From Setoptus koraiensis (taxonomy: Eukaryota > Animalia > Arthropoda): a stretch of DNA of 64,000 nt. The notes beneath the pieces were generated by a model that worked only from the letters and a program-made list of their open reading frames with translations, did not search any database and was not told the origin of the DNA. How positions within the stretch are numbered: position 1 is the stretch's first letter; each line of letters opens with the position of its first letter. The position numbers were made by a program, and so were the translations under genes. The stretch covers positions 17,546,001 to 17,610,000 of the forward strand of contig CM106586.1 of the NCBI GenBank assembly GCA_048013815.1. The letters run 5' to 3'. This document shows, piece after piece, positions 1 to 64,000 of the stretch.

Positions 1-1485
1 CTTGCTGGTCGTATGCGAGCAACAACAGCACAACAGCCTAGTAGCTGTGATAGCATCAACAGGTGAATGATGACTGGCTAACATTGGTTAAAGTGCCAAC
101 ACTTATTGTCGAGCTGAACCTTGAATTGATGCTAGGCTGCAATTGTTCTGCGATCTCTCCGCAGATTTGAATAGGTTCGTTAGTCATTCTGTTAGTGCCA
201 ACCATGAGAATAATAGAAAAAGCTGCGCAACTTGCCAACGCCTCATTATCAGAATGTACATCAGATTGAAGTCATTATCGAACAATGATGAATATGATTA
301 TGATAACTATGATGATGAGCGCGCTTAGAGAGTGATTAACCAACTGGTTGCCATGCTGGCGAGCTATAGATGGCGATTGACCCTTCATGAGCAACCTTTG
401 AATGAATCGAGCGATCCATTCGGGCCCCACTTCATCATTGTTGCATCATCCGCATGCATGCTAGCTCGAGCACAGGTGTATGTCTCAACTTACGTTGCTA
501 CTATTTACACCGGCGGCCAGTAATTACTGTGTGTGTGTGTGTGTTAAAATAATTAACTGCGACTATAGCGAATAATAAATAAGAGATTTTTGTTTATCAG
601 TCGTTGAGTCGTTCGGTGTTGTTGCACGGACAGTAGTAGTTGTTAACTAGTGGCAACAGTGAATGAATAAGTGTCTCACCTGCGAGTCACGAATAGCCGG
701 CCGGCCGGCCGCAAAGTGTTTTTGTCAGTCATTCTTCTGTTTGGCCAACATCATCATGTTTTGATCATCGGCGTTTTTCAAGAAATTACATCATCGCTGT
801 TGTTGTGTGTGTGCTCCATTGAACGGATTTACCAGAGAAAGAGAGAGAGAGAGAGATTCGACCTAAACAGACGCTCCCGATACATTTGATTCATGGCATT
901 TTAAAAAGTCATTAGCGAGAAAGCTCCAAGGCACAAGATGACCTGCCAAACTCATGCCGAAATCACTGGTTATTGCCCGACGATGGTGATTGCCGCCGAG
1001 CGAAGCGTAGTGGTCATATTATCTGCTGCAATTGGCTTTGCTCTCTTTCGCTCGATTCACTCTTATGATTGAGCCGCCAAACCAATAAACAGCACCACCA
1101 CCACCACCACCGAACTACTAATACAACAAGCCAATAAAATGCTATACTAATGAACTAATGGCATCCTCTTACTCACTTACCTGTATTTATCTTGTATTCC
1201 CATCAAAATCATCACGATGACCGCATCATCTTGCAAACGCGCTGCATGCGACGTCCAATGACCACCGCCTCGTATGATAACTTTCGATGATGATTTAAAA
1301 TTGTTCTAAATAACGGTGACATAAACAAGCAGCACAAGGTAGTGACGCATACTACCAGTGACAACGATCAGGATGATGATGCGGAAAAAATCTCTTCTAT
1401 TACATCATGTGTGGACAATCATCATCATGATCACGATGAGCACGACCACCAGCGTCGTTTAGATCTCAATAATAAAAGCACCGCC

Positions 1486-4400
1486 ATGGAAACTGACCTA
1501 GATGAACAACACGACACAATAATTGAGAGTGGGCAACATTATTTTTCCTCCTTAGCGTCAAATCTAGATGACTCAATGCGTGCCAATAACCCCTCAGAAT
1601 GTTCCAGATCTGTGACAATCAACACAATGGACGATTGCTCTGCCACTACCAAATCCACCGTCACTAATTACCGCTCCGATTCCTCAATAGGGGCACCATA
1701 CTCATCGACAGCCACAGGTATCAGTGGCACAAGTAGTCTGAGGCCGACGACAACAAGTTGCGAAAATAACGCCGCCAGTGGAACATTTGCTGCCACTTCT
1801 GATAAAAATCAAAAAATTAAACTGGAACAACAAGTGTCGAACGAGACAAACACTAAACAGGCCACAACAGGCTTCAAGTCGTTGACGTTGCTGAGAAATA
1901 TTGTCAAGCGAGCAAGTTTCAGGCGCTCCTCAACTAGTTCATCGAGCCAGCAGCGACAACAGCAACAATCTAATTTGTCCACCAACGACGAGTCATCTTC
2001 GTTGGTGACAGCATCATCGAGGGATTGTTCCAGATCGATGGCTTCGTTGCAGTTGCCGTCGCCAGAGGAGAAGCTCGTCCAATTGAGTGACCAATTCAAG
2101 CCGAAATTCGTGCCCATTGACGTGGACACAATGTTCATGCGTTGCAATAGTTCTCGGCGCTCACTCCTACATGTAAGATGACGTCTAAATATATCTTGAC
2201 TATCTACCAAATTGCTTTTATTGCTATTGCTGATCATTATCATTGCTAATTAATCTATTCCTTTCAATTCTTTTCTGTTGTCTGACAACAACAGGCCGAT
2301 TTCAAGATTAAGCGATCTAAATCGCAGGCGTCCGATCATTCGTGCAATGACAGGAGTCACAGGAATTCAAGCAGACGACAATCGAAAAGAGACAACAAAA
2401 TTAATTTCGACGATTCAAGGCACCAGCTATCTAGTCACAGGAATAGAGGCAGTCAAGTGGCTTGGCAGACTTTGAACAGATTGAAGATGTCAAAGAGTGA
2501 GCACAGAGTCAATGAAGTGTCTGTGCAGACAGACTTTCAATCAAATGGAAATAATGCAACAATAACAGATAGTGAAAAGAATGTCTCTGATAGTCGAGTG
2601 AAGGAAGACGATAATTCGACAAGAATAGATAGAAATCGTCGTCCTGCTTCAGTTGCCAATTGTAATATCATTGTAAGAGAGCACTCGTCAACACAATATG
2701 ACAACAACGAGAATCAACAGAAACAGCCAAAACAACAACAATTTAACACTGCCGATGCCAACACCAATGAAGGAGAAGCAGACATCAATGATGCAGGCAA
2801 CTCCTCTAGTGGTAATTGGAGCGAATCTAGTCCGACAACGTCAGAGAGCGATCGTATAAAGCGACAACAAAAAATTGACACTATTAATCAAGAGAATGAC
2901 AACAACAACAAAATTGTGATAAAAAATAGCAAAGCATCGGCGACAACTAAAACTATTCACTCATTGCCTGATGATGATCTGGATAAGAGCCAGTCGACAG
3001 GAGGATACAACAATCATGCCAATTATAACAAGGACAAACAAAATACTGATGCTATGTCGTCAGAATTCAATAAAAGGTGCACCAGTGTTCGGACTAACGG
3101 AAAATCGCACCATCACGACATCACTGCCAGTAGACATGGCCACACCAAACACAGTCCAACAAATGTTGGTCATAACACAACAAAGAGAGCGTCGACTAAC
3201 AGCAACAGACAGGCCAATCGTAATGCTAATCAATCACAGCCATCAGGTAGAGGTCCGCAAAGCTATTCAACGAGAGTTTCGCCATCTTCAAAACAACCGA
3301 TACACATCATACCATTGGTGCCTGCGCCGCCCACCGATGATGAGGAGGCCTCATCTGTGTATTCTTGCGACACTGACGGATTTTACACCTCTATGCACAC
3401 TGATTGCGGATTGTACAGGTTGTGCAATGAAACCACCGACGGAATTAATGAGGAAGAGGACGAAAATAGTGAAATCTACAAGGGTATGTTCAACGACATG
3501 ATGGAGGCCAAGCAAGAAGCGCAACAACAAAATCACAACGACAAACAATCGTCACCTGCCATAAGCGGACTTCATACTAATCGTATAGTCAAGAAGACAT
3601 CGCCACCTCATAGGCGCCAGTATGAAGATCATTCTGGCGCTGTTTTGCAAGCCTCGGGCAGCAACATATTGGACAAGGGAAGTCTTGAGATGTATTCGTC
3701 AACTAGTACCCTTGAGGAGAACAAATTTTCACCTGGCGACAATAGTAGCAAGTGTTCGCCTGACAACAGCGCATCAATACAACAGAACGGCAAAAAAGTG
3801 GCAAAACCTCCACCGCCGCCACCGCCACAGAGAAAAGACAGTCTCAGTTCGGATACTCGCGAGGTGCTACTACAAATCTATATGCAAATGAGAAATTTGT
3901 CTCGACTGGATCCGGATCAGATTCGTCTCAATGACAAAATTATCAAAGACGCAATGGATGAGGAACACAAGGTAGCAATGAACACACGAAGATACTCAAC
4001 AGGTTACAATCAATCGTCAGCGCCCAGTTCCATTTATGACAATCACCTAGGCGATCAGCAGGAAAGTATGTCATGTGACACCAATCATGGTGCTAATAAT
4101 CAGCCCGCTCTCAGGAGTTCATCGCAATGCTCATCGAGTTGTGTAGCACCATCCACCATTATGGATTCGCCCTCGCCATCAGCCGGTATAGCCAGCTCGT
4201 CGATGCGATCCGTTATAAACGATCTCAAGCTCAGCTCAATGGAGGCACTCACCTCAATGCCCAGCGACTCAAATGAGAGTCTCATGATGCGCCAACACAA
4301 ACAACATGAAACAAATAGCAGTATTTGTGATGATGATGAGCTCGATAATGATCGATCTCATTATTTGTCATTAAAACCGCAAATAGAAACACAAAATGCA

Positions 4401-6011
4401 ACTAGTGACAAAAACTGTAAGCAATTGCCGACTGCTGCCAATAATTGCAATCTGTCTACACTTAAAAGACGCTCAGCGAAACTGCCGTCAATACTCGATC
4501 AGCGGCCATCTCTTATCATGAGGAAGGATCATGATGTAAGTGACGACAAATCCAACGACAATAATGCACACACAACAGGCATTAAAAAAGGAGAGCATGT
4601 CAAGATCGCCTACAAAGATATTGAGAAGCGCAAAAATACATTGAAGGCAATGCTAAAATCTCTAACGAATCGCACTGTCAGCTTCCGATCAAAGACAATG
4701 AAACAAACACCATTATCCGATGATTTGACTGCAACGCAACACGAAGCACATGAGAAAAACGACGAAGATGAATCATCTAAGCCAACTGAATCTAATCAAA
4801 AAGAACAAGATGCGACAACTACGGCCAAACTGACAGAAGATGAAAAGCCCCCAGAGAAGCAGGTAGAGTCAGTTCATTTGAGAATAGAATCACCGACCGA
4901 AGCTCTAAACGGATTGTCAGAGGAAACAATTGAAAACATCGTTATTGACGTGGACAAAGAGAAAGAAGATGAGAGGGAAGAATCAGTGTTCGATGAAGCC
5001 AAGCTGAACGAATGTAAAATGCGAATGCTTTACCCAATATCGAGGTATCAACCTAACTCGACGCCAAATAAGACATCCCCAGATAGTAGTCAAAATTTTA
5101 GACGTCAGTCCAATGCTAGCCAATATGAGAATGAAATATCTAATGGAGTTAGCCCCGGCGCTGCGCCCACACTTCAATCAAACGATGATGATTTCTGCAA
5201 TTCAAATACAGAGCTTGATCCAATTGATCTATTCAACTCATGGCAAGCCAATAGGAGTGGTCATGGTCGTGATCCTGCTTCAGTTCGGACAAGACTGTCA
5301 TCGGGATCACTTGCCGATTTAGGCTTGGCACGCAATAGAAACAGTTGGTCAGGAGGATCGTCCCCATCGCCTTGTTCGTCATCGCCAACCACTGGGCCCT
5401 CTTCGTCTCCTATGTCACCTCATGTAACGGCAGCCTCTATAATGAAGCAAAGTCCTCTGAATGAATTGCATAGTGATGCAACAGGCTCTAGTGTCGCCAA
5501 ATCAAAACTACAACAATCAAACTTGAATGGTTCAATACCAGATATAGACAATTACATTGATGACGAGGACGACGACAAGGAAGAGCATTGCGTTAATTCA
5601 AATGGCGTTGCTGAACGCGGGGAACGATATAATCAACTATCGTCGGTGGACAGGGACGACACCAACCATCTTACTAATGGCATCGTCAATCTTGCCTTCA
5701 ATTCTAATTTCATCGACGAGGAGGAGGAGGAAGAAGAACAAGAACAACAGCAACAAGTTTCTTGCATCACAAAAGACAATTCCCCATCGTTTCATCAGTC
5801 TAAACAAATAAGAGATTACGCTAGCCTGTCGTTAAAGAATTGCAACTCATTCCAAGGCAATCTAACAAAGAAACCTAATTGTCGCAAAGGGATAAATATC
5901 AATGGTACTAGCATGTTTGCGCCCTCATGCGAACCAATATCCGAAGAGGATCCAGAGGAATCCTCAGATAATAATACTGGTAGTAACAACGGAAACAGAC
6001 AATCGCTTTAG
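1486..6011 (+). CDS. gukh: Nance-Horan syndrome / GUK-holder-like protein; join(1486..2172,2295..6011), 5' end uncertain
   Basis: Exon A contains LPSPEEK...FVPIDVDTMFMRCNSSRRSLLH. Donor GTAAGA at 2173 and acceptor CAG at 2292-2294 are both phase 0, giving RRSLLH|ADFKIKR. The large exon contains the NHS-family motif DTDGFYTSMHTDCGL and a PPPPPPP tract. The frame is open from 1294; ATG 1486 has gccATGG context. An upstream exon is possible. Confidence 0.8.
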
Positions 6012-6355
6012 ATACCATTTTTACTATTGTTATCAAACAAAATAAACTTTTTGTTGAATCAGCTTACACTTGTACCGGTGTCTAGTCACAAACAAACTAT
6101 ATTTCTGTGAAGTTTTCGTGCGGTTTAGAACTCCGAGTTTTCGGATGTTCAAAATACGCGCTCGGTTGAGAGCGCAAGTCTTCGAGAATGTAGCCAAAAA
6201 AATAAAATATCGCTGTATCTCGCCATTTCTGTTTGAGTCCATTTCGAGTCTTCATTATCTGTTTTAAAATATCTATACACCGATTTGCCTTTTGAACCAA
6301 AGAAGTACAAAGTTCATTTCTATTTTGGTTTCTGGTTGCACCCAAAACCGTTGAA

Positions 6356-6794
6356 ATGAGCCAAGCAAAGTCGTCGTTGAAGTTGCTCACCTCGATCAAA
6401 CAAGAAATTTGCACGACGGTGAAGCCGAAAGTAAGTTCGATCAACAACAAATCTCATTGGTCGCTCTTGTTTCATTCAGATTAATTGAGACTCTAGACAT
6501 TAATATGTTACATCTGTCTCATTCCGCTGAAATGCTTAGAAGAGATCTAGCGACGCTTCATTGCGTCACCTATTGGATATTTATCGTCAGAATCAGGTAA
6601 CAGAGAACCGATACTGTCGTCCAGTGGATCATTATAAATATTTTGGAGACACTTATCTAACATATTTACGGAGCACGAGAGAGCAAAATGAGCTTCTCCA
6701 CAAATACTACGAACGCAAAGAAAGGACCGTTGAGGAATCGGCGAGAATAGTAGGTCTGGAACTGCCTCAATCTCGGCCACACTCCAGTGTCTGA
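6356..6794 (+). CDS. FMC1: FMC1 (mitochondrial complex V assembly factor, C7orf55-like); join(6356..6430,6540..6794), 109 aa
   Basis: Exon 1 MSQAKSSLKLLTSIKQEICTTVKPK ends at a GTAAGT donor (6431). Acceptor TAG at 6537-6539, phase 0. Exon 2 LRHLLDIYRQNQVT...TYLTYLRSTR...ERTVEESARIVGLELP matches the FMC1 pattern (TYLCLLRS...ERSVEESAGLVGLKLP). Confidence 0.88.
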
Positions 6795-6922
6795 ACTCGA
6801 ACTCGTATATTTAAAGTCAACCGATTAAACCTAGTTGCTATAGTTAAAAATATGTTACGGCACGGGTGAACGATTCCTAGTCAAAGAACAAAGTAGTCAG
6901 TGATCGATCCCCAAGCTCTGTC

Positions 6923-7236
6923 CGAATAAGTATATATTAGATTATAAACTACGTACTCGTAGAACTCTGGCACAAACTTTAGACCAACACCACATCCGAG
7001 TGTCACCAATGAGAGGACAACCAACCATAGTTCACTGGACAATAAGACAAGTTGAATCGTTATTATCTAGTGTCTATACACTTTTCGTGGCTCGATGATG
7101 ATTTAAACAGTGGCAACTTACGTTTGTATGGGCAACAATGGAACGGGACCGATGAATATTATACCGATAATTTTCAGATTGAACTGTGTGAAAGGGATTT
7201 TCAATCAGTATTCTTTCTCTCTTGCTTATAACCGGT
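6923..7236 (-). pseudogene. SLC18B1 fragment a (exons 6-7 plus intron sequence), paralogous to 28675..29022
   Basis: Aligns by eye to 28675-29022 at roughly 85-90% identity, with a 30-bp in-frame deletion in exon 6. Translates FNLKIIGIIFIGPVPLLPIQT / ELWLVVLSLVTLGCGVGLKFVPEFY. No other exons lie adjacent. Confidence 0.85.
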
Positions 7237-7330
7237 CACATACACCTTCTATCCCGACGATAGGACACGCGAATGTTCTACATGCCCCTCAGCACCTAGA
7301 TCTCCTATCTCCAACGAAAAGAACAATTTT

Positions 7331-7465
7331 CGGATATCCACGTGGATAACCGAGAATTCAAGCGCAGTAGCGATTCGATCCGCATCCAACACACCCTCTT
7401 TTTTCACGATCCAATCCAAACCCGGAGCGGATTGGATTTTTCGCGGATGCCCGGTTGGTGCGGAT
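7331..7465. repeat. Cluster of nested inverted repeats (possible MITE-like relic)
   Basis: Perfect palindrome TATCCACGTGGATA at 7335-7348 within a 22-bp near-palindrome. ATCCAATCC (7409-7417) pairs with GGATTGGAT (7429-7437). ATCCGCATCCAAC (7378-7390) pairs with GTTGGTGCGGAT (7454-7465) with one bulge. Confidence 0.6.
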
Positions 7466-7614
7466 TCGGATACGCATCTTTATTCAATAAACATAAATAT
7501 ATCACAGCTGATTGTGAGGCTCACAAGTGTTATCATTACTATCTATATCTACTCACACTATAACAGTAAATACATCATATACATATACACAGGACATACA
7601 AGCTTCGCTTCACC

Positions 7615-8262
7615 ATGGACGCCATCAAGGGCCTAATACAGCCCAGTGTGGTGAAATTTGACAATCATTTATCTTACGCTATATTTTCACGTTGTCACAA
7701 GTATTCGCCCCAAATAAAACCCATCCTATTGGCTCTAGAATGGTCATGCCACGGACTATTATGGTTAGCTGCCAATATTATATTGCTTGTGTTCAATCAA
7801 CAGAGTTCAATGTTGCCAAAATTATTGATAGGACTCATTATGGACGTCTTCTATGTTGCCACTATCAAGGCTCTGGCTCGTCGTCGGAGACCAGTCTATG
7901 CCTACCAACGAGACCAATATATTGTTGCCAGCGTTGACAAACACTCATTTCCGTCAGGACATTGCACAAGATCTGTTTATGTTGCCTGTTTTATTGCACA
8001 TTATTTTGGACAAACAAGTCCATTTTTGTGTTTCTTTGCCAATGTCTGGGCCACCAGCGTCAGTATGTCACGAATTGTGTTAGGCAGACATCATGTGTTT
8101 GATTGTGTAGCCGGTATACTCATTGGATTCTTGGAATTTTGGCTTCAATTTCACACCTTTTTGCCCATTAACTTCTTCGGAATATTACTCATTAGAGGCC
8201 TGTTCGGATACAAGGCGTTTAATGATACCAACGATTTAGAGGATACCGATCCCACAGACTAG
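7615..8262 (+). CDS. PLPP6: PAP2-family polyisoprenoid diphosphate phosphatase (PLPP6/PPAPDC2-like), 215 aa, intronless
   Basis: All three PAP2 motifs are present: KALARRRRP, SFPSGH, SRIVLGRHHVFD. Several hydrophobic segments. Confidence 0.88.
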   Translation: MDAIKGLIQPSVVKFDNHLSYAIFSRCHKYSPQIKPILLALEWSCHGLLWLAANIILLVFNQQSSMLPKLLIGLIMDVFYVATIKALARRRRPVYAYQRDQYIVASVDKHSFPSGHCTRSVYVACFIAHYFGQTSPFLCFFANVWATSVSMSRIVLGRHHVFDCVAGILIGFLEFWLQFHTFLPINFFGILLIRGLFGYKAFNDTNDLEDTDPTD

Positions 8263-8343
8263 ACCGATTTGTCTGTCTTAAATTAATCTTGTGATCTAAC
8301 ACCAATGCATACTTATTAATGTAAAAACTGTTATAACGTTTAT

Positions 8344-8573
8344 ATACTACGAACGCAAAGAAAGGACCGTTGAGGAATCGGCGAGAATAGTAGGTCTGGA
8401 ACTGCCTCAATCTCGGCCACACTCCAGTGTCTGAACTTGAACTCGTAAATTTAAAGTCAACCGATTAAACCCAATTACTATAGTTAGAAATATATTATGG
8501 CACAGGTGAACGATTCCTAGTCAAAGAACAAGGTAGTCAATGATCGAGCCCCATGCTCTGTCCGAATAAATAT
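8344..8573 (+). pseudogene. Duplicated 3' end of FMC1 (last 91 coding nt plus 3' flank), copy of 6704..6933
   Basis: Ungapped match at offset 1640. The coding part is identical and the flank has 14 mismatches in 139 nt. No upstream ATG in frame (stop at 8297-8299). Confidence 0.9.
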
Positions 8574-8812
8574 GCCTAAAAATGTGAAACTTGAAACAAT
8601 TGCAAGCAAGTCCGGTATGCAACCAACGTCGGCGAAAAGATCAAATAGACCCAATTTGTAACTGCCCTCTGGCGCCCTGTCACCAGTAACAGGTGGATTA
8701 GGCAATAGGAGCATGCTACCTATACTACCGGCCAATAAGAATGAGCCTAACGCAGTAAACGGGAGAGTGTAGCCACCCAATTCGTAGAGGAAGCTACCCA
8801 ACTGTCAGACCT
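8574..8812 (-). pseudogene. SLC18B1 fragment b (part of exon 4), paralogous to 29312..29548
   Basis: About 8 substitutions over about 225 nt relative to 29312-29536. Encodes GSFLYELGGYTLPF...VSSFTFLG, truncated at both ends. Confidence 0.9.
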
Positions 8813-8902
8813 TTATTGTTTCCGATAGCTATGACCGTAATAAAGAGACAATGATCATAGTGAATGGTCATTGGCGTGATACACATAATATATTAGTAGT
8901 TA

Positions 8903-9292
8903 CTAGCTTGAGTTTCTCCTTTTCTCAATTGCACGGAATGCAAAATAAACTATCACTGGCCACGTTATCATAAAAATATTCGTTGTAGTTAAGATATTAA
9001 AATTTTTGTTATTTGACTTCTTGCTTGTGCTGCTGTTAGCCTTATTAAGAGATTTAATTTGTCCCTCCACCAAATCCAGCCGTTTCGTCACCTGTTCCAG
9101 ACTAGTTTGCAATCTTAGCACCGCTACAGCCATCTGATCACTGATATCCTCAGCCACTGAGGAACTGCAATAAATGTCCTCATCCAATATATTGACACCG
9201 CCACTGTTGTTGGACGATTTTCCATTGCTGTCCGATAGTGTTGGCTGCTCCTCTTTGATATCAAACCACGATGTTGGACTGACCGAGGCCAT
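8903..9292 (-). CDS. Small coiled-coil plus C-terminal TM protein resembling the ACBD5/ACBD4 C-terminus (copy 1), 129 aa
   Basis: DQMAVAVLRLQTSLEQVTKRLDLVE coiled coil, then hydrophobic IFMITWPVIVYFAF and a basic tail, as in the ACBD5 tail anchor. AATAAA lies about 86 nt after the stop (8812-8817, minus strand). No acyl-CoA-binding domain found upstream. Confidence 0.65.
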   Translation of the reverse strand: MASVSPTSWFDIKEEQPTLSDSNGKSSNNSGGVNILDEDIYCSSSVAEDISDQMAVAVLRLQTSLEQVTKRLDLVEGQIKSLNKANSSTSKKSNNKNFNILTTTNIFMITWPVIVYFAFRAIEKRRNSS

Positions 9293-12200
9293 ATTTGGTT
9301 GCTTGGACAGATTTCTAATAATAACGAAGAGTGATCATGTATAGATACTATTTATGATACAAATTTCCACTATTATAAATAAATATTTGTATATATATAT
9401 ATACATATATAATATGTAGGCCAGAACTACAACAGAAAACCAGATTCACTTTCAATCTCAAGATAGACGAGAAAAGTAGTGTTGTTGTCGGTAGTTGCGC
9501 TGTCTGCGTGAAGAGGCGCTCTAGCCGAAAGTTGCCTTACAAGTTGTTAGTGAGTTGCAGGTGAAGCGCAATAGAAATCAAAATACGCAGTTACCACCGC
9601 TTACAATGGCCGTGTCGACTTTTATTACCTGGTTATGTAACCTGCATATTACGCAAGTGACTTATATTGAGTTACTGACAAACCAGGCTTACAATTTGTG
9701 AACTAGTTAGTCCAGCAACCTGTAGACTCGCAACTCTCTCTCGCTCTCACTCTGTTTGCTCTTTGGCACCCTATCTGTTAAATGGATTTTGTGCAAACTA
9801 ATGGACTTTTGTAACAACAACGGATTACATATTACACATAATACCTTTAGAAATGATAGTGAAAGGGAGAACGAGCTTGAGAGAGAATAGAGAGCACGAG
9901 AGGAGACTTTTTTTGTCTCTGTGTGATCTCTAGATTTGATGTGAAAATATAAGATAAAAGAAAGAGAATTGAAGAAGTATGAGAAGAGAGCTTAAGATAA
10001 AAACACTCGTTGTTGTTGTTGGTGCCTATTATGAGATTATCTGATTTTGCTCTCTTTCTCTCTCTCTCTGTGTGCCTTTTGTGCCTAATGAAAGAATGGA
10101 TCGTCCTCTCCTCGGACTGTTGGCACTATTGTGACTGTTTTGATCGCCAGGCAAGCTGAGAAATTTATAGAAAGGCAGCGCGAGCGAGTGTGTCAGTGTG
10201 TGAATGAGCCTTTATGTAATATATAATAAGACTTTATCTCGATCTGGACAGCAACGACAACAACAGCAACAACAGCGACAATAACGCCAACAAATCTATC
10301 TCTCAATGGGAAATGCAATCATTTTTTTTATTTAAATAGATTAAGTAGATTAAGTGCTTTGTCCTGACGCCAGTCGCGACAACTGGACAATGAACTTGAA
10401 ACCCCTGCGCTGTCCGAACCAATTGTTGCCGTTGTTTGACTAGGTCTCTCGCCGTTGTTTGCCCGTCGAGCGATTGGCGGCGGTTGCGCTGTTTCTGTTT
10501 CTGTTGCATTTGTTGCCGTTGCTGTTGTTGTTGCTGTCAGCGCCTGAAGTTTGTTGACCGCTACAACAACAATAATAGATATGCAATGAAACACTCACGC
10601 CCGGCTCGTGAATCTTCTCTACACGTCGTCTCGTTCGAGTGTTTTGTTGGCCCGTGATCCAATGTCATTATTGCCCAGCTTGGGCGATTTGCTCTACGAC
10701 CATCTGGCGCTCTCTCTCCCTCTCTCTCTCTCTGTCTCTGTCTCGCATGGCGATAATTTTATAACTAGCCGAGCGAGAGCGCACTAAATGCTGTTGTCGC
10801 TGTTGTTCAATATAATCAAATTAACCTCTAATAACATAGCTGGCGGTGTCATTAGGTAAACATTGCGTAATGGCTGGCGCTACAAACGCTGCAAAATTCG
10901 CGGTGCCAGCGCTGACTGTGTTTGCCAATTTGAAACTATTCACCGGTCAGTCGGTCCTATCGTCCGATTTGGACGTGGTCAGTCCGCAACGAGTGGACGC
11001 CGCCAGTCGGCAACGAGTGGACGCCGCCAGTCCGCAACAAGTGGCCGCAAACGAGTTGTTGCGGACCGACCGGCGCCAATAAAAGCAGACGCTAAACAGT
11101 TATATAATACAACTTATATTGTCCGGCTTTTGTGGTGGCCAGTGCTAGTGTTAATCTAATAATCCTTGTCATCAAATAGAGCAAATAGAACAAAACACAC
11201 ACACAAATCAAATCAACATGATTGACGTGCAGCCACTTGTTGTGTCGACGGTGGGGCGAGCCGCGGCTCAAGTAGCGGTAGTGACACGATAGTGACGGTC
11301 AACTTTGCCCACAATTGATGGGACACAAATTAAGCGGCTCTGACAAGCGCCCAGCAAACACACTTATTATCGGCCGACCCAATGGTTGGCATTTAAGCTT
11401 TTCGCTGTCAGCCCAATTACTCGCTTGTGTATTATTCGGCCGATTGTGATTTCGGGCATTTCGAGACGCGACTCCTGGGCGCAATGTCGTCGCTCTGATA
11501 TTGGGATGAATATTGGGAGTTTTTCGTCAATTTTTCCTAATACCTTAGCAACGCCAGCGACTGGAGTGCGCGAACGAGAGGCAAACAAACAGTTAAGGGT
11601 GAATAGCGACAAGCGACAAAATCCCCGACAATTGTCGGCCATTATCGTGCTTGCGCGACCGAGACTGGACGTCGGCTGGCGACGACCATTATCGACAGCG
11701 ACAGCGACGGCCAGTCGGCCCGGCTGAAAATTTCAGGCTGAAAATTTCGGGCTGAAAATTTCGGGCTGAAATGAAGTGAGGAAAAACAAGTTGAATGAGC
11801 ACAAAGTTGGCAAATATTTAAAACGATGAATGAAATAACGCAGCCATTACGCAATGCCGTGCCGCCGTATGTGCTGCTGATAATTATCATTATCATCCGC
11901 CATTACGGAATATAGGTTTGTCGCTAGCGCTGCTCAGCGAGGCTCATTGGACAGCCTAGCATTGGCACCGGGCATCGGACGTTGGCGAGACAAGTGCGCC
12001 CAATAACAGGAAGAGGAACTGCAACAACAACTGTCGATTGGCAAACATGGCCGGCCTGTGCAACTCAATCAAAAGAACACACAACAAAAAAACGTTTTCG
12101 CCGGCTTGCCGGGCATCTCGCCCGCACCTGTCGCATTGAGCGGCACAGGTACAGGTGAAGGCTAGCGGCACAGGTGAGCCGCCGGTTGGCCGGTTGGCTG

Positions 12201-13362
12201 CTAAGTTGGCCGGTTAGCTAGCTGGTCGGCCGGTCGGGATGAAGATGGATGAAGAGAGCGAGTCTATATGGCGATTTGGAGAACGGATTTGAATTGAATA
12301 ACGGAAAAAAGCGAGCGAGGCAAGTTTAAATTTAACAGCAATAAATAATAATGATGATAATTGAGTGTGAAAATCGAGAGTGACCGATCGTCCGCTAATG
12401 ACGACCCATTCATCATTTGCTGCCAGTGCAATCAGTGATGTCGCTGCACTTGACTCATCGTAACGGCCCACCATTAAACAGTGTCGTCGTGGCATCGTCA
12501 GCAGCTAATTTGCATGCCGCCAATTGCTGACTGACAATTGTGAATTGAATTGTCGCACCGTTAGCCGGCCGCCGCTGGCGAATGGTGTGTGAATAATGAG
12601 CATGATTCATGCCGTATGAATACGAGTGCATGCCGTATGAATATGAGTGCGAATATGGGTAAGACTCTCGCCGTAATAGCATAAAAATGAGTGGCCGATA
12701 TAAAATAATGATTATTGCATGTCGTCTGAGGCTGCTGCTGATGTGCTGCGGCGTTGTGCAAAAACAACTGGATGCACCAGAGAGAGAGAGAGAGCAGCAT
12801 TGCGCAACTCGCCATATCGCACGCGATTGCCGCCAGCGAGACTCGCCTGTCGGGCGTTTGTCGGCCCGAGCAGCGGTCGTGTGATTTATGTGAGCTCGCC
12901 AGTGCCGGCAGAAGATGATGATGATTTTATCAATCAAATCGAGCCAAATCACGGCGCTGCCAGCCGGCGTTATCAGCGGGATCGCACAATGCGCGAGCGT
13001 CTCTCGAGCGTCTCTCGAGCGACCGACGGCGAGCGGCCGACGGCGAGCCTTGAATCGGCGAGCGCTGACAGCCGCCGATACGGTATCGGCGATACCAATC
13101 TGTCGAGCAGCGATCCCGCTCGCGCATGAGACAGATAAGACAATTCTGTGCGTGAGTGTGCCGCTGCTGTGCCGATTACATAATAATAACGGCGCATTGC
13201 ATGAGCGGCGACACGATCCGTTCGGCGGTGGCGAGCGAGCCGTTGGGCGGTATCTAGACGAAGTGTCTCGGTGGGCGGAGGCCAACGGCAGCGCCAGAGT
13301 AGCGAACGGATTGTGTCGGCCATTCACGACTCTATTGTTGTTGTCGCTGTTGTTGTTGTCGC

Positions 13363-13402
<40 letters not shown>

Positions 13403-16400
13403 GCTGTTGCCGCTGTTGGCGCTGTTGGCTGTCGTTGCTGTTGTTGGCTGGCTGTCGCTGGCAGCGAGACGCTAACTAACGGAACGCGAAACGGCCAGCG
13501 AGAGAGAGTGAGTGATGGTTCATTGCGTCTATTTCTTGTGCCCAGTGATCATCGTGATGAGACATGATTAGAAACTGCGACTGTCATCACACATCGTCGC
13601 CTAATTCACTTGCAACAACATGCTCAGCTGTGCGTACCTGTAGACAATTTTGATTATTGCATAACAGTTACAGATACGACACAACCGCAACAACCACAAC
13701 AACGCCAACAACCAAAACAACAACCACTACAACAACCACAACAACAACCGCCAGTATCGCCGCCAGTTTGACGGCAGTGGCTCAGGCGGCCAGTTAGATC
13801 ATTAGTAACGGTAATAGTGGTAGGTGGGCCCGCGATTCATTCAGACAAGGCGCGCAATTCATGCAAAGCAGCCAGCGGATCGATCGACACACACACACAC
13901 ACACACGACACCCAATTCGCAGGCTTACACAATCGAGCGATCACAATCGAGCCGTCAAATGTGAATGACAATTGAATAACAGTTGTATCGCCAAACTCAA
14001 TCACAACCGTAACAAAACCGAATCACAACCGCACCAAAACTGTATCACAACGGCACCAAAACTGTATCACAATTGCACCAAAACTGTATCACAATTGTAT
14101 CACAACTGTATCAAAACTGCAACGTAGCCACCGGTCACAAGCTGCAATTTACAGGTGACCGCACTCGCCCGCTCGACACAATCGACGCACTCGACACACT
14201 CGATATATTGAAATCGGAACGTGCCCGCAGCGCCCAGTCGTGTCAGGCGCCCGCCCGGATCGCATCGTCGCATTTAACCGTCGCCGTGGTCGCGCAAGTT
14301 ACCCGTCAGCGTCAATTATCCGCCGAACGCGCAAACTCGCAAAATCACAAAATCACAAAATCACAAAATCGCAAAGGCGCAAAATCGCAAATTCGCGAAC
14401 GCGCAAACTCGCCTGCCAGCGCGAGCGACAGAAGAGAAGCCGTCAAGTGACAGCCCAGCGCAACCGTCGAGCCGCCGGAGCATCCGCCGAGGCGCCCACA
14501 ATCGCAGCGGACAACATTCAGGTAAGTGACAGTGCCCGTTGCGGCGACAAAGTGCGCCCCCGCCCCCGCACCAGTGAACAGCCAACAGTGACAACAGTGA
14601 CTCACTGTCAGTGAGGACAGTTGCGCGAAACAATGTCAAGATCGCTGGCACAGCGCGGGCACAGCGCCGTGCCTTGTGAGCAGCGTATGTCAGCGTCGTG
14701 TTTGTTTGTCTTTTTAAATTGAATCTCTCCTACGACAAGTGCAATGTGTGACGTAATTGGCGCCAGTGCCAGCGACAAGCCAAATGGGCGCAAATGAACA
14801 GCAGCAGCAGCAACAGGTTGTGTGTGTGTGTGTGCGACCGTTGCGTAACCCGCTATCAATCAATCGCATCCATCAGCTGTTTTCTCACACTGATCTCATG
14901 ACTGTTGTTAGAGCACACCGACAAACAGAAACACAAACAACGACAACAATGACAGCCGCTACAAACACAATGACGGCAGGTGATTGTCGTTGAGACATGC
15001 GAGCCAAAGAGTTCAAATCAAATCAAACGCGACGGACCTATCAATTAGACAAAGAGACGGCGCTCATTAGGTGATTAAATCAAGTTCACATTTGTTTCGT
15101 ATAGCTGGCGTGATTGATTGATTGATTGACCGACCGGCTGATCGGTTCGGTTCGGCCCGGCTCACAAGTCAGTTTGATTGTGTCTGTGTGCTGTTCGCTT
15201 CTCCGCGACTCCACCGAGCCCGGCCGGCTGAGCGCCAGTCAGAGGGCGCGGTCGCGACGGGCCGACCCGACCGTCGCGGCGAGCCGGCAAACCCGCGCCT
15301 GAAAGTCGGGCCGGCAAAGCGAAGCCGGCAAAGCCCAATGGCAGTCGCAATGGCAGTCGCAATGGCAGTCGCAATGGCAATTAAGGGCGTTTAAGCGACG
15401 ATGGTGGCGACGATGAGCGATGGATGGCTCAGCCTCGCCATCATGCTTGCTTCCTCTTTGCGCCGGCATCGCCGAGCGGCCGCATCGAGCGCAGCAACGA
15501 GCCGCAGCGCCCGCCCCCATCGGTTTGCCGCTTCCGGTTGGCCGAGTTCGAGACAGCGGCCAACCGGCGAGCTCGAGACAGCGGCCAGCCGGCGAGCTCG
15601 AGCATCGCATGAGTGCGACATGGACGCTTGTGGAGCCACTATGAATGATGTAATCTCGCCCTGATGAAATATTGTGTGTCTCGAATGATGCATTAGGCCC
15701 GCACGGTCGCCTGTTGCATGGTGGTCGTAGGTGGATTTTGTTTTTGTCCGGTAGGCGCTGCGCCAGAGGCAAGCATCGACGCGGGCCAAAAACAAAACTT
15801 TTGTTTCGGACGAGCCCGTTGCGTCACTCGCTCGCCGATTTGCGCCCGGTTGCCGCTCGCCGATTTCGCGCCGGCGCCGATCGGCGACGAAACTCGACGA
15901 CTCTTTTGCAATGCGACGACTCTTTTGGAATGCGACGACGCTCGAAATCGGGCGACACTCGCAATTGGGAGCAAGTTGCTGCGAGCGTCGGCGCCGTGCC
16001 AACACGGTGCCGCGCGACTCGCCGATTTGTCGATCGAAACGGGTTGCATGCTGCGATATGGTCGGCGGCGGCGACATTAGGTAACAATTTGGCTCGTCCC
16101 GGCCAGCGGTTCGTTGTCGCTGGCGAGCGGTTCGCCGTCACTGGCGGGCCGGGCCAGCTTGCGGTTGGCGAGCGGGCGGGTGTGCGCCAGCGCGATTGCG
16201 TTCGTGTCAAACGACACTAATGACATAGGCACAGGTGAGCGCGATTGGAAATAGAGTGCTCACAAGTTTGTTGTTAGCAACTGACAATTGTAAGGTAACA
16301 ATTACCGCTGGCCGGCTGCCGGCTGCCGTTTGCCGGCAAATAATAATAGTAGCGGCGCCAGCAAAATAATAATGATCACCTGTTGTCGTTTGTTGGCTAG

Positions 16401-19321
16401 CGAGCGGCGCTAGCGGCGCCGGTAGCGGCGCCGATGACGCTTAATCAATAGTTGCCAGTTGCCAACTGTTGATCACACGCCATTTTTGCCGCCATCCGAC
16501 GGCGGTTTGTTTGCCACGCAACAGCCACACCGACAACAACGCCGACAACGACAACGACAACAGCGACAACAGCGACAATGACAACGACAACGAAAGCAGC
16601 GACAACAGCGACAACAGCGACAACAGCGACAACGACGCCAGCAGCGGCAACGGCAACACCAACAAATCCGTCTCAGACAGACGGACGGACGGACGGACAG
16701 AGGCAGCTTATGGCGGCCCATGTGACCTGCAGGAAACGGGCCGGCCAGTTGCGTAACAGTGCCGTTTGACAGTCGCACAGCAGTGTTGCATCATCGGCAG
16801 TGCTGTCGGCCACCGTGAATATGTGGTGCCAAAAAAGCAACAGTGCGCGTTGTTCGTTGCCAAGACTTTTTTGTCGGCCAGCGGCAACCGCGACGACAAC
16901 AGCGACAACGACAGCAGAAGCAACCACAGCAACGACAACAACGAACGCCGCTCCCGAGCCGACAAATCGCACCGAGCGATGCAAATAGCCGGCCGGGCGA
17001 ACGGGCCGCTTCACCTGAGCGGCCCGCTCCGTCTGGGCCGGCCGCTTCACCTGAACGGGCCGCTCAGACGCTCAGTGTGAGCGGTCCGGCGCGGCTCGCC
17101 AGCGAAGGTGAACAACCAGCGATGACAGGCAAACCAGAGCGACCGGCCGATCGTTTGCTTGCAGCGGAACGGTCGCCGTCGTTGATCATTCTCTGATTAT
17201 CATTCTATTATTAACTCGGCCTGTTGTGTCGCTGTTACAAAGTTTGCTGTCCACTTTTTACTCTCGTTGCCCGTTGCTCGGCACGCCAGCCGCAACCAAC
17301 TTTTTGTTTGTTGCGCTGTCAGGGGGGATTTTTTCAGGGCTCAACTGTCGATTGTTGCAACAGCAACAACAACAACAGCAACAACAACGACAGCAGCAAC
17401 AACGACAGCAGCAACAACAGCGGCAACAACAACAGCGGCAACGGCCGGCCAGTTGTCGACATGACATCCGAAGCCGGCTGGCAGTTTGCAAATAAATGCT
17501 CGCATACTTGTCAGATATACAAATACTCGCCGGACTGTACAAATACTGTGCGAATACGCAACGTTCGTGTCATAATAATAATAAACGAATGGCGCCATGC
17601 AATAATGAATGGGCAGCGGCCAAATTGATCGAGCCGCTCGGCCGGCCATCGGTGGCCCATTGAACTGGCCAATGTGCGACAGCGATTACCGCGCCACATC
17701 TACCGCTGTCGCTGTCTATCTATGCAATATCTATAGATCTAACAAGACACGCTTTGTGCTTTTGCGCTTGATGATGTTACGTAATAGGCGATCATGTAAC
17801 AGCGAGCAACACGCACGGCCGCTAATCTGTGTGTGTGTGTGTGTGTGTAAATGAACGAGCCAACAATGAGCGATTGACTGATCTGGCGATTGTGCAATAA
17901 TTTCATCAAATGTGGCGCACGGACAAACAAAAACAAACAACATCGAGTGGCCGAGCGAGCGACCACTGGGCCACTTTGCCTATTACATAACACACAGATA
18001 CCGCACTGCAGATAAAACGCGACGTGAGAGGCCGACAATGAGCCGAGCGTCGTTATTTAGACACATTTAAGACGCCAGATAATCATTGTTATTGTTTGTT
18101 GTCGCTGTTGTTGTTGTCGCTGTTGTTGTTGTCGCTGTTGTTGTTGTTGTTGTTGGCGTGCTGCTCGGCCGGCCGCTTGTCGTCTACATGACAGTGTTGC
18201 GTCATGCGACAGTCGCTGTCGGACAGTGCATGCGTTTGTGTTTGTTCGCCCAATGAAATATTGCCAACAACGGCACACACACACACAATGCAAACAAACG
18301 AGCCCGGCTGACCGATGTGAGTCGGCCAGCATCAGTGCGGCCGCTCCGTCGCGTCACAATGGCTTGGCGAGCGGTGCGGCTAGCGCCCAGTTGTCGGGCC
18401 GGTCGAACCGCTGCCCGTTGAGCGTTGCGCGGACCGTTGTACCATGCAACTTGTACGGACCGTTGGCCGGACCGTTGGCCGGAGCGGCGGACGGGATAGA
18501 GCGGCGGACGGGATAGAGAGGACGGGCTAGAGCGGCGGCCGCTTGTGGTTGCGGGTGTGCGCTCTTGGTTCACGGCGGCGATCACTGACAAGCTGGCGAG
18601 CGGACCACAACAACATGAACAACATGCGAGAGGAGACAAATCAACATGCATTAAAATCGAGATCACGATGGATCAATCATGCGCAATTGTGAGCCCTGGC
18701 CGTCGCCGTTATCATCGCGGCGCGCTGATTGCAATCGTAATGACAACTAATTGAAAATGACGGCTCATTTGCATACTCATGTCTCGTATGCGTCTGGTCC
18801 GGTTTGTGCCCACTGCGCGCCACTGTTGCCAGCTGTCCGGCGTGACAGATATCTGACCAACTGGCCGGCGTGAGTTATCGTGGGCACTCATATCGCTCAT
18901 CATGCCGGCCGGCGCAAATTGGCCTGCCAAATGGCCGCGCCAATTCAAATGGCCGCGCCAAATCAAATGTGCGCGCCGTCGAGCGCAACAGTTACGCAAC
19001 GGCGCGACGGGCAACAAGTCGCAACAGGGCATAAGTTACCCGACGGCCGCGGCCAGTGCAAGTGACCGGCGCACACTGTGCGCCGCTCGGTCAAGTGTCC
19101 GAATGTGTCTCGGCTCCGCTGCGTCTGCTACATTTGCCTGTGTGCGTGCGTGCGACGCCATAACTGGGACGGCGCATCCATCACGGCGCTGGCGCTAACA
19201 GCAAGTCACGAGTTGCGGCCAACAATCGGCCGCTCGACAGACGATGAGCTCATCATGCAGATTGGGGTCTCATTTGCATATCTGCGCTCGTTATCTGCGC
19301 TTGTTGTGCTGTCATGTCCCG

Positions 19322-19410
19322 CTCGGACACTGCGGCTCGACACTGCGGCTCGGACACTGCGGCTCGGACACTGCGGCTCGGACACTGCGGCTCGGACACT
19401 GCCGCTCGGA
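19322..19410. repeat. Minisatellite of (CGGACACTGCGGCT)-like units, about 6 copies
   Basis: Directly visible tandem repeat with small variants. Confidence 0.85.
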
Positions 19411-21850
19411 CGGTCGCTATGAGTGCCGCATTTGGCATCAGTCATTTGACTCATGCGCTCGCAGTGCATGACTCAAATGAGTGAGTGTCTCCCCCGCAAA
19501 TACACTCTTGCGGGCGCAAGAGTGTATTCGCGTATGAGCGCATTGTTGGCAACAAGTTGGCCATTATTAGCCGCATTGTGCATGCTGGTAGCAGCACACG
19601 ACAATGCGGCTACCTGTGCCTGCAGCATGCAGTTGCGTAACATGCTTTCGCCGGCCACTTGTCGTAAGGGGGCCATTGTTGTGTTGTTACGTCATGAACT
19701 TGTAGTATTTGCGCCACAACTGGCGCTGCGCAAATACTACAAATTGGTCCGCGTGACCCGCACTCTTCGTCGGCTCTCTTTGGCCGCGCCGAGGCTTCGC
19801 GGCGCCGAGCCTTCGAGCGTCCCGAGCGCTTCGAGCGCTTCGAAGGGTTCGCAGCGGCTCGCCGCGGCTCGCAACTTGCGCCAAACAGAGCGTCGGCACG
19901 ACGGCGCCGTCATTAGGCCGATCGTCGCGGGTCGCGATGCGTTCGTTTCGTGCGCCCGCGAGCTGCCGGTTGCGACCGGCGCACCACTCATCGGGTTGCG
20001 GCGGTCGCCCTTCCGGCCGCAACGACCGGCCGCAGTGTCCGGCCGCAATGACCGGCCGCAGTGTCCGGCCGCGGTGTTCGGTCGCAGTGTCCGGCCGCGG
20101 TGTTCGGTTGCAGTGCGTCCAGAGCGGCGTCGTCCGAGGCCCGGTTATTCAGGCCCGCTATTGAGAGCTCATAATGAGCCGCTCGCGCGACAAGGTGCCA
20201 ATCGAAACGGAAGCTCGTCGATCCGCAGCGAAGCTCCCAACGAACGCTTCGTGAGCGCACCTGTTGCCGCAACTCCCACTACCAGCGCTGCCAGTGCCAC
20301 TGCGACTGCTAGTGCCACTGGGTTGCTCCGTTGCTGCCACTATCTCTGTCACTACGCTCGCCGGCCGGCCGGCCGCTGATTTGTCGCTTTTGTCCCTTTT
20401 GACGCAATCCGGCGCAATCCGGCGCAATCTGGCGCAATCTGACGTAACATATCAGCCGTATCAGCTGTATCCGCAGCTATATATATCAGACTGATGTTAT
20501 CAGAGCGGCGAGTCGGCATGCAGCGGCCAGAGCAGACTGCAATTGGCGCGCTTGCATGATTACATAATTATGTGCGCAAGTGTCTGCGTAACTACATCTG
20601 TATCATGCAGTTTGTATCACACAGTCTGTATCACACAGACGGTGTGTATCTTGGCGGCGGCGGCAGCGCCGGCTACTGCAGCGGCCAGGGTGACGTAATT
20701 GGCGCGCAGAGTTCAGTGCAGGACAAGTGTCATTGCGCAACCGGCGCGCTCTATTTCTGACACTTGTCGCTGGCAGTCGCTTGTTGCAATTGCCCGTTTC
20801 GGGCTCTCGGCGGACTCTCGGCGGACTCTGCAAGCTCTCGCCCTCTCCCTCTCTCGAAGCTGAGCTCTGCGAGCTCTCTGAGGCTCGGACAGTTATCTGG
20901 GCTCTCTGAGCGGGCATATTCTGTGACTCGCTCGCCAGGTACGACGAGCCAGTCGCAGGATATCGCCGACACTCGCAACAATGCGCTCACTTGTCGCTTA
21001 CAAGTGAGTCCGCAAACGATGCCTCCGATGTCACAAATATCTTGCCCAAGCATCTCTTAGCATACTTACGTCATGCAACTTGCATGATATAACTTGTATC
21101 ATATAACTTGCATGATTTAACTTGAGTGATACAAGTCACCTGTGCCTGTACATATAATGTATACTATGGCGGCGTGTATATATAGCTACATTGCGTCAGC
21201 GTCGTCATGGCCGGTCGCGCTAGTGGCGCAATGGCGCCGCCGCCGCCGTTGCCCATGTCACATTACATTTGCCCATGTCACATTACATGAGGCTCGTATG
21301 TACTTAATGGCGCGATATAATGCGACGTAACGCCAGAACATCCGCAAATAGTCGGATCGGCCATTGTTATCTAATGAACACAGAGTTTTTTTAATTTTTG
21401 CATTTTAATATTTTGCTTCTGACACTTGCAGACAGCCGGTCCGCTAGTGGCACCGCTGACAGTGTCGCCGAATAGCCGACCAGCTGAAATAGTCCAAATC
21501 GAAATAGTCCGCACAACGGTCCGCACGCCGCACGCCGGCCGCACCGTCGGCCGCGTAATGGCCGCTCACTCATTAACATGATACGTAACTGTAACACTAG
21601 CACATACTAACCTCTCGTCCCTTGCCACTGTCCCGTCCCCAACCGTCCCGTACCGCCACCGCCGGCACTACCCGTGCTATTGACGCCGTTGCTCCGTTGG
21701 CGCACTTGTTGCTCGGGCCGGCGCGCCAACGCTAATTACAGACGCCAATCACAGACCGAAACACCGACAGCACCGTTACATTGACCAACACACACACACA
21801 CACACAAGGACAATAATTCATACACGCATCAACATTACGCAACAGGAGAG

Positions 21851-24800
21851 ATGGCGGCCAGCGGCATGTGCACAGGTGATTTGAGCCGACAAAATGCAAC
21901 TGCCATCAACTGTCTCATACTACTAATGATCGGCCTGCTTGCGCTGCCCGCAAACACAAGCGGCACCGCAACAACAACAGCAACCAGCGGCCAACAGCAT
22001 CACAACAGCAAAATAGTGAGTATTACAGTAACTCAATTATCTCTTAATTAAGCGCTCGCTATAATAGCTCGCTCTCGAGCTTAATTAATTGGCATTAATT
22101 AGGCGGCCATTATTCAGTCAACGTGCTCGTCGTTGTGTGACGGCTGCTCGCGCGCCACACTCACCACAAGTTGCCACTCACAAGTTGCCACTCACAAGTT
22201 GAGAGTGAGTCTGTGTGTGTCCAAATGTCCACTTCCGGCCCGCAGACGCGCAAACAACAGACGCGTCCTGTTTGCTTTGTTTGCTTGACCGGCTTGACGC
22301 ACCGCCGACCGCTGCGTCCGTTACGGGCTGACCGCCTGCGTCTCCCGTCGGCGGGCACCCACATGCTAACCGTTGACCGCAAAATGAACTCTGTTGCAGC
22401 CTCGCGCAACCAGCCACAAAGCAACCACAAAACAATAGATAACATTGCTAACAAACTCGTGTACTCACACTCTTAACCCGCCATTCGCCTGCCAGGTCAA
22501 ACGGTTTGCCATAGCGTCAGTGCTGAACCCGAGCGCCGTCGCCGGAAACAGCGGCGTCCGACTATTTCCGGGCCCGAGACGCGCACTAATAGGCAATGTG
22601 GCCCGCTACGCATCGGCGGCCAGCTCGCTGATACCAATGAGAAGCGCCAGTGATAGTTACGCAACTAGACGCTCATCGTCGTCATCGTCGTCATCGTCCT
22701 TTGCTGACATGCCCCAATATGACGCAATCAGGCACCCGTCGCCCCATCAGCTGTTGCCAGCAGCCGTACCGGTGGCCGTACCGCGCCACCCCGTCAATGG
22801 GGCGGTGGCTAGCGCAAGCGCAAGCGAGGATATATCAATCAGGCGCTCGTATCAATCGGACGCGGTGGGCGCCGCCAGCGCTCAAGACAACGCCGCCGAT
22901 ATCCCATTTCCGGTTGCCTATCAGCAACCACAACAGCAGCAGCCGCAGCAGCAGTCTTACCAGAAGCCAAAGACGCTCGACAGTTACGACAGGCCGGCCA
23001 CGCTGTCGCCCCTGTTGTTGGGCCAGTCGAGCAGCACCAACCCGCAATTGCAGCACTACCTCATGAGGCAGCAGCAACAACAGCAACAGAAGCAGCAGCC
23101 CCAATTCACCGCAACTACCCGACATCCGCAACACATGGCCGCGTACCAGCAGCAACAGTCGACCACTCGGGCCGGCTACGACCAGATACCCGCACCGAAG
23201 CAGCATCCGCAGCAGGGCAACGAGTTGAGTGACTACGCGGGCAATTACAACGTCGATCAACAGTTGCAGCAGCTACAAACCAGAAAACCAATGGCACCCT
23301 CGCCCGTGGCCAGTCTCACCTATCAGCAGCGCAACCACGAGGCGGCGCCACCCGCAGACATGAGCAGCGTTGAGCCGTCGCTGGGCCCCACATATCCGGT
23401 GGAGCAGCCGCAACAGGCTACAAGTCCTATCCAATTAGCTCCTAAGAACGCCAGACAGCAACTGGAGTCGGCCCACACGAATCAGTTCGAGCGACGATCA
23501 CTAGTGCCATCATATCAACAACAACAACAACCATCCGCTGTGCCAACTATCTACGGCCGACAACAGCAGCAGCCGGCGCAACAATTGTCCAATTATCAGT
23601 CGGACGAGCAGTCGGACTATTCGCCGTCGGGCAGCCCGCACTTGCACGCCAACAGCGAGCCGGCCATCAACGGGCCGGCCCGTAGCTCGAGCCGGTACGC
23701 ACCGCAACCGCAAGACAATTCCTATTCGGGGTCCCAGCAGGACGGCGGCGCCACCGGCGACAACTCCGCCGGGCCCAGCGGGTACAGCGGCAAGGCCCAG
23801 GAGGGCCAATCGAGCGGGCCGACGGCCACGGGCGAGAGCGCCGACGAGAGCGCCGAACAAACTGAGGCCCAACAGAACAAGCCGGACAAATTGGCGCTGC
23901 TACTCATGAATTCAAAGTTTGTTTGTACGGGCCGCAAGGATGGCTACTACGCGGACAACAGCGTCCAATGTCAGGCCTTCCACTATTGCGTCAGCGGCGC
24001 CAAGCACTCATGGATGTGCCCCGAGGGCACCGTCTTCCACCAGGTCCACCTCAACTGTGTGCCCGCCAGCCAGGACATTTGCGACCAATCGGAGAAGTAC
24101 CACATGGTCAACGACTACCTCTACAAGGTGAGTGGGCCCCGCGCTGTTTATGCCCGGCCGTTTATGCCCTGCCGTTTATACCCGGCCGTTCAGACCCGGC
24201 CGTTTATGCCCTGCCGTTTATACCCGGCCGTTCAGACCCGGCCGTATATCCGGCTGTCTGTGTCCGCTCGTTCGCGCAACTTGTTCACTAATCTCTTGTC
24301 CGATCCTCTTGTCTATACCCGTCCGATCCATTTGTTTGTAACCGTCCGCGCCGCCCCGCGCAGCCCATGGACTCGAACGGGCCCAACGCCACCGTGCGCT
24401 ACCATCAGCGCTACTACCCCGAGGAGTTCACCTACGGCATGCCCAGCTCGGGCGGCGAGCCCAGCGGCGGCGAGTCGCAGCCCCCGCAATCGGCCGCCTC
24501 CTACAACGACGACGCCGGCAACACCAGCGGCAACCAGGATCAGCAACCGGCCGGCCCGTACAGGCCCGTTCCGGTGCCCTACCCGACGGGCCCCAAACAG
24601 CTGACCCGTCCGTCCGCAAATCACAATGCCTATGCCTCTCGCGCTCAGCAGTCCGACAGCGGGGTGCCCCAATACGGCGCCGCCGCCGGCGGCGGCCAGC
24701 GAAACAACGCCCAAATGTATCCGCCCAGCAACTCTTACGGACCGGGCAGCACGGCAAGCTACAATGACAACAACAACAACAATGCCGACTCAAGCTCCTC

Positions 24801-25905
24801 ATTGGACAACGACAACAACTCCGCCGACAACTCCGGCCCGTACAGCCCGCAAAGTGAGGCCGCCCCGAGCTCGCCGTCTCTGTCCGCTGTGGACAACGGC
24901 TTGAGCGGTCTGTCGGAGCAGGACTCCAGTTTGGGCTCGGCGCCCGACAGCTACTCAACGAGGACCTCGATGATGTCGTCGGCCCGGCACCATCCGGCAC
25001 ACAACAACGACCATTACGATCACTACAGTGCGCACAACAGTCAGCCGTCGCAACATTCAGCCTTTTCGCCCTCGGCGCCCGCCCGATCACTAGCTAGTCC
25101 CGTGCCGGTCCATCAGCCGCAAATGGTGGGCCAGCGACAAAGATTGACGCCCCAATACAACAGCAGATTGGCCGCCATGAACGGGGTGCCCCAATACGGA
25201 TCGCCGTCTCACATACAATCGTCGTCTTACAGCGGCAATCGTCGCCATCACCAACAATTATCCTCCTATTCGCCCTACGACAACAGCAACGGCGTTGCGG
25301 CCGGTGGCATGCAGTTGGCAGCCACAAACAACAACAATATTCAAGTCCAGAATCCGCCCCACAATGTTCACATGATGGTGACGCAACAACAACAACAATT
25401 AAAATCTACTCAACAACAACAACAACAAGACGCCGCCGGTAGTAGCACAACAACGCCCGGCGCCGCCACCACCGCCGCCACAGCAAGCTCAACTGGCGCA
25501 ATTGTAAACAACAAACAACATTCGAGCAACTCTTTGCAACATATCGACATCGACAAATTGGCCACTCTCAAGGAATTGGCGGCCAGATTGATACCTCACA
25601 TGAATGCGCAATCGTTGTCGCAATCAGCTCTGGCAAACACAAAGAAACAATCTTCAATTTACAGTGATCACGATCACGATCACAACAACAACAACAACGG
25701 TGACCAGCTCATGTCCTCTAGCACAATTGATCAACAGGAAGTGAGCGCCAATCAACAGCCAACGGTGTCATCCACCTCGAGCTTGCCAGAGACTTCCATG
25801 GAAGCGTCGATCGTGTCTAGTCCAGCCAACGTGGCCACATCATCAACAACCACAACCACAACAACGGCAACATATGGCAACAGTCAGACAAAGGGCAAAA
25901 ATTGA
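21851..25905 (+). CDS. Secreted low-complexity protein with one chitin-binding type-2 (CBM14/peritrophin-A) domain; join(21851..22015,22496..24127,24364..25905), 1112 aa
   Basis: Exon 1 has a hydrophobic signal-like stretch (INCLILLMIGLLALPA). Donors GTGAGT at 22016 and 24128 and acceptors CAG are all phase 0. The six-Cys domain is FVCTGRKDGYYADNSVQCQAFHYCVSGAKHSWMCPEGTVFHQVHLNCVPASQDIC, continuing across intron 2 into YK|PMDSNGPNATVRYHQRYYPEEF. Confidence 0.88.
24148..24250. repeat. Intronic 14-bp tandem repeat with a 42-bp higher-order unit
   Basis: CCCGGCCGTTTATG / CCCTGCCGTTTATA / CCCGGCCGTTCAGA triplet repeated twice, plus flanking monomers. Confidence 0.75.
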
Positions 25906-26248
25906 TAACATATCGCTCACAATTGTCAGAGGACAACAATCAATCCTCGGCGTGCTGAAGGAAGAGTCACAGTCGTGTAGAGATGCACTTTTTTACAAAT
26001 GATTATTATTATAAAAAAACTCTTGTTATCATTGTTATTATTATTATTATCATAGCGTGTTTTCCATAGTTATTTTGTCATTCAACAACAACAACAGTCC
26101 AATGCTCCTAATGTTCAATCTATGTAATTACCAGCCCCGCTCTTGGGCTAACAAACAAAATAAATTTGTCATCTTGTGACCATTGCGGTCATTATTTGTT
26201 TCTATTATTATCCGGTTAGCGTACCAATTATACCCAATACATATGACA

Positions 26249-27667
26249 TTATGTGCAGGAAAATAATTGTTTCATTGAATACTTCCAGATTCGTAAATTA
26301 CTTTTGTCTGACAAATTATTACCTAGGATGTCGTAGATAATATCTGCCAAAGCTGCCATGGTACCGTTTCGGTTGTATTCTTTGGCCATTCTATCACGGG
26401 AGCCCACTCCAAGCGCTATGAAGAGACCATTTTCCGACAAATCAGGCGAGATATACATGGTTAGGCTCCTACTGAGGCACTTCAGACGACAGTGTAAGTA
26501 TCTAAGTTTGGCGATATTGTCATCGAATCTGATAGGGAGCTTCAGGGTATCAAAATAATGACTGAATTGTATTAAATAATGGATGGTCACATTAGAGATG
26601 GTAACACTCTGAACAGGTTTCTTCCCAAGTTTAACCAACAAACTGTAGCTTTCGAGAAGTTTCAGATCTGGAATGAGATCAATAACACGAGTTAGATCCA
26701 GTGTAATTGCATCTTCAGGCATCCCAATATAATTTAATGTCAGATGTAGTCGTTTGAGGCGATTTTCATTCGGTATCACATGTTCCAATATTGTGCCTGC
26801 ATCGGGCAGATCAACTCTTGTCTGGCCGTTCGTCTCGACAGTCGGTTTCAACCCTTCGACCACCAGTTCGAGTTTCTCTAAATTGACGAACTTTAGTGGA
26901 CAACTTCTGAATGTCTTTGATTTTCTCCTTGATTTGTCAGAAAAATTGAATTTCAGGCTCAAGTGACGTAATGGCAATTTTCGTGGCGGTATATCATACT
27001 TATAGTGGTCGCACAAATCTTCATAAGTGGTCGCATTACCTCTGATACTGAGCAAATTATGTAGGTTGGCTGCAATCAAGAACTGGCTCCTGGTAATTTC
27101 GGAATCTGATATATCCAAATGAGTTAAACTGCCACATTCCGGACGGAGCTGATACACACCGATAGTACCGCGATAGCCAAACGTAGATGCGTGACAAATA
27201 CTAAGATGTCTCGCTCGGGGACACAATCTAAAGAGCTCTGACAAGAATGTATAACATAAAGCACCGCAGCAATCTAGATGGATGCTTTCGATTTTGGGAA
27301 AACAACTAAGGGGATACGTTCGCTGATGGGAACTCAACAATGGTGAATCTGCCACTCTCACTTCTAGTCTAGTTAGAAGATCCGGATCGGCGCCATACAA
27401 TTGCCAGAATGCCTCGTAATCTTGTTCCGAATTTCCAATTCCTTCCAATATCACTTTTAGAGATTTGCAATGAGACCGGCGTTGTGCCATGATTTGCTGG
27501 CTTTGCTCAGTCCTGGGGCAAAACTCCAAATGATCGATACGTTTCAGTCCGTCGATTACATTTCGCCATCGTTGGCACACCATGGCCGAGTGGCATCTAT
27601 CCAGGTACGATAATTGGGAAAATATGAGTCCAAGGCAATCGTCATTGAGAGCATCGTTTATGGACAT
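26249..27667 (-). CDS. F-box protein with degenerate LRR-like region, 472 aa, intronless
   Basis: N-terminal F-box LNDDCLGLIFSQLSYLDRCHSAMVCQRWRNVI, followed by LxxLxL repeats (LTHLDIS, LRHLSL, LEKLEL, LKRLHL). Confidence 0.82.
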   Translation of the reverse strand: MSINDALNDDCLGLIFSQLSYLDRCHSAMVCQRWRNVIDGLKRIDHLEFCPRTEQSQQIMAQRRSHCKSLKVILEGIGNSEQDYEAFWQLYGADPDLLTRLEVRVADSPLLSSHQRTYPLSCFPKIESIHLDCCGALCYTFLSELFRLCPRARHLSICHASTFGYRGTIGVYQLRPECGSLTHLDISDSEITRSQFLIAANLHNLLSIRGNATTYEDLCDHYKYDIPPRKLPLRHLSLKFNFSDKSRRKSKTFRSCPLKFVNLEKLELVVEGLKPTVETNGQTRVDLPDAGTILEHVIPNENRLKRLHLTLNYIGMPEDAITLDLTRVIDLIPDLKLLESYSLLVKLGKKPVQSVTISNVTIHYLIQFSHYFDTLKLPIRFDDNIAKLRYLHCRLKCLSRSLTMYISPDLSENGLFIALGVGSRDRMAKEYNRNGTMAALADIIYDILGNNLSDKSNLRIWKYSMKQLFSCT

Positions 27668-28092
27668 AGTTAAATAATTGCTGGCTTGGCTTTAATACAG
27701 CTGGTGTGATAATGTGTATTTTATAGATTTTATTTCATCTATGAATAATTTCTCTGGCATTTATTAACAATTCTGAATTTATCTATGAATAAACAAGCGA
27801 CGACAGTTATCACTACGCGCAATTCTTTCAACCGCTAAGTGGGCTGTCTGCAGAAAAACGGTCACTCTACACGCGTCACGTGGTCGCGTAGTGTTTGTTT
27901 GTTTACCCCTGTTCAGTTATGCGTGATATCAACAGTAACGTGTATTCGACATTTGTAACAGGACAATGGGCTCCTACAAGAAACAATTTACACATTCAAA
28001 CATTAAACATTTATTCATACGGACGCTATTACTTTATTTACAATTTTGGATACAATTTAATATTCTCGATGCAATCATCTATGGCTTGCTAG

Positions 28093-30326
28093 TCAATTTG
28101 GGGGCGCCAGTAAAGGCTTAGATTCGGAAAGAGCGAGACTCTTCTCGACGTCGATGGAGTCTTGCGACACGCTTCGTTTAATGATTGATCTCCTCCGATT
28201 GAACAGACTATATACTAGAGCCACCAGTCCCTGGGAAAATAAGCATGAGAGTGGTATTATAATCGATCATCAATTATTATTATTACAGCCGTTGATTGGC
28301 GCAACAGGTATTGTTGTTGGTACTCACTAGCGTTAGTTCGACAAAAAAGAAAATACTCGTTCCCATCCTGTAGCCATAGTTCTCGTAGAGCCATCCACCT
28401 ATAGATGGCCCAAGGAATGAGCTGCAACAAGAAACAAGTTTGATATCAATTATTTGCCTTGGATCATTTCATTGTGCTACCTTGCTACTTGTATAACTAC
28501 TGTATCAGACCATCAAAATGTGTTTAACTAACCCCAGTGACCCGCAGGAAAATACGACGGACGAAACTAAGGCATACGTTCTTTTGTCATCGGGAAATCC
28601 CCTCCTCTGGACGGCATCCGACAAAGTGCTGCAACATGCAAAGAAAAATAATTTAATGTCATATTTTCTACGCACGAATAAATATATATTAGATTATAAA
28701 TTGAGTACCCACTTGTAGAACGCTGGTACAAACTTGAGACCAACACCACATCCGAGTGCCACCAATGAGAGGACAACCAACCATAGTTCGCTAGACAAGA
28801 AGACAAGTTAAATCTTCATTGTATTTAGTGTCTATACACTTGTCATGGCTCGACGATGATTTACACAGTGGCAACTTACGTTTGTATGGGCAAAAACGGA
28901 AGGGGCCCGATAAATATTATACCTAGAGTCATGAGAAAGTGTCCTACTATAATGATAATTTTTGGATTGAACTGTGTGGATGAGATTTTCAATTAGTATT
29001 CGTTCTCTCACTTATGACCGGTAATCTGTAAACTGGAGAGCCCAACACTTACGCCGATGTCGCATATTTTCCCAACAATCGGACTGGAGATGGCGAAAAC
29101 TGAGTGTGTAGAATGATAGAAGATAGAGTTCGATATCAATTATTACTTTAACATCACGACAGTGGGGGAAACAACTTGAGTAAAACAAGCGTGCATCAAT
29201 GGATTATTTGAATGACCACTTACACCCGCCGTCTATAATGAAAAGAAAACCAATGGCTAGAACTCCAATGTCGAATTTTCTCAAATGAGGTTCCAATGTT
29301 GCCGCGTTGAAGCCTAAAAATGTGAAACTTGAAACAATTGCAAGCAAGTCCAGTATGCAACCAACGTCGGCGAAAAGATCAAATAGACCCAATTTGTAAC
29401 TGCCCTCTGGCGCTCTGTCACCAGAAACAGGTGGATTGGGCAATAGGAACATGCTACCTATACTACCGGCCAGTAAGAATGAACCTAACACAGTAAACGG
29501 GAGAGTGTAGCCACCCAATTCGTAGAGGAAGCTACCTACTGTTGGACCTGCAATCAAACCCAAACCGAAGCCTGTCTCAAGTATGCTGAATGCGGTGGCT
29601 ACGTTGTCGGGAAATAATGATGCAACAGCCGTGAAATTTGCTACGCTGAACAAGATGGCACCAAATGCTTCAAATATTCTTACTGTGTAAGCTAGAGTAA
29701 TGAATGGCTTTCCGTACGGAACCTTGTCTAAGAAACTTTATGGGCGAAGCACGCACAAGAGATTAGATACAGATAATTCATCTGACAATAGATTCTTAAC
29801 GAACAATCCGGGACGTCACCACTCACCCAAATGTTATTACAGACACGCCGATGATGAACAAACCCATTGAGATCATACTTTTGGTTGGTATGCGACCAAT
29901 CTGAGATTTGGTGATAGTATCGGTGTATCATATTGTGACAGATTAGCCAGTGCCGACTAACAGTTCCTGCAACAATTGTTTTCTAGTGTAACTTTTGTTT
30001 GTTATAACTACTTAGAACTCACCAGTTTTCCACAGAGAGGCGAAAAAAGTATTATTATCAGCTCGTAGATCCCGAAAACCAAACCATACTCGGTTGGCGT
30101 GGCTCCCTTGAGTTCGGCCTCACGTGGGAAAAATGGCGCTTGCAATGATACGCAAACTGCCGACCAGAAGTTTCCTGTATAGGCAATATGATTTATAATT
30201 TAATAATGTGAGCTTATTTGTTAACACACGCCGATGATATTGATAATGATTGTGCGATAACAATGTGATATTCCGGAACTTACCATAGGCAAACAGAAGC
30301 ATAATGTTGTTCTTGATTAGAGTCAT
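28093..30326 (-). CDS. SLC18B1: MFS transporter SLC18B1-like; complement join(30326..30284,30174..30023,29900..29827,29735..29224,29099..29053,28971..28880,28790..28713,28628..28533,28421..28328,28230..28093), 441 aa
   Basis: Ten exons rebuilt by hand; all nine introns are GT-AG with consistent phases (1326 nt total). Motifs: GNFWSAVCVSLQAPFFPREAELKGA, ETGFGLGLIAGPTVGSFLYELGGY, LEPHL, GFPDDKRTYALVS, GSFLGPSIGGWLYE. An N-terminal extension from an upstream exon cannot be excluded. Confidence 0.9.
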
Positions 30327-30961
30327 TTTGTGTTTGTGAGTTTGTTTCTTAGCTTTGATTATGATGTCTATATCTAAAATGGACGAAAGTTAGGTTGACA
30401 GTGGTGATTACAGTTTCCTTGTTTTGTGTTCAACAAAGAGTTCCAATAGGATTTATCTTGGCTGGTTACAAAGAATACAAACATGAGACTGTTGTAATCA
30501 TTTCAAATTGAGATAGATGATCGTGTTATAAATTGCGCTAAAATTCACTGGAATAATATCAGTTCTTTGTTGGCTGAATACTGCCAGTAACAATACTGGA
30601 TGATGATTTGTCTTGATCGGGCGATATTATCATCAAAGTAAAACTGTGTTATGTGACATTGATGTGTTGATGGCAGTACATCTACATGAACGTTAATACA
30701 GATCCGTGGACAAATTATCAAATTGAATGGGGTGAGAACAAAACTAATTCAATTTAGATCGACGCAAATTACTTGTTGATAGATATTGATTATCAAGGAG
30801 AGTAGGTGAAATCTATTGTTGTAGATACTTTGATTATCCCATTCATTTCTCTCATCTTTGTCTTGCAAGTCTGTCTGGCTAAGTACCTGTATCAGTTTTG
30901 TTTATTTCTTCACACATACTCATGAAGCGTGGTCTTTGTTTACTGGTTAATCAATCACTGA

Positions 30962-30967
<6 letters not shown>

Positions 30968-31038
<71 letters not shown>
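30968..31038. repeat. (CT)n microsatellite, about 35 units
   Basis: Directly visible. Confidence 0.97.
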
Positions 31039-31041
<3 letters not shown>

Positions 31042-31367
31042 CTAATAAGAATATTCTATGCTTGTTGTTTCTGACACAAATAACAGAAAGTCTACATGAA
31101 AACAACAATGCGATGAATTAGATAACAACGCCAAGACATCCATTGCTATGATGCACATGATATAATAGTAGTTATAATATAGCATAAAGAATATATGATA
31201 TAACTAACAATATATTGTGTTGATCAGATTAAAACACAATATTATCCCGTTAATACAATCAGAGATACAATAGTTTTTAGCGATCTAGATCATTCAATCG
31301 ATGAATGAAGGTTAGAAACAAGTAAACACTTAGACATCCTAAGAGTCTACATGTCCGTATTTTGTAA

Positions 31368-31718
31368 ATTTATGCTATTACCGGTATGTCTACAATTGAC
31401 ACGAATTGATGATAAGATAATTATCACTATGCTATCTAGTTATAATTATCGCAGCAATGAAAGTCGAAAATATCCGGATATGCCGAAGTCATACAAGTTC
31501 GATCGAGCAGATTCGATTGCGACTCGCTTGTTCGAATGGCAACAGACAAGATAACTAACAGAGTTACTTAAAAGAATTGTTTATTTTTTACTTTCAGATG
31601 GATTCTATCATTCGAACCGTCCATCTAAGAATGACTGTAAAATTATATAATCATCTATTTTCTGATTGAGATTGTAACATCTAGCCCATTATGCATACAT
31701 TGATTTGCATATATGCTA
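31368..31718 (+). repeat. Diverged direct duplicate of the 3' flank 32437..32668, with an insertion of about 120 bp
   Basis: Shared blocks include ATGCTATTACCGGTATGTCT, AATGGCAACAGACAAGA, TTGTTTATTTTTTACTTTCAGATGGATTC and CCGTCCATCTAAGAATGACTGTAAAATTATATAATCATCTATTT. Confidence 0.88.
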
Positions 31719-31747
31719 TACCTTACTACTTTCCTCATCTAACTTGA

Positions 31748-31780
31748 GAATCTCGAGTCGAGAATCTCGACTCGAGATTC
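31748..31780. repeat. Perfect 33-bp palindrome (16-bp arms, 1-nt centre)
   Basis: GAATCTCGAGTCGAGA-A-TCTCGACTCGAGATTC. Confidence 0.95.
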
Positions 31781-32034
31781 AACGCGAGTCGCGCTCTGTC
31801 GTAGTTCAGGCCTAGTTCTGGCACAAACAACCTGGGCGCTCTGCCATGCACAGCAATGCGTGAAGTGCGTCGCCGAAATGTGGCACACGACCGAAGGACG
31901 GGCACACAGAGGGTTTAAAAAGAAGCGACGACATCGTCGGCCGCTACTCTCAATCAATCTATTTAAATTCAGTATTATTTACAGATAATCTATTTTTTAT
32001 ACTATTCTTCTATTAATACAAATAATGCTCAAAT

Positions 32035-32424
32035 ATGGCCTCGGTCAGTCCAACATCGTGGTTTGATATCAAAGAGGAGCAGCCAACACTATCGGACAGC
32101 AATGGAAAATCGTCCAACAACAGTGGCGGTGTCAATATATTGGATGAGGACATTTATTGCAGTTCCTCAGTGGCTGAGGATATCAGTGATCAAATGGCTG
32201 TAGCGGTGCTAAGATTGCAAACTAGTCTGGAACAGGTGACGAAACGGCTGGATTTGGTGGAGGGACAAATTAAATCTCTTAATAAGGCTAACAGCAGCAC
32301 AAGCAAGAAGTCAAATAACAAAAATTTTAATATCTTAACTACAACGAATATTTTTATGATAACGTGGCCAGTGATAGTTTATTTTGCATTCCGTGCAATT
32401 GAGAAAAGGAGAAACTCAAGCTAG
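32035..32424 (+). CDS. Small coiled-coil plus TM protein resembling the ACBD5 C-terminus (copy 2), 129 aa
   Basis: Same protein as 8903..9292. One synonymous difference (CAA vs CAG) seen in 390 nt. AATAAA at about 32434. Confidence 0.65.
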   Translation: MASVSPTSWFDIKEEQPTLSDSNGKSSNNSGGVNILDEDIYCSSSVAEDISDQMAVAVLRLQTSLEQVTKRLDLVEGQIKSLNKANSSTSKKSNNKNFNILTTTNIFMITWPVIVYFAFRAIEKRRNSS

Positions 32425-32771
32425 TAAATACTAATAAATGCTATTACCGGTATGTCTTTACGCGGCTCGATTCGCTTGTTCTAATGGCAACAGACAAGAC
32501 CACTAACAGAACAGTTACTTAAAAAAAATTGTTTATTTTTTACTTTCAGATGGATTCGATCAATCAAACCGTCCATCTAAGAATGACTGTAAAATTATAT
32601 AATCATCTATTTTCTGGTTGAGATTTTAACATAGAGCCTATTATGCGTACATTGGTTTGCATATATGCAGTGCCATTGATGGGTAGCTTCATAAAGATTA
32701 AACAAGTTTACCAATTGTAGATTCAATTGTGCTAATTCATAATAGATCGTTTTTGTTAGTATCGTAAATCA

Positions 32772-35075
32772 TCATTCCATATATTCGGGAAACATATTAT
32801 CGTGCAAGTGCTTATCTCTAGTGTGCTTGATTAGTTTTTCTCGCCTCTTATAAGAGACGTTACAAATTTCACAAGAGAATATGGGGCCTTGCACATGTTG
32901 CTCTTTCAAGTGGCGCGACATGGATTTCCTTGTTTTATATAGATTCTTGCAGATGGCACATTTAAAGACATTAGTATCCTTGTGATAGCACATAGTGAGG
33001 AATTTTTGTGTATCAATTAATGGGGAGCCAGTTAATTCTTGTCTAGGTTGTTGTATAGCATCTCCATTTACGCCATCTTCATGGGCATCGGGCTTTGACG
33101 AACCGTTTGTATTATTACCACCACCCACAATGATTGCCTCATCAGTAATCATTGTCTGCTCAAGTAAGTTAGACGGGTCAAAGTCGACTAAATCGGAGTT
33201 ATTTAATTCGTCTTCTAGTTCAGTTTGGTCTCTACTGATAGCATCATCACTTTCGTTATGAGAATCATTATTTGAAACACCATTTTGAGTGACATCATCA
33301 TGTCTAGTTGTTTGATTAGTACCGGTCGAGAATTGATCAGTATTAAGTTTTATAATTCTTGCGTTATTCGACAAGTTGATTAATCGTTTTTGGTTCACAA
33401 AAGTAGGTCTCTTATCGTCGGAAGATGATATCTTATCGCGGCTTAATAAAATACTGGTGCCGACCTGATTCGAAAGCCTATTCTGATGGGCCGTAACAGA
33501 GTTGCTAGATGATGTCTTTGGTTTTATACTAATTGAATGGTTCAGTCCAAGAGACGACCTATTATTGCGAAGCGAAGGTATTGTAATAGATAAAGATTTA
33601 ACTGTAGAGAATTGGGGTGCAGAATATCCGGTACTTTGGGGCATAGGAGAACTTCCAATTTCGTCAGTGAGCTCATCAGATCCGTCCGGATTTGACTTTC
33701 TGCGCTTCTTTCTCGATAGGTTTGAGTCAAAATAATCAACTTGAGGCAGATCAATTTTTGGTCGGACTGGTTGGATAGTTATATTAATTTGTTTACTTTT
33801 GTCCTGCGAAGCACTGGTCCCATTGCATGCTTCTATCTGTGTCTCCAATGGGACAAAAGTGAGATTGGGACTGTTGTCAGATGAAGGCTTATCTTGTTGG
33901 CAGCAAATTTCTTTTATGATATCGATGAGCTTGCCAACTATTGTATCTACAGATGCCATTGCACCCATTCCTATATCACCACAAGCTAACTTTTTCGCAA
34001 TACAATCGATTTTCGCGTAACCGAAAGACTGAAGTTTGGCGATATGTTCTCTCGTGAGTGGATGCTCATACATGTGGACGTTCATTGCAGGACAGAATAT
34101 TAAAGGTTTGGAAGTGTCCCAAGCTCTGGCGGTGCAAGTCAATAAATTATCGCAGATTCCGTTGGCCAATTTGCCCATAGTATTGGCATCTAGAGGCGCT
34201 ATCAAGAAAACATCAGCCCATTTCCTTAACTCAATGTGCAAGATATCATCGCCCATCTTATTCCAAGTGTTCCATTCTTCTTTATCGTCATGCACTTTGA
34301 TGTTGTCATTGAAGGTTTTGACAATTTTATCTACAGCGGTGAAATGTTTGGCATTCTCAGTCATTACTACTCTAATGTCAATACTGACCGATACAGAGCG
34401 TCCAGACGAAGTTGAGATTGTCTGAGGAAAGTGACTTCTTAATGTTTCTATCAATTCAATAAGTTTCACTGTGGCTACACTACCCGTGGCTGCGATGAGC
34501 ATGTTTAATTGTCGTGAGACAGGAATCTCAGATTGTCGGTTTAGGCAGTCCTCTTTTGTGTTAGAATGTTCAAAATGATGTTTCAGAGTTTCACCATTAA
34601 TTGGGGCAACAGTTGAGTTCTTGGTTGTTCCAGTGGCATTGTGACATTTAATATTTGTGTCAAGAGGTAGAGAAATCTTAACACTATTCGATACACTATT
34701 TGATTTGCTACTCTCAGACACTCGCTCAGAAGATGGTCCGCTCTCGTCTGGACAGTCATCAATCATTTGTTCCGCTAGTCTAGAGTTGTTTGCGACAGGT
34801 GAGGGCTTCGAACTGGAATGTTTGGTTTCGGCGGCAGAAACTGTTTCCGCTGCTCTGCTTCCTCTATTCCTAGATCTCGTCTCTCTTGTAGGCGGTGGGG
34901 ATACAAATTTTTCTTTTTCCCTGGGAACTTTCTCGCTGTCGTCTTTGGCTCGTGATTGTGTCTCCTTGAGTCTAGCATCTCTTCTGGATACTCTTGTATT
35001 TGTGGCAATGTTGCTGCTATTACACTCTTGCTCCGTCCTGGAGTCGTGCTCGGTCCGCATATTTCTTGTTCGCAT
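32772..35075 (-). CDS. PPCDC: Phosphopantothenoylcysteine decarboxylase (HFCD flavoprotein) with long N/C extensions and two C-terminal C2H2 zinc fingers
   Basis: The domain spans about 33915-34510: LIAATGSVA, ILHIELRKWAD (catalytic His), APLDANTMGKLANGICDNLLTC, PAMN, KKLACGDIGMGAMASV (catalytic Cys). The C-terminus has CAICKNLYKTRKSMSRHLKEQH and CEICNVSYKRREKLIKHTRDKH. It is a single open frame; the first ATG is at 35075 (the ORF track uses TTG 35132). Confidence 0.9.
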   Translation of the reverse strand: MRTRNMRTEHDSRTEQECNSSNIATNTRVSRRDARLKETQSRAKDDSEKVPREKEKFVSPPPTRETRSRNRGSRAAETVSAAETKHSSSKPSPVANNSRLAEQMIDDCPDESGPSSERVSESSKSNSVSNSVKISLPLDTNIKCHNATGTTKNSTVAPINGETLKHHFEHSNTKEDCLNRQSEIPVSRQLNMLIAATGSVATVKLIELIETLRSHFPQTISTSSGRSVSVSIDIRVVMTENAKHFTAVDKIVKTFNDNIKVHDDKEEWNTWNKMGDDILHIELRKWADVFLIAPLDANTMGKLANGICDNLLTCTARAWDTSKPLIFCPAMNVHMYEHPLTREHIAKLQSFGYAKIDCIAKKLACGDIGMGAMASVDTIVGKLIDIIKEICCQQDKPSSDNSPNLTFVPLETQIEACNGTSASQDKSKQINITIQPVRPKIDLPQVDYFDSNLSRKKRRKSNPDGSDELTDEIGSSPMPQSTGYSAPQFSTVKSLSITIPSLRNNRSSLGLNHSISIKPKTSSSNSVTAHQNRLSNQVGTSILLSRDKISSSDDKRPTFVNQKRLINLSNNARIIKLNTDQFSTGTNQTTRHDDVTQNGVSNNDSHNESDDAISRDQTELEDELNNSDLVDFDPSNLLEQTMITDEAIIVGGGNNTNGSSKPDAHEDGVNGDAIQQPRQELTGSPLIDTQKFLTMCYHKDTNVFKCAICKNLYKTRKSMSRHLKEQHVQGPIFSCEICNVSYKRREKLIKHTRDKHLHDNMFPEYME

Positions 35076-36081
35076 CTTGTCTGTGCTGAAGACTTGAGCG
35101 AGTTCAGATTCAGGAGATGTAATTAATGACAAATTTCTCAGACAAATAGAGTAAGCTCAAAAAGGCAATGGTAACTATCTGATGCTGCCGTGCAATCGAA
35201 CGACGAGTAAAGACACTGAAAGGCGACCAAAATACAATCCATAGGTAAAGATGGGACCGACGTTTGAATAGTACAATAAATAATAAATAGTAATAATTTG
35301 ATGAAAGTTGCTGGTGAGCTTTTGATAGCACTGAAATCAGCACTGTGTTCAGATATTTTGTTGGGCTTCTGGGGCGTGTAATCTGAAGAATTCATCACAT
35401 CAAAGAACAAGAACGGATTGGGAGCGAAACATATGATTTGTTGAATTGCATTGTTGCATGTAAAATATGAATGAGAATTCTGTGCGGGAGCTGAATCTGC
35501 AGTTTACAAGCAGTTTGATGAAATGACGCTCATACTAGCGGATGCTATTTTCTTCAATGTTTGTTGATCCGGGTGATTTTTTATCTGATATTTTGTCTCA
35601 TTGGTTGGCCCGACTATAGCTGACAAATATACATCCAGATACACAAGTTTGTTGGAGCAAATAGGCCAAAACATCTCGGCAAATCAAGCCAGTGGTAGGG
35701 CTGCAGATAAAAAGAGTGTTGCTAAACTAAACTGCAGTTTACTAGCGTGCAAGCTGTGGTCTGCAGTCTGATCAGGCCTTCATCTGCAGTTCGGTATTAC
35801 CGTTGGTATATTTGGCGGGCATGTTTGTTGTGTGTGTGTGTGTTTGTACGTGCGTCTGTATTATTTTTATTAACTGGAGTTGCGTTAGTTGAGTTGTTGT
35901 TTTCATTACGTTCATTTGAAATGAATCACTTCCATATCCCTCAAAATCCAACACAAATCTTGACCCACAATTATTTTATTTATTTATTACCAAGCTGGAT
36001 AATTCACGAGATACATTGAACGAAATTTATTAGATTGACTCGTTTATCTTTGTTGTTTGTTTCAAATCACACACAACAAAC

Positions 36082-39000
36082 ATGTACATTAAGTCTGTTT
36101 TATTGGATGGATTCAAATCCTATGGACAAAGAACGGAGATTCTTGGCTTTGATCAACTATTTAACGCCATCACCGGACTCAATGGTAGTGGAAAATCAAA
36201 CATTCTAGATGCCATATGCTTCGTATTGGGCCTGAGTAACATGAGTCTTGCCAGATGTGCAACATTAGAGGAACTTATCTACAAAAATGGCTCATTCCGT
36301 GCCCACAAAGCCATTGTTACAATCACATTCGACAATAGCGACAAAGACCAATCACCGAATGGCTACGAGGATAAACCAGAAATTGTCATTAGGCGCGAGG
36401 TTCATCAAAACAGTAGAACCAAGTACTATGTTTGTGGTCAAAGTGTCTCCAATGGCCAGGTTGCTGATTTGTTCCATAGTGTACAATTGAACATTGCCAA
36501 TCCACATTTTTTAATTATGCAAGGTAGGATAACTAAAGTGTTGAATATGAAACCTCAAGAAATTTTAGCCATGGTAGAGGAAGCAACTGGTGTTAGTATG
36601 TACGAAGCGAAAAAGAAGAGCACCTATGCCCTAATTGATAAAAAAGATTTAGTCCTCAAGCAAATAGATATGCTATTAGACGAAACTATTTTGCCAAAAC
36701 TAGATCAACTGAGAAAAGAACACGCAAATTTACTCGCCTTTCAGAATTTAGTTGTTGAACTGGAGAGTCTCAGTAGACGTTACATGGCTTGGCAGTTCAT
36801 ACAGCATCAAACCAAAGCAGACGCTGCCGCCGATAAGATACTAAAATGTAAAGACAAAATTGAAACATTTGAATCAGGCTTGAAAGAGATCGAGGATGAT
36901 CAGCAGACTATTGATTTAAAAATTGCAGAAATTGAACGGCAAAAAGACGAGATGTCCGGCGGTCAGATAGCCGAGTTGGAGAGAGCTCTCAAAGAGGAAG
37001 AGAAGAATGAGATAAAGGTGCTAAGTCAGCTAGAGACCGAAACAGACTCTCTAAAAGAAGAAGTGAAAAAGAAACAAGATCTAGAAAAGTTACTCCATAA
37101 AGATCAAACCTTAAAAGATAAGAAAAGCTCTGAATACGAAAAGTTAAAAGTGGACTTTGATCGTTCTGAAGAAACCTTCAAAGAGGCTGAGGCAGATTAT
37201 GAGCGAGCTCAAAAGAATTACGAAGCCATCAGTACTGGTATGGCTTTGAACGAACAAGGTGAGGCCGCTACCTCATTGGCTGATCAACTAATGCAAGCTA
37301 ACAACGAGATCACTCATGCTAAAACCGAGTCTACTATTGCCAAGAACAAACTAAGCCACTGCGAACAAGAATTAACCAAGAAAAGTACCGAGGCGGACAG
37401 ATACAAATCTCAATATGACTGTGATATTAAAGCATTCGAAGGTATGGAAAATACTGTCGCTAGTTTGAAAGAATCTATGGATAGTATTGGCTACGACGAA
37501 GCACAACATCAAAAGCTTAGAGATGACCGAAATAATATCAGGAAAAAAATCGAAGAGGTGCAAGCATCGATACAGACTGAAGAAAATTCTCATCTATCTG
37601 AACTCACATTCGACTACACCAATCCGTCGCCCAACTTCAACAGAGCCTCAGTGAAAGGTGTAGTTTGTAAGTTATTCAAATTAAAAGATCCCAAGTACGC
37701 CAGAGCATTGGAGACTGCAGCAGGGGGTAGATTATATTATATAATTACTGACACCGATAAAACAAGTCAGATGATCCTAGAACGTGGAAATCTCCGAAGA
37801 AGGCACAATTTTATACCATTAAACAAAATCAAAGGTCAAACTATTGATCATAGGACAATAGATGCGGCGAGAAAGGTGGCGGATGATGATGATGTGCACG
37901 CAGCAATAGATTTGGTAGAGTTTGATCCTGCTCTTCGACCTGCCATGGAATTCGTTTTCGGTGATACTATAATAGCTAGCACTCTTGATAAGGCTATGAA
38001 AATTACCTACAGTAATCTTAGAAAACGGGCAGTGTCTTTGGATGGTGATAACGTTCTGCCTGGCGGTGACATGTCTGGTGGTGCGGCTCTCAAAACTGAC
38101 AGCATACTCATCAAATTGGTTGGTCTGATGGACAAACATAGAATCCATGATCAACTTTGTGCCGACTTGACCAAAATTGACTCATTGATGGCAGAGTTTG
38201 AAAAACTGAGGGTTCAGTATCTTCCCCTGCATTCTAAATACGAGGTTGAGGCTAGTAAACTGACTGAGGTAAAAAGAAGAATGCAACAAACTAGCAAGCA
38301 TCATCAGCTTTTTGAGGACGTCAAGAATCTTCGAACTGAGCTTGAGGAAATCAAGAAATCGTTAGATTATTACAAAGAAATCCATGAGAAGGCCGAAAAG
38401 AAAGCAAAAGAATTAAAAACCAAAATGAACAACAGTGAACAGTCCCATAAGAAAGAGATGGAAGCTGCCGAAAAAGCGCTAAAGTTTGCCAAACTAAAGG
38501 TTGATAGTTCGAAGAAGGCTATAGGTCAGAAGAAAAGTAAAGTTGAAAGTCTGAGACTAGAACTTGGGGACCTGGAAAAAAGTTGTCAAACTTATAATGA
38601 TCAGGTTACTGAATTGGATCAACTATTGTTATCGAAACAATCTCAAATAGATGAATGCACAAAGGATGTTGATGAAGTCAAGTCAAAAGTCAAAGAAATC
38701 AATGATCGACTCAAGGAGAAGAAGGCCAAACTTAGGGGTCAAAATGATGAGATTAATAAATTGGTAAAGAAGAAGGACAAATTGAGTGCTGTGTTAAACG
38801 AGAAAAAATTAGAGATAAAGAAGGTTGAACATGAGATAGAGGAAATTCAATCCGAGGCAAAAGATGCTGCCCACTCGGTCAAGTCAATGTTACATAAAAA
38901 TGATTGGATAAATGAAGAGAGGCACTTGTTTGGCCGTGACGATTCTAACTACCCCTTCAACAGGCAAGATCCACCGTTTTCCATCAAAGAATTACAAGCT

Positions 39001-39633
39001 CAATTGCAAAAGTTACAAACTGCCAAATCAACGATGCAAAAATCTGTTAATCAGCGTGCCAATCTGCTGTTGTCCGATCGTGAAAAACAAGCTGAGGCCG
39101 TGAAAGATATGAGAAAAAAGTTGGAATCGGACAAAAATAAGCTAATTAGTGTGATCGCAAAAGTTGATGCCAAAAAGAAGGACGCTCTACAAAAGGCGTG
39201 GACGCAGATTAATGCTGATTTCGATTCTATTTTTTCAACGTTTCTACCTAACACTCACGCCAAGCTAGAGATTCAGGCAGGCAAGACAATTTTGGACGGA
39301 TTGGAGGTACGAGTGGCCTTTGGTGATGTTTGGAAAGAAAGCCTTACAGAATTGAGTGGTGGCCAGAGATCTTTGGTTGCCCTATCGTTGATATTAGCCT
39401 TACTTAAATTCAATCCTGCACCGGTGTACATATTGGATGAGGTTGATGCAGCTCTGGATCAGAATCATACCCAAAACACAGGAACCATGATAAAAAAACA
39501 TTTCAATAGATCTCAGTTTATTATTGTATCATTGAAAGACGACATGTTTAGAAATGCCAACGTTTTATTCAAGACAAAATTTGTTGATGGCAAATCTACT
39601 GTGGCGCGATATACTCACTCGCAACAGAAATGA
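36082..39633 (+). CDS. SMC2: Structural maintenance of chromosomes protein 2 (condensin subunit), 1183 aa, intronless
   Basis: MYIKSVLLDGFKSY, Walker A GLNGSGKSNILD, NPHFLIMQGRITKVLNMKP, hinge LETAAGGRLY/FIPLNKI, signature LSGGQRSL, Walker B ILDEVDAALD. Confidence 0.97.
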   Translation: MYIKSVLLDGFKSYGQRTEILGFDQLFNAITGLNGSGKSNILDAICFVLGLSNMSLARCATLEELIYKNGSFRAHKAIVTITFDNSDKDQSPNGYEDKPEIVIRREVHQNSRTKYYVCGQSVSNGQVADLFHSVQLNIANPHFLIMQGRITKVLNMKPQEILAMVEEATGVSMYEAKKKSTYALIDKKDLVLKQIDMLLDETILPKLDQLRKEHANLLAFQNLVVELESLSRRYMAWQFIQHQTKADAAADKILKCKDKIETFESGLKEIEDDQQTIDLKIAEIERQKDEMSGGQIAELERALKEEEKNEIKVLSQLETETDSLKEEVKKKQDLEKLLHKDQTLKDKKSSEYEKLKVDFDRSEETFKEAEADYERAQKNYEAISTGMALNEQGEAATSLADQLMQANNEITHAKTESTIAKNKLSHCEQELTKKSTEADRYKSQYDCDIKAFEGMENTVASLKESMDSIGYDEAQHQKLRDDRNNIRKKIEEVQASIQTEENSHLSELTFDYTNPSPNFNRASVKGVVCKLFKLKDPKYARALETAAGGRLYYIITDTDKTSQMILERGNLRRRHNFIPLNKIKGQTIDHRTIDAARKVADDDDVHAAIDLVEFDPALRPAMEFVFGDTIIASTLDKAMKITYSNLRKRAVSLDGDNVLPGGDMSGGAALKTDSILIKLVGLMDKHRIHDQLCADLTKIDSLMAEFEKLRVQYLPLHSKYEVEASKLTEVKRRMQQTSKHHQLFEDVKNLRTELEEIKKSLDYYKEIHEKAEKKAKELKTKMNNSEQSHKKEMEAAEKALKFAKLKVDSSKKAIGQKKSKVESLRLELGDLEKSCQTYNDQVTELDQLLLSKQSQIDECTKDVDEVKSKVKEINDRLKEKKAKLRGQNDEINKLVKKKDKLSAVLNEKKLEIKKVEHEIEEIQSEAKDAAHSVKSMLHKNDWINEERHLFGRDDSNYPFNRQDPPFSIKELQAQLQKLQTAKSTMQKSVNQRANLLLSDREKQAEAVKDMRKKLESDKNKLISVIAKVDAKKKDALQKAWTQINADFDSIFSTFLPNTHAKLEIQAGKTILDGLEVRVAFGDVWKESLTELSGGQRSLVALSLILALLKFNPAPVYILDEVDAALDQNHTQNTGTMIKKHFNRSQFIIVSLKDDMFRNANVLFKTKFVDGKSTVARYTHSQQK

Positions 39634-40132
39634 ATGATGATAAAAAGAAACAATTATAACAAGCACCTATGATTAAATACATCTTAATAGAATAAACAAA
39701 AAAGTTATTTGTATAAAATTTATAAAATGCTATCGATGCTGTCTTATAGAGGCTTTACGAAAGCTATTTATTGTTGCTAATTCTTTTCCGGTTGTTTCTT
39801 TTGTTTGCTTGTAAAAAGTCTGTCGCACAAACGCCAATAATGACGATATCTTTTGATAATGACAATTATCAAGATGCAATAGTGGAAATGGCGACATAGT
39901 AATAGTGACATTGATGATATCATTGTGAGGTTGCCGTTATGACAAACGACCATGTAAAAAATAAAATAATAACTAGGCAAGGTAAAAGGTGTGATGAAAA
40001 ACACTATACAAGAAATATGTAGAGGGACCTTTAACTTGGTCCTGAGGCCCAACACAAAAACTGGGTGCGGGGTGTACCCAAAAAGAAAGATTATGGTATA
40101 TCCCATAATGTACACAAAATAAAAGGAAAAAA

Positions 40133-43100
40133 TTACACTGAGATAGAGTCTTCGCATTCGCTATCTACCTGTTCAACATTGTTTTGAGTATGGTCATCTT
40201 GTGTTTTAGACTGTGTGGTTTGTGATGACGGCGACACCATTATTAGCTGATGAATATCGTTGACCTTCCTCTCGAGATCTACCAATTTCTTTTGTAGGTC
40301 CTTACTAAAATTCAATAGTCTTACACAATTGTGATGATGTCTCCTATAGGATTTGTTTTTAATTTCACAGCGTGTCAATCTGTTGCGTGTCCTGGTCAAT
40401 TGTCTGCCACTAATCAATAATTTATTTGTTAAATCATCCACTTTTAGTTTCATCTGATTCAATTCGCTTTTATGTTGCTCATCAGAACACTTAATTCCCT
40501 GCTTAAGCATATTGTATGATATCTCCAAGCAATCATAATTTGAATAGGAATCTCTCAATTGTTTAGTGAGCGACTTCATATTGGTCTCGGCCACATTGAG
40601 TCGCTGTCTCAATTGTTGCGTAGCCTCACCTGTCGTCGACGACTCGCCACCAATGATCAGTTGCGATTTTGGAGGCTTGCGGTCGCTGTCATCAAGTTGT
40701 TGCTGTTGTTGCTGCTGGTCGCCTGTTGCGCACTCGGGTTCCACCACTATCACCTGAGGCGTGTGAGGGCGCCCCTTGAGTTGCTCCTTCAGCATGTCGA
40801 TGACCGTTTGTTGCCTGTTGAGGCGATCTTTCAACTGATAAAACTCAATCTGACGCTGCTCCTCCAGCGACTCAACCATTAGTTTGGCCTCCTTCTCGTC
40901 GACAAGCATCAGCTTGCTACTGTGATGATCCACAAGGTGCTCTTCTTCGTCGTCGTCGTCGTCCGATTCGCAATGCTCTTGCTGGTCGCCCTTGGCTTGT
41001 GTCGGCACGTCTTCGAAATTCTCGCCCAACAAATCGTCTTTCGGCAGCGCGCCCGACGAGGCGAGCTTGTCAGAGGCGCCGTCGTCGAGCTCATCGTCTT
41101 TTTGGTCGTGTGTCGGTTGACCGTTGGTCGGGGCTGCTGTTTGTTCTGCTGTCTTGGTCAGTCCTAAATAGGGGCCAGTGAGTTCGAGACTGGCGAGAAT
41201 CTGTTTCGTTTGTTCGCTCAAGTCCATGGAGATGGCCGCTCTCAATCGAGCGTCGGTGGTTGTTGTTGTTGTTGTTGTCTGTTGCTCATTGACGTTGTTG
41301 TCCGTGTCGATTGGAGTTGCTGGCGAACAGGTGGTTTGCTGCTGTTGGTCGCCACGAATTGAGTTGCTAGTGTTGCTGTTGTCATCACAAAAAGTATTTG
41401 TTTGGTCTGATTTGTGCAAGTCAACTAAATCATGCAAACAATTAACAATGTCATCACTAGTCACCACTGGCGCCGCTGGCGCCGTTGCATGGTCGTTGGC
41501 TGTATCACCTGTGAGCTTGTTGTAAATGTTGTCTGTCAGCAAGTGATGCAACGGATGCTTGCTTGCGTCGTCGGGCTCTTCATCGTCGGAACACGATTCG
41601 GCCTCTGACTCGGACGAGCTAGTGGCCGAGGAAACTGACGACGACTCGGACGAGCAAGAGGCCGACGACTCGGACGACTCGCATGACTCGGACGACTCGG
41701 ACGACGACGAAGAAGAGGAACTCAGATCGAAAGTAACCCTTTTCTTGTCCTTCAACACCAACGAGCAAGCCTCGTGTTGCTGCTGCTGCTGCCGCCGTTG
41801 CCCATTATGTAACGGATGGAGATCTGACGAGCACGACGACGAGGACAAACAACATGCTGTTGCGTTAACTATGGCAGGCTTAATGGACTTGACAGCGGGC
41901 GCCAAGGTGAATGTGAGATTGATAGTGGGCGACTGGCATCGGGGCTGCTCGTCTAGTCGATCTGTGGTTGTTGTTGTTGTTGTTGTGGTCGTTTTAACTT
42001 GCGACTGATCACTGACAGTGTCCAGTCTGCCAACCAGACTCCTGACACTTGTCAACTTGTCACTGTTGTTGTGACTGTACAAATGAACGGAAGTCTCCCT
42101 GATGGTGGCCGTGGCGAGCGCCACCTCGGCCGCGGCCGCCGTCGTCGATTCGAGCGCCGTCGCCGCAGCCACACACGATCTTACGCAATAATCGTCGTCT
42201 TGCTGTTGTTGTTTTTCACGGTCACCTGTCAGTGCAGTTTTTTCTATCACACGCTGCTGTCCGCCGTGAGTGTCGTCGTCGTCGTGGTCGCCGCTGACCG
42301 CTGGCCGAGCTTGCTGCAGCCTGATCGCAGCATCACTGGTAATAGTAGTTGCGGCAACACCATCGTCATCACGCTGCACCAACCTGTGGCGCTCGTCAGC
42401 GTCACCTTGGCCGTCGTTGTCGTCATCACAATCGCGGGCACCGTCATGGAGCGCGTCGTTGTCGTCATTGTGGTTGTCGTCGTAATCGGTGTCTCGCTTG
42501 TCATGATTGTCGTTGTGTCGAGCGTCGCTAGCAGCATCGATAGCTGTTGATAATTTGATCATTTGCTCACCGTTTTTGCCGCTGCCGCTGCTGTTGTTGT
42601 TGTTGTTGCTGTTGTTGTCGTTGCTGTTGTTGCTGTTGTTGTTGTTGAATTGACTAGATTTGCTACAACTAATGGGCAACTTGTGAATATCACGCTCGCC
42701 GCCGTGACACCTAGAGCCCACGGGCACCGCACTAATTGCGTTGCCCAGCGCGGGGGCGTGTGCGTGTACGGGCATCAGTCGGGTGCAGGCCAGCGGTGGA
42801 CTTATGCAAGAGCGGGCTTCCTGACCGACGGAACAAACGGAGCTGGCATTGCTGCTGCTGTTGCTTATGTTGTCGTCGCTGGTATTAATAGATGACGACG
42901 ACGACAATTGCAACGACAACGACCTGTTGTTGTTGGTTACGGCGGTGCTAGTGGGGCTGCTCCTGATGCCGGTCGTTGTCGTTGTTGTTGTTGTTGTTGT
43001 TGTGGCCGTTTTGTTATTGTTGCTGTTGGCTGTTGTGGCCGCAACAGCGACAGGTGATTTTCTGTCTCTCGAATATGGGCCATAATGAGGGCTTGCGTAG

Positions 43101-44269
43101 TGATGAGCGGGCGGCGTCACTGTCGCGCTAGAATATTGATGGCCATCAGCTGGCATTGACAGTGACGTGGCCGCGGCCGTTGCTGTTGTTGTTGTTGCTG
43201 TGGACGATGTGTCGAAGCCAATTATGGTGGAATCACTGACGGAGTTGTGCAATCTGATTTTGCGCAAAGTGACAGTTAAATTGTCCAAATAGGATAGGTC
43301 AGTAGTGTGGTGCAGCTGCTGTTTGCTGCTGATGTTTTGCTTGCCATTTAGGTTGCTGTTCAGGTTGCCATTTAGGTTACCGTTGAGGTTGCTGTTAGTG
43401 TTGCCGTTGGCGCTGTTGGCGCTGTTGTTGTTGTTGTTGTTAGTATGTTGCGGTGGCGCTGACGCAATCAGTGGGCCGTTCGAGGTTGGCGAGCTCTTGG
43501 CCGACGACGCGTTGCTGGCGCTGTTGATGGATATACCGTCGTCGTCTTGTTCCGCCGAGGTGCTCTCGAGAATGGCCTCCAACCATTGGCTTCGGTCCAT
43601 CAGGGACGAGGCGGCCAGCACGTGATGTTCGCCGTTCCACATCTAGCGATCATCGTTTGGCAAAATTTTGCAAAATTGGCAATGTCAACAGAGAAAAATA
43701 TCAACGGTCAGTATCAACAAGTGTGTGTAATCGTGAATATCGCTCAATAGTGGCCATAATTTGTCAAGAGATTAGACGCGCCGTAATTGGCCGTGGCTTA
43801 ATTGGCATAATTGGCATAATTGGCATAATTGGCATGATTGATTGTGCACAATCGATTCGAATCAGCTCAACTGGGCCTAATTCAATTATGGCCACTCAAT
43901 TGTGTGACTCACAACCTGTGAGAGGGCACATAACGGTTGTGCGACTGGTGCGCTTGCCATGTCCAGACAGACAAACAATGGCCAAACAACAACAACAACA
44001 ACATCGATTGATGCTCTCATTGTTGTGTATCGATGAGGGACGCACCGCACAACAACGACAGGTGAGGGCGACACAGGCCGAAATTGGGCCAGTGGTCACT
44101 CGAGCGCTGGCTGGCTAGCTGGTCAGCGTTGGCCGGCCAGCCTCGGCCGCCAACATCGGCCGGCGACGAGATATTTCTCGCAACTGCTGCCGCATTTCGC
44201 AACTGCAATATCAATTACGTAAGCAAACAAATGGAGGTCAATTTGTTGTCGGTGTCCATTGTTGTTGCC

Positions 44270-44328
<59 letters not shown>

Positions 44329-45207
44329 TGCTGTCGTTGTTGCCGTTGCTGCTGTTGTCGGCGCCACCGGTCTGACAGTGAGACGGGCAGCGTCGACGCA
44401 CAGGTGCAGCGCCAGCAGTTGAAGTGGCCGGCGCTTGAACTTGACTGTCCAGCGAGTGTCCAGCGAGTGTCCAGCGAGTGTCCGGCGAGTGTCCGGAGGA
44501 CGCTTCCTAGGCATTGTTGTAGCCGCTGTGGTTGTTGCCCTGGCGCACACTCGACAACAGACAACAACAACAACGACGGCAACAACAACAACGACGGCAA
44601 CAGCGGCAACAACAAAATTATTATTATTACGTAATTATTGTTCCTTTCAGTTGTTGTGCGCATTTTCTAGGTTATCAACAATCTGTTCGGTCGGTGTCGG
44701 TGTCACTGTCACTGTTGTTGCAATCGCAACGAGAGCAACCGTTGCCAGCGACGGCCAACAGCGGCCGGCAAGGCCGCTGCTCGCATTCGAGAGTAATGGT
44801 TGTGGCGGCTGTCAGTGGAACAACAACAAGCGGCAACAACAATCGCTTGTTGTTGTTTGTATCAAAACCAATCATTATCATTCAGTCAGCTGTGTGTGAC
44901 AAACAGCTGACTGTGTGCGGAGCCCCGTCCGACTGGCGCAAGTGTGTCAGCGTTGTGTGTCGGCTGACCGACCGCTCGAGCGGCTCGAGCGGTTCGAACG
45001 GCTCGATCGGCCGATCGATCCATTCGAAACGGGGACGATATTTTTGAATAAACTGCCGGCCGTTCTCGGACAAGCGGTCATCATGCGCTACATATCACAT
45101 TGCGCAACCTAAGCAGGGCCGTTATCACAACTACTTAGCCCGTTAGTTGGGCGCCCTCACCGACACTTACCGACACACACACCGACACACACACCGACAC
45201 ACACACC

Positions 45208-45256
<49 letters not shown>

Positions 45257-46587
45257 ATACAGCGACAACAGCGAGCCAGAAGCGAACGATCTGCGGCCGG
45301 CTATTGCCGCATAATAACCGTTGGTCCTGTCATCTCCGCAACAGTTTGCCCGCGCTGTCCGACCGTTATCTGCATGCTCACCTGTCCTGTCACCGTTACC
45401 TGTTGCCCGTTTGCGTCTGTGTGTCGTGGCGCTGCGATTTGACGGTTCATTGTTGATCCGACGGGCTCAATCACCGTCATTGCGACCGGCCGTCATTGAT
45501 GATGGCGGCCATAATTGATCCCGTTTTAGTTTCGGACGGCACTTCTGGCTCGCCCGTGTGCCGGCCCGCCGACCGACGGCACACTAGCCCGCGAGCCGCT
45601 TTGCTGTCGCGCATTCCACGGACGCTGCCTATTTCGACTCAAATCCGGTCGTGGCGCGTCATTCGGTCGCTCGTTGCGCCGCATGTTTGGCCCGACCAGC
45701 CGGCCCGGCCCTGTTCGGCCCTGTTCGGTCCTGTTCGGCCAGTGTGTCGGTCAGGGTCGGCGCGCCGCTCGCACTGTCTGGCTTGTCCGAGTTGGCTCAC
45801 TTAATATGCAAATTATCGCGACCGCTCGCGCTGTGTCAGCGCAACAATTACACAATTAGCCGGCCCGAGAGTTAGCCGGCCACTCAATCGGCTCAATTGG
45901 CTCAATTGGCTCACTCGACGACGGCCAGCGATGACAAGTGACAATCGATTGTCCGGCGTCGCCGCCTCTGCCGGCTCTGGCAAGACTGGCGAGAGTGGCG
46001 AGAGTGGCGAGAACGGCGAGATTGGCAAGGTGTCGCGTTGCATAATTGCCGGCCAGTTTGCGGGCTGCAGTGCGGGCACTTGCGCCGCACTTGAAAGTTT
46101 CGAGTTGAAACTGTTGCTCGCAAATCGCCACTCGGCGCCACTCTGAAGGGGATATTTGGCGCGAAATGTCGCTCGAAATATCCCTTGTCACGGACAAGTG
46201 GTCCGGCTCGCGCCGCGCCACACAGCGACCGTAATGTCCGACGGCGATGATAAATGGTGGACAAATGCGAGAATAAGGGACGAATAGTGGCGAAAACAAG
46301 GGACAAATAGCGGCGAAAAAAGAGGTAGTTACCTTGAGCGAGAAGGCGTAAATGTTCTGGTCGTAGTTGTTGTTCTTGTTGCCCTCTTCCTCCTGCTGGA
46401 TGTGCTTGATGAGACTCAGGTCGAGAACGCCGTCCAAGAAGGAGCACAGCTCGGCGGCGGGCCCCCTGTAATAGGTTAGCGAGCCGTTCTTCAGCACGAA
46501 CCAGTGCTGGCTCCATTGTTTGCGCGTCAGACGCAACAGCCAGCCCTTCTTCACCAGGTTGCCGTTGGGCGCCTTCGTCTGGCCAGT
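40133..46587 (-). CDS. osp: Outspread/MPRIP/TRIOBP-like PH plus coiled-coil protein; complement join(46587..46333,43642..40133), 5' exon(s) uncertain
   Basis: The PH domain is split by an intron: KKGWLLRL...WSQHWFVLKNGSLTYYRGP...LDGVLDL...YAFSLK (donor GTAACT at 46332), then MWNGEHHVLAASSLMDRSQWLEAI (acceptor TAG at 43643-43645), phase 0. The C-terminal coiled coil is MKLKVDDLTNKLLISGRQL. The long middle section is low complexity. Confidence 0.8.
45172..45254. repeat. (AC)n microsatellite with CCG interruptions
   Basis: Directly visible. Confidence 0.95.
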
Positions 46588-48547
46588 CTTTATATATATT
46601 ATATGTTATATTTATATTCATGCATGAATATATCATTTCGGGTCGTCAATGCCAACGTTGATTCGATTAGGAGTCGTCGACGATTATTGTTATTATTATT
46701 AGCAGCGCGTTGTCGGCCAATTTGCAGCACCATTGCCCAGCCAATGAATTCATGAATTTTTATTATTCATTATTTGATTTGTGAACGAACGTGCATATTG
46801 ATGGGCACGGGCGTTCGAAGGGCCGCATAGGGAGATAAGATAAGGGGAGAGAGAAAGAGAGCAGGTTAGTGATCGTGGCCAGCTAGTGATGATTTGAGCA
46901 TGTTTCACCTGTTGTTCATTAGCTAACTGTCAATCAAGCGCTCGCTTTGTTTTGACTCTGCTTAATTGCGCACCGCGTCTGACAGCAACGCCGACACCGA
47001 CACCGACACCGACAACAGCGTGCGTGTATATTAATGGGCATAAAATGAGAATTAAACTGCGATTTGGCACCCTGTTCAAGGTTCCCCTTTCAAAGTTGGA
47101 TATTGCGTTATTAGTGCGCCTCGCGATATTGGTGCGCCCGTTGCGATATTGGTGCGCCCGCTGCGGGCCGTCAGCAGCCGACGGGCGCACTAATAACGCA
47201 ATCGGCGCAACATTGCGCTCAGGTGCGTGCATTGTATCATGCAATTTGTACGCCAGGTAAGTCTCAATATGGCCGCTCGTATTTATTTTGCTCGCGCTCT
47301 GTTTGCTGGCATCGGTCTAACCAGCGCCAGCCATCCGCTCACAGCCAGACAGCTGACTGGTTTAGCTGGCCGCCGGCCCGTCAGCCGGCGGCCCGCGAGC
47401 CCGTTAGCCCGTTAGACCGCGAGCCCGTCAGCCCGCCGGGTAGACAATGGGCAGCAGCGGGCAGGTAGAGCGACGGACAGAATGGCGATCGAAGTTGCGT
47501 CACATCAACACGGAATCGAGTTGATCTAATTAAACCAACGCGCGCGCACTAATAGCCGCTCGGTAAGCCGCTTGCGAGAGCTCAGGTGAGACAGGTAGAC
47601 AGGCCAGGGCAAGGTGCAAAAGGTGAGTGAGTTTGGGCGAGGTGGCAATAAAAAAGGAACGAATACGAATGAATAACAACAAACGCACACAATATCGCGC
47701 GCGCGCTGGCCGGTCGCTTGAATGGCGGCCAGCCAGGCCGGGCCGGCCGTTCGGGCGGCGCGTATCCCCTATCGTTGGTACACGTTGTTACACTGGGCCT
47801 ATCATTGCTCACACTTGTTGCTTGCAGCTCACCTGTGCTGGCTGTCAGTTTGCGTTTGCTCTTGTCGCTGCTGTTGGCTGCTTTTCTCTGCTGGCTTCTT
47901 TCGCGCTGCTGGCGCCGCTCGGCCAACAGGTAACTTATGGCCGTCAATTTGTTTGTTGTTTGTTCGTGCTACCTGTTCGCTGGCCGGCCGAGCGCAGTTG
48001 TTGGCCCGATCAAGGCGATTCGCTGTGCGCCGTCGCTGGCCGCCCGCTCGAACGTGCGACGCGCGCGCTGTCGAATGGGCGCGCTGTCGAATGGGCGAGC
48101 GTTGCAAGTTCGAACAGACTCGGCCGCGAATAGACGGCGCACAAAGAAGCCCGAGAACGCGCACAAAGAAGCCCGAGAACGCGCGCACTTGGCGCGAAGA
48201 AGCGCGCCCGAACTGGCTGGTAATGAGCCGCGCGCAACAGGTATCCCGCTCTCGAGAACGCACCGAGTCGACAAGGTAGCGGGCCGCTAACGTGCCGGGC
48301 CGACGATATTGACGCGGAGCGGCAACCCGAGCCGGTCCAATGTCAAACGCGACGCGAACGGGGCTGGCTGAAACAATTTGGCGAGCTCGCCGAAATTGAG
48401 CGCAGCGAACGTGCCGCCACTTGTTGTGATAAGACAAATAGATTTATTAGTCATTGATCATCAATCATCAATATTGTCCGAGCGCCGAGAAGCCGGCAGT
48501 CTGATTGTTGCCGTCTGTCTGATTGTTGCCGTCGGAGCCGTCGGCAG

Positions 48548-48590
48548 CAGCAGCAACAACGGCAACGACAACAACAACAACAACAACGGC

Positions 48591-48639
<49 letters not shown>

Positions 48640-48666
48640 GCAACAGCAACAACAACAGCAGCAACG
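48548..48666. repeat. (AAC)n-rich trinucleotide tract
   Basis: Directly visible. One of many CAA/TTG-based tracts (also about 13340-13440, 17360-17440, 44270-44350, 49860-49950, 53370-53480, 54060-54165). Confidence 0.9.
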
Positions 48667-49916
48667 ACAAGTGTCTTGCCAGAGACTCATTAACCGTTGG
48701 CGCTATTTTTGCCTGCGTTCGAAGGCCCGACAGCCGAGGAAAAACAAAGGTGAAACGAAAATAGCGCTCCATCTCTGCGTGCGTTATAATAAAGAATAAG
48801 GAATAAAGAATAAAGAATGTGCATTTTCGGGCAAACCTCTGGCAGTGGCAGGTCGGCTCGCCTGACGGTTGCCCACAAATACACATTCTTTTTTCTGGTA
48901 CACACACACACACGGACGCTTGATCGCAAATCGAGATGTGTGTTTGTGGCGGATATTTTAATCGTTTGTTTGTTTCGACACGAACACAAGCGGCCCGTTA
49001 TCGGCCGACAACATCTAGCCGACGGTAGCGAGAGCAGGCTTTTTGCTGGTATCGATTTCGATCAGTTCCGACACTTTTTCCCCACAAGTCCGGCTCCCGG
49101 CTTACAACGCTCGCACAATGCGCTTGTCGGAGTTATTTCGAGCCCGTTGTCTCAAAGTGCCGCTCGCATGCGCAATCGGGCGCCGCACTTTGTCGCTCTG
49201 TTTGTCGGCGCGCTCCATCTTCCTTTAGGGCGACACTCGGCGAACAAGACCGTCTTGTCAAGACGACAGTTCGAGCGCTAATTATCCGGCCGGCCGATCG
49301 GCCGGACATTCGCACAACAACGGTCTCGCAAGCTTTGCGGGCTTGTCGCGGCCGGCCCGACGGCCGGGGTCACTCTGGCGCGACGCGGTCGGTGCCGGGC
49401 GCCCCCGGAGAGCGCCGGCCAGCGAGAGTGGACGCCGGCCGAGAGCGAGCCGACGCAGAGAGCGAGCCGGCGTCGAGAGTGAGCCGGCGTCGATAGTGAA
49501 AAGCGCGCAAAGCCGGCAAGCGCAAACAAGTGTTGCCTCTGGGCTACACTTGACCGTTGCATCCACGGATGATGCAACCGATGCTGCAACGGTCATGATG
49601 CAGCGGATGATGCAACGGTCATGATGCAACCGATGATGCAACGGACTGTTTCAAAGAGCACACACACACAGTTATGCACACTGCACTGCTGTTGCGCAAC
49701 AGCGAAAATTACCGGTGCTCACAGGTGAGGAGAGTGATGAGCGGCACGAAGCTGGCGGCTGACCGAGCGACCGGCCGGCCGCTCGAACGCCGAGCATAAT
49801 GAGGCCATCGTGCCACGTTGAACGCCTCGAGTGCCGAGCGTGACGCAACAAACTGTTGCCGGCGTTGTTGCCGTCGTTGTTGCTGTCGTTGTTGTTGTCG
49901 TTGTTGTTGTCGTTGC

Positions 49917-49952
<36 letters not shown>

Positions 49953-52900
49953 GCACTTCGGGCCGGCTGGAGTCGCTCGCGAAAGACTCTCGCTGCAGCG
50001 GCGCAGCGAGAGAGCGGGCGCACAGAAGAGCGTTCATTAGAATAATGGCTTATTATGTAATAGTTTGCTTGCGTGCTCGATATTGGCCAGCCGGGCCAAT
50101 GGTTAGTGGCAGTTGCACTTGTTGCATCAACATCAACACCGGCACCAGTTTATGATGGTGGCGCCAACAGGTGCATGTGTAACTCAATCGTGTTACACTC
50201 ACGCTACCAACTATTACGCAACATGTATAACTGTATGTTATGTAATGTAATGTGTTATAGTGTGTGTGTGTGTAATGCAGCCAGCAAGTCTATTTACAAT
50301 GCATGTTGCATAATCATGATTAGCGAGAGAGAGAGAGAGAGAGAGAGACGTTACGCCAATGAGTTACGTAACCAATCATGATGAGCTCAGCTGATAAATA
50401 AGTGAGTCACAGCGAATTAGACGCTGCTACACGCTGGCGTGAATAACGGCAACACTCGGCCACTATTCACCTTGTTTGCAGCCCAAAAACAAACTGGCGT
50501 CTTGTTGTTGTTGCTATTGCTGCTGTCGAGACTCTGACTTTGTCTGGACAGGCGCAATTCGCACTGATTTGGCCGGCCAGTTGGCACTGATTTGGCCCAC
50601 GGATTCGCACAGCCGAATTGGCCCACAAATTCGCACAGCTGATTGGCTAACTGAATCTGAAGGCTGTTGGTGATGGATCACAACACAGTCCAGTTGTGCA
50701 ACAAGTTGTGTGCGCCGTTAATAACGACGCCGATGATGCAATCTATTTAATGACTTCATCATCATTAATAATAATTGCCGCCGATCATGTTGTTGTTGTT
50801 GTTGTTGCCCGTGCTGGCTGTCCAATTCAAATTTGCGCTCACCTGTGCGCATCGTCACTTTCTCGCAGCATCGAGTCTGGTCGCTTGTCGGCCACTCCAG
50901 TGCAAACTGGTCGCTGGTTGCGCAACAGCCCAAAGCAAACGACCGAAATGGACACTCGCTCTGTTAGAGAGTGACTATAAATACACAATTACACAAGGTA
51001 TAAATAACAACTTTTGCTGCCGACGCTTGCATCATCTCGGCGCTTGCATCATTTTGGCGCTTGCATCATTTTGGCGCTTCTATCGGCCCGATGACTCATG
51101 AGAGTTTCTATGGGAGACTCACACAAGTGCGACGATGATGATGATGATGCAATCAGCGATCATGATACATCATCATCATCAATGATGAATCACACCTGAG
51201 TCAGCTGACGATGGGTCAGCTGGCCATGGGTCGGCTCAAATGATTAGTTGGCTCCCGCCGGCGAGTTGGCCCCAAAAATGGCCGGCATCATCAGTCACTA
51301 TTGCTTGTTGTGGCGCAAGCACCAACAACAACAACGCCAAGCAATAATGATGACGCAATAATAATGTTCGACATCTGACCCAATAGCTGTGAGTTACAGA
51401 GCGCCATCGATTGATTGACCCACTTGACGCACTTGGCCAGTCATTGCGTCATGTCATCGCTCGGCCAGTCATTGCGTCATGTCATCGCTCGGCCAGTCGC
51501 GTTATGTCATCGCTCGGCCGCTTGTCGCTTGCGTAACCGGCAAGCGACCAGTGATCAACTTGTTGCAGTTGCGCAATTGACACAACACAGTTTGCCGCCG
51601 ATGCAGCAACCAAACAGCAGCCGTCTGTCACCTAGGCGCGCCATCCTCGAGCATGTGTCATGTGACATGAGCGTCGTTGCGGCATGAGCGTCGTTGCGAC
51701 ATGAGGGACGCGCGAAAGTGACACCTGTCATTGTTGTCGTTGCTGTCATTGTTGTCATTGCTGTCATTGCTGTCATAATTGTCATTGTTGCCGTCTCACT
51801 GCGCACAGTCAATCACAGCTTGTGGCGAGCATTGTATCGGTTACAATTTGTAACTTACAAACGCACATGACAGCTCCACTCGGGCCGGCTCGACAGCGCC
51901 GGCCCGAGCTAACCAACGACCAATGACGAGTGATGTGTGCCACCGAGCACAAATGTCGCCCGGCCGCAACGGTCGTCGGGGCATCTATTTTGGTAATAAT
52001 TGGCAAGTAATTATTATTAGAGACTGGGCGAGAGCGAGAGTCGCTCATTGGCAGCCGCCACTGGCTGGCGGTCGGGCCAATTTGCGCGCCGCAGAAATGG
52101 ATATGCGGCCAAAATGACGCAACACAATGGCTGCCTGCATCTGTCTGATAATGCCAAATGACAATATCAAATGATAATGTCGAAATGATCACCATCACAA
52201 CCATGATAACTGTGGCGATATCAGGCCGCTGTCAGCTGATCGGCCGGCCATAAACAGCATCGCTCGACAAGCCCGCTTGCTCAATGAGCCCCAATGAGAG
52301 CGATAGCCGCGACAAAATGACACCACCAACAACAACGACGACGACGACCGTTACATGACCGTTGTCACACTCACGTGTGATGGAACCTTTCGCTGTCGCT
52401 CGCTGTCACTCGCTGGTTAGTCAGCTGGCCAGTCAGCTGGCCGGTCAGCTGACTAACCAGTCACCGCGCAACTATCGGCCGTTACATAATAGGGACGTTA
52501 CATAATAGTAGTGACAATAATTGTTGTGCAGCGCATGTGTGTTGTGGGCCGTTGCAGCAGCCGGCTGCTTGTCAAAGGGCAGTTTGACAAGCAGCTGTTT
52601 GTTGTTTGTGGCATTGGCAGCATTGGCAGCAGCAGCTTGGTCAGAATGGCGACAGAACGAACGAAGAAGAAATCAAGAGTGCAGCATGTGACAGTTGACA
52701 GTGGACAGCTGATGTTGTTGTTGTTGTTGTTGTTCTCACGGTCCAGTGGGCTGCGCGCCGATCGGCGACTCACCTAGACACGGTGTGAGAGAGTTGCACC
52801 GTTATCGTTATCGTTGGCGCTGGCGCTGCAGTGAGCGAGAGTAAAGAGTGCATTGTGTTATGTAATCTCTGTTTTGTTTATCGTGTAATCATCATGATGA

Positions 52901-54492
52901 TTGCGAGCGGCGACTCTCGAACGGAGAGCGGCCAAAGGCGAACGGCGAGCTGCGAATCGCAAATTGCGTATTGATTTGAGCCGCATGTGTGCCAATTCTC
53001 TGTGTGTGTGTCTATAAATAGAAAGTTGCACAGGCAACAAGTGTCAGTTGTTTGTCACTGTTGTTTGTGTTGTTAGCTGGCCATTGTTGCGTCATTGTCG
53101 TCGTCATCGGGCTGGTCGTGGCCGTCATGCGCTGGAGCGTTTAATTTTGCAGCTTGTTGCTGGGCACTGTGCGCTTGTTTGCCCAATTGACAGCCACAGT
53201 GAGTGCCGTTGTTGCCGTTGTTGTCGCTGTTGCCGTTGTTGCCGTTGTTGTCGCTGCTGACCGTGCCGTACATAATTGTCAATTGTGCCGTTGCATCAGT
53301 TTGATTTGCTGTGCGTTGCGTCGCCGCTGTCGGCAAAGCCGATCATGGGCATCGATCAGGCGCCAACAACAACAACTGCAGCGACAACAACGACTGCAGC
53401 GACAACAACGACTGCAGCGACAACAACGACTGCAGCGACAACAACAGCGCCAACAACGACAACAACGGCAGCAACGACAACGGCAACAACTCGTTTATCA
53501 ATGCGCAGCGGCCAGACAATGGTCGCTGCTGGCCAATCGCTGGCCGATAACGGTGCCCACAGTCGCCAGAACAGGTGACCCAGTTGCGGGTCGCCGCTCG
53601 CTGGCCCACTAATTGGCCAATGGAATCAATCGAGTGTAAACACAACAACAAACAACGGCACCAATTGCCAGTGGCCACAATTGCATCATTGAGCGAACAA
53701 CGCCAATAACTATCGCCAATAGCTATGCTGTATGGCGACGGTATCGGTCGGTCGTGTATAAAGTATAACGGTATAATAAGCTAGCCGAGGTGACATAAAT
53801 AATTGGCTCGCCAGCGCCACACACACAAATTGAGCTGTTCATCTATTTCTATTGATCGATTGCGTTGCGCAACGGCCACGGCCAGCGCCAAGCCAACAAC
53901 CTGTTGCTGGCATGACAATTCGTCTGACATGTTGTTGTTGTTGTTGTTGTCGCCTAGTATAACGGTGCCGTTTGTGTCGGCCAGATTATTATGCCACAAA
54001 TTATTTATTATTGCAAGAGAGTCATGCCAAGAAAACCGCCGCCAGATCAGCTGGCCGCCAGCGCCAACAACGACAGCGCCAACAACGACAGCGCCAACAA
54101 CGACAGCGACAGCAACGACAGCGACAACAACGACAGCGACAACAACGACAACGACAACAACAGCATTCATGGCAACAGAGCCCATCGAACAGTGAGGCAA
54201 GTGTCGGCCGACAGGTGCTTTCGCCAGTGACAACATAATTCGATACCCCGGGGCACACCGAGGGCACCTGCCCTAGCGGTGGCGGCGGCGGCCGCCGCCG
54301 CTCAGCTGACTGGCAGCACTGACACTTTTTGGCCGGCTCGCCATGCAAACAGCACCTGTTTGTGTAGACACTCTTGCCTAGACACTTTTATATAGACAGT
54401 TTTGTATAGACAGTTTTGTATAGACACTTTTATATAGACAGTGCCAGTTTATATGGCACTAGCCGAGCTGACCTTGGCAGCCAGCGCACAAT

Positions 54493-54533
<41 letters not shown>

Positions 54534-57500
54534 GGCCATGATAATTAGTTATGGGTGCGAATCGCTACACACACACACACACACAAACAAACAGATAAAA
54601 CAATCGTGACGGCATCAATTGTTTCAGCCGGGCTCACCTGTGCCGTGCCAGCTACCTGTCATGGCGCTGGCTTTGTTTGCATCGGCTGGCGCTGTTGGCT
54701 CGCCAGCGAGCCCGGCTCGGCCGAGCTGCCGCCACTTGCCCAGATGGCGGCCCGTTTCGGTGGCTGGCGGCCCGCTTATCGGGCTCACCGGGCTTATCGG
54801 GCCGGCTATCAATTGAATTTGGCATCACTCGGGGCACAGTTGTGGCGCGCGACTAACTATATTTGTAGCGCGAACGTACCTGTCGGCAACAGGTTGCACT
54901 TGGCCGGCTAATGACAAACGCAACAACCATTGATCGGCCAAAAGATGATGCCCTCGCCGAGGCTGGCATTGTCATCCTCGCATGGCTCGCTGGTCGTCCC
55001 GTTCGGCCGCGCTCTGTCGTCTCATTAACTCACCCGAATGTTCGGCCGGCTCACCTGGCCGAACAGCCCAACATTCAGGCGAGCCGAACAGCCGAACGGG
55101 CGCCTACTCACGACGGCCGCTCGCAGCCAGCTTCAAGGTGGCGGCCGCAAGTCGTGCCAATCAAATCGCCGCCTTCCATCTTTATTCTGATGCAATCTCG
55201 ATCGTCTGCCTACCTGTTGGCCGCTACCTGTTCTCTGTGTCGTCTTTATCTGTCCTTTATCTGTCCTTTGGCTCGCCATTATTATACTCTCATTATTGCG
55301 CTGCCTCTCATACTTGTGGCCTGTTGTGCCATTATGCCATTATGCTCGCACAATACGGCCTGCGCTGGCGTATTATCCCTCGATCCGACAATTATATCCA
55401 GATTGTTGCCAGATTGTTGTCAGGCGGGCTCGGCGCTACCGAAATTCACGACCTCTCTCATGCCATTCGCTCCGATATTCACGCTCGCGCCGATATCCAC
55501 GCTCGCGCCGATATTCACGCTCGCGCCGATATTCACGCTATTCACGCTGCCATGCGCGCATGCAAGTGCGCACCGGATCGGATAGTGGGCGATTCACGCT
55601 CGGTCATATCCACACACATATTTGCTGTTCATACCTCACTCATGTTACATGAGGCTCAGGTATAAAATGGTGAATCAGCGACTCGCCATTGGCGAGCTGG
55701 TGCGTGAATATATGCGAATGTATAGGTGAATTTATACGTGAATATACATGTGAATTTATGTGTGAATATAAAGGTGAATATATGCATGAGTGGCGCGTGA
55801 ATAGTCGCAATTGGGCCGCGTCGTGCCAACACCATTGGTCCAATATGCATTATATTGTGTCATTGGCAGCATTATTAGCTGGTGGTGATATTCACGACGG
55901 GCAGCGTGCGAAAGGGCAGCTCGGTATGCGAGCTCGACATTGCCGACGGTGCGCATCTTAAACAAACAACAACAAACGCACAACGGCAGCTATTTTTGGT
56001 ATTACGCAACTAATACTGACAGATATCAATAGCAATAGTTGCGTAACGAGCCGACGCCTTGCCTTGCGCACACTCGTCTCGGCATTGTGTGTCGCTCACA
56101 CTCGTCTCGGCCGGCCAAAGCGGCAGCCCGAGCGGCAAAAGCGGCAGCCCGAGCAGCAAAAGCGGCAGCCCGAGCGGTCGCGGCAAGCGGCCACAGGCGG
56201 ACAGGTGAGGCGAGCATCAAGTGGCGAGTCGCACGCTCGCCAGAGCACGCTTGCCGAGCTCGCCGATCGGCACAATGGCAATAAATAGATGCTGCCGCTG
56301 TTGTTGTTGTCGCTGTTGTTGTCGGTGTTGTGACTCGCAACTTGCGAGCGATCATCTAACAATCGTAAGCCAATTGGCGGGCTCAATGACGACCGGCTAA
56401 TTGTCTGTTTGTTTGCCCGCTCGTCGATCATCAAGGCTCGGTGTGGTTGTTGCCGTGGTTGTTGCCGTTGTCGTTGTTGCCGTGGTTGTTGTCGTTGTTG
56501 GCGTCGTTGTTGTCGTTGCTGCTGGCATCGTCTTATTGCGAGCCGGCACGAATGGCACGGTCGTGCCGACGTGCCGGCGCTCGTTGCCACTTGTTGCCAC
56601 CGCAAATCGAGCGTCAGATTACCCGAGCTTGATTATTGCGTAAACACACAACGCTAATAATACACGGCACAGGTAGCGAGCGCCGCTCGGCATAAATACG
56701 CCGCTTGCCGGTGGATTGCGTTAAACGGGCCTCGCCGGCCAGCCAGACGAATCGCCTCGCCAGACGAATCTATGGAGCACAAAGCAAACAACGGCCGTTT
56801 TGTGTTTGTTTATTTGCGAGAGCGGCCGCTCGAGTCAACCGCGCGGCCACCGCACCGCGAACCGCCCGAAAAAACGAAATGCCGGCCGGATATTCCAATC
56901 TTTTCGGCTCAGTGAGCTGATTGGGCCGGCTTACGGTGGCTCGGTGGGCCATAGCGCACGCCTCCGACCGGGCCGGCGCCGGGCCGGCAAGGTGAGCCCG
57001 ACATTGAGACACGGGGCGGGCAAACCGCCGCAACCCGCAACAGACTCGGCTGAACAGAGGCCAAACGGTGCAAACAAACAAACAAAGGAGTTAATTGGCC
57101 ATTGTGCCGCTGCTCGATTTAACTGCATTCGAAATTGGGCTGCGTTCGGCTAATTGCGCCGTGCCTAAATGCGACGCTAATATATAAATATAACAGTATA
57201 ATGGCGTATTATTATACGGCAACGCAAACACATTTGTATATTATTGAAATAAGAAAATATCAAAAATAAAATATATGTTTGCCCAGCGTTGGCAAGCCAA
57301 TTTAAATTAAATCTCGGCGCGCCAAATCTCGCCTGACCTTTGGCTGCCAATTCTGGCAAAGTTGGGCGGCACGTTTCGGCCGGTCGGTGCCGCCAGCGCG
57401 GTATCGCCGGCACGGTATCGCCGACACGGCATCGCAGCCCGGGTATCGCCTCTAACGTATATAAGGGTCTGGGCCGGAATCTCTGCTCTGGGGTACTGGC

Positions 57501-59799
57501 CGGCGGCGCGCGGGCGACGGGGGCGAGCGGCAGCGGCGCGCGGGACGGCGCCGGTCTAGGCCGATATATATAGCCGCGCCGGATAAGCTGGCGAGCGGCC
57601 ATAAAACGGGCTGCGTTTCGCATTTTATCCATTTTAGGCACAAGCGGATTAGCAGTGTCGTCGCAATCCCTACCCCAGGCGAACTTTGTCGGAATTGAGT
57701 TTGGCAGCGCGCCGTTTGCCGACACTCAGCCAGCGCTCAGCCCGAATGCAGCCCGAATTCAGCCCGAATTCAGCCCGAATGCAGCCCGAATTCAGCCAGA
57801 GCCGAGCCGGCCAGAAAGGAGCTCGGCGTGGCGGTTTGGGGCTGGCGCTTATCGCCAGACAATATCATACTATCCGGATAATACCTGCGCCGATGGCTGT
57901 GGCAGCGCATTGTTGCGCTGCGATGCGCGCTCATGCCACACGAGATCGGATTAAATCGCTCGCCGTGATTGCTTTACACTTTTATTTCGAGTGTGTGTAT
58001 GCGAGAATTTTCGGCAATTCGCGCCGACGAGCGCCGAAAATGCCGAGAGTGCCGACGAGCGACGAGAACGCCGAAAATGCTGGAAATGCCGAAAATGCCG
58101 AAAATGCTGGAAATGCCGAAAATGCTGGAAATGCGCGGATAAAAATAGCCCCTCGATTGGAGAGTCTCGTCTCAAGTGACCACTTGTTGCGCTCGTACGA
58201 GCGTATCATGCGAGCCGGGCGCCTGCCAGTTGTCGGCCGCCGTCGGTTGCTGTCGGTCGCCGTCGGATCGGCGCTAATCGGCGCCGGTCGCTCGCCAGAA
58301 CGCGACCGGCCGGCGAGTGCGCCGAGCCGGAGTGGAGTGGATTGGATTGGAAATTCAAGGTTGACACTTGTGGTCGAGAGCACTTGTGGCGGCTCGAGCC
58401 GTCGAATTGGCCTGTTCGACAGCGCAAATCGCCGGCCGAGCGACGGCCGTTTTGAAACGAGCCACTCGAGAGCGGCCGACAGGCTGGCAACAGTATCGCC
58501 TAGCCAGATATTGCCAGAGCGGCCGAACAGTATCGCCTGATATTATTCGGCCGGCCAGATATCGCCGACGGTGGCGCTGGCATGAGCGCTGGCAATATCA
58601 AAAGCTGGCAATATCAAAAGCTGGCAATATCAAAAGCTGGCAATATGAAAATATCGCGCAATGTATTAATATTAATATCAACATTATCACATCAAGGAAG
58701 GATATATTATCACGGCTTGCCAACTTGCCAAAGTCAACTCATTGGATCTGAGCTGTGTCTCGTTTTTGATTAATGACATTATTCGGGCTGTTCAATCAAG
58801 CAAACAACTCGTTGCCACTACTCATATCTACTCATATCTAGTGTGCGTCGCCCATCCACAGCCTATCAGTCAGTTGCCCATGTGGACACACATGTACAAA
58901 TGTGGTCTACAAATAGCAGTTCGCTGGCAAGCTCGCCGGCCAATTTTGCCAGCCGGCGAGCTTGCCAACCGGCGAGCTTGCCAGCCAGCGACGATGATTA
59001 AACAAACACTGGCGCTGTATTAGCAGCGCTGTGTGTATTAGCGAGTAGATTAGCTAATACACACAGTTTGCTTGGCCGTCGCGACTCGCCAAGACAATGT
59101 TGCGCAATTGCAGTTTGTCGAGCTGATATTAGTTGATATTAGTCAGCTGGTGGATATTAGTGGCTGGATATGAGCCGGTGGATATTAGTGGCTTGATATC
59201 AGTCAGCTGACTTGATATTAGTTGATATTAGTTGGCCGGCCTGCCCATACCAACTGGCTGGCTGGCTGGCTGCTAATATGTGATAGCATAATGGTATGGC
59301 CTAGATCTAATTAGTTAATCTCGGCAGCAAATATGTTATATATTGCACATTATACATAAATATATAAATATATAAATATGAGCTGCGAAGCGACCGCATG
59401 AGCCAGCGAGAAGCAGCCATATGAAACGAAACGAGACGATATGATGATTAAATTAATTAGATGAATATCATCTAAAAGCACTCGTTGGCCAGCCGCTCTC
59501 GACAGGGTCATGCCCGGCGGACGGCCGGCCGCGCCAACGGTCGGCCACTCGACGTGTTCCGCTCGTCACTGTTAATGTCGGCCGGCTAATGTCGCTGTTG
59601 ATGCAACCACCACCACCACCTTAACCGCAAATACAAACACTACCACAACCACCACTACAACCACAAACAAAAATACAAACGCAACCACAAACACAAATAC
59701 AAACGCAACCACAAACAAAAATACAAACGCAACCACAAACAAAAATACAAATGTAAATATTAATAAAAATTAATTGGGCGACCACCGGCGCAAACTTAC

Positions 59800-59937
59800 C
59801 TCGAACAGACGACCCTGGCTGTACCAGACGTCGCCCTCGTCGACTTTGCCGTAGCCGCCGGAATACAGATCTTGGTACTGGTCTGTTTGACCGTCGCTCA
59901 CGGTCGTTTGCGACACTATTTGGCGCCGGCTGATCAT
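59800..59937 (-). CDS. Isolated first coding exon resembling the N-terminus of Expansion/Rebuf (Smad-MH2-like chitin-deposition regulators), 46 aa
   Basis: acaATG start, MISRRQIV...DEGDVWYSQGRLFE, then a perfect GTAAGT donor in phase 0. Resembles the recalled insect Expansion N-terminus MVSRRKIL...DEEDVWYQKDKLYK. Non-repetitive, coding-like sequence inside a repeat-rich region. Confidence 0.6.
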
Positions 59938-60939
59938 TGTTGCGTTGTGTGTCGGATTATTTCGCGTATCAAATTATTTCGCGTATCAAATTATGTTGCC
60001 TATTGAACTATCTTGTGTCTGGAATTATTTTTGTTGCGGTTGTATCAAATTATTTGTTGCGCACACAATTTCGGCGCAGTTTCCGGTGCGAGGTGGGCGC
60101 AATTTCGTGGCAACGCGGTCGCTGTTTCGTCGCTGTCGAGGCACAGTTACTGTTGCACAATTATCTTTTGTTTCGCCTCAATTCAATAAATTGAATTTGT
60201 GCTGCTTGCGTTTGGCTGGTGTGTGTTTGTCTTATCGACGACGACGATTCAATCTTGCCGCGATATATGCGCTTGCTTGCTGCTGCTACTTGCGGTGTCT
60301 TTATAAGTCGATGAAATGCTGCAAAGATTGATGTTGTTACGCGGACGCGTCGTGATTATGTCACGCGTATGTCGCACTTGTTGAGCTGGGCAACCAATGA
60401 CGCAACTTGCGATACACGACAGTTGAGCATAGTTGAGCAGTGCATTGGTTCTGCTGGCTGCGTGCTGCTGTCACCTGTCGCTCGATCACTCTAATTAATT
60501 ATCACAAGACTAATTATTGCTGACAATTATGCTGACTTGTTGAATGGCTTGATGTGTTCGATGGATGCACTCACTCGACAGTGACTCGATGCACAGCTGA
60601 TGCACATGTCAAAGGATGTGTCATTTGATCTAATTGGTCTATTCGATTTGATTCGATCATCATTGTTGTTGTTGTTGTTGTTGTTGTTTATTAAGACGCC
60701 GGCCAGTACAAGTGGCAGTTGTGCAACGCAAGCCAATGGTTGTTGTCTCGTTGCCGACTAAACTAGTTGTGACACACCGCGCAACACACACACACACACA
60801 CGCACACACACACACACTCAAGCCGCTTGAGTCAAGCGCAACAGCTCACCTGTTCGAAGCTCCAACTACCTGTTGCAGTGCGATTCGAAGCTTTTGCTTT
60901 TCGCTCGAACGTCCTTACTTTTACTAGTAGTAAATTATA

Positions 60940-60974
<35 letters not shown>

Positions 60975-63520
60975 CGAGGCTAGCGCCGGCCCACCCCACC
61001 TACGATGGCCGCTTCGAGAACGGCCCGCAGAGCCATCTCGCGCCCAAATGGCCAACTAAAGATTGCGCATTTCCAAACGACAAACAAGCGGGCGACAAAC
61101 GAAAGTTTGAGTCAAGTGTTTACGATCGCCCGAGTGCGCTGCTTGTCGGTGTCTGTCGCTGCTTGTCGGTGTCTGTCGCTGCTTGTCGGTGTTTGTGAGT
61201 CACCTCGAGAGCCAATTAACTGCCGGCCGACGCCATCGTCGAGCCAGCCGGCGAATACGGCGCGACAGCCGGCGAACCCGACGCGACAGCCGGCGAACCC
61301 GACGCGACAGCGGCCCGACGGAACAGCGGTTGCTATTGATTTGCCGGGCCGACGCCGTCGGCGGACAGGCCCCGTCAGCGGGCGGACGCGATCGTCGGGC
61401 GGACGCGATCGTCGGGCCAACGCGAACAAATGCGCGCCGCCGGATGCACCTGTCGCCGGGCGCAAGCGGCCGGCCGGATCACAGGCGACGAGATGTAATG
61501 GCATAATATGATTATATGGCCGCCATCAATGCAAATCGGCCGGTGATTGGAGTGGCCAATTTGACCATTGGCCACTGGTCAGTGTGTCGCGGTCGTCGTG
61601 GCGGCTCGCATACATTTGCGGCGCATTTGCGCCGCATTTGCGTGTCGTCGTGAGTGTGTGTGTGTGTGCGCAAGCCAAGGTCGACATCATTAATATAACG
61701 ACTGGCAAGACCACTCACACAGGCTGTGAGTCACAGGCTGCGAGCGCCACTGCCGGCGCCATTACATAATATGTGATGATGCAACTGGCACCATATCTCT
61801 ATCACTGGCATGTTATGTAATATGTGCATAAGATGCGTATATAATGCGTATGTTATGTGATATTATGTAATAGTATACTAGTACAGTGCAGTGTGGCGGC
61901 AATTAAGCAGCACGCCGATATAAATAGACGCCGATGATGAATGTGCTCATGACGTACAACATTAATAACAACAATGATATATATTGTTGCGAGCCACAAC
62001 AACATTTTATTATCGTCGCATTTGTTTGCTTTTGTGCGCTCTCCAATGGACACTCTCCGATAGATACTGTGTCCTCTATGTGAGCATCACAACTTACTAA
62101 TGCAATTGTATCGCATTTATATGATATTACATCATATAATATTAGATTATGTAACACACATTAATTGCAAACATTGCAAACGCTGGTCAACTGCGATATT
62201 TATATGCGATCGTTGTGTGTGCACGTTGGTATGGCACAACAAACACACAAATACAAATATCGTGTGGCCATAAACAACAAACTGCCCAATGCCCAGCGTG
62301 ATGCAACCGCCATTTGACCATTTGAAATATATTTGACCAGTTGAAATGATTGTTTGCCAATTGACGCGCTTGCAAATTTGTTTGCGCCGTCCATTTGTCG
62401 AGCATCATTTGTGTGTTACATCACACTCACACTTGTATCGCATATGTATCACTCGCACATAATAACTTGATAATAATAATAATAATAACTTGAACTCGAA
62501 ACATGATCATGTCAGCGCTAATGATGCCCCCACAAACAATGACCCGCTGATTGAGTTGTTGCCCGCGCACCGCTGACCAGTCCGTTTCAGCTCGTTGTTG
62601 TCGCTGGCCCAGCGCTGGCCGGCCCGAAGCAGCGCCGGCCGGCCCGAAGATTGGCCGCAAGATGGAGACGAAACAAAGATTGGCCGCGAGACGGACACGA
62701 AATGAAGATTGGCCGCGAGACGGACACGAAATGAAGATTGGTTGGCGAAGATGAAAAAACATGAATCGACGGTGCAGCCCGCCGGTCTGCGGGCCGGCAC
62801 ACTATTCCGCCGGAGCGTCGGGCCGCAGTGACGGGCCGGAGTGGCGTCCGGAGCGACGTGCCGAGCTGGTCGCGCAAAACGGCCGCTCGGCGAGGGCAGA
62901 CTCACTGGCACAAGTGAGCGAGATAAACGGGCGAGAGTCACTTTCGCCCGTCCCATTTATCCCGAAATTGGGGCCCTCGGCTGCGAATGGGCCGACGCAC
63001 AGGCCGGCCTAGTCCGCTGGCAGTGGCACTTTGGAGCGGCAGCAACGCCGGCAGCCAAGCCAATAGCCTACATCGGCGCACAGATATCATCGCTCATTGC
63101 GACGTAATTAATTAGCTCGCCACCTAAAAATAAGCGCTCATCACACACTGTTGCGTTTTCGATTTTCTCTTTTCACCTTTCTCTCGGCGTCGGCCGGCGT
63201 CGGCCGGCTTGTCCGGCCACCGGGCTTCTGCTGGCTTCGGTCGGCCGGCCGGGCCGCCGGCTGAGTGCAGTCGCGGCTCAATAAATTACGCAACGACGGC
63301 CGAGCCAGCGCGATAACGAGCGTCGCCATTACGACGACAAGCGGCCACTTGTTTGCCTCGGAGCGATCGCCGGCGCAACCGGCCGGCGCTGACCGGCCCA
63401 GTGAGCTAAATTTGGCGTAGAGCCAATTCACTTTCCATATTGTGGGCAATTGTTGCGCAACTTGCAACATGAACGGCGCACAAGCACGCCAACGGGTGCC
63501 CATTTCGCTCGTGAGCCCTC

Positions 63521-63528
63521 TATTTATA
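63521..63528 (-). promoter_or_regulatory. Candidate TATA box (TATAAATA) upstream of the 59937 exon
   Basis: CCTATAAATAGAG on the minus strand in GC-rich context, about 340 bp downstream of the 29-bp array. No clear Inr seen. Confidence 0.25.
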
Positions 63529-63849
63529 GGCGGTCGGTCTCGTGCCCGCGACAACGGGCCGGGCTCCGCTCGACACCCGAGCTCGCCCGTTTGCTCGTCG
63601 CTTTTGGCTGGCTCGTCACTTTTTAGTTTGTTTGTCGCCCGTTTGTTTGCAGTTTGCTTGCAGTTTGTTTGCACTTGGCTTGCAGTTTGCCTGCAGTTTG
63701 CTTGGTTGGCGCTGTCGAAAAACCCGCCAGACAGACGCGAGAAAAGTGGCCGGCGTGGCGCAATGATTACAGCTAATTAAAATAATCACGGCGCAGTGCC
63801 ATTAGTCACACAGTGGCCCATATTTACTCTATGGCGGCACAACAGCACT

Positions 63850-63992
63850 TACCTGTTCACCGCTCACCTGTGCAATGCACAGCGTGTGTAACGGTCACCT
63901 GTGTCTTACAAAGTGTGTAACGGTCACCTGTGCACTGCAAAGTGCGCAACGGTCACCTGTGCCTTGCAAAGTGCGCAACGGTTACCTGTGCA
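63850..63992. repeat. Tandem array of about 29 bp, 5 units, each with a conserved (C/T)ACCTGTG core
   Basis: Cores at 63865, 63896, 63925, 63954 and 63983 (spacing 31, 29, 29, 29). It may continue past the window edge. Confidence 0.9.
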
Positions 63993-64000
63993 TTAAAAAG

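What the first reader, a model, noticed from the sequence alone, without database searches (positions are those of the whole stretch)
32772..35075. CoA-biosynthesis enzyme PPCDC fused to an NLS-like motif and two C2H2 zinc fingers in one exon
Seen: one uninterrupted frame holds about 190 aa of disordered N-terminus, a full PPCDC domain, the basic motif SRKKRRKS, an acidic linker (DFDPSNLLEQTM) and two tandem C2H2 fingers, so this is not a gene-model merge. Established: animal PPCDC is normally a stand-alone homotrimeric FMN enzyme of about 200 aa that needs the His in LHI(D/E)LR, the Asn of PxMN and the Cys of CGDxGxG; all are kept here. Fungal Hal3/Vhs3 relatives moonlight through extensions, but those are not DNA-binding fingers. 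Inference: this could be a nuclear, trimerised DNA-binding protein (six fingers per trimer) that links FMN/CoA-pathway state to transcription or supplies CoA locally at chromatin.
Basis: partly seen in the sequence, partly recalled or inferred. Interest (0 to 1): 0.82.

Follow-up and report, generated by a model that had tools for sequence, protein, structure and literature searches.

The report
Mite PPCDC enzyme with zinc-finger tail
In gall-mite-type (eriophyoid) mites, the gene for a coenzyme A synthesis enzyme (PPCDC) also encodes, in the same reading frame, a very strongly conserved pair of DNA-binding-type zinc fingers, so a housekeeping enzyme has probably gained a second, gene-regulator-like job that nobody has described or tested.

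Summary
Window 32772-35075 (minus strand) is one open frame of 767 aa. It holds a disordered N-terminus, a complete PPCDC domain with all catalytic residues, a disordered linker with a basic KKRRK patch, an acidic motif and two C2H2 fingers.

It is not an assembly or gene-model artefact. At least 24 divergent homologs carry the same architecture in one ORF, including a UniRef entry from the eriophyoid mite Aceria tosichella. The fingers are better conserved (87% and 74% mean pairwise identity) than the enzyme domain (67%). Their recognition-helix positions are almost invariant.

A profile of the tail searched against 1.84 billion proteins matched over its full length only PPCDC fusions, so no stand-alone ancestor was found. 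Sarcoptes, Leptotrombidium, Dinothrombium, scorpion, horseshoe crabs and insects have ordinary PPCDCs of about 190-220 aa. The fusion is therefore specific to the eriophoid-type clade.

Inside that clade several species have lost the fingers, one of them at the orthologous locus. The tail is therefore an accessory module, not an essential one.

The most likely reading is an active trimeric PPCDC that also binds nucleic acid through a transcription-factor-like tail. DNA binding, nuclear localisation and any coupling to CoA metabolism remain untested. I class it as a new variant of a known kind, of moderate to high interest.

The parts
32772..35075 (-). Complete single-exon CDS, 767 aa plus stop, of the PPCDC-zinc-finger fusion gene
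   Evidence: The ATG at 35075 matches the conserved MKTRNQ start of the homologs.
34518..35075 (-). N-terminal disordered extension (aa 1-186) with short conserved motifs (MRTRN, PTR, ISLP)
   Evidence: AF2 pLDDT below 45. Motifs are shared with the long homologs. Mean pairwise identity is 23%.
33915..34517 (-). PPCDC (Flavoprotein, PF02441) domain, aa 187-387, with a clade-specific insert after the first helix
   Evidence: It is 53-59% identical to animal PPCDCs.
34224..34241 (-). LHIELR motif holding the catalytic His280
   Evidence: Invariant in 24 sequences; located.
34080..34091 (-). PAMN motif holding Asn332
   Evidence: Invariant; located.
33963..33983 (-). CGDIGMG substrate-clamp motif holding the catalytic Cys365
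   Evidence: Invariant C, G, D, G, G; located.
33186..33914 (-). Disordered, fast-evolving linker (aa 388-630), net charge about +7 in its first 213 aa
   Evidence: pLDDT below 45. Mean identity is 27%, and the distance from the end of the PPCDC domain to the acidic motif ranges from about 30 to over 240 aa among homologs.
33693..33716 (-). Basic cluster SRKKRRKS, a candidate monopartite nuclear localisation signal
   Evidence: Similar KRRK, KRRRK, RKRRK or KRKRR clusters occur in the linker of 5 of the 22 finger-bearing hits listed, by a run-of-four-basic-residues search, with further KR-rich sites at that alignment position. The Aceria-type proteins lack them.
33138..33185 (-). Conserved acidic/hydrophobic motif DFDPSxLLEQ(S/T)MITD(D/E), inside a net -17 region
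   Evidence: D633 is invariant and P, L, E, Q are at least 90% conserved. Mean identity is 62%. The motif is kept as the very C-terminus of the finger-less P0023 in L011.
32988..33023 (-). Pre-finger helix (PLIDTQKFLTMC; family consensus PLFNTSKFLxLC)
   Evidence: Helix with pLDDT above 90. It is family-specific and absent from non-fusion zinc-finger hits.
32895..32960 (-). C2H2 finger 1 (C-x2-C-x12-H-x4-H)
   Evidence: Mean pairwise identity is 87%. Helix positions -1/2/3/6 are N/K/S/R in 20-22 of 22 sequences (the window itself has T at -1).
32808..32873 (-). C2H2 finger 2 (C-x2-C-x12-H-x4-H), joined to finger 1 by a 7-residue linker
   Evidence: Mean identity is 74%. Helix positions -1/2/3/6 are R/E/K/K in 20-22 of 22 sequences.
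32532..32537 (-). AATAAA, a candidate polyadenylation signal about 235 nt after the stop codon
   Evidence: Read directly from the sequence. No expression data were available.

Best explanation
This is the mite's PPCDC gene, the third step of CoA synthesis, and probably its only copy. In the stem of the sampled eriophyoid-type clade it acquired a C-terminal module laid out like a transcription factor.

The layout is: disordered N-terminus; PPCDC core (FMN enzyme and trimerisation unit); long disordered linker with a basic patch; short acidic/hydrophobic motif; pre-finger helix; two classical C2H2 fingers.

I think the protein is made as one chain. It keeps decarboxylase activity as a homotrimer and uses the three flexible two-finger tails to bind a conserved nucleic-acid target. 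That target is most likely a short DNA site, with binding strengthened by trimer avidity. The acidic motif would serve as an effector or partner-binding (activation-like) element.

Shown: one conserved frame, intact catalytic residues, purifying selection on the fingers, clade restriction, and secondary losses.

Inferred: trimer formation, nuclear location, DNA binding, and any coupling to CoA or pantothenate metabolism.

Sub-claims: real translated fusion with an active PPCDC and a functional finger module, about 0.9; nucleic-acid binding, about 0.6; sequence-specific transcriptional regulator, about 0.4.
For: One frame:
- (P about 5e-9 that the linker stays open by chance).
- The same architecture sits in a single ORF in 22 hits of 446-902 aa, plus P0166 and P0167. 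Linker length and sequence are highly variable, yet the frame is always kept.
- Single-exon genes are the rule in eriophyoids: 75-84% of genes (PMC7738191; bioRxiv 10.64898/2026.08.24.746826).

Enzyme:
- E 1.7e-57 to human PPCDC.
- The catalytic His, Asn and Cys are invariant.
- Finger-less orthologs occupy the same UBR1-ATG5-PPCDC-WTAP locus. The fused gene is therefore the ortholog of the housekeeping gene, not a side copy.

Fingers:
- Mean pairwise identity is 87% and 74%, against 67% for the enzyme domain.
- Recognition-helix positions are nearly invariant.
- Canonical hydrophobic core and a 7-residue inter-finger spacing.
- AF2 pLDDT 82-95.
- The best sequence and fold matches are DNA-bound tandem fingers: Aart, HIC2, CTCF, ADR1, Tramtrack.

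The full tail occurs only in these fusions among 1.84 billion representative proteins.
Against: - No expression, localisation or binding data exist for any member.
- Two fingers alone usually bind DNA weakly.
- Both fingers have H-x4-H spacing, and the linker is not TGEKP-like. Fingers of this kind can also bind protein or RNA.
- The basic patch is not conserved in the Aceria-type members.
- At least four species with checked contigs have lost the whole tail, and one has lost only the fingers. The tail function is therefore dispensable and is not tightly tied to the essential enzyme.
- The finger-less P0023 keeps the acidic motif, which shows that this motif can work without DNA binding.
- I could not scan the rest of the window's genome for a second PPCDC.
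Confidence: 0.5

Rival explanations
1. The fingers are a protein- or RNA-binding module. It docks or regulates the enzyme by recruiting a partner, by higher-order assembly as with the Ikaros C-terminal dimerisation fingers, or by binding RNA. It is not a DNA-binding transcription factor domain.
For: Both fingers have H-x4-H spacing and the linker is not TGEKP-like. Pfam hits lean towards atypical finger families such as ZHX, ZNF451 and ZNF462. Ikaros and Aiolos appear among the PDB hits. Only two fingers are present. The acidic motif persists without the fingers in P0023, which suggests a partner-binding tail.
Against: The best-scoring PDB matches are DNA-bound fingers. The invariant basic residues sit at the base-contacting positions -1, 2, 3 and 6. 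CTCF fingers with H-x4-H spacing bind DNA (alignment).
Confidence: 0.22
2. The fusion is a neutral by-product of genome compaction. A small zinc-finger gene next to PPCDC lost its intergenic spacer and was read through. The two halves work independently, with no functional coupling.
For: Eriophyoid genomes are extremely compact, with tiny intergenic regions (PMC7738191). Earlier notes of this scan list several chimeric genes in this same genome (not checked here). The tail was lost repeatedly while the enzyme stayed. The linker is unconstrained.
Against: No stand-alone gene with this tail was found in any genome, including tail-less relatives. The fusion has persisted across lineages whose SMC2 proteins are only about 60% identical. 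The acidic motif and pre-finger helix are conserved as part of the joint architecture.
Confidence: 0.18
3. The two domains are not made as one protein. Either transcripts terminate or are spliced before the fingers, or an internal promoter and start codon give a separate finger protein.
For: No transcript data could be checked here. The linker is AT-rich, so cryptic poly(A) signals are possible.
Against: The frame is maintained across 30 to over 240 unconstrained linker codons in 24 or more species. The chance P is about 5e-9 in the window alone. The candidate internal Met in the acidic motif is Leu in six homologs.
Confidence: 0.05
4. The PPCDC core is a catalytically idle scaffold, used only as a trimerisation domain for a zinc-finger factor, and a separate short PPCDC elsewhere in the genome does the enzymatic work.
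For: Yeast Hal3 and Vhs3 show that PPCDC cores can be recruited for non-enzymatic roles (PMC9604783). The rest of this genome could not be searched.
Against: His, Asn and Cys and the whole substrate clamp are invariant. In the domain tree the fused and finger-less forms intermingle in one clade, and they share one syntenic locus. None of the samples I looked up yielded both forms.
Confidence: 0.05

Closest known systems
Animal and plant stand-alone PPCDC (human PPCDC, PDB 1QZU; Arabidopsis AtHAL3a, 1E20/1MVL)
   Same: The core domain is 53-59% identical to animal PPCDCs. The FMN-binding fold, catalytic His/Asn/Cys and substrate clamp are the same. A homotrimer with active sites at protomer interfaces is expected (PMC9604783).
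   Different: The known enzymes are about 190-220 aa with no extensions. Here there are 186 extra N-terminal residues and about 380 extra C-terminal residues including two zinc fingers.
Fungal Hal3/Vhs3/Cab3 moonlighting PPCDC subunits
   Same: [quoted passage not shown]
   Different: The fungal tails are long poly-acidic stretches that regulate the fungus-specific phosphatase Ppz1. Hal3 and Cab3 have each lost one catalytic residue and form heterotrimers. The mite protein keeps all catalytic residues and ends in C2H2 fingers.
Other PPCDC gene fusions: Schizosaccharomyces Hal3-thymidylate synthase, bacterial CoaBC (Dfp), Rhizoctonia PPCDC-DUF3605
   Same: PPCDC tolerates C-terminal fusion partners. 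These fusions appear (P0029, PF02441+PF00303; P0027 and others; 6TGV CoaBC). See also Molero et al. 2013, cited in PMC9604783.
   Different: Those partners are enzymes or domains of unknown function, not nucleic-acid-binding fingers.
Two-finger C2H2 DNA-binding domains (Tramtrack 2DRP, ADR1 2ADR) and CTCF/HIC2-type tandem fingers
   Same: Tandem beta-beta-alpha fingers with a 7-residue spacing and basic recognition helices. Like Tramtrack and ADR1, the module has an N-terminal accessory element before finger 1.
   Different: There is no orthology, only generic finger similarity. H-x4-H spacing occurs in both fingers. The module is attached to a metabolic enzyme.
Bacterial enzyme-repressors (BirA, PutA, NadR); background knowledge, not tested here
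   Same: The same concept: a pathway enzyme carries a DNA-binding domain and can tie gene expression to metabolite state.
   Different: These are prokaryotic, use winged-helix or ribbon-helix-helix domains, and are unrelated in sequence. Such coupling is only a hypothesis for the mite protein.

Membership tests
PPCDC (HFCD flavoprotein family, EC 4.1.1.36) | Flavoprotein (PF02441) domain with full-length similarity to solved PPCDCs | tested here: met
   PF02441 at E 1.1e-30, covering profile positions 2-160 of 162. 1QZU at E 1.7e-57.
PPCDC (HFCD flavoprotein family, EC 4.1.1.36) | Catalytic His (LHIxLR), Asn (PxMN) and Cys in the ACGDxGxGAM substrate clamp | tested here: met
   H280, N332 and C365 are present and invariant in 24 sequences.
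PPCDC (HFCD flavoprotein family, EC 4.1.1.36) | FMN binding, homotrimer formation, decarboxylase activity | not testable with these tools
   Inferred only from sequence conservation. Needs expression, size-exclusion chromatography and a complementation assay.
Classical C2H2 (Krueppel-type) zinc-finger DNA-binding domain | C-x2-4-C-x12-H-x3-5-H with the conserved aromatic and Leu/Met core, folded as beta-beta-alpha | tested here: met
   PF00096 and PF13894 hits in 20-22 of 22 tails. The pattern is present in both fingers. AF2 pLDDT 82-95 with a beta-beta-alpha fold.
Classical C2H2 (Krueppel-type) zinc-finger DNA-binding domain | TGEKP-type inter-finger linker | tested here: inconclusive
   The length is canonical (7 residues between the last His and the next Cys), but the sequence is VQGNI(F/Y)x, not TGEKPYx.
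Classical C2H2 (Krueppel-type) zinc-finger DNA-binding domain | Sequence-specific DNA binding | not testable with these tools
   Only indirect support: invariant basic residues at helix positions -1, 2, 3 and 6, and best matches to DNA-bound fingers.
Hal3/Vhs3-type moonlighting PPCDC | Disordered N-terminal extension plus acidic C-terminal tail around the PPCDC core | tested here: inconclusive
   The N-terminal disordered region is present. There is an acidic region (net -17 over 84 aa) with a short conserved motif, but it is not a terminal poly-acidic tail and is followed by fingers.
Hal3/Vhs3-type moonlighting PPCDC | Loss of one catalytic residue, a heterotrimer with Cab3, and inhibition of Ppz1 | tested here: not met
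   All catalytic residues are retained. Ppz phosphatases are restricted to fungi (PMC6695811). This protein is not a member of the family, only an analogy to it.

The most novel reading that the evidence does not exclude
The PPCDC trimer is a metabolite-sensing transcription factor. Occupancy of the FMN/phosphopantothenoylcysteine site, or the trimer-monomer equilibrium, would control how the three zinc-finger tails engage a conserved DNA site. This would set expression of CoA/pantothenate pathway genes, possibly including the horizontally acquired pantothenate-synthesis genes of eriophyoids. It would be an animal counterpart of bacterial enzyme-repressors such as BirA and PutA.
Probability: 0.12. 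Interest if true: 0.85.

Novelty: new variant of a known kind. Interest (0 to 1): 0.58.

Why it matters
PPCDC is an essential and normally minimal housekeeping enzyme. A form that has carried a highly conserved zinc-finger module throughout the diversification of the eriophyoid-type mites sampled here would be a rare animal case of a primary-metabolism enzyme fused to a transcription-factor-like DNA-binding unit.

Nature has also supplied controls. Related species have lost only the fingers, or the whole tail, at the same locus.

It adds a third kind of PPCDC moonlighting extension, beside fungal Hal3/Vhs3 and the fission-yeast thymidylate synthase fusion.

It also sits in a lineage that has remodelled pantothenate/CoA metabolism in other ways. 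Eriophyoids acquired pantothenate-synthesis genes by horizontal transfer (PMC7738191), and an earlier, unchecked scan note reports a PPCS chimera in this genome.

Eriophyoids are major crop pests and virus vectors, so a lineage-specific variant of an essential enzyme may also have practical interest.

Tried and rejected
- Gene-model merge or chance ORF: rejected.
- Stand-alone ancestor of the tail: the exhaustive tail-profile search found none. All non-fusion hits match only generic fingers and lack the pre-finger and acidic motifs.
- Short PPCDC hits P0046-P0052 as 'exon 1' of intron-split fusions: rejected for the four whose contigs were fetched (P0046, P0048, P0050, P0052). tblastn found no tail downstream, and neighbouring genes start 27-830 nt after the stop.
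- SPATA46 (Pfam Spt46) relationship: only 1 of 22 tails hits it, and below the curated cutoff, so I treated it as finger noise.
- Single loss of the fingers: the maximum-likelihood tree needs 6 changes. Forcing the five finger-less forms with fetched contigs (P0023, P0046, P0048, P0050, P0052) into one clade costs 28.7 lnL, but AU p = 0.076, so a single loss is not formally rejected.
- The window's own protein is not on record in the contig collection.
- Literature: no paper links PPCDC with zinc fingers. The supplements of the Aculops genome paper do not mention PPCDC.
- I could not confirm whether the Aceria tosichella UniRef entry derives from a transcriptome, which would prove a single mRNA.
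- Fold search of the tail gave only weak, non-significant matches (best E 2.8e-3), as expected for such a small module.
Full report
**1. Observation**

One search lists a single ORF on the minus strand, 32772..35132. The first ATG is at 35075 and gives a 767-aa product starting MRTRN. I use this start because the homologs begin MKTRNQ or MRTRNQ.

- Pfam finds a full Flavoprotein/PPCDC domain (PF02441, E 1.1e-30) and two C2H2 fingers at the extreme C-terminus.
- The best solved-structure match is human PPCDC 1QZU (E 1.7e-57), followed by Arabidopsis AtHAL3a.
- The 297 codons between the enzyme and the pre-finger region would stay open by chance with P about 5e-9. The other five frames carry 17-89 stops.
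- AlphaFold2 with the family alignment gives a confident PPCDC core (pLDDT 73-89) and a confident finger module with a preceding helix (82-95). The N-terminal 180 residues and the linker at 398-685 are disordered, below 45.

**2. What organism**

The window is a compact, intron-poor animal genome. For example, a 1183-aa SMC2 sits in one ORF next door. That SMC2 is 57-64% identical to about 27 unnamed proteins from run assemblies and metagenomes, and 60% identical to Aceria tosichella. The next named hits are only 46-47% identical (Oppiella, Dinothrombium, Oppia).

In the PPCDC-domain tree the window groups with the Aceria-containing clade (support 96/84). Earlier notes of this scan also call the genome eriophyoid-type. 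Published eriophyoid genomes have 75-84% single-exon genes (PMC7738191; bioRxiv 10.64898/2026.08.24.746826). A single-exon 767-aa gene is therefore normal here.

**3. The fusion is conserved**

A length-matched search returned 22 proteins of 446-902 aa, P0001-P0022. Each has a PPCDC core followed by the same two fingers. One of them is UniRef A0A6G1SB49, annotated only as 'Phosphopantothenoylcysteine decarboxylase' of Aceria tosichella. P0166 and P0167 add two more.

Where contigs were fetched, the whole protein is one ORF (L001, L002, L003, L004).

The alignment shows a modular design:
- the MKTRNQ start and a few short motifs in a variable N-terminal extension;
- the PPCDC core, with a clade-specific insert;
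- a motif PLLNQQPTYPI just after the core, which is weak in the window;
- a variable linker, spanning about 30 to over 240 aa between the core and the acidic motif;
- the acidic motif DFDPSxLLEQ(S/T)MITDD;
- a spacer;
- the pre-finger helix PLFNTSKFLxLC;
- the two fingers.

Mean pairwise identities:

| Region | Identity |
|---|---|
| N-terminus | 23% |
| PPCDC core | 67% |
| Linker | 27% |
| Acidic motif | 62% |
| Pre-finger helix | 62% |
| Finger 1 | 87% |
| Finger 2 | 74% |

The fingers are under stronger constraint than the enzyme. Helix positions -1/2/3/6 are N/K/S/R in finger 1 and R/E/K/K in finger 2, in 20-22 of 22 sequences (the window has T at -1 of finger 1).

**4. Distribution**

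A profile of the tail (alignment A2) was searched against 1.84 billion representative proteins. Only 10 representatives matched over the full length, and all are PPCDC fusions. Every other hit is a multi-finger protein matching the finger part alone. No stand-alone version of the tail is known.

Searching with the PPCDC core alone shows ordinary proteins of about 190-220 aa in Sarcoptes, Leptotrombidium, Dinothrombium, Centruroides, Limulus, Tachypleus, insects, molluscs and fish. The fusion is therefore confined to the eriophyoid-type clade.

**5. Secondary losses**

The closest short hits, P0046-P0052 (209-321 aa), fall inside the fusion clade.

- L005 (P0052) has the same UBR1-ATG5-PPCDC-WTAP-G-alpha neighbourhood as the fused genes in L001 and L002/L003. 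L011 shares the ATG5-PPCDC-WTAP core of that neighbourhood. In L005 the PPCDC stops after 253 aa, and WTAP begins 45 nt later.
- L009/L010 (P0048) sits in a supported clade with the Aceria-type fused proteins. L006/L007 (P0050) and L008 (P0046) are further cases. All of these lack any tail by tblastn.
- L011 (P0023) keeps the linker and ends exactly after the acidic motif, with no fingers downstream.

On the maximum-likelihood tree the presence or absence of fingers changes 6 times. A single-loss topology is 28.7 lnL worse, but it is not formally rejected (AU p = 0.076). The two different truncation points argue for at least two separate events.

The finger module is therefore selected where it is present, but it is dispensable.

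**6. How it most likely works**

Established knowledge: PPCDC is a homotrimer with active sites at protomer interfaces, using His, Asn and Cys (PMC9604783). All three residues are invariant here, and the fused gene is the positional ortholog of the tail-less enzyme. I therefore infer an active trimeric PPCDC.

The tail has the order of parts typical of a transcription factor: an oligomerisation unit, a flexible linker with a basic patch, a short acidic/hydrophobic motif, and a DNA-binding-type finger pair. From memory, the acidic motif resembles acidic activation motifs such as the DFDLDML core of VP16. That is a lead, not a test.

The nearest solved relatives of the fingers are DNA-bound tandem fingers (Aart, HIC2, CTCF, ADR1, Tramtrack). 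Tethering three two-finger units to one trimer would give avidity for repeated short sites.

My probabilities:
- real translated fusion with an active enzyme and a functional finger module, about 0.9;
- nucleic-acid binding, about 0.6;
- transcriptional regulator, about 0.4;
- metabolite-coupled regulator of CoA/pantothenate genes, about 0.12.

Local CoA supply at chromatin is unlikely, because PPCDC is a mid-pathway step.

**7. Rivals**

- Protein- or RNA-binding fingers. H-x4-H spacing, a non-TGEKP linker and ZHX/ZNF451/ZNF462-like Pfam hits point this way.
- A neutral read-through fusion produced by genome compaction.
- Separate products from one locus.
- A catalytically idle scaffold with another PPCDC elsewhere.

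The last two are disfavoured by frame conservation across unconstrained linkers, invariant catalytic residues and shared synteny. None of the four is excluded by experiment.

**8. Comparison with the known, and novelty**

The protein is a member of the PPCDC family (features tested and met) and carries classical-type C2H2 fingers. It is not a Hal3/Vhs3-type protein, because it retains all catalytic residues and the Ppz target exists only in fungi. It is only a convergent analogue: a disordered N-terminus, then the core, then an acidic element.

Other PPCDC fusions exist, such as fission-yeast Hal3-thymidylate synthase, bacterial CoaBC and Rhizoctonia PPCDC-DUF3605. None is to a nucleic-acid-binding module.

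Full-text searches found no paper on a PPCDC-zinc-finger protein. The architecture exists in UniRef, but only under a plain enzyme name.

Verdict: a new variant of a known kind, real and conserved, with its function untested.

**9. Limits**

- Most homologs come from unnamed run assemblies, so species names and the exact age of the fusion are unknown.
- The rest of the window's genome could not be searched for a second PPCDC.
- No expression data were available.

Noticed in passing
window 1-64000: Strong compositional mosaic. Blocks at about 10-26 kb and 40-64 kb have 48-59% GC. The 26-40 kb block, which holds the F-box gene, the PPCDC-finger gene and SMC2, has 36-41% GC.
   Followed up: no
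window 2457-6011 (+) and 40133-43642 (-): Two very long uninterrupted ORFs (1184 and 1169 aa) have no Pfam match at E <= 0.001. They may be lineage-specific or highly disordered proteins.
   Followed up: no
L001, L002/L003, L005, L011: The microsynteny (UBR1)-ATG5-PPCDC-WTAP is conserved across several eriophyoid-type contigs, and L001, L002/L003 and L005 also carry G-alpha beside it, although eriophyoid gene order is reported as poorly conserved. The window's copy lies in a different neighbourhood, between an F-box gene and SMC2.
   Followed up: partly
L011 6323-7636: A natural truncation variant. The PPCDC protein keeps the N-terminal extension, the linker and the acidic motif, then stops immediately after that motif. 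An SDF2/MIR-like ORF follows where the fingers would be.
   Followed up: partly
Eriophyoids also carry horizontally acquired pantothenate-synthesis genes (PMC7738191). Several steps of this pathway therefore seem remodelled in the lineage. I did not verify this.
   Followed up: no
window 22445-24604 (+): A 719-aa ORF in the GC-rich block has a single chitin-binding peritrophin-A domain (CBM_14, E 1e-10) near its C-terminal third.
   Followed up: no
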